From positions 1 to 23,930 of the forward strand of contig CAVPXM010000049.1 of the NCBI GenBank assembly GCA_963709405.1: a DNA stretch of 23,930 nucleotides. Direction: 5' to 3'. Both the position numbers and the translations under genes were made by a program. Positions 1 through 23,930 of the stretch are shown here, one piece after another. The notes beneath the pieces were generated by a model. That model worked only from the letters and a program-made list of their open reading frames with translations. It did no database searches and had not been told where the DNA came from. Numbering within the stretch: the stretch's first letter is position 1; each line of letters starts with the position of its first letter. This DNA is from an uncultured Nitrososphaerales archaeon (lineage in GTDB: Archaea > Thermoproteota > Nitrososphaeria > Nitrososphaerales > Nitrososphaeraceae).

Positions 1-98
1 GTTTAATCTTCTCCACCCTACTTCTCTTCCCTCCTTTTTCCAAATCGTTATATATTTTCCATTGATAGACCAACAACAAAGGGTTGCTTAGACGTCAT
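1..98 (-). CDS. 5' end of a hypothetical ORF running off the left edge
   Basis: ATG at 98 opens MTSKQPFVVGLSMENIYNDLEKGGKRSRVEKIK to the window edge; no motif recognised. Confidence 0.25.
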
Positions 99-374
99 GA
101 TAATACCAAAACGTATTAGACAAAACTAACATAGGAAGAGATAAGAGAATACTAGAATAATGACATAGATGCATCTCTAGTGTAAATACGTCTTCAGTGA
201 TGCTATGATTCACGTATCAGAATCATAGTCCAGTTCAGAAAATTAATTATAGTATAGATAATTCTTAACTTCGAATGATCATAGAAAACTTCTAAAATTG
301 ATTCAAAATTTGTAAGGATTTGGTTAATTGATAAAGAAGGACAATATTTGGTGTCAAAATTTAGTGCCGACAAA

Positions 375-1391
375 GCTCTGTTGCATGAATCATTTTATCA
401 TTTGTATAGTTCTCTTATATCTTTACATCGCGATAGCAAACATGTTATACAGTGATGCTTTTAGCAACATCTCTTTGGCCATATTTTGAAACTTTCTTGC
501 AGTACATACTCGCCAAACGTTCTTTTGATAGACGAGAATACCGTTTCTGCCATCCACCTTTGTCCATAGCTCACGCTATGTTTCCATCTTTTGAGATTTG
601 TTTGTTGTCTCATTATAGGACCTGATTCCTTGCTTGACAGTTGCCTGTCTTGACCTTGGAATTATTCTTGTCTTTATACCAGGTTGAATACGGTTCTTGG
701 ATGATATCTAAAATTCTTATTACTGTCATACATACCATCTGCTAACGCACCCTTTACATTGTTATTTGCAGAAGCATTATCAATCAACTTCTTTAGCATC
801 TTGCCATCGTGTACTTCTTCACTAGTAACCTCCAAAGAAATAATCTTCTTTATTCTTGATGTTTACTGCTACATGTATTTTCAGATAACCTCTTCTTACG
901 TGCCATTTATGTCGTATCCATTCACCTCTATTGGCAACTTTGATTCCTGTACTATCTAATGCTATAATGATGTCGTCATCATTACCTACTTCATGTCGTT
1001 CGCTGATTCTGATATCCTGGTTATTAATACGTCTGTTAATTGCACTGTAGTTTGGAATAGATGGTATCTTCTTATTACCAGCATGAGCTATGACTACGCC
1101 TTTGCTTGGCGGTATGGCAGATGAAAATATACCCTCATGTAACCTAGTAATTGGATAAACGAATCTGGATAGTGGTACTGTCCACCCCTCTTTCCATCAT
1201 TCATTAAGTCCAACTCACTATACCAACTATCTATGACATCAAAATCTAGAATAACTTCACCTCGCCTAACTAGCGATTTGTTATAAAAAGACCAGTTAAT
1301 CATGTCCAACAATAATCTCATTACATGTTGGCTAAATCTCAATTGGTCAACAAACTCATACCTATATGATAATGATTTTGTGCAACAAAGC
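375..1391 (-). mobile_element. IS5-family (IS903-group-like) insertion sequence, complete ends, decayed transposase
   Basis: Terminal inverted repeats GCTCTGTTGCATGAATCAT (from 375) and GCTTTGTTGCACAAAATCAT (reverse complement, ending 1391). Flanking direct repeat CCGACAAA at 367-374 and 1393-1400 fits a target-site duplication. Confidence 0.85.
423..1303 (-). pseudogene. IS5/IS903-group DDE transposase, multiply frameshifted
   Basis: Read across frames: MINWSFYNKSLVRRGE, IALDSTGIKVANRGEWIRHKW..GYLKIHVAV, EEVHDGKML, ALADGMYDS, RWMAETVFSSIKRTFGEYVTARKFQNMAKEMLLKASLYN. Several frameshifts and stops. Confidence 0.9.
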
Positions 1392-1511
1392 ACCGACAAA
1401 TACAAAAATACTCATGATGAATTTTCCAATGTACTAATAAGCAAGCTCTAAGAAGATAGGCGATGATCACCTTACAAATAATAAATATTCAAACACTATA
1501 ATAAAGTCACT

Positions 1512-1640
1512 TTAACCCTTTTTCCAATCCATTTTCCTGGAAGATAGAGATCGACCGTCTTTACCACTTTTTCCCACAATCTTTTCCAATTTAATGACTA
1601 TTTTCTTTTTCTGCTCCTGTTTTTTCTTAGTTTTTTTCAT
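1512..1640 (-). CDS. Small Lys-rich hypothetical peptide (42 aa)
   Basis: MKKTKKKQEQKKKIVIKLEKIVGKSGKDGRSLSSRKMDWKKG*, below the ORF-track cutoff. Confidence 0.3.
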   Translation of the reverse strand: MKKTKKKQEQKKKIVIKLEKIVGKSGKDGRSLSSRKMDWKKG

Positions 1641-2002
1641 ATGATATATACTCTTAACGGGCTTAGATACAAATAGTTACGGTCTTATAGTTTTGGGTAT
1701 TTATTATTAATGATTCAATATTACGAATTTTCTATAAGTCGAAATTTAGATTTTAAGATTTGGATTAAGTACGTAATTATGATTTATGTTTTATGTTTCA
1801 TTCTATCTCTATGAAAATGTAAGATCACAATATTGTATTTCATATCTCAATGCTAAAGACAATAATCATATCTTCAATCGCTTTTCCTACTATCATAGGT
1901 AATCATCTTTAACTCCCCTTTTTGAATATAGGTTTTGAATAAATGTTGAATATTCCGCTTTGGTGTTACGATTTTTGCAGGATCTTAACAGATAATGTGT
2001 GT

Positions 2003-2167
2003 TTATTTTTTAATAAATCCTTCTTTACGCAATTCTGCTAATATGCTCATCAAAGTATCATAATCTATATTTACCTCGTTTAAAATAATAGAATGGTCCA
2101 CTTTACCAAATTTCTTTATGAATTTCTCGATGTTTTGTTTTTTCTTTTGATACTCTCTGGTCTTCAC
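2003..2167 (-). CDS. Small winged-helix-like protein (54 aa)
   Basis: GTG start; MKTREYQKKKQNIEKFIKKFGKVDHSIILNEVNIDYDTLMSILAELRKEGFIKK*. The ILxELxKEGFI ending is typical of a wHTH recognition helix and wing. Confidence 0.55.
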   Translation of the reverse strand: MKTREYQKKKQNIEKFIKKFGKVDHSIILNEVNIDYDTLMSILAELRKEGFIKK

Positions 2168-2627
2168 ATTATTATATACTACAGAACTAAATCAAATGTC
2201 TTTTTTTGACCCCAAGTTATAATAATTAGATTACAAACAATATTACATATTTTGAGAGTAGGCCACTTAGGATCAATTATATCAAAATACTCTACCACTA
2301 TCGACAACAAAACTAAGTTCACGTCACGACAACATTGTGCTTTCAAGATGTGCTTCCAATCTTTTTTCTTTGATTGATGATTCCTTTTCTTTTTTCATAT
2401 TATTATCAATATTTTTGTAATTGTTTATTTCTGCTTATCATAATGTAGTTGAACCCCTTAACCACAAGGGAAACAATCCCGCCAGTCCATTGAATCCTTG
2501 GCTCAGATCCAAGAATCAAAATGGTAAGAATGAAACCCTTGTTGGATCACCGCTACAAGCAGATTCATGAAGCCATAATAGTATCTATATAGGAGCCTAT
2601 TTTGTAACATATTCTTTAATACATGTA

Positions 2628-2699
2628 GTCAGATCACCGTCAAATTGACGTCAGACATTTGTAGAACCATCGTCAAATGCCTATCAAATGCTCTTCATG
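2628..2699. repeat. 11-bp-phased GTCARA motif array
   Basis: GTCAGA 2628, GTCAAA 2639, GTCAGA 2650, GTAGAA 2661, GTCAAA 2672, ATCAAA 2683, degenerate TTCATG 2694. Confidence 0.7.
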
Positions 2700-2795
2700 C
2701 TCATTTTTGAGGTTCAAGCTTGGTAATATGATACTTTACAATTAATTGATTTATTTTTATTTTATTTGTAGCTTTAATAAGTCCTCTTGATTACG

Positions 2796-3743
2796 ATGGG
2801 ATCAAAACTACCCAGAGAGATAAAGTCTTGAAGTTTTAAGAAAATGGTTAGAAGGCAATAGTAGAGACATAATTGCATTTGAAGTACGTATAGGAACTGG
2901 TACCGTAAGTGGCATAATCAAGGAATTCCGAACAGGCGATTTTGATGCTGACTTGCTGAGAGAAGTTGCGTTACACCTAAAAACAGAGGATTGACCATAC
3001 AGTCATTTGTACCTTTAGTAAGGTTAAGAGAAGTACTGGAAGAAATGGAATGGATATTAGGTGTCATACCAGAGCGAGAAGATGAAAGAGCAAAACAAAA
3101 AGAAGCAAAAGAAGGTGAAACATATGATTATAGTGGATACGATAACTATGAGAACGAGCTTGACCAATTTGTAGAAACGAAGATGGAATCGTTGATAATG
3201 AGCCTTGAAGTATGTTGCTATAAAGATAACCTATCAGCAAAGCAGTTTTTTGATTGTATTCACAGTATGTATTTGACCGCAAAGAAAATCGATGTTCCTC
3301 TTGAGGACTTTCCTAGCTATATTGAACAACAAGCGGCTTGTATAGAAAGTGTATCGCAGCAAATAAAGAATTTGGAGTTAGAAAAACAGGCTGCACTGGA
3401 AAAGTATCAAACCACAGAAAAATTAGTCGAAGAATTCTCACTTAGCAGACCAATGTTTGATGAAATCCAACGATTGAAACAAGAGTTACAGCAAGTAACT
3501 CTAGACAGAGATAAATACAAATTTGAGATGGAAAATGAAAGATTTTGGAAGCGAAAAAATGATGAATTTGAGTGGTCGATTCCTGAACCAGAATTGGAAA
3601 AAGCTAATGAAGAACTGTTCTATAGAACTGGTCCGTATAAAAAACAGGTGATAAATCCAAAACACCTAAAGGAAATGGTGATGGATCTTTATCACAGGCC
3701 GAGTAAATACGTTGATATAATCGGCAAATTGATGGAACGATAA
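2796..3743 (+). pseudogene. N-terminal HTH plus coiled-coil hypothetical protein with two compensating frameshifts
   Basis: MGSKLPREIK /fs ~2826/ LEVLRKWLEGNSRDIIAFEVRIGTGTVSGIIKEF (HTH-like) ..LLREVALHLK /fs ~2981/ joins the 250-aa ORF 2991-3743, which has a heptad-rich coiled-coil segment. Confidence 0.7.
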
Positions 3744-4069
3744 TGAGAACTGAAAGAGAAACTGACTAACAATTATGTTTAGTACATTTGCTAATGTATA
3801 TTTGCCATAAGAAAGAATTATCCGAATTATGAATATCTCTTGCAAAAAAATAAATATAATTTCGAAAAAAATCCATTTACAATTTGACTACTATTACTAC
3901 CCACAATCTCAAAATTTTACTTTACTGTGGCGCCCAATGTTATTGCTGCATCTGCACAAACTGAATTAATCCAGGGCACCGGATCCTGGAGCGTTAGTTA
4001 TATCGGTCTAAAAATTTCAGAACTTTCAAAAGCTATGCAAGCCATTATAAAGTTGGGATCTGTTCCTAG

Positions 4070-4749
4070 GGCTCTGTTCACTTAATGATAAAATCTATAG
4101 ATTGAAGATGTCCTATCTCGTTTTATGAATACAAGAAATAGAACATCTTTAGAATATATTGGCCATGGTCTATATTTTTATTTATTTTCAGGTCTTTCAT
4201 TAAGAAAGACATACGAAAGATTATCGTCTTGTTTTATAAAGAGAAATCATGTATCAGTCTGGAATCGGATACAAAAGTATAAACCCAAAAAGATATTTGA
4301 CAGGAAAAAGAAAATCGAGGAATTCATCGTTAAGTAAACACAAATAAAAATTGGTTCAGAATTGATATGGCTTTGGGTTGCTATCGAACTTGAGAGTAAG
4401 GAAATCCTTGGAATTAGTATATCCAAAGAGAGAGAAATATTATGCTTCTAGCTGAGCAATTTATTTCAAGCCTAGTTAAGATTCATGGTCAACATCTAGT
4501 TTCCACAGATGGAGGTACTTGGTATCCACAGGCTTGCAGGTTCTTGAGATTGTCCCATCATATCCATTCTTCCTATGAGAAAAGCATCATAGAAAGGACG
4601 ATACAGTACATAAAAGATAGAACCGAATTCTTTGATGACTATTTTCCTTGCAGAAAGAAGAATTGTAATTTATTACATGTGTGGAATTGGTTAAATCTAT
4701 TTGTAGGTTATCATAACAAGCAATTACAAATCGTTAAGTGAATAGGACC
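4070..4749 (+). mobile_element. IS6-family insertion sequence
   Basis: TIRs GGCTCTGTTCACTTAATGAT (4070-4089) and GGTCCTATTCACTTAACGAT (reverse complement of 4730-4749), 16/20 identical; about 680 bp. Confidence 0.85.
4125..4741 (+). pseudogene. IS6-family DDE transposase, disrupted
   Basis: YLFSGLSLRK..RNHVSVWNRIQKY, stop where the first catalytic D(E) is expected, IKIGSELIWLWVAIE, frameshift, VSTDGGTWYPQACRFL, EKSIIERTIQYIKDRTEFFDDYFPC. Confidence 0.88.
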
Positions 4750-4757
4750 GGATAAAG

Positions 4758-5960
4758 GGCCCTGTTAACAGTTATGTAAAGAATATGTAATGCTCTTCTG
4801 TAAACTAACAGTGCTCGTTCAGATACCATAACACCTTTAGCTTACTCTCTTTTAAATTATCAGCATGAGGGATACATTCCTCAGATTGCTTACAAATAAT
4901 GAAAAGAATAGGTTACATGATAGCATACTTGAGGATAGAGAATCTGGATACCGTGCAAAGATTATTCTTCTTAAGGATGATGGATACACAGTTCCTGAAA
5001 TAAGGAAGGCAACTAACCATCATGATAGCAACATAAGAAAATGGATTCATCGTTTCAATGAAAAAGGTATAGATGGAATAGCATCAAAAATACACAAGCA
5101 TAAACCAATCAAAATATCTGACGATATGGAGAATAAGATTGTGGAGATAGCAACCAAAAATTCAAGAAAAGATTATGGATTACCATTTTCCACATGGTCA
5201 TTAAGAGGTACTAGCAGGATTTGTCTCCAAGGAGATGAGCCTTGTAGATGCTATCAGCCACACCGAGGTTAGAAATATCCTCCTAAAACACGGAATAAAA
5301 TATAGGCAGTCAAAGATTACTCTGGGACACAGCCTAGATCCTGAATATCATTTGAAAAAAAGAGAATTGAAGAACTAAGATACAGTAACCTGTCTTCTGA
5401 CTCAGTACCTACTCTACGAGGATGAGAAAGGACCGATAGTAGCAAAAACATATGGCGGTACATCTTGGTCCTCTACACAGTCTAAGGTATCCAAAGCTCA
5501 AAAGACAAAGGGAATTCTAAACGTGTTTGGTATATACGATTATACCAATGATCAAATGTGGACGCATGGCTACAAAAAGAAAACCGGAAAACAGTTTTTA
5601 GATTTTATCAAAAGAATGGACCAAAAGTATGACGATAGTATCAAGCAGATATTTCTGATACTTGATAACGTATCGATACATAAATCAAACAAGGTGAAAG
5701 CAGTATTATCCAAATATCATCCAAGGATACACCTTGTATTTCTTCCCACCAGATCACCCGAGCTCAATCTGATAGAGGTAAGATGGCTATGGATGCAACG
5801 ACAAGCAATAAACAATTCCACCTTTCAAAATGAACGTGATATAGGTAAAGCAGTATCTGATTGGGCATGTGATTATAATAAAAACATAGAGGCAAAACTA
5901 GTATAAACAGTTTACATGGAGAAAGCATCTACATGTTTACATAACTCTTAACTAAGTGCC
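4758..5960 (+). mobile_element. IS630-family insertion sequence
   Basis: Inverted ends GTTAACAGTTATGTAAA (4764) and GTTAAGAGTTATGTAAA (reverse complement, ending 5952), with TA at 4766-67 and 5949-50. Similarity extends outward to GGC at 4758 and 5960, so the exact boundary is uncertain. Confidence 0.8.
4865..5906 (+). pseudogene. IS630-family transposase, frameshifted
   Basis: HTH (IRKWIHRFNEKGIDG), FSTWSLR, A7G slippery site at ~5355-5362 (typical programmed -1 site), YEDEKGP, ILDNVSIHKS, FLPTRSPELNLIE. Two additional indels (~5208, ~5408). Confidence 0.9.
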
Positions 5961-6590
5961 AACGCATTCTGTAAGTATATCTGTAATCCGATCAACCTTG
6001 GAAGCATTATTGGCTGCCAACGTGGCAATTCTGACACATTCTCTAATGTTTGCGCTTAATTTGTTGAACACTGATTCAGCAATAAGGATGGCAATATCTT
6101 TTTTCAATGTCTTTCTCTCCATTCAGGATCCCGACAGGAACTTCAAATTCTTCTTTAGTGTAGGATTTAAGATGAATGACTATAAATCTCGTCAATAACG
6201 GAACTAATAGTCTGTCTGCCCTATTAGCACTAGCAAAAACGCATGTCTTTAATCGAATCATTCTTTGCTGTCTATGTTTAGCTCAGATAATATACCGGAC
6301 TCCATTAGATTCGATAGATTATATTGATCTCGTTTATTCATCTTGTCGATCTCGTCTATAATGAAGTATCGAGGTCTGTGTTCAAATAGGTAATCGAATA
6401 TTCCAGATTTAGTTGAACTACTACTACTACATAGTAAGAGCGTTCCAATTTTGTAAGACAATTTATGAACAATGTTTTAGCAGACGCTGGGGATCCAACT
6501 AACAGAATGTGAACCGACTTGCATACATGTAATGATAATTGAAGCACATTCTTTAAACCAAGAACCTCCATGATATAGTTAAATAGTTCG
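5961..6590 (-). pseudogene. MCM-like AAA+ ATPase (compact), fragmented
   Basis: HILLVGSPASAKT (Walker A, cf. MCM GDPGTAKS), SSSTKSG, FIIDEIDKM (Walker B), NLMESG, VFASAN (sensor 1), PLLTRF (Arg finger), spread over several frames. The 3' end abuts IS630. Confidence 0.8.
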
Positions 6591-6656
6591 CCAGTGATGT
6601 TGCCTGCTTTCATTTCTAGCATTGCCGAGTGGCAATATTGGGTCAGTATTAGTGCC

Positions 6657-6763
6657 CATTCGACCGAACCCGCTAAGATTTGGATTACATACATTGGTGT
6701 ATTGCATCCCACCAAACCCGCTAAAACACTTGGATTACCTACACCGGTGTGTTTTATCCCACC
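6657..6763. repeat. Tandem repeat, 48- and 50-bp units plus a partial third unit
   Basis: CATTCGACCGAACCCGCTAAGATTTGGATTACATACATTGGTGTATTG / CATCCCACCAAACCCGCTAAAACACTTGGATTACCTACACCGGTGTGTTT / TATCCCACC. Confidence 0.8.
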
Positions 6764-6950
6764 GGATGGTAGTCAAGTCTCTTCTGAATTCTACCTATAG
6801 GATGCAGTGTAAAAAAGTTAGGCCATGGACATTGAACTATATGATTTTCACTTTCACTTTAATGCAATTACCTTGATTTTTCAAAGATGCAATCATCGCT
6901 AGCAATGATTAATTGACCGATGTGATTGAGTTCATGAAAGGTGTGACAAA

Positions 6951-8450
6951 ATGAGATGCGAGAACCCTGTCATGAATCAGATTCTCGATGCTTACAAACC
7001 AATGTGGTCGCTAAAACATGCCATTTCTCTAATGGGTTGGGACTTTGAGACTTATATGCCTAGGGAAGGCACGGAAGAAAGAGGAGTGGCCGATTCTCAA
7101 CTTCACATGCTGCACAAGGATCTTCTGCTAAACAAAGATTTTATTGGTCTTGTTGAGTCAGCGAAGAAACTGGGAAGCCTTAGCGACATAGAGAAGGGCA
7201 TTGTACGAGTACTCAACAGGGAAATAACCAAGCAGATCAGGATACCCAAAGAGTTGACCGAAGCAGAATCTCTGGAAAGAATAAGGGGAAACATGGCATG
7301 GAGGGAAGCGAGAGAAAAATCTGCTTTCAGGATGTATGAACCGCACTTGAAGAAAATGATAGAAATAAAGAAGCAAATCGCTGAGAAGATAGGTTATGAA
7401 AAGCATCCATATGATGCGCTTCTGGATACGTTTGAAGAAGAGCTTACAGTAGATGACTTGGATAAAGTATTCGGTGCATTGACTCCGCGTATTCAGAAGA
7501 TTCTGAAAAAACTCGTAGATTCAGGCAGCCCATATTGCAAAGAGAGCAAACTTGGAAAATCAAGGTATGATATCCAAAAAGTGGATGAGCTCAATCATGA
7601 TATTTTGACTCTCCTGCAATACGACATGAAACGTTTCAGAATGGATGTATCTACTCATCCTTTCACTGAGGCTATGGGCCTCAACGACGTCAGAATAACT
7701 ACCCGGTATGAAGGGACTGATTTCAAAAAGTCGATATTTGGTACTATTCATGAAGCTGGTCATGCGTTGTATAATCTGCAATGCGATCAGTCATTGTCTG
7801 TTACTCCTCTTGAAGGAGGATCTTCGCTTGCGCTCCATGAATCTCAGTCAAGGTTTTGGGAAAATATTGTGGGCAGAAGCCTGCCTTTTGTTCAATTGAT
7901 AGCTCCATTGATTAGAAAGCAAGTAAGTTTCGCAAACCAAGCAACAGATGACGAATTGTACCTTTATTTCAATAATGTCAAGGCTGATTATATACGAGTT
8001 GACGCCGATGAAGTTACTTACAATCTACATATAGCAGTAAGATATGAGATAGAGAAAAAAGTATTTGGAGATGATCTCAGCGTCTCTGAGATTCCTGAAT
8101 TCTGGAACGATAGAATGGAGCAGCTGCTTGGAGTGAGACCAACTAAGGATTCACAGGGAGTGCTTCAAGATACACATTGGAGCAGTGGCCTCTTTGGCTA
8201 TTTCCCAACTTACACTTTGGGAAACTTGGTTTCAGCGATCATTGCTTCAAAGATGCGCAAAGATCTGGAGGGCTACGAGGAAGACATCAAGAGGGGTAAT
8301 TTCGAGCCTATTAGGAAATGGTTAAGATTGAAAATACACCAGCATGGATCTGTTTATGCCCCCAAAGTGCTTCTTAATAATACCTTCAATGAAGGCTATA
8401 ACCCAGATTACTTTGTTACCTACATCGAGACTAAATACCTTGGGTTCTGA
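6951..8450 (+). CDS. Carboxypeptidase Taq family metallocarboxypeptidase (peptidase M32)
   Basis: 499 aa with M32 motifs HPF, DVRITT, HEAGH (HExxH), HESQSRFWEN, IRVDADEVTY, QDTHW, GYFPTYTLG. Confidence 0.96.
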   Translation: MRCENPVMNQILDAYKPMWSLKHAISLMGWDFETYMPREGTEERGVADSQLHMLHKDLLLNKDFIGLVESAKKLGSLSDIEKGIVRVLNREITKQIRIPKELTEAESLERIRGNMAWREAREKSAFRMYEPHLKKMIEIKKQIAEKIGYEKHPYDALLDTFEEELTVDDLDKVFGALTPRIQKILKKLVDSGSPYCKESKLGKSRYDIQKVDELNHDILTLLQYDMKRFRMDVSTHPFTEAMGLNDVRITTRYEGTDFKKSIFGTIHEAGHALYNLQCDQSLSVTPLEGGSSLALHESQSRFWENIVGRSLPFVQLIAPLIRKQVSFANQATDDELYLYFNNVKADYIRVDADEVTYNLHIAVRYEIEKKVFGDDLSVSEIPEFWNDRMEQLLGVRPTKDSQGVLQDTHWSSGLFGYFPTYTLGNLVSAIIASKMRKDLEGYEEDIKRGNFEPIRKWLRLKIHQHGSVYAPKVLLNNTFNEGYNPDYFVTYIETKYLGF

Positions 8451-8760
8451 ACCCTAGCCTATTTGATTAAAACTATATTCTAATTCTTCTTATATCCTCC
8501 GGTGACCATCAGGCTTTCAGCACAACGACTTTACCCATCCAATATTTTCATGGTACTCCGACATCTCGAACTGGAAAGAATTATTTAAGGATGATTCTTC
8601 ACATGATGACCTTCGACGGTTGGGTAGACAATGCTATAAAGTTCTTGGAAGGATACAGAGACAGACGTCTTAGTTTGCTCTGAGATATTTGGCAAATATT
8701 AATTCATCTGGAATGTCTATTTCTTTCTTTTAAGCATCTTGGAACGAATTGCAAACGTAG

Positions 8761-8775
8761 AAAAACTTATTAAAA
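8761..8775 (+). promoter_or_regulatory. Putative archaeal BRE/TATA promoter
   Basis: AAAAAC-TTATTAAA about 20-25 bp upstream of ATG 8793, consistent with a leaderless transcript. Confidence 0.45.
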
Positions 8776-8792
8776 TACCTATACATATCCCT

Positions 8793-9215
8793 ATGATGTC
8801 ATCAGTCGAGTCTTTGAGAGGAGTTGTCCGACGATTGGAAGACACGTTTAACGATCCACAGCGTAGGGAATTATCTTACTTTGATTTTTATGATGATTCC
8901 TTGACTTTTCATGATTTTCCTCCAAATCAACCAGCCAACAAGGAAGGTTTTAAACAGTTCATTTATCTCCTGTGGAAAGCATTCCCTGATATAATAATCA
9001 CTTTTGAAGATATCATAATCGAAGGAAATAATGTGGCATGCAGATACAATTTATCTGGAACCCACAAAGGTCAATTTGAGAATCTTCGGCCAACTGATAA
9101 ACAATTCAGGGTTAATGGTATGACAGTATTTTCTTTCCGTGATGCAAAAGTCATAGAACGTTGGAATGTGGTGGATATGAAGTCAATGATAGAACAGTTG
9201 AGGACCCAATCCTGA
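8793..9215 (+). CDS. SnoaL-like ester cyclase (NTF2 fold)
   Basis: KEGFKQF..KAFPD..EDIIIEGNNVACRY..SGTHKGQF..PTDKQFRVNGMTVFSFRDAKVIERW. ATG 8793 preferred over TTG 8739 because of the TATA position. Confidence 0.9.
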   Translation: MMSSVESLRGVVRRLEDTFNDPQRRELSYFDFYDDSLTFHDFPPNQPANKEGFKQFIYLLWKAFPDIIITFEDIIIEGNNVACRYNLSGTHKGQFENLRPTDKQFRVNGMTVFSFRDAKVIERWNVVDMKSMIEQLRTQS

Positions 9216-9296
9216 GCCATGTTTGTCATTTGCATTAATCAACACCGGGAGGTAAGTTGGACAAACCTAATGTTCTAAACAGATACTGTCCTTAAC

Positions 9297-9580
9297 ATAT
9301 TGAATGAGCGCGCCTCACGATAGAATGCACATTAAAACGTAGAAGGTGTCTTGTAGACAAGATTAAAGAATTACTAGCAGATGAGATAAATGATAATAAA
9401 ATTTCATCTAAGTGGATTGAAGAATGCCTTCCAAGAGACTATAAACGAAAATATACACGCAAAAGCGAACTCAGTTCGCTTTCGAAAAAAACCGAGAGTA
9501 CAATACTCATCAACAGTGATACAGGGTGCAGTGATTCTTATGACAATATAGCCGACAAATTAGCGAATGGCTACAGGTAA
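9297..9580 (+). pseudogene. Remnant paralog of ORF 13789-14466
   Basis: KIKELLADEINDNKISSKWIEECLPRDYKRKYTRKSELSSLSK aligns with KIKEILKDKIREGKITAKWIEDCLPPEYKRKYTTKSEDTSLSK; no intact start. Confidence 0.85.
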
Positions 9581-9625
9581 CTCTTTTCCATATTTTGAAT
9601 CTCAAAATGTACAAGCAGGGCTTTC

Positions 9626-9836
9626 CTATAATTCGTCTGGAAAGTTGCTTCCATAAACAGCTTTGAACTTTTTAAACATCAACGCACAGTTTGCCGTATC
9701 AAAAGTATAGTATGTACCATCAATTTGTTCTATTGCTAAAGCTGTCGTTATTTTCGGTTTATCATTTGACATGTTCGGCGCTAATTATAACCTCTTTTCC
9801 ACACACTGGGCATTTATTTTCATGTGCTAGTATCAT
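9626..9836 (-). pseudogene. Small YHS/TRASH-like metal-binding protein, one frameshift
   Basis: MILAHENKCPVCGKEV /fs/ ..IEQIDGTYYTFDTANCALMFKKFKAVYGSNFPDEL*. Confidence 0.7.
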
Positions 9837-10059
9837 ATAATACTAGGCAGTCTCCTTTTTTCTTATCGAAGCAATAGAAGTGTAATTATAGTTAGTTTCT
9901 TATAGGTCTATACGTAAAAATATTACATGACATTTACACATATACACATTTTTATTTTGTTTGTGGATAGAGCGACACGGTTTTAATTGCCAAGAGTACT
10001 TAGGCTTGATACCAACTATTGAATAGTTGGTTGGTTAACTGGTTCATTAACAATATTCA

Positions 10060-11330
10060 TTAACGATAATTAGAAAAGCTATCTCGGCTACGCAGGGAAA
10101 GGCTTAGGCTATGCAATTCGCTAATAAGCCGGTTTATGGCCTTGTTAGCCGAACTGTAATAGATTGCCTGTTTAAACCAATTTGGAATTCTATTCTTACT
10201 AATGAAGAGATCGAATGCAGAGTCTAACACATAGGTATCCGCATAGTCAGTTTGTGAACGAACGCTACGGCCACAGGTCTGTACTAACCGTAAGGCTGTC
10301 TGCCAATTATACCATTGTGGGCTTCTCTTGCGTTTAGCATCTGTCCATTTATCGCTTGTATTTGGAAAAGGTACCTTTACCAGAATTTGAAATCGTGCGT
10401 AATCGTCTTTTAGGTCTAGGCCTGTATGTAATGACGGAGATATTAAGACTGTTGGTTTAGTTGATGCAAAGTGTTCTGCAATGATTTGGGTTCTACGACC
10501 ACCACCGGAATATTCTATGGCTGAAGTGGATACAGTAGGTATCAGTCTTCGTTTATTTTTTCGGCTTAGGTATTTCTCGATAAACTCTAGTTGGGTGTAT
10601 GACGTAGTATGAATTATACCCTTAGTATCTACATATTCATCCATTATCCTATCAACAGCCTTTGCTAGTGCCTGCTTAACGTTTTCAACTTGGAGGCTAT
10701 CCTTATTCAGATAAGTTATGTTTACTGGATAGACAGGTCTATTCTCTGGTGGAAGGTCTGAATCTACCGATATGAATTTTATTCTGTCTTTCTGTGGGTC
10801 TAGTCCTATGTTCCGGCAGAATGTATCTACATCTAGAATAGTGGCACTCATTATCAGATTGTGAGGACACTTTTCAAATAACTTTCTACAGTAACGTGCT
10901 ATATCAAGGGGTTTAAACTCTAGTTTTATTACTCTTCTTTTGTTGCTGCTGCTATTATTCTTGTCCCTATTATTATCTAATACGATATCTGAAACAATCC
11001 AATTTGTATAGTCTAGTTTTATGTCGGCTATGGTATCTTCTAGCTTGGCTACATAATCCTTGGCATTCTGCGCTATTTCTAGCGATTTCATGGTGAGGAT
11101 TGCATCAGCTATTTGTTTGGCTAGATCTCCTAGGAACGGAATCCACTTCTCTTCTATAGAGTCGTCATAACCATAGGGTACATTTTCCAGAACATAAGTT
11201 GGTATGAATTGCTGTATCGTTCTTTTTGAGATAGATATGCTAGTGTTACTTACTATCTGGGTTTCTATCTGATGACCCTCGTCTAAGACTAGGAGTTGTT
11301 TTTGTGGTAGTCCATTGATACTATTAGGCG
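10060..11330 (-). pseudogene. DinG/XPD(Rad3)-family SF2 helicase, 5'-truncated
   Basis: Frame stays open upstream of ATG 11091 and contains LLVLDEGH (motif II); then MSATI, GIIHTTSY, ISPSLHTGLDL, KVPFP, QTCGRSVRS..D. Motif I and the Fe-S domain are missing. Confidence 0.88.
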
Positions 11331-11491
11331 AAGAGACCTCATCTCAGTGGTTCGCTGAAAGTGGACCAATTGAACCCTATGTCTTAGCAGATCTTTATGC
11401 ATGGCTTGAAGCTCATTCCGGATTTACAAATCATGCTACAGCAGCCGCGCATGTCACTTCTACACCGTCCTCTAACTCTACTGCTAAATAG
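11327..11491 (+). pseudogene. C-terminal gene remnant, resembling the tail of an alpha/beta hydrolase
   Basis: SSQWFAESGPIEPYVLADLYAWLEAHSGFTNH..AK*, no start codon; the family assignment is from recall only. Confidence 0.45.
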
Positions 11492-11764
11492 AATAATCCC
11501 GAGAATAACGACTGTGCACATTGGTTTGTTTAGCATTTATTCTGACAGCTGATAAAATAAAATATTATCACTACTAATGGGGTATTTTTTCTTTCAGCTA
11601 TGGTACTTCCTAGTACCTGGACTGAAAGAAATTTACTGAGCGTTTGAATTTTCTCATTAAATAATGGTCTTGCAATTATGTAAGACTTGTACTGAACGAA
11701 AAAGCAAAGATGTTGAAGGGAAATAATCACCTGAGCGATAGTAAATCAGATCGATAGTATTTCC

Positions 11765-11807
11765 AGCGGATTCGGTGGAATGCAATTAAGTAGTGTATGT
11801 AATCCAC
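11765..11807. repeat. Inverted dispersed copy of the 6657-6763 repeat
   Basis: Reverse complement of 11765-11806 matches 6681-6722 at 34/42 positions without gaps. Confidence 0.8.
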
Positions 11808-12865
11808 TTTTTTGGACAAGTCATCAGATATCGTCTTGCGTGGATAAGTGAAAGCAATTCGTTATCGAGCTGCGATTTATACTGTCTTAGTATGTATAGA
11901 TGAAAGCCGAATGGGATGGTGCGCCATCCTGCTCTAAACAATACCGGTAGAGATTTTATATCGCTTTTCGTTTTGCATATCTCTAATACGACTGGCCGTC
12001 TTACACGTTAAGATATTACAGAATATTACCAAGTGTCTAATTAATCAAAAGCAGGTTGAGAGAGGACTTGATATGGCGCAAATGTGGATTTATACATAGA
12101 AATTGGATCTGATATCATTTAACACCCAGGATACCCGGGTTATTTTCTAACCTAAAGAAGAATTTTCTTTGGATTCAGAAAGAATTATGAAAGGAAAGTA
12201 AACCAACAGATAAAATCAGATGTGTGTGGGAATAGATTTTATGAACATATAGAAGAACAAAAAACTGCGGTATCAGAATACCTAAACAAAACATTTGGAA
12301 TATGGTATGACGACATTAAATATGACACTTGACTTAGAAGATGCTCTAACGGAACTAGAGACATACCAAAGTTTTTTAGCAGATATTATGGATGAAGAGG
12401 CTAGACGTGAAATGAATGAGTAAGATTAAAAGTTGTTAATCACGCATATGTGCTACATTAAGCGTGCACCTCATGGTAGACGTTCATATTTTATCATCTT
12501 AACCAAACGTCAGTCTATACATTTGATCTCTCAATTCAGAAAACCTTTTTAATCTGATTTATTTCATAACGTAAATAGAAGATGCTATGTCCGATATGTT
12601 TATCCTGGATCTGATCTAATATCCGATTGGATGTACCGTATCTTTTACAAATATTAGATACTGTATCGCCAGTCCATTCTTTTTCGTGTATTAGATTAAA
12701 CCTTGTTCTGCTTTCTATATGGATTCACTTCCTGCCAGAAGTGTAACCCATGTCTGTAAGCTAAATTGTCACCTATGTTAGGAAGTACAACAGCTAAGTA
12801 AACGTTGTAACGAAAGGGAATTTAAATTACGGATGCGAGTCAAGGGCGCGCGCGCAAGAATCTGA

Positions 12866-13773
12866 TCATGTGTGCAACTTTTCCTGTATAGCAGCATCTA
12901 ACCTCACCCCTGGATACTCTTGACGCTCTTTTCTAATTCTAATTCCATTACCCTGTTTCATATCCTTTGAGTAAATACGAAGTAATGCATGTTCTCCGTC
13001 CTCCCATGTCATCTCGAATTTCTCTCCTGCGTACTCACTTGAAGAATCTGTACCAAAGTGCCACATAGTTACAATCCAGGAATTATGATTTGGAATATGA
13101 ATTTGAGGCAAGTGGGTTATAGCATGTGGGCAGCCTATTACCGATGCCAACAGTCTCTCTTCTACCGATGTTAGTATACTTGACAAGCGGATAAGACCTT
13201 CATGATCAACAACTACTGGTTTCATAGAACATGATATGATGACACTCACTGTATCAGAATGGTGCACAATTGTCTTTGCCTCCATATCATAGGTCTGAAT
13301 AGGCATTAGAGAAATATCTTTACTCACTCCATTAGGTGTCAGCTCAGGATGGTACGATGTATGGTTGACCAGATCCCTTCAGTTTTGAATCTAAGGCGGA
13401 TATTGTGTACTGAGTGTCTTTCAGACTGTAAGTTATCGATAAATGACAGTGATGACACTGGAGTGACCACCATACGGTTATCTGTCACTGCCGGTTTAGG
13501 TTTAGCAAAGTTAAATCCCTTTAAGCTGTAAAATGCAGGACCAGAATAGTATTCTAGTTGCGCATAACCATTTCTTACATATTGCGAAATCTTATTCCTA
13601 TACGTTCCATGAGTCATGCTATATTTCTTGTCATCTACTTCAAATTCTAAAAAATCGAGATAACAAAACGGTCTTTTCTCGAATCGTACTATCCTTTGCA
13701 TATGAACCTTCATTGCATAATCTAACTTTGTCTTGCCCATTCCTTCGTCGCCCAGAATACTAAACACTAGCAC
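12866..13773 (-). pseudogene. Hypothetical protein (possible replication initiator) split by one frameshift
   Basis: ORFs 13339-13773 and 12866-13327 join at ~13355 (..GIWSTI /fs/ YHPELTPNGVSKDISL..). wHTH-like N-terminus (HGTYRNKISQYVRNG), HNIRLRF, IVTMWHFGTD. Rep function is inference. Confidence 0.6.
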
Positions 13774-13788
13774 GTGTCAGTGTCATCG

Positions 13789-14466
13789 TTAATTCGAGTC
13801 AAATTGTTGTTCTCCTATTCGAATGTCAGTTAGTCTTCTATTGACAACATCAACCTTAGCAGCAAATAAGACTTCAGACACAGCACTATTCTTTCTAAGA
13901 GATGATTGCATATGGCTGCGCAGCTCCTCAAATGGAAATTCGAATTGGACATCAAATGATTTATTGTCTTCATAATTATCTGGTGTGTACGCTTCTAACT
14001 CAGACATTACTTCTAGATCCTTACCAACAGGAGATGCATCTGTGTTCAGATTTTCTATATCTGGAGGTCGGCCCTCATAATTTACAACATCTGATGTTGC
14101 AGCTGATTCAATTTCCGAGTTTCCGGATGCGTCAACCTCAATTTCTTTCATATTCTCCTTTGAAAGCGAAGTATCTTCGCTTTTGGTCGTGTATTTGCGC
14201 TTATACTCTGGTGGTAAGCAGTCTTCTATCCACTTTGCAGTGATCTTTCCTTCCCTTATCTTATCTTTCAAGATCTCTTTTATTTTTCTAGATACTTGAT
14301 CCCTTTCACATCGCTTGCTTTCATCCAGGCGGCGCGCGAGTTCATGTATAAGATCCTTTGCCTTCATGAAATTCTTGCCAAGTTGATCAACAACTAGCCT
14401 AAGGTCAATGATGATGCCTTTGATTGTTTGATCGTCTGAAAGACTATTATCATATTCTTCATTCAT
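13789..14466 (-). CDS. Hypothetical helical/HTH-like protein with in-frame palindrome
   Basis: 225 aa; upstream GAGGT RBS-like site; paralogs at 9297 and 20733. Confidence 0.8.
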   Translation of the reverse strand: MNEEYDNSLSDDQTIKGIIIDLRLVVDQLGKNFMKAKDLIHELARRLDESKRCERDQVSRKIKEILKDKIREGKITAKWIEDCLPPEYKRKYTTKSEDTSLSKENMKEIEVDASGNSEIESAATSDVVNYEGRPPDIENLNTDASPVGKDLEVMSELEAYTPDNYEDNKSFDVQFEFPFEELRSHMQSSLRKNSAVSEVLFAAKVDVVNRRLTDIRIGEQQFDSN

Positions 14467-14486
14467 GTCTCTTTACCTCTCTTTAA

Positions 14487-14690
14487 TTAACTATGTCGAC
14501 GCATCCGTGTTTTGGCAGAACCCTTAGATCGCGCCTCTTTGGCATCCTCAAATTGTCGATACCGGAATATGCATTCGTCTTCTTTCTCAGTTACATCATG
14601 TTCTAACTGCTGAATTCTACTTTTGTATTCTTCGTATTTGGTGCAATTTGATTGATGGTTTTCGAATAATTTATTATTAGCATATGTCAT
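14487..14690 (-). CDS. Small coiled-coil hypothetical protein
   Basis: 67 aa; start overlaps the upstream stop (ATGA coupling). Confidence 0.6.
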   Translation of the reverse strand: MTYANNKLFENHQSNCTKYEEYKSRIQQLEHDVTEKEDECIFRYRQFEDAKEARSKGSAKTRMRRHS

Positions 14691-14893
14691 GTTTGTTGCA
14701 CCTCTTGGAATTTAGCAACACAATCTCTGCAAAGCAGTAGGGAAATTACTCCTAGGTTACCAACTTTTACCACAATCTTATCCGTAGCCTTTGAATAGCA
14801 TCCAGCAGCTTCGCATGTAACACTAAGTTCTGAATTGTTCTGATTTCTTTCTGTGAAAGTAAGTTCTTTAGTTAACATGAGTAAGATCCGCAC
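14687..14893 (-). CDS. Small Zn-finger protein
   Basis: CEAAGC...LCRDC four-Cys motif; first gene of the operon; true start may be ATG 14878. Confidence 0.7.
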   Translation of the reverse strand: MRILLMLTKELTFTERNQNNSELSVTCEAAGCYSKATDKIVVKVGNLGVISLLLCRDCVAKFQEVQQT

Positions 14894-14925
14894 ACTAAAA
14901 ATAGGTAAATGTTTTTTCGCATTTT

Positions 14926-15741
14926 ATGGCTGAAGAAGAAAAAAACCCTTCTCAACTGAGTGAGCTAGAAAATCATTATGTTGATCTTTATGTCATAAAT
15001 TGTGCTGCATTGTACCACATTTTAAGGATAAGATATAATGGTCCAAAAGACATTGCAAAAAAGATATTCATAAAGACTGCGAGGTCTAAGATTAAGATGG
15101 CTGAGAATTACTTGTTCTCATATGGATATAGAAACCCGCCTGCCATTTTTTCGCCTACTGAGTTAAATAAAATGCTTAAGAGAGATCTTGGAAAACCTCA
15201 CGGTTTATCTGACAATGAGACGTATTTGCGCCCTGCCGTTATTACTCAGATTCTGCAGGAGCTGGAACAATATGAAGTATATCATAATGTAAAAGGGAAA
15301 AAAGAATTGAGGAGACAAAAAAGAATAGGATCAGAAAAATCAAATTTCATCTACAAACGATCAGGCGGTAGACCTTCAGCCTACATGATTTCAGATATCT
15401 ACTCTAAGTCAAACGAAATTATCAGTAAGCCTGAAGTAAGAAATTTGATCCGCAAAAAACTCATTGATTATAATATTGGATTGCCTCTATGGAAATATAT
15501 ATTCATGGCAATTTTCTATTCATTCAAGATAGATAAAGAGGCGGCATCCAAAATACTTCTAATGGTTGGCCCGCCAATAGCTGAAGTAGATCCGTCTAAA
15601 ATTCAATCTCTATTCGATGAAATTGCTTCACTTGATGAGAACAAATTTGAAGAATTATCCGAACTGTACTCCAAACTTATGTTAGATAGTGGTTTTCATT
15701 TTTCAGTAACTGGTTTCTTGGGACTTATGCAACACAAGTAA
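14926..15741 (+). CDS. Putative winged-helix regulator of the integrated element
   Basis: 271 aa; FSPTELNK..ITQILQELEQ..SGGRPSAY wing-like motif; divergent from the operon. Confidence 0.65.
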   Translation: MAEEEKNPSQLSELENHYVDLYVINCAALYHILRIRYNGPKDIAKKIFIKTARSKIKMAENYLFSYGYRNPPAIFSPTELNKMLKRDLGKPHGLSDNETYLRPAVITQILQELEQYEVYHNVKGKKELRRQKRIGSEKSNFIYKRSGGRPSAYMISDIYSKSNEIISKPEVRNLIRKKLIDYNIGLPLWKYIFMAIFYSFKIDKEAASKILLMVGPPIAEVDPSKIQSLFDEIASLDENKFEELSELYSKLMLDSGFHFSVTGFLGLMQHK

Positions 15742-15921
15742 CAATATTACTCATATCATCTGTATAATCGGTAATACCCCAGCATAGCGCTTATCATACG
15801 TAAGTATGTAAATTTTCAGATTTATATAATTAAAGAGTTTGTCTTTGGTAGCTCAATAAAATATTTGAATCACATATCTACCAAATGATGCAGAAAGATG
15901 ATTCAAATAGAATCAAGTAAA

Positions 15922-17139
15922 TTAGCCAAGTTTCTTTTTCATTAATATCTCTGGCTTGACTTGCGTTAATTTAGGATTACGCTGTATCATTGACATAATC
16001 TGATTGAATCGCTGATTAGTCTCATCACGGATACTCTGTATATCATGTTCATATTTCTGCTTCATTGCTTGCATTTCCCTATCCTTTTCAGATAATTTTG
16101 ATTCAATGCTCTTGCCTCTAGCTTCCAGTGCAGTATAGTCAAGGAATGTAAGATACTTCATACATTTTGTGAGATAAATCTCTCTTCTCTCAGACTCTTT
16201 TTTCGTGTAATAGACGCTACCATTATGACCTAAGAACCATTCACTGTAGTCTCCTCCGACCTCATCAGAGAGCACTGTTTTGACAAAGCGTCGTAACGAA
16301 TGAAGTGTGATCTTCCTTCGTCTCATTCCATCTTTCCTTTCATCTAAACCAGCAACCTTTAGTACTTTAGTAAATTCTGTTTCTAACTTTATGTACAGAG
16401 TCTCGGGCTTTGATTCTACGTTAAATGTATTGAATATCAGATCATCGGGATTTAAGCTTCTTTCACGATATTTCCAATCTAACCATTGCTTAAGATATCG
16501 AGTTGTTTCATCTGAAATGAAAATATCTCGTGCAACTCTTGTTTTAGTATAGTCTGCGCGAATACGTATCATAGTGGGGTTGGCGTTAAAATTGATATCC
16601 TTTATTCTTATTGCACATCCTTCAACTGCGCGCAGTCCTCCGGATGCCAGAATCAAGAGATATGTTTTAAGCCTGCGGTTATTGCACGACAATAGGATTT
16701 TTCTAATATCTGCGGCATCTATTGGCTCCTCCTTCTCCTTAAGGGTTTTTGGTATCTTTACTTTCCTTTTAAATTTTGATGGTATGATATCTATATCGTA
16801 ATATGCAAAGTATGATTTTATACCTACTAGGTGAGTTTTTATGCTCTGGGGTTTACTTTTTTTCAGATTTTCCTTTATACATTCAAAGGAAACAAAATCA
16901 TCGAGTAACTCGTAAACATTTATCTGATTACATGATAGTGAATCGATAATAGAATCTACATTATATTCGCCGTTATATCGATTGTAAAGGAATCTTTGTA
17001 GGTGGACTAGCGCGGTTCCATAATTGCTTCTAGTCCTTATGCTGTTCTTTCCTATAGTATCTAAAAATGCTCTAGGCTTAGCATGTTTCTCAATTTTCCT
17101 ACGCACAGACTCCATTAACAATAGTTCATTTATGCTCAA
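15922..17139 (-). CDS. Tyrosine recombinase/integrase
   Basis: Full catalytic set: GGLRAVE (R), TKT (K), HSLRR (HxxR), LGH, SVYY (Y); N-terminal SAM-like region and C-terminal coiled coil. Confidence 0.95.
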   Translation of the reverse strand: MSINELLLMESVRRKIEKHAKPRAFLDTIGKNSIRTRSNYGTALVHLQRFLYNRYNGEYNVDSIIDSLSCNQINVYELLDDFVSFECIKENLKKSKPQSIKTHLVGIKSYFAYYDIDIIPSKFKRKVKIPKTLKEKEEPIDAADIRKILLSCNNRRLKTYLLILASGGLRAVEGCAIRIKDINFNANPTMIRIRADYTKTRVARDIFISDETTRYLKQWLDWKYRERSLNPDDLIFNTFNVESKPETLYIKLETEFTKVLKVAGLDERKDGMRRRKITLHSLRRFVKTVLSDEVGGDYSEWFLGHNGSVYYTKKESERREIYLTKCMKYLTFLDYTALEARGKSIESKLSEKDREMQAMKQKYEHDIQSIRDETNQRFNQIMSMIQRNPKLTQVKPEILMKKKLG

Positions 17140-17298
17140 TTCTAAATATAAACTATTTTAGTTATTATTTCATGTACAATATTTTATTCTTATACTGAAG
17201 ATTTTAGATAAAACAACAACCGAGTGGAAAAGGTTATGAAGTACGATATGTCACTTTAGAATAAGATAGGATGTAATCTGTCAATTAGAGTCATAATA

Positions 17299-17691
17299 AT
17301 GAGTACAAATAATAATAATAATCATATGTTGCAGTTTTTAAATCAAAAATACATAAATCTTGAGACTTACCGGAAAAATGGTCAGTCAGTACATACTCCG
17401 GTGTGGTTTGCTATAGACGGTGGGACAATATATATTAGAACCGATGTGCATTCTGGGAAGGTAAAACGCATGAAGAACAATCCGCACATACGCGTAACTC
17501 CCTCTGGAGCTCGCGGAGAGGCTAAAGGTAAATGGCTGGAAGGTCAGATGAAAATGGCAAGTTCTTTAGAATCTGAAAAGGCAAATCAACTTCTTGAACA
17601 AAAATATGGCGTACAAGGAAAATTAATTAGACTGATCAACAAGATTAGACGAACTAGGCCGATAGTACTTTCAATTCAAATACAAACATAG
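17299..17691 (+). CDS. PPOX-class F420-dependent oxidoreductase
   Basis: KYINLETYRKNGQSVHTPVWF..SGKVKRMKNNPHIRVTP..RG..KYG signature. Confidence 0.92.
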   Translation: MSTNNNNNHMLQFLNQKYINLETYRKNGQSVHTPVWFAIDGGTIYIRTDVHSGKVKRMKNNPHIRVTPSGARGEAKGKWLEGQMKMASSLESEKANQLLEQKYGVQGKLIRLINKIRRTRPIVLSIQIQT

Positions 17692-17966
17692 CTATGATTG
17701 TGAATACCGACTACAGAAAGTAGTTAGACATATGATGATTATTGCAAAGCGGAATCAAGTTGACATTTGAATCATTTTGATCTATTATTTATGAATATGC
17801 ATGATGAAATACATTCACATATAATACCATATATTCAGTATTTTTGTATTGTATAGGCCAACTAAATTTTTGAACGTGATTCCACATGCTGGGTTATAGA
17901 CTGACGGTATGATACGTCCATTTTTCTGAATGGCGATCACGCTATGGTTTGATAGGCTGATTTTAG

Positions 17967-18056
17967 TCATTTCTTTAGTTTTCTCTCCATATTATCCGTA
18001 AGCCTATTCAGTAAATCATCGAATGATTCACCAAACTTTCCAATCTCTCTAATAAC
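17967..18056 (-). pseudogene. C-terminal remnant of a small RHH/antitoxin-like DNA-binding protein
   Basis: VIREIGKFGESFDDLLNRLTDNMERKLKK*; G-ESFDD-L-RL is typical of small archaeal RHH proteins. The N-terminus is absent next to the CRISPR repeat. Confidence 0.6.
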
Positions 18057-18076
18057 CTATCCGAAAAGTAGTTGAG

Positions 18077-18173
18077 GTTGTAACTTGACTAATATAGGAT
18101 TGAAATAATCACTAGGCGGTACTCCGTCGCCCCCGCCTAGATGGTTGTAACTTGACTAATATAGGATTGAAAC
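18077..18173 (+). CRISPR. Orphan mini-CRISPR array, 2 repeats and 1 spacer
   Basis: 30-bp repeats GTTGTAACTTGACTAATATAGGATTGAAA(T/C) at 18077-18106 and 18144-18173 with a 37-bp spacer. GTT start and ATTGAAAN end match Cas6-processed type I/III repeats. No cas genes in the window. Confidence 0.8.
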
Positions 18174-18335
18174 TTGATACATGCATACTAGGTATAGGTA
18201 GATGAGCTAAAGCCTCATATTCTTCTGACATGACGCAATTTTTCTCCTTAAGCATATAGAAAGAAGCTATAAATTAAAAGTTCCTAAATAAGGGACAGGT
18301 CTGGATGCTGTGACTCCATATTTGTTATTTTTGTT

Positions 18336-18485
18336 TCAAGAGCGTGGGACATGGCGTCGCTTAGTTTGGACATAGGAGCTTTTTCTGCCGAAGCGTTTTT
18401 TGATGGGGATTAATGCTATAGTAGCTAACAGTGTTACTGCTAATGCAATAGCTACATATTCACCTCTAAGTTTTGTGGAGGTCAT
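18336..18485 (-). CDS. Small signal-peptide/TM protein, possibly a frameshifted remnant
   Basis: MTSTKLRGEYVAIALAVTLLATIALIP.. (49 aa); an alternative frame continues SKNASAEKAPMSK.. to a stop at 18284. Confidence 0.4.
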   Translation of the reverse strand: MTSTKLRGEYVAIALAVTLLATIALIPIKKRFGRKSSYVQTKRRHVPRS

Positions 18486-18529
18486 TGTGAGTCCTAACGT
18501 CTAGAATTATTTAAGGTTTGTTAAATACT

Positions 18530-18684
18530 TCTGCTATAATGTCTGTTATAAAACGACTGTTTGGAGAGCATCTGATGTCTAGATTGACTAGAACACAGAA
18601 TAGGGAATTGTCATTCAGATGCATAACCTACAACATGCATAGACTGACTAATCTGATAATACTGATGATGTTTTCTACAGAGCC
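18530..18684 (+). mobile_element. 3' fragment of an IS5-like DDE transposase with right end
   Basis: IMSVIKRLFGEHLMSR..QNRELSFRCITYNMHR followed by the IR-like end GTTTTCTACAGAGCC. Confidence 0.75.
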
Positions 18685-18692
18685 GAATCAAT

Positions 18693-19809
18693 TTAAAATA
18701 CTATATACATAAGAAAGCAACGCTCTTTGATTCTGTTATCTTTTGTTTTAACTCGAAATGTTCCAAAAGTTCCTTTTGCAGTCTTAACAAAATCAATCAA
18801 CTCATCATTGTTTATTACAATTGATTTCTCAAGTTGTTCTTCTTCTTTGTTTATACGATAAGCCCAATTCTTTTCTTTTATATTGGTTAGATCTGTAGAT
18901 TGGTCCACTTGAGTCGATAACGATGGATCTTTATTACTATTATTAATAGCAGCTGACTGCACATTACTATCATGTTTTCCAGCTGTCAAATCAGAAGGAT
19001 AGGATGGAGGGACCAATTCTTCAGCCTTTAAATATATATTCCTTTGAGAAAATAAGGCACCAACTGTCAAATTTCTAGCTAACGTCACCAGAAAATCGAT
19101 AAACTCGCCGTACAACTCATTTTTCTTATTTTGAATATCCAAAACATTTAGGGCATGTGCAACTTTTTTAGGATCGCATTTATGGTTAGGTTTAACTTGT
19201 AATAGTGATATCAAATCTCCTTGGTTGGACTGGGCCCAATATGACAAACAGTTATAACAAATGTAGCCTCGAAATCCAACAATATTTTTATTCGTGCCCC
19301 ACATATTTCGTGTTGTTGAATTATTATAAGAATTCAATAGGTTAGGGGGTGATGGCGTAGTAAAACCGCTAAATGGCCACGAAATACCTCCCTCCTATAG
19401 CTGATGGTTGCCAGAAAGTGGGTCGACGTCGTTGTTTTGTGATATTTATTATTTCAAGTGCTTGACGTATGGTTTCTAGTAGTTCATGGCCTGCATCTCT
19501 TTTTTTGAAAGATGATGATTCCTTTAATTTCTTAGAATCTAGTTCTGAAAAATGACCATATGATGGATAAGTTTGATGATAGCTGCCATTATTATTATCA
19601 GGATGATAATAATGCCTATCATTTGTTGTTGGCATATTACTCACATCAGAACTACTGAATTGAGTACTAGTTGCATATGACCCTGGTGTTGCTGGTTTTG
19701 CTTTTCCACTATGCTTTCTCTGAATATGTATCTTTAGATTCCAGTTTGTAGAACAGGTTTCAGTGCAATAAGGACAGAGAATCTGTTTTTTCTTTCCAGT
19801 CAAGCACAC
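18693..19809 (-). pseudogene. C2H2 zinc-finger protein, probably one gene split by a frameshift
   Basis: CPYCTETCSTNWNLKIHIQRKH in ORF 19369-19809. The frame of ORF 18693-19337 (GFRGYICYNCL..HKC) stays open back to ~19395, overlapping at GGAGGGAGG. Confidence 0.7.
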
Positions 19810-19920
19810 TCACTCCTGAAAGCGTTTTGTACGACATCTTCATCATCTGCTTTACTGCAGTCACATCTGCAGAGCCTCTGCAGAGCTACTTTTCCTAAAT
19901 CACATTCTAAGTATTTCATA

Positions 19921-20374
19921 ACAGAGCTAAATCAGGTACAAAACGTAGTATTCTGGTAGATGGTAAAGGAGTACCACTTGGTGTATGTGTAGATGGAGCT
20001 AACAGGCATGACATGAAGATGACCAAAGCAACATTGCAAAGCATAGTCATCTATAGACCTGAACCAACAATCAGATCAAAGCGAGCACATGTGCATGGAC
20101 AAAGGCTACGCGTTTCCAGAGGTATACGAATTACTGGAAGAGTATGGCTATACAATTCACATCAGATTAAAAGGAAAGGAAAGAAGCAGCATTAAAGAAG
20201 GAATACCAAAATACAGAGCTAGACGATGGGTTGTTGAAAGAACCCATTCTTGGATGAACAGATTCAGACGATTGCTGGTAAGATGGGAAAAGAGGATTGA
20301 AAACTATATTGGAATGTTACATTTTGCATGTGCATGGATCACCTATAGAAGAAGTGGACTTTTCGCATAGGCTC
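19921..20374 (+). mobile_element. 5'-truncated IS5-family (IS427/IS1031-like) element
   Basis: RAKSGTKRSILVDGKGVPLG..GANRHD /fs/ CMDKGY..RWVVERTHSWMNRFRRLLVRWEK; right end TTCGCATAGGCTC followed by TAA. Confidence 0.85.
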
Positions 20375-20732
20375 TAAGTAATTATATAATCTTCGTATGA
20401 ATAATGACGAAAAAATTAAAGCATAAAATTCATATCTTATCAATAAATTGCCTAGAACAAAATTTCTAGAAAGATACTCAATGAATATTATATGTCTTCC
20501 AGGAAATTAGGCTCGTCATAAGATCTTTGAATAACTACGGCCGCTATGTAGACTCCAGCCTGTTCTAGCAGGCTATTTCGCTCTTTTCATGTTATAATTT
20601 TTGCTTCATGATATTTTTGCGAGTTTAAGGTTAATAATTTCCGTCAATTTTGATTAGAATATCGCTAGCATTATTTTTCTATGAATAAGGTTGGACTATT
20701 GAAGAAGGATTTTGTGGTTTAGTGTAGTAGTT

Positions 20733-21371
20733 CTAGGATGTCTTTTTTGAGATTCCGCTATCTTTTTGTAGCTCTGGTATTCTTCCTATATTGGCAAAAA
20801 TCACTTCTCCAGTATGTTTGTCAAGAACGCCATTAAACCAAATCCGATCTTCTTTAGTCGCCTCTTCAACTTCCCTTACAATCATGCTCCACCAAAGATC
20901 CTTTGATGAAAGCGAAAATTCAAATTGCAAAAGATCGATATTTTGTGATCTGCTTTTGTCTTCTCTAGTAACATCTGTTAAAGAAGCATCTCTTACGGGC
21001 TTATGATTCTCGATGGTCCTTCCAGTAGCGCTGATTATCACCGGTATATTCTTGGTGTATGATGATGGTGCTCCAGAAAATGCAGCAGATTTGGCCTTCT
21101 TTTGGCTTAAACGGCCAGCTTTTTGCTTCTTTGGATCTTTGGCTTCGTCAGGCAATGCATAAAGTATCGTCCTTCTCCTCCATATACAGGCGCAATCTTT
21201 TTGAATTCTCTGTCTTGCATCCTGGGCTGAAATGTCCTGATTTTCGTTACGTAACGCCTGATACATCTTTGGGATGTATTCGTTAGCAGTTGATGTCAGG
21301 AAAGCATCTACGTTTGTTCTTACCTCTGCAAGTAATTCTGCATAGCTTGGTGTGAGTTTAGAATTTTTCAT
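20733..21371 (-). CDS. Hypothetical protein, distant paralog of 13789-14466
   Basis: Shares LPxExK, KS-palindrome segment, I-x-x-x-A-[ST]-G, QFEF and the C-terminal F-x4-D..IG pattern. Confidence 0.75.
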   Translation of the reverse strand: MKNSKLTPSYAELLAEVRTNVDAFLTSTANEYIPKMYQALRNENQDISAQDARQRIQKDCACIWRRRTILYALPDEAKDPKKQKAGRLSQKKAKSAAFSGAPSSYTKNIPVIISATGRTIENHKPVRDASLTDVTREDKSRSQNIDLLQFEFSLSSKDLWWSMIVREVEEATKEDRIWFNGVLDKHTGEVIFANIGRIPELQKDSGISKKTS

Positions 21372-21420
21372 CTCAACAAAATATTCAAAAAATTACGCAT
21401 AAAAAAGAAAGTACGAAAAG

Positions 21421-21508
21421 TGCTAAGTTGATAGCTATCATGCTAATCTTTTATATAATATTTTTCTAGTTCATTGTATACTAAAGTCATGAACTTGTCA
21501 ACTTAGCA
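21421..21508. promoter_or_regulatory. Inverted-repeat pair flanking a TATA-like core
   Basis: TGCTAAGTTGA (21421-31) and TCAACTTAGCA (21498-508) form a perfect 11-bp IR; 12-bp palindrome TGATAGCTATCA at 21429-40; TTTTATATAATA between. Confidence 0.55.
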
Positions 21509-21811
21509 TCAGGGAGATCCATTAGTGTTAGCCTCTAGTAGATCTGTGAAACGCTTTATTCACTAAAAGATATTAGCGCGCACCACCTATAATAATAGTC
21601 GGGGAAAAAATCATTTGCCTCTTCGACCCTTCATGTAACCTCTGGTTTTCAGAAATAAAATTACATGTTACTTATGCAGTCATTATTTGTATTCACATTC
21701 TCGCAATCCTTTGAATCGGTTACTCCATTTGGTGAGCATCTGGAATTGGTTAGAGGACTATCAATACGATACTGGTTAAGTTGTGATGCCTGTGCTCTGT
21801 CTTTTTGTAAG

Positions 21812-22276
21812 CGGCGCTACATCACTTTTACGAGTGATAATGTTGAAAAACTAAAGAAAGCACAATCGGTACTAAAAGATATAAAGGATTATGCCAAGAG
21901 AGCACCAATCTTAATTTGCGCAATAACCAAAAAAACTTACTCTGATAACTCAAATTATAACAGACTTCATTTTCATGATTTAGGAGCAGCAAACGAGAAT
22001 ATGTTTCTTGAAGCATTCAATCAAGGTTTAATCATGCATGAAATGGGTGGCTTTGATGTGCAGAAGGCTAGGGAAGTTTTCAATATACCTGAAGACTTTG
22101 AAGTAGGCATTATGATAGCAATAGGATACCAGGACACACATCACATATTACCTGAAAGATTAATACATAAGGCATTTACACCACGACAAAGAAAGCCATT
22201 ATCAGAAATAGCCTTTGTTGAAGAACTGGGTAATGGGATATCTGCAAATATAAAAGACGATAATCAAACTCAATAG
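21812..22276 (+). pseudogene. Nitroreductase-family protein, 5'-truncated
   Basis: RYITF..YAKRAPILI..HDLGAANENMFLEAFNQGLIMHEMGGFD..IAIGY..RQRKPLSE. The N-terminal RxSxR and APSxxNxQPW motifs are absent and the first ~49 aa of ORF 21665 look unrelated. Confidence 0.8.
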
Positions 22277-22616
22277 AAATTTAATATCTAAAGATCATAA
22301 TTATAGTCATATAGCAATAGCGACCAGTATTATGGATTGGTAAATAGATAAAAGTTTGGCTACCTGGACTATTGTAACAACTGGGTATCATACGCCTGAT
22401 ATAGATTATATTTACCATTGGGCTCAGACCACAGTGCCATTAATATAACCTCTATGAGGACTGAAATGTTTAACAGATGTATTTGGCATCTCCAGTCTCT
22501 TGAAATAATGACAATTGGTGGATTAGTGGATGCTATCAAGATAGAAAGATAAACAAGCCTTTCTGCTTTTAGAATCCGCACATAGTATAATAAACGTCAT
22601 TTACCCTTGTATATGA

Positions 22617-23456
22617 ATGAATCCAAAACGAGTCAACTATCCTGTATTCATTTTAGTCGGCCTCGTTGCATCCATAATTTCTGGAACTTTTGCATCAAAT
22701 ACGACTAACCCACTATTATCTTCAGCATTTGCGGTGGGAGAAACACAACAGAATCAACAACAACCAAACATAAAAGCATCAAACATTTATCAAACGCATA
22801 ATATGGTACTTGGCAAGAATATTAAAAACCTCATAATAGAAATTCCAAATGAAGGTCACGAGGATCCCACACAACCAAAAGAGTTGAGAGTTGTCAATCA
22901 GCCCTACCTCCCTCGAAATGCAATTGTAAATACCGGTACTACAGTAACATGGTTTAACGCAGATGCTGGCCATAAACATCAAATAACGTTGTTAGATAAC
23001 AAATCTGGGACAGTTACATATGAAAGCGGTCTTTTCGACAACTTTGCCGCTTCAAAACCCTTTAGGCCTAATAATACGGGTACTTTTGCTTACTCTGGTC
23101 CAAGTAATGATAAAGCAGTCCCAAACTATAAAATGAATGGAACACTAACGGTTATCGATCAGCCGAATAGTAATTCATTTAATAGTACATCGTCTACTGC
23201 AGTAACATCTAATAATGTTGACACTATCAGTACAATTATTGTACCAGCAAAGCTTCTTGACAAAGTCAGTTCAGATTTAAAAGGTCAAGGTTTTGGAATT
23301 GACAATCAATATCCATTCAAAAGTCTGCGTGGAGGCGGTGGAACAACTGGAGGAGATAAGAACCAAGCAATGTTAGTATTGACAAGTTCAGGAAAGAGCC
23401 TAAATGAAGTCATATCTGCTTTGAATAAAGTAGTACCTACTATGGGATATTCATAG
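22617..23456 (+). CDS. Exported cupredoxin-fold (plastocyanin-like) protein with extra C-terminal domain
   Basis: Signal peptide; PYLP..IVNTGTTVTWFNADAGHKH..GTFAY..MNGTLTV; no Cys in the sequence. Confidence 0.8.
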   Translation: MNPKRVNYPVFILVGLVASIISGTFASNTTNPLLSSAFAVGETQQNQQQPNIKASNIYQTHNMVLGKNIKNLIIEIPNEGHEDPTQPKELRVVNQPYLPRNAIVNTGTTVTWFNADAGHKHQITLLDNKSGTVTYESGLFDNFAASKPFRPNNTGTFAYSGPSNDKAVPNYKMNGTLTVIDQPNSNSFNSTSSTAVTSNNVDTISTIIVPAKLLDKVSSDLKGQGFGIDNQYPFKSLRGGGGTTGGDKNQAMLVLTSSGKSLNEVISALNKVVPTMGYS

Positions 23457-23930
23457 AAAAATGTAAAACAAGAATGTAGCCAAAGAGAGAATATAACCAA
23501 CTCTTTTTCTCATTTAAACCAAACAAACATGAATCATTTATTTATCTACTCATCATTAATTGCTTAAAATGAAGGAAAGAATTAGATAAGGAATAATATG
23601 CTGAGTATTACTACAATTCTCTAATTTCAATATCCATATTTACCAATAACTTATACATTTATGCATTCACTGGGGAGACATATCCATTATGCATGACTAA
23701 AGGTAGCTATACTATCCAAATCGTAAATGTAATACAAATCTGATGCTGCTTAACGCCTTCATGGATGACTAACAAGATCATTAGCTACCAATCCGAATAC
23801 AGACGAATTTCAAAAATGAAGTAATTTACTGATGGTAATATGTACGTCATTGTTAGACTATCATGCGATATACTTTGCGGATGCAATGGCAATCAATCGC
23901 GCTTTTGGCCTGACTATATTGATAAAAGCA

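Follow-up and report, generated by a model that had tools for sequence, protein, structure and literature searches.

The replication origin of phage lambda lies inside the gene of its initiator, O, within the codons of an interdomain linker, and consists of four iterons plus an AT-rich region; O is a known DNA-binding initiator, and the type of site travels with the type of N-domain. In Bacillus subtilis, parS is found inside spo0J/parB as well as at other chromosomal places, and ParB has HTH and CTPase domains. Rolling-circle plasmids of the pT181 type carry their double-strand origin inside repC, where the loop holds a conserved nick site; these plasmids encode a Rep nuclease, and the specificities of site and protein co-vary between plasmids. 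Tyrosine-recombinase cores (lox, dif, att) are composed of inverted arms around a 6–8 bp overlap that is identical in partner sites. Among RNA elements, the picornavirus cre is a cis-acting hairpin of the coding region; elements of this kind function in RNA genomes, and G·U pairs are tolerated in them. To our knowledge, hardly any cis-acting site is known from archaeal mobile elements, and a plasmid or vector system is lacking for ammonia-oxidising archaea. Synonymous-constraint elements in viral coding regions are described in the FRESCo study (PMC4376164).

The window analysed here, a stretch of 23,930 nucleotides from an uncultured Nitrososphaerales archaeon, carries three dyads within the codons of related genes (Table 1). 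A preliminary description had listed them with positions and sequences, assigned them to three members of one family and placed them in an archaeal mobile element. All three dyads were recovered exactly as listed, and the setting was confirmed as uncharacterised, integrase-bearing elements of soil ammonia-oxidising archaea (Nitrososphaeraceae). The family assignment required qualification: the three are indeed related, but copy 2 is a 5′-truncated fragment that lacks a start codon and is preceded by in-frame stops, and copy 3 (P0002) is only a distant paralog. BLASTP detected no similarity between P0002 and P0001 (E = 11), and their kinship was recovered by profile comparison (hhalign 98.1%, E = 9e-14, 173 columns). 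The cryptic integrated elements of Thaumarchaeota (PMC6563490) resemble these elements in being integrase-bearing, in belonging to Nitrososphaeria and in consisting mostly of ORFans; outside its supplements, no mention of this protein family or of a gene-embedded palindrome was found in that paper. More generally, family and palindrome are undescribed in the papers found, supplements aside.

Table 1. Genes and palindromes of the family and its element in the window
Feature	Position	Strand	Remarks
Family-1a gene fragment, 5′-truncated, start-less (copy 2)	9338..9580	+	matches P0001 residues 51-113, 52% identity
Family-1a palindrome, perfect 10+1+10	9462..9482	+	AAAGCGAAC-TCA-GTTCGCTTT
Family-1a gene, protein P0001, 225 aa	13789..14466	-	contains the 14163-14183 palindrome
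Family-1a palindrome, 9+3+9	14163..14183	- (coding)	AAAGCGAAG-ATA-CTTCGCTTT
Tyrosine integrase of the element	15922..17139	-	context gene
Family-2 gene, protein P0002, 212 aa	20733..21371	-	distant P0001 paralog over the N- and C-domains
Family-2 palindrome, degraded	21069..21087	-	TGCTGCA-TTTTC-TGGAGCA, 6/7 pairs, one G.G mismatch

P0001 is composed of a helical N-domain (residues 7–92), a disordered linker and a small C-terminal helix plus beta-hairpin, and is devoid of the coiled-coil segment present in its ~280-aa relatives. In the structure model, residues 94–168 have pLDDT < 50, which predicts the linker to be disordered, and the palindrome of this gene encodes the linker's first residues, KSEDTSLS (residues 95–102). 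Pfam contained no family for P0001 at E ≤ 1. Searches of Pfam, PHROGs, PDB sequences, the ESM Atlas and Foldseek returned no DNA-binding or nuclease fold or family for the N-domain or the neighbouring proteins; with AF2 models of P0001 and the downstream ~306-aa protein, Foldseek reached E-values of 0.64 and 1.3e-3 at best, and the TM-scores stayed < 0.25. The same genes had no Pfam, PHROG, PDB-sequence or fold match to an HUH or Tyr nuclease, a search that remote homologs could escape. Gene order recurs among the elements: integrase, a divergent ORF of ~270–340 aa, small ORFs, the family-1a gene and an ORF of 300–374 aa. One small ORF of the element is Zn-ribbon-like. The next gene of the operon contains direct repeats conserved at the nucleotide level (TGTCATC with a 9-nt period, 2–3 copies, then ATCGAT), and these also fall in the codons of a predicted disordered linker.

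Taken alone, a 9-bp dyad is nothing unusual, with about ten other perfect 9–10 nt inverted repeats in the window, so its significance rests on homologs; the pattern AAAGCGAASNNNSTTCGCTTT, at ≤ 2 mismatches, had two matches in the window and none in 100 shuffles. Comparison of codon-aligned homologs with synonymous shuffles, which the preliminary description had named as a check, yielded a clear enrichment of dyad symmetry in family 1a. Within the 60 nt after the KRKY motif, a perfect stem of at least 8 bp was present in 68 of 90 distinct sequences, against a mean stem of 4.6 bp in the shuffles; for 57 of the 90, no more than 1 shuffle in 200 equalled the observed stem (p ≤ 0.005), and of 324 control windows taken from within the N-domain just 1 reached 8 bp. 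Since the other 22 sequences had no 8-bp stem, the palindrome can be lost.

Codon use was counted in 53 representatives with < 88% nucleotide identity to each other. The codons of the palindrome (K-S-E-[L]-S-S-L-S) were near-invariant, both in the first three (AAA 44/45, AGC 39/40, GAA 43/44) and in the last four (AGT 29/29, TCG 39/44, CTT 44/44, TCA 42/45), the exception being the central Leu codon, for which five codons are in use. This synonymous freezing was confined to the eight palindrome codons; elsewhere in the same genes, two-fold codons had an entropy of ~1 bit and Leu, Ser and Arg codons 2–2.4 bits. The GCG/CGC core was identical in 34 of the 53 representatives, and nearby synonymous sites were close to saturation. 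The loop is the palindrome's freely varying part, its central base taking all four nucleotides. These codon counts demonstrate purifying selection on the palindrome at the nucleotide level.

In 48 of the 53 representatives, 92.7% of the cells of the 9-bp helix were paired, and two-sided compensatory changes were found at four stem pairs. Covariation was 0.112, compared with 0.044 ± 0.009 in shuffles, and was reached by 0 of 500 of them. Compensated variants comprised GGG/CCC (at least two independent origins), GTA/TAC, GCA/TGC and CCG/CGG, alongside which a one-sided natural variant, GCG/CGG, occurs; in family 2 a double change was purely synonymous (GCA..TCT to GCG..TCC). The G:C to C:G swap between copies 1 and 2, which had been put forward as compensatory, does exist, but it sits at the loop-closing, loosest pair, where the bases of 15 of 47 sequences do not pair; the convincing compensatory changes are those of the stem core. 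Different compensated stems also accompany near-identical N-domains (L112 GCG/CGC, L129 GTA/TAC, L107 GGG/CCC), which argues against a simple coevolution of protein and site and is better explained by selection for base pairing. The aligned stems thus establish that selection acts on pairing itself.

The sister groups have other palindromes at the same spot. Subfamily 1b carries (A)GAACGACAA-N-TTGTCGTTC(T), with stems of 7–12 bp in 12 of 17 rows, and family 2 carries TGCTGCA..TGCAGCA, with at least 7 bp in 10 of 25 rows compared with 0 of 25 upstream control windows; at the place of the degraded dyad of the P0002 gene, its relatives have perfect stems of 7–9 bp. A palindrome is therefore kept at the linker position in three deeply diverged groups with three different sequences, and in all three (1a, 1b and family 2) every dyad is centred on a third codon position, as had been noted for the window copies. 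The frozen synonymous sites, the covariation and the different palindromes in two sister groups uphold the earlier proposal that nucleotide symmetry, not the peptide, is conserved.

Pairing was strict. AAG, GAG and CTC, as well as AGC at the fifth codon, did not occur in any palindrome-bearing representative; the sole rows with AAG and GAG (L025, L009) are devoid of a palindrome, and the one AGT (L129) has a compensating change. By comparison, the N-domains encoded by these genes use AAG for Lys at 242/573 positions, GAG for Glu at 157/482, AGT at 49/83 of the AGY codons and CTC at 49/138 of the CTY codons, i.e., these alternatives are used at 33%–59% elsewhere in the gene. Synonymous changes that create G·U were thus absent from both arms, and the alignment establishes strict Watson–Crick pairing with wobble excluded on either arm. 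Among non-Watson–Crick cells, sense G·U was not in excess over A·C (4 vs. 6 lineages, too few cases for a strand test).

The explanation we favour, held tentatively and at somewhat less than even confidence, is a selected cis-acting inverted repeat of the mobile-element DNA that lies in linker codons and whose arms are strictly Watson–Crick complementary. Because G·U-creating synonymous changes are absent, a DNA-level site is favoured over an mRNA hairpin, and we infer that DNA rather than RNA is the level of action. The loop inversion of the contig-12 paralog described below, the direct repeats of the next gene and the setting in an integrated element with an integrase also speak for this explanation. 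Judged from sequence comparison, the palindrome probably marks a previously unrecognised control or maintenance site. It sits where the disordered linker begins and where the peptide is almost free to vary. One possible form is a hairpin, extruded in a cruciform or folded at a single-stranded stage; the other is a site of two-fold symmetry bound by a dimeric factor belonging to the element. The factor may be the gene's own N-terminal domain, the palindrome's constant companion. Likely roles would be maintenance or control of the element, as an origin-, partition- or operator-like site. Arms of 9–12 bp are short for cruciform extrusion, which argues against the cruciform form, and a solitary site together with the lack of a recognised DNA-binding or nuclease fold argues against the DNA-site reading as a whole.

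As in lambda ori, a cis-acting DNA site would occupy interdomain linker codons inside the gene of the putative acting protein, and the kind of palindrome goes with the kind of N-domain; in contrast to it, the palindrome is solitary, the protein has no recognisable DNA-binding fold and a replication role is only proposed. One palindrome occurs per gene and there is no array, the iteron-like direct repeats lying in the neighbouring gene instead. The short perfect palindrome, its nucleotide-level conservation and its location inside a gene recall parS in spo0J/parB, with binding only proposed here, whereas P0001 has no ParB domain and sites outside the family genes are not enriched: half-sites outside the gene numbered 5 in 242,478 nt (77 loci), compared with 2–18 per control 8-mer. 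A hairpin-forming inverted repeat embedded in the coding sequence of an element's own protein is shared with the pT181 origin; unlike the origins of HUH Rep proteins, however, the loop is variable and contains no conserved nick sequence, and no nuclease motif or family was matched for P0001. The local loss of synonymous variation and the covarying stem pairs within an ORF resemble viral synonymous-constraint elements, whereas an archaeal DNA mobile element is concerned here and wobble is excluded, unlike in viral RNA hairpins.

An uncharacterised superfamily pinpoints an element of 21–25 nt under unusually clear nucleotide-level selection, and the codons of a disordered linker provide a clean example of a host for a second layer of information. 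The natural compensatory variants and the three sequence classes are ready substrates for tests of binding, replication or expression, which could bring to light an origin, a partition site or a novel form of regulation.

An mRNA stem-loop acting in cis on the expression of its own gene is a rather unlikely alternative with several points in its favour. Such a stem-loop might stall or stop ribosomes where the domains meet; alternatively, it might be bound or processed, possibly with the nascent N-domain and its basic tail as the partner. The element is always transcribed, its position just after the N-domain and its codon phase are fixed in three groups with unrelated stems, and the compensatory changes are independent of N-domain phylogeny. 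In the genomes and flanks searched, the palindrome was not met as an intergenic site, apart from one match without an ORF. Consistent with this alternative, the innermost pair of subfamily 1b is not selected, its eight Leu rows using TTG and CTG at 6:2 as codon usage predicts. The hairpin also appears within the RNA MFE fold, isolated 24-nt cores having a median of -9.9 kcal/mol as RNA. The mRNA hairpin that the preliminary description offered as an alternative is weakened by the absence of G·U-creating synonymous transitions, which a stem with a structure-only RNA role should accept, and by sense G·U being no more frequent than A·C. Furthermore, the RNAalifold consensus was weak (4 pairs, -0.85 kcal/mol), the 111-nt context was of ordinary stability (z = -0.56) and Rfam 15 had no match at gathering score in the window. 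The direct repeats of the neighbouring gene, which point to DNA sites and not to RNA structure, would be left unexplained.

A narrower version of the cis-acting DNA site, which we consider unlikely as a complete model, is a self-addressed maintenance module of thaumarchaeal integrated elements, in which the N-terminal helical domain would recognise, either as a dimer or in hairpin form, the palindrome that follows three to seventeen codons further down its own gene. The head would be passed on together with its site, and the pair would have diversified into no fewer than three specificity classes (AAAGCGAA, GAACGACAA and TGCTGCA), which coexist in one genome and would behave as incompatibility-like groups for replication, partition or autoregulation; the TGTCATC repeats of the neighbouring gene would be a second coding-embedded site. 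The different compensated stems of close N-domains argue against base-specific recognition of those positions by the own protein.

The palindrome could also be a recombination site or hot spot, used for exchange of heads and tails or as an insertion target of other elements, through the element's tyrosine recombinase or hairpin-dependent template switching; we regard this as improbable. The family is mosaic, with subfamily-1b heads on family-1a-type tails in P0075, P0077 and P0104 and with other tails, including that of P0084 with a sub-threshold ParB_N match (20.4 bits against a cut-off of 26.3). Window copies 1 and 2 lie in opposite orientation at a distance of 4.7 kb and share the same frame, and in L097 a junction or duplication immediately precedes the palindrome. 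In a metagenome scan with an alignment of 13 closer sequences as the query, 5 of 80 contigs ended at or just before the palindrome, although such ends may be assembly artefacts. A paralog on contig 12 has its loop inverted from ATA to TAT (3/3 bases), ~165 flanking nucleotides differing at ~3 positions; as read from the sequence, this is a DNA-level mutational signature, and it fits recombination. However, the central 5 nt differ between the window copies (GATAC vs. CTCAG), and differing centres would block exchange by a tyrosine or serine recombinase. The spacer of 1–5 nt is too short for known tyrosine-recombinase cores, and both features separate the palindrome from lox, dif and att. The break in head–tail similarity of the chimeras falls ~10 codons downstream of the palindrome, none of 2485 sequence pairs was sharply mosaic around it by a crude identity measure, and the remnants found via the exact pattern are ordinary decayed pseudogenes with no clean break at the dyad. 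Direct and inverted repeat scans of window positions 8000–19000 revealed no flanking repeat involving the dyad of the kind expected for att duplication.

Very improbable is an element of the antisense strand, in which the stem, extended by up to three G·U pairs and followed by T-rich sequence, would terminate or structure an antisense transcript. A terminator scan flagged 14160–14186 on the + strand, the antisense strand, only (12 pairs with G-T allowed). At the first position outside the core, a sense A·C that is an antisense G·U is present in 38 of 42 representatives; at the second, antisense pairing would be possible in 33 of 42 and sense pairing in 17, and nothing on the sense strand pairs with the conserved 3′ CA of the TCA codon. 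Nevertheless, the excess of A·C is explicable by fixed Lys and Ser codons and an A/C-rich sense strand, the G·U-creating changes of this strand are absent too (AGT to AGC 0/29; CTT to CTC 0/44), terminator-like sites numbered 2 against 1.5 expected in shuffles, relatives have no consistent T tract after the stem, and archaeal termination does not need hairpins. Least probable of all is a mutational by-product without function, with arms kept alike by hairpin-templated repair or template switching: the loop inversion proves that such events occur and one-step arm-to-arm conversion would mimic compensatory change, yet conversion cannot freeze a sequence, the core is identical in most representatives, and the palindrome persists across the three groups.

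Three further ideas were dropped. A small-terminase/pac site was abandoned since IMG/VR gave no evidence of a virus, its scan with the N-domain alignment producing 402 pattern matches with no relative among them. Frameshift, SECIS-like and BHB-intron readings lacked a slippery heptamer, an upstream in-frame stop or bulges. Dispersed palindromic repeats of the REP, MITE or RPE type were rejected because copies are essentially confined to genes and remnants of this family. The palindrome's own genome has it at four places, all family genes or fragments, and the 238 family genomes yielded 18 exact matches from 12 genomes, each within a family gene or a remnant of one except for the one without an ORF and two in ORFs with other N-terminal contexts. 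The searches place the protein superfamily only in Nitrososphaeraceae/Nitrososphaerales records, one of them yielding 149 proteins. Family-2 hits are present in the complete or near-complete genomes G014, G155 and G163, and a scan of genome contigs for family 2 recovered 13 loci, largely in genomes of the earlier family-2 set.

The window is one entire contig of 23,930 nt (C49) from a source genome of 4.83 Mb, 37% GC and 100 contigs, and the named relatives of its proteins originated from Nitrososphaeraceae. The preliminary description had placed a dyad just after the helical N-terminal domain (N-domain) in three members of one family, and its dyad sequences and coordinates were right at all three sites. 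On the coding strand, 14183-14163 reads AAA AGC GAA GAT ACT TCG CTT T. The three-member family also held, with qualifications. P0002 showed no similarity to P0001 by BLASTP (E = 11), although the profiles of the two families aligned over both domains (hhalign local 98.1%, E = 9.3e-14, 173 columns), pairing CLPPEYKRK with ALPDEAKDP. The stretch around 9462-9482 shared 52% identity with residues 51-113 of P0001 (E = 3e-18), and because of in-frame stops upstream and the lack of a start codon it is regarded as a truncated pseudogene fragment. The window's dyad in P0002, a member of family 2, was degraded by one G.G mismatch. The window has about ten further perfect inverted repeats of 9-10 nt, and a single 9-bp dyad is unremarkable taken alone; the case depends on the relatives.

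Dyads and associated features in the window
Feature	Position	Strand	Remark
Family-1a gene, P0001 (225 aa)	13789-14466	-	ORF
Dyad AAAGCGAAG-ATA-CTTCGCTTT	14183-14163	- (coding)	Encodes KSEDTSLS, within P0001 ORF
Dyad AAAGCGAAC-TCA-GTTCGCTTT	9462-9482	+	Perfect 10+1+10, inside P0001-like stretch
Dyad TGCTGCA-TTTTC-TGGAGCA	21087-21069	-	6/7 pairs, within ORF 20733-21371 (P0002)
TGTCATC direct repeats, iteron-like, then TTTATCGATA	13425-13465	-	Inside ORF 13339-13773

P0001 had 149 database relatives, with a Pfam domain in none, and homologs turned up in 24 of the 201 genomes sampled from the same family. The 80 metagenome loci were gathered with an alignment covering the N-domain only, so the palindrome played no part in their selection. 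Dyad symmetry was enriched in the relatives: in the 60 nt downstream of KRKY, the N-domain end in family 1a, 68 of 90 distinct sequences contained a perfect stem of at least 8 bp (10 bp in 43 of those 68), compared with a mean stem of 4.6 bp in synonymous shuffles (200 per sequence, genome's codon usage). At most one of 200 shuffles equalled the native stem in 57/90 sequences (p ≤ 0.005), and p ≤ 0.05 was reached in 76/90. Only 1/324 control 60-nt windows within the N-domain contained a stem of at least 8 bp. Against the palindrome reading stand the 22/90 sequences without such a stem, the L119-type lineage, which retains just the outer 6-bp stem, and a weak RNAalifold consensus (4 pairs, -0.85 kcal/mol).

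Among 53 representatives (< 88% nucleotide identity), the eight codons for K S E [L] S S L S were nearly fixed to one codon per position (AAA 44/45, AGC 39/40, GAA 43/44, AGT 29/29, TCG 39/44, CTT 44/44 and TCA 42/45); in the rest of the same genes, entropy was ~1 bit for two-fold codons and 2-2.4 bits for Leu/Ser/Arg. The dyad centre falls on the central Leu codon's third base, where all four nucleotides occur. In an alignment of 48 of the 53 representatives (L097, L025, L133, L030 and L009 were not alignable there and were left out), 92.7% of cells in the 9-bp helix were paired, and the covariation score was 0.112 vs. 0.044 ± 0.009 in shuffles, matched by 0/500. Shifting the partner column by 1-3 lowered pairing from 83.9% to 24%-51%. 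Compensated cores comprised GGG/CCC (L093, L094, L107, L124, L126), GTA/TAC (L129), GCA/TGC (L131, L134) and CCG/CGG (L023, L135), and one-sided intermediates were found in L077, L079, L024, L041, L026 and L037. The G:C to C:G swap previously offered as evidence of compensation involves the loosest, loop-closing pair, which was unpaired in 15/47; compensation itself stands, with two-sided changes at four stem pairs. These patterns show selection on pairing as such, or on two-fold symmetry.

The sister group, subfamily 1b, whose N-domain ends in EWKKKTKPKK, was present in 17/238 family genomes and carried at the equivalent position the dyad (A)GAACGACAA-N-TTGTCGTTC(T), encoding E N D K L S F S. 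Its stems were 7-12 bp in 12/17 rows, and compensated variants included GAACGAAA/TTTCGTTC, AGAAAGACAA/TTGTCTTTCT and TGCCGACAA/TTGTCGGCA. Family 2, found in 35/201 genomes, showed the dyads TGCTGCA-TTTTC-TGCAGCA, TGCTGCAG-TCG-CTGCAGCA, TGCTGCGG-TYT-CCGCAGCA and TGCTGCAAT-C-ATTGCAGCA, including an A:T to G:C change (GCA..TCT to GCG..TCC) in which two wobble positions compensate each other and both substitutions are synonymous. Stems of at least 7 bp occurred in 10/25 family-2 rows vs. 0/25 upstream control windows, with shuffle p ≤ 0.05 in 9/25. Across these groups the palindrome falls into at least three sequence classes and shows naturally occurring compensatory variants. Centring on a third codon position, noticed at the window sites, was true of all three groups; wobble positions thus pair with wobble positions.

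Wobble itself is excluded from the stem. Among palindrome-bearing representatives, G·U-creating sense changes numbered 0 for AAA to AAG, 0 for GAA to GAG and 1 for AGC to AGT, the lone case being compensated, and the mirror-image changes in the other arm numbered 0/29 (AGT to AGC) and 0/44 (CTT to CTC). Within the N-domain-coding part of these genes, the alternative codons accounted for 42% (AAG), 33% (GAG), 59% (AGT among AGY) and 36% (CTC among CTY). G·U was no commoner than A·C among non-Watson-Crick cells. A stem serving as RNA structure only should accept G·U; strict Watson-Crick complementarity is consistent with DNA or with a sequence-specific reader. The palindrome is real, much better supported than the preliminary description could know, and held by nucleotide-level selection with strict Watson-Crick complementarity. 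Our tentative preference is a cis site acting at the DNA level, either two-fold symmetric or able to form a hairpin, for element maintenance or control. A cis-acting mRNA hairpin seems rather unlikely: its constant position and codon phase, its presence in the MFE fold (median of cores, -9.9 kcal/mol) and an unselected innermost pair (TTG:CTG 6:2 in 8 subfamily-1b Leu rows, the ratio that codon usage predicts for a given third base) would suit it, although the exclusion of G·U-creating synonymous changes would not.

A paralog on another contig of the same genome (C12:17629-17649) has the 3-nt loop inverted, TAT for the ATA of window 14163-14183, altering two amino acids (DT to VS); its flanks differ from the window copy at ~3 positions over ~165 nt, and it carries in-frame stops. 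The inverted loop looks like the signature of a hairpin-mediated (micro-)inversion in DNA. A role as a recombination site or hot spot is nevertheless improbable. An antisense-strand element is very improbable: the signals behind it, a stem that G·U pairing lengthens and a terminator-like hit on the + strand, were no better than chance. A non-functional by-product, as opposed to a stem held by selection, is the least credible reading.

The dyad is solitary. In its own genome, it occurred (≤ 1 mismatch) at 4 places, all of them belonging to family genes or gene fragments (0 for the reversed-pattern control), and the exact dyad occurred at 18 places in 12 of 238 family genomes (control, 0). The previously unknown exact places were one full-length homolog, three decayed remnants, two ORFs whose N-terminal context differs, and one site without an ORF. 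Half-sites were not enriched outside the gene (5 in 242,478 nt of 77 loci vs. 2-18 per control word). This solitary occurrence argues against a classical binding-site array. Separately, 5 of the 80 metagenome contigs (L071, L072, L104, L105, L113) break off within a few codons upstream of the palindrome, which could reflect an assembly artefact at the inverted repeat or variable-linker start, or population-level rearrangement.

Each protein may address its own dyad, as originally proposed: head and dyad were always co-inherited, and dyad class tracked N-domain subfamily. This idea is weakened by differing compensated stems among close N-domains. In the N-domain tree, the GGG/CCC stem had at least two independent origins, and a single well-supported clade contained GCG/CGC (L112), GTA/TAC (L129) and GGG/CCC (L107), which argues against simple coevolution of stem core and N-domain. 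Lambda ori within O, parS within spo0J and the pT181 origin within repC are cis sites embedded in coding sequence. The palindrome resembles them in kind but lacks each of their testable defining features. Literature searches, with supplements outside their reach, returned no printed description of the family or palindrome.

An AF2 model of P0001 built on a 40-sequence alignment comprised the helical N-domain (residues 7-92, pLDDT 85-93), a disordered segment (residues 94-168, pLDDT < 50) beginning with the palindrome-encoded residues, and, at the C-terminus, a small helix with a beta-hairpin. The best E in a Foldseek search of the PDB was 0.64, and Pfam, PHROGs, PDB sequence search and Atlas gave no match. 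The family gene recurred in a module ordered as tyrosine integrase (PF00589), divergent ~270-340-aa ORF, two or three small ORFs, family gene and 300-374-aa ORF; apart from the integrase, searches assigned these neighbours to no family. No relative was found in IMG/VR, and neither an Rfam family nor a tRNA was present in the window. The palindrome belongs to an uncharacterised protein superfamily of integrated elements in Nitrososphaeraceae and occupies the codons with which the disordered linker begins. The window's element copy appears to be decaying, because ORFs 12866-13327 and 13339-13773 (-) are halves of one ~306-aa downstream gene that is intact in relatives (e.g., L059:2041-2961), and P0001 is without the ~55-aa coiled-coil segment seen in ~280-aa relatives.

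The next operon gene contained TGTCATC direct repeats with a 9-nt period (2-3 copies, the number differing among relatives) followed by ATCGAT. They encode LSS(V/L)SSVSFIDNLP, a segment disordered in the AF2 model, and recurred at the equivalent place in L004, L006, L015, L034, L054, L056, L059, L060, L062-L064, L066, L069 and L128. Their synonymous sites (TCA, GTG, TCA) look frozen, on a set of just 14 representatives. This suggests that the element places DNA sites within linker codons.

An antisense ORF over the family gene (13902-14243, +), whose open frame recurs in 21 related loci, is probably a shadow frame of A-rich sense codons. A perfect 30-nt direct repeat (GGTTGTAACTTGACTAATATAGGATTGAAA) lies at 18076-18105 and 18143-18172, with starts 67 nt apart and no ORF ≥ 70 aa there. 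Upstream of a Helicase_C_2-only ORF (10060-11091), ~1.8 kb without an ORF ≥ 70 aa (11092-12865), with several imperfect palindromes (11490-11543, 11588-11631, 12832-12867), is probably a disrupted N-terminal portion of a DinG/XPD-like helicase gene. Finally, a run of short ORFs at 4125-5906 (+), of which the one scanned (4865-5272) matched HTH_32/HTH_29/HTH_28, looks like a fragmented transposase gene, possibly IS630-like.

Follow-up and report, generated by a model that had tools for sequence, protein, structure and literature searches.

A CRISPR array fragment probably captured by an insertion sequence and multiplied as a MITE-like element in one archaeal genome

Two readings are commonly given to orphan mini-arrays of CRISPR repeats: immunity in decay, or weapons that viruses and plasmids use. 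Does either reading fit a single-spacer array that lies about 0.9 kb from an integrase gene? The question is raised by contig C49 of an uncultured Nitrososphaeraceae archaeon, a stretch of 23,930 nucleotides that was analysed as a whole and is referred to here as the window. The assembly amounts to 4.83 Mb (91% complete, 37% GC) and is a MAG of 100 contigs, in which repeats may be misassembled. It encodes an archaeal AmoA (E 5e-118) and its DNA occurs in soil and peat metagenomes, on which grounds we read it as the genome of a soil ammonia-oxidising archaeon.

The sequence GGTTGTAACTTGACTAATATAGGATTGAAA is present twice in the window (18076-18105 and 18143-18172, 30/30 identical). Set in the crRNA register, the two 30-nt repeats are 29/30 identical, follow each other with a period of 67 nt and enclose a 37-nt spacer-like sequence (Table 1), just as a first-pass annotation of this DNA had described them. 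The pair has the regularly spaced direct repeats of 23-50 nt that characterize a CRISPR, and the two matches found in the window (up to 3 mismatches) compare with 0.00 expected from 100 shuffles. Repeat 1 departs at 2 positions from GTTGTAATTTGACTAATATAGGATTGAAAC, the consensus of the repeat family to which it belongs. In Rfam, no family reached its gathering score in the window; CRISPR-DR2 matched the two repeats below threshold, with 22.1 and 19.1 bits compared to a gathering score of 37. The RNA fold of the repeats is unstructured. The spacer, a hairpin of the form CTAGGCGG-13 nt-CCGCCTAG whose loop is found in the window copy alone, folds with 8 GC base pairs (-13.2 kcal/mol, z -2.99), which was matched by 0/200 shuffles. 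The first-pass annotation had seen neither cas genes nor an obvious leader nearby, and both observations stand: a Pfam scan of 19 window ORFs detected no cas gene, and upstream of repeat 1 no leader is found, the 24 nt that abut it being an IS terminal repeat and the flanks varying between loci. A scan of the window for bacterial promoters and terminators remained at chance level, and bacterial models are inapplicable to an archaeon.

Table 1. Features of the window copy and its surroundings, with the modules and layouts of related loci (R, repeat)
Feature	Position	Strand	Remarks
51-aa ORF, possible partner gene	17815-17970	-	overlaps the stop of the split gene; no family match
C-terminal part of the split vapB/RHH-like gene (…REIGKFGESFDDLLNRLTDNMERKLKK)	17970-18053	-	weak match to PF02697
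TAA, putative target-site copy	18050-18052	.	adjoins the left end
IR1, 24-nt IS5-family terminal inverted repeat (TAACCTATCCGAAAAGTAGTTGAG)	18053-18076	+	abuts repeat 1
CRISPR-type repeat 1 (GTTGTAACTTGACTAATATAGGATTGAAAT; ends ATTGAAAT)	18077-18106	+	crRNA register
Spacer-like module Sb, 37 nt (AATCACTAGGCGGTACTCCGTCGCCCCCGCCTAGATG)	18107-18143	+	between both repeats
CRISPR-type repeat 2 (ends ATTGAAAC)	18144-18173	+	crRNA register
First 27 nt of module Se, ending GGTATAGGTA	18174-18200	+	right end of the window copy
Start of the split gene (AAGGAG RBS, ATG, MSEEYEALAH)	18201-18231	-	directly right of the element
IS-B copy remnant	19921-20374	-	81% identical to IS-A positions 25-470
Module Sa (ACTCTTCATCTGAGATTGTAGGTGTGTATGTTGTTGT)			6 loci
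Module Sb (AATGACTAGGCGG, 12-14-nt loop, CCGCCTAGATG)			12 copies at 11 loci
Module Sc			3 loci
Module Se in full			loci A3, A7, A8 and A15
Terminal half repeat (GTTGTAATTTGAC)			
Locus A9			IR1-R-Sa-R-Sb-R-Sg-R-Sf-half R
Locus A14			IR1-R-Sa-R-Sb-R-Sc-R
Locus A3			IR1-R-Sa-R-Sb-R-Sb-R-Se-half R
Locus A2			IR1-R-Sb-R-Sd-R-Sf-half R

The spacer is not private to this array. A search of the host genome with the repeat consensus yielded 36 matches with up to 3 mismatches (reversed control: 0). With up to 8 mismatches, 45 matches fall into 16 loci, namely the cas-linked array, which has a different repeat, and 15 others that hold 1-5 repeats each. The sequences between the repeats of these loci are recurring modules (Sa, Sb, Sc, Sd, Sg, Se and Sf) of 36-38 nt, equal in length to the real spacers of this repeat family, and they are arranged in the fixed order Sa, then Sb, then Sc, Sd or Sg, then Se or Sf, then a half repeat. 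The window spacer is one of the copies of module Sb and its neighbours recur as well. Elsewhere in the host genome the modules have only chance matches of 14-18 nt; the Sb hairpin motif occurs 11 times in the arrays and nowhere else, and the upstream flanks of the 15 loci are mostly unique. The unique, foreign-derived spacers expected of a CRISPR were not found, Sb being multi-copy and no protospacer having come to light. The subsets of modules seen at the individual loci are those that deletions between the repeats of one ancestral array of about seven or more spacers would give.

Homology of the window copy to the other copies spans 18050-18200, and metagenome contigs of other copies part from the window sequence at 18048-18050. 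The unit is 148 bp long, has the layout IR1-R-Sb-R-Se(27 nt) and carries no transposase. Its right end lies within Se at …CTAGGTATAGGTA, a sequence similar to the IS end GGATAGGTTC in inverted form, and in the RNA fold of 18050-18200 both ends pair with each other; this exact truncated form occurs once. In being short, devoid of a transposase and represented at 15 loci with mostly unique flanks, the family resembles a MITE. Directly ahead of the IS-type left end, where a locus has one, stands TAA or TTA (TAG at the degenerate A12 copy); the window copy has TAA before its left end and TA(G) after its right end, hence a target duplication is ambiguous.

The element splits a gene. Removal of the 148 bp (18053-18200) fuses the two gene halves in frame to a 38-codon ORF, which is supportive rather than proof, because frame restoration is expected by chance for one length in three. 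The C-terminal part matches VapB_antitox (PF02697) with an E value of 0.059, below threshold. The truncated RHH-like gene reported beside the array is thus a real gene, but it is split rather than merely truncated, its start lying across the element from the C-terminal part. Both junctions are spanned by contigs, such as X7 (17166-18163) and X5 (18054-18565), from three DNA metagenomes that belong to three studies, and in these metagenomes the summed depth of the element is 6-14x that of its flanks. An empty site was found neither in six congeners, which have only a PNPOx-like gene in common with the region, nor among the metagenome contigs, none of which skips the element. A paralog of the flank of locus A3 that stops at the IS end was considered as an empty site and discarded, being itself a repeat.

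These features bear on the idea that a normal array eroded to one spacer at this very site. Small orphan arrays with this repeat and with unique spacers do exist, in G006, a genome of the same genus, and on the metagenome contig L046. The window unit, however, is bounded by an IS end, shares its modules with 10 other loci and sits in a small gene, with one gene half immediately to its left and the other to its right. Erosion in place is already contradicted by these features, and we consider it highly improbable. The suggestion in the first-pass annotation that the locus is a relic of a deleted array is right in one sense only: the family descends from an array, but the window copy did not decay in place, it came by insertion.

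An integrase gene (15922-17139, PF00589) indeed lies about 0.9 kb from the array, but it belongs to a separate multi-copy segment (12850-17184, 3-5 copies), and between integrase and array stands the PNPOx-like gene, which 4/6 congeners possess at 77-81% DNA identity. An orphan array on a mobile element it is, the element being IS5-type and not the integrase element. Location on a virus, provirus or plasmid is not supported, since the PNPOx-like gene intervenes and a 20-mer of the repeat has no exact match among the IMG/VR viral contigs.

Eleven of the 15 loci begin with a 24-nt IS-type inverted repeat, GAACCTATCCGAAAAGTAGTTGAG, fused to repeat 1 at the same base; the junction of ...GTAGTTGAG with GTTGTAA is found at 11/15 loci. 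IR1 shares 23/24 nt with the transposase-start end (GAACCTATCCGAAAACTAGTTGAG) of IS-A, a 981-bp element of the IS5 family. All six IS-A copies (at least 90% identical, longer than 600 bp) stand directly behind an array's GTTGTAATTTGAC and TAA, in one orientation; a 167-nt IS-A fragment (89% identical) lies on contig C38, away from any array. In each of the five longest IS-A copies the reading frame is split into three or more pieces. The sister subfamily IS-B (about 80% identical, 941 bp) accounts for about ten further copies; its 7/7 complete copies are flanked by identical TTA or TAA, and some have intact orfA and orfB or a fused 282-aa frame. IS-A and IS-B have the IS5 hallmarks, that is, DDE_Tnp_1 and DDE_Tnp_1_2 domains, terminal inverted repeats of about 20 nt and two overlapping frames, and we take them to belong to the IS5-family group with an orfA/orfB frameshift and a TNA target duplication. 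The IS family is present in 27/61 genomes sampled from the taxonomic family (12/18 genera), a tally that takes in the host genome and the unpublished genome G054. The window holds an IS-B remnant as well, in which an ORF (20089-20370) matches DDE_Tnp_1_2 and DDE_Tnp_1. A composite unit extending within the vapB-like gene from IR1 (18053) to the end of this remnant (20374) was rejected, as the gene starts at 18231 and not beyond 20374.

Array content tracks the IS-A sublineage. A7 and A15, whose IS are 98% identical, agree in their modules and in their Sb loop, and A1 and A9 have a common variant repeat ahead of Sf. This implies that array and IS-A were copied together. A9 is the only locus that combines the IS-type left end with a complete IS-A flanked on either side by matching TAA. 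The left IS end is missing from A1, A7 and A15, three of the six arrays linked to IS-A, which makes the ends used in movement ambiguous. Two IS-B copies occupy the same half-repeat site in opposite orientation (A10 and A11), so that a target-site preference of the IS is an alternative to capture that is not fully separable from it.

The repeat derives from CRISPR. The first-pass annotation had made its proposal depend on a related CRISPR repeat in the lineage, and such repeats are there: the 3' 20-mer of the repeat (up to 1 mismatch) occurs in 14/121 genomes of the taxonomic family, representing 9/18 genera with the host counted. Genuine arrays with unique spacers of 35-40 nt were found in G017 (9 repeats), G070 (9 repeats) and G043 (3 repeats), and G069 has six regularly spaced matches to the 20-mer. 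In the congener G001 the repeat is linked to a type I-B locus with the order cas6, array, a 611-aa ORF in the position of cas8, cas7 (Csh2), cas5h and cas3; its array consists of five repeats (GTTAGTATCTGACTAAGATAGGATTGAAAC), the last one truncated, which are 24-26/30 identical to the mosaic repeat across the five copies. The orphan mini-arrays of G006 (whose repeat differs at one position) and of contig L046 (identical repeat) contain other spacers and a truncated last repeat, and have no IS end. An exact 22-mer of the repeat has no match in the genomes of other species. Among 41 relatives searched, the full repeat is present in 2/41, the host and G006 only, which indicates that the amplification is specific to this species.

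A mosaic repeat of the BOX, BIME or BrickBuilt MITE kind that resembles CRISPR by chance could likewise show a modular build and IS-type ends and remain below threshold in Rfam, and MITEs with internal tandem repeats are known (PMC4596501). This reading is, however, largely contradicted by the 25-26/30 identity to repeats from genuine arrays, among them a cas-linked array of the same genus, and by the same period of 66-68 nt and the same truncated terminal repeat; little credence is left for it.

We propose that a CRISPR array fragment was captured by an IS and amplified as a non-autonomous, MITE-like element to about 15 dispersed copies. This is the probable explanation of the copy family and its shared, ordered modules, of the IS left end and the IS-A linkage, and of the repeat's CRISPR origin and the split gene. 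A small type I-B array of the genus, in which 30-nt repeats alternated with 36-38-nt spacers and the last repeat was truncated, would have been enclosed by IS5-family ends, giving a composite of an IS terminal repeat, the array, a half repeat, TAA and a degenerate IS-A copy. The composite would then have been copied to new sites, presumably by a transposase acting in trans from intact IS-B, and recombination between the 30-nt repeats would have trimmed the copies to differing subsets of spacers. The window copy would have kept the IS end, two repeats, Sb and a part of Se, ending at the IS-end-like sequence within Se, and would have landed in a TA/TAA site of the small vapB-like gene, thereby splitting it. 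At this site the element is most likely immunologically idle.

Simple copying does not account for the hypervariable loop of Sb. The mean pairwise identity of the Sb copies is 93% in the left flank and stem and 88% in the right part but 55% in the loops, compared to 92-99% in Sa, the repeats and the left flank; among the 12 copies, 11 different loops are found. Two unlike Sb units are arranged in tandem at locus A3, which suggests that the ancestral array may have held several Sb-type spacers, of which one may have been kept per copy; targeted diversification of the loop is a bolder alternative. Two further ideas were discarded. A loop serving as guide to the insertion site does not agree with its longest exact match to its own flank (mean 7.0 nt, compared to 6.85 nt for the flanks of other loci). 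A virus-derived hairpin is not indicated either, the motif CTAGGCGG-N10-14-CCGCCTAG having 45 matches in IMG/VR, none with Sb flanks or loops and about as many as estimated by chance.

The host has a type I-B locus of its own, on contig C46, where the C-terminal half of cas6 precedes an array of five repeats (GTTTAAATCGAACTATTATAGGATTGAAAG) and four unique spacers, followed by cas8b (Cst1-type), cas7 (Cst2/DevR), cas5 and cas3. The first ~900 nt of C46, which cut cas6, have 60-70% GC and are probably chimeric. No CRISPR array other than that of C46 was found in the assembly, further periodic repeats being coding tandem repeats, and the Cas1, Cas2 and RAMP families were not found in this 91%-complete assembly. 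In the comparison with host arrays advised by the first-pass annotation, the cas-linked repeat is related to the mosaic repeat, with 23/30 positions alike, including the ...TATAGGATTGAAA 3' part.

It is conceivable, though unlikely, that the locus is a working orphan mini-CRISPR whose crRNA, cut by the host Cas6 and loaded on the type I-B Cascade-Cas3, acts against a competitor or regulates a host gene. The C46 interference genes and array, the partial likeness of the two repeats and the spacer-like length of the modules would allow it, and in Anabaena orphan arrays that lie far from cas genes undergo processing (bioRxiv 10.1101/2020.04.14.041012). Contigs of an oligo-dT RNA library that cover array copies are also in its favour; they give no ends or strand and may be DNA carry-over, and they derive from other copies, with 13 differences in 121 nt. 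Against it, the spacer is a strong hairpin common to 11 loci and an IS end takes the place of a leader. The Csh2-type Cas7 that goes with the closer-related repeat of G001 has no homolog detected with the G001 query in the 91%-complete host assembly, which has a single Cas6 homolog, that of C46 (37% identical), and adaptation genes were not found. A target in a competing element was not detected for the window spacer: in the host genome neither it nor the modules exceed chance matches of 14-18 nt, a phage and plasmid search gave E values no lower than 0.03 for an array and, for the window spacer, no lower than 3 (the best being about 3), and exact spacer cores had no match in IMG/VR. The only evident promoter at the site, that of the split gene, is antisense to the array; together with the lack of a leader this makes an immune or guide role unlikely in our judgement. 

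Still less probable is a decoy or regulator RNA, that is, repeats that titrate Cas6 or Cascade in a Racr-like manner, or a crRNA-like RNA that represses a gene through partial pairing as CreA does, either of which would favour the IS family. About 36 repeat units lie on IS-linked elements throughout the genome of a host in which interference genes are present and adaptation genes were not found, and SRUs and mini-arrays on mobile elements have been proposed as inhibitors of host CRISPR-Cas (PMC8616872). Expression of the units is only putative, however; the repeat differs from the host cas-linked repeat at 7/30 positions, no toxin gene or cas operon adjoins the arrays, and matches in the genome are of chance level (14-18 nt). 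A wider form of the idea, to which we give only a slim chance, is that the IS-linked fragments have been kept for RNAs which act on the adaptation-less type I-B system, as a multicopy decoy protecting the IS family together with other mobile DNA, or as guides, with the Sb hairpin as a functional, diversifying part. If true, this would be a transposon carrying its own CRISPR RNA genes.

Under the capture and amplification that we favour, an array fragment was taken by an insertion sequence and multiplied in one archaeal chromosome. Single-spacer orphan CRISPRs can thus be transposon cargo, and spacers shared among such copies are uninformative on past infections. The family offers a natural case in which to ask if a resident type I-B system is upset by repeat units present in many copies, and it adds to the picture of large-genome soil ammonia oxidisers with a heavy load of mobile elements.

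Several known systems invite comparison. CreA adjoins cas genes and a toxin gene and pairs with the promoter of that gene, while Racrs, carried by phages or plasmids, mimic the host repeat. The present family is similar to both in having CRISPR repeat-like sequences outside normal immunity; it differs from both in that neither a toxin/cas nor a phage/plasmid context was found here, and from CreTA in that the scanned ORFs of the window include no cas gene and the matches in the genome are 14-18-nt chance ones only. Unlike other IS5-family insertion sequences, IS-A (copies at least 90% identical and longer than 600 bp) is fused to a CRISPR array fragment and is degenerate. The orphan arrays of Anabaena sp. 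PCC 7120, described in bioRxiv 10.1101/2020.04.14.041012 as having different spacers and originating from fragmentation, are likewise small loci away from cas with a repeat related to the cas-linked one, whereas here the same spacers are found at many loci and the loci are IS-bounded. Mini-arrays and SRUs occur on viruses, proviruses and plasmids (PMC8616872; PMC6858448). They have, as here, a spacer between a full and a full or truncated repeat, a mobile carrier and a dependence on host Cas. The present units differ from them by an IS/MITE carrier within one chromosome, by having no detectable target and no leader, and by a repeat that is 23/30 identical, not near-identical, to the host cas-linked one. 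The BrickBuilt MITE of Porphyromonas gingivalis, which PMC4596501 presents with internal 23-nt repeats and without spacers or CRISPR ancestry, is also short and non-autonomous, with inverted-repeat ends, a variable internal array and many copies per species, while the cargo in the present case is a repeat-spacer array of the type I-B family. A literature search at the level of main texts returned no description of CRISPR arrays that share spacers and are carried by an IS or a MITE. The kinds of components are already known; what we propose here is a MITE or composite IS element that carries a CRISPR mini-array as its cargo.

A large share of the window's DNA recurs elsewhere in the host genome, with up to 40 copies per segment, and the first ~6.9 kb contains no ORF of more than 250 aa. 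The segment with the integrase and neighbouring genes that could not be annotated (12850-17184) is itself present in three to five copies. For another segment, carrying a 214-aa ORF and the start of a C2H2 zinc-finger ORF, two parts (window 18687-18800 and 19274-19673) recur on contig C30 with an identity of 96.5-100%.

Segments of the window that recur in the host genome, and partial copies on C30
Feature	Coordinates	Remark
Repeated segment	window 1-2361	recurs in genome
Repeated segment	window 4073-6481	recurs in genome
Repeated segment	window 12187-12803	recurs in genome
Repeated segment	window 12850-17184	recurs in genome
Repeated segment	window 18534-19866	recurs in genome
Repeated segment	window 19921-20534	recurs in genome
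Copies of parts of window 18687-19673	G000:C30:255469-256448	near contig end

The window also holds a second multi-copy element of 149 bp (18536-18684), unrelated to the mini-array element, of which the host assembly contains ~18 copies with 75-96% identity. Metagenome depth over it is 10-30 times that of its flanks, and a conserved sequence ending in …GATGAAACC lies upstream of its other copies. Elsewhere in the host, a near-perfect tandem repeat of at least nine 57-bp units (G000:C63:208930-209616) is probably coding.

The host contig with the type I-B locus, C46, probably starts with a chimeric assembly join: its first 900 nt (G000:C46:1-900) have a GC content of 60-70% (37% genome-wide) and encode an ABC-transporter fragment, and this contig start truncates cas6, whose N-terminal half is missing. 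Spacer 2 of the cas-linked array matches the host's own contig C30 (156439-156456) with an exact 18-nt core and 22/36 positions overall (E 0.001, short-query search), a match that may be due to chance.

Within the same family, genome G017 harbours an array of nine repeats with unique spacers (C14:311392-311956); it has no cas genes in its vicinity, and no DevR-type Cas7 was found in this 98% complete genome. In G020, which belongs to a different genus, a ~2.4-kb element is present in three 97% identical copies and bears a solitary CRISPR repeat (…TCGTATCTGACTAATATAGGATTGAAAC), with an ORF of 275 aa on one side and a zinc-ribbon ORF on the other. Just downstream, it shares TTAGTTGCTCCC with Sg, a recurring spacer-like module of the host's dispersed mini-arrays. 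The G020 element is a second example, within this archaeal family, of a CRISPR repeat borne by a multi-copy element.
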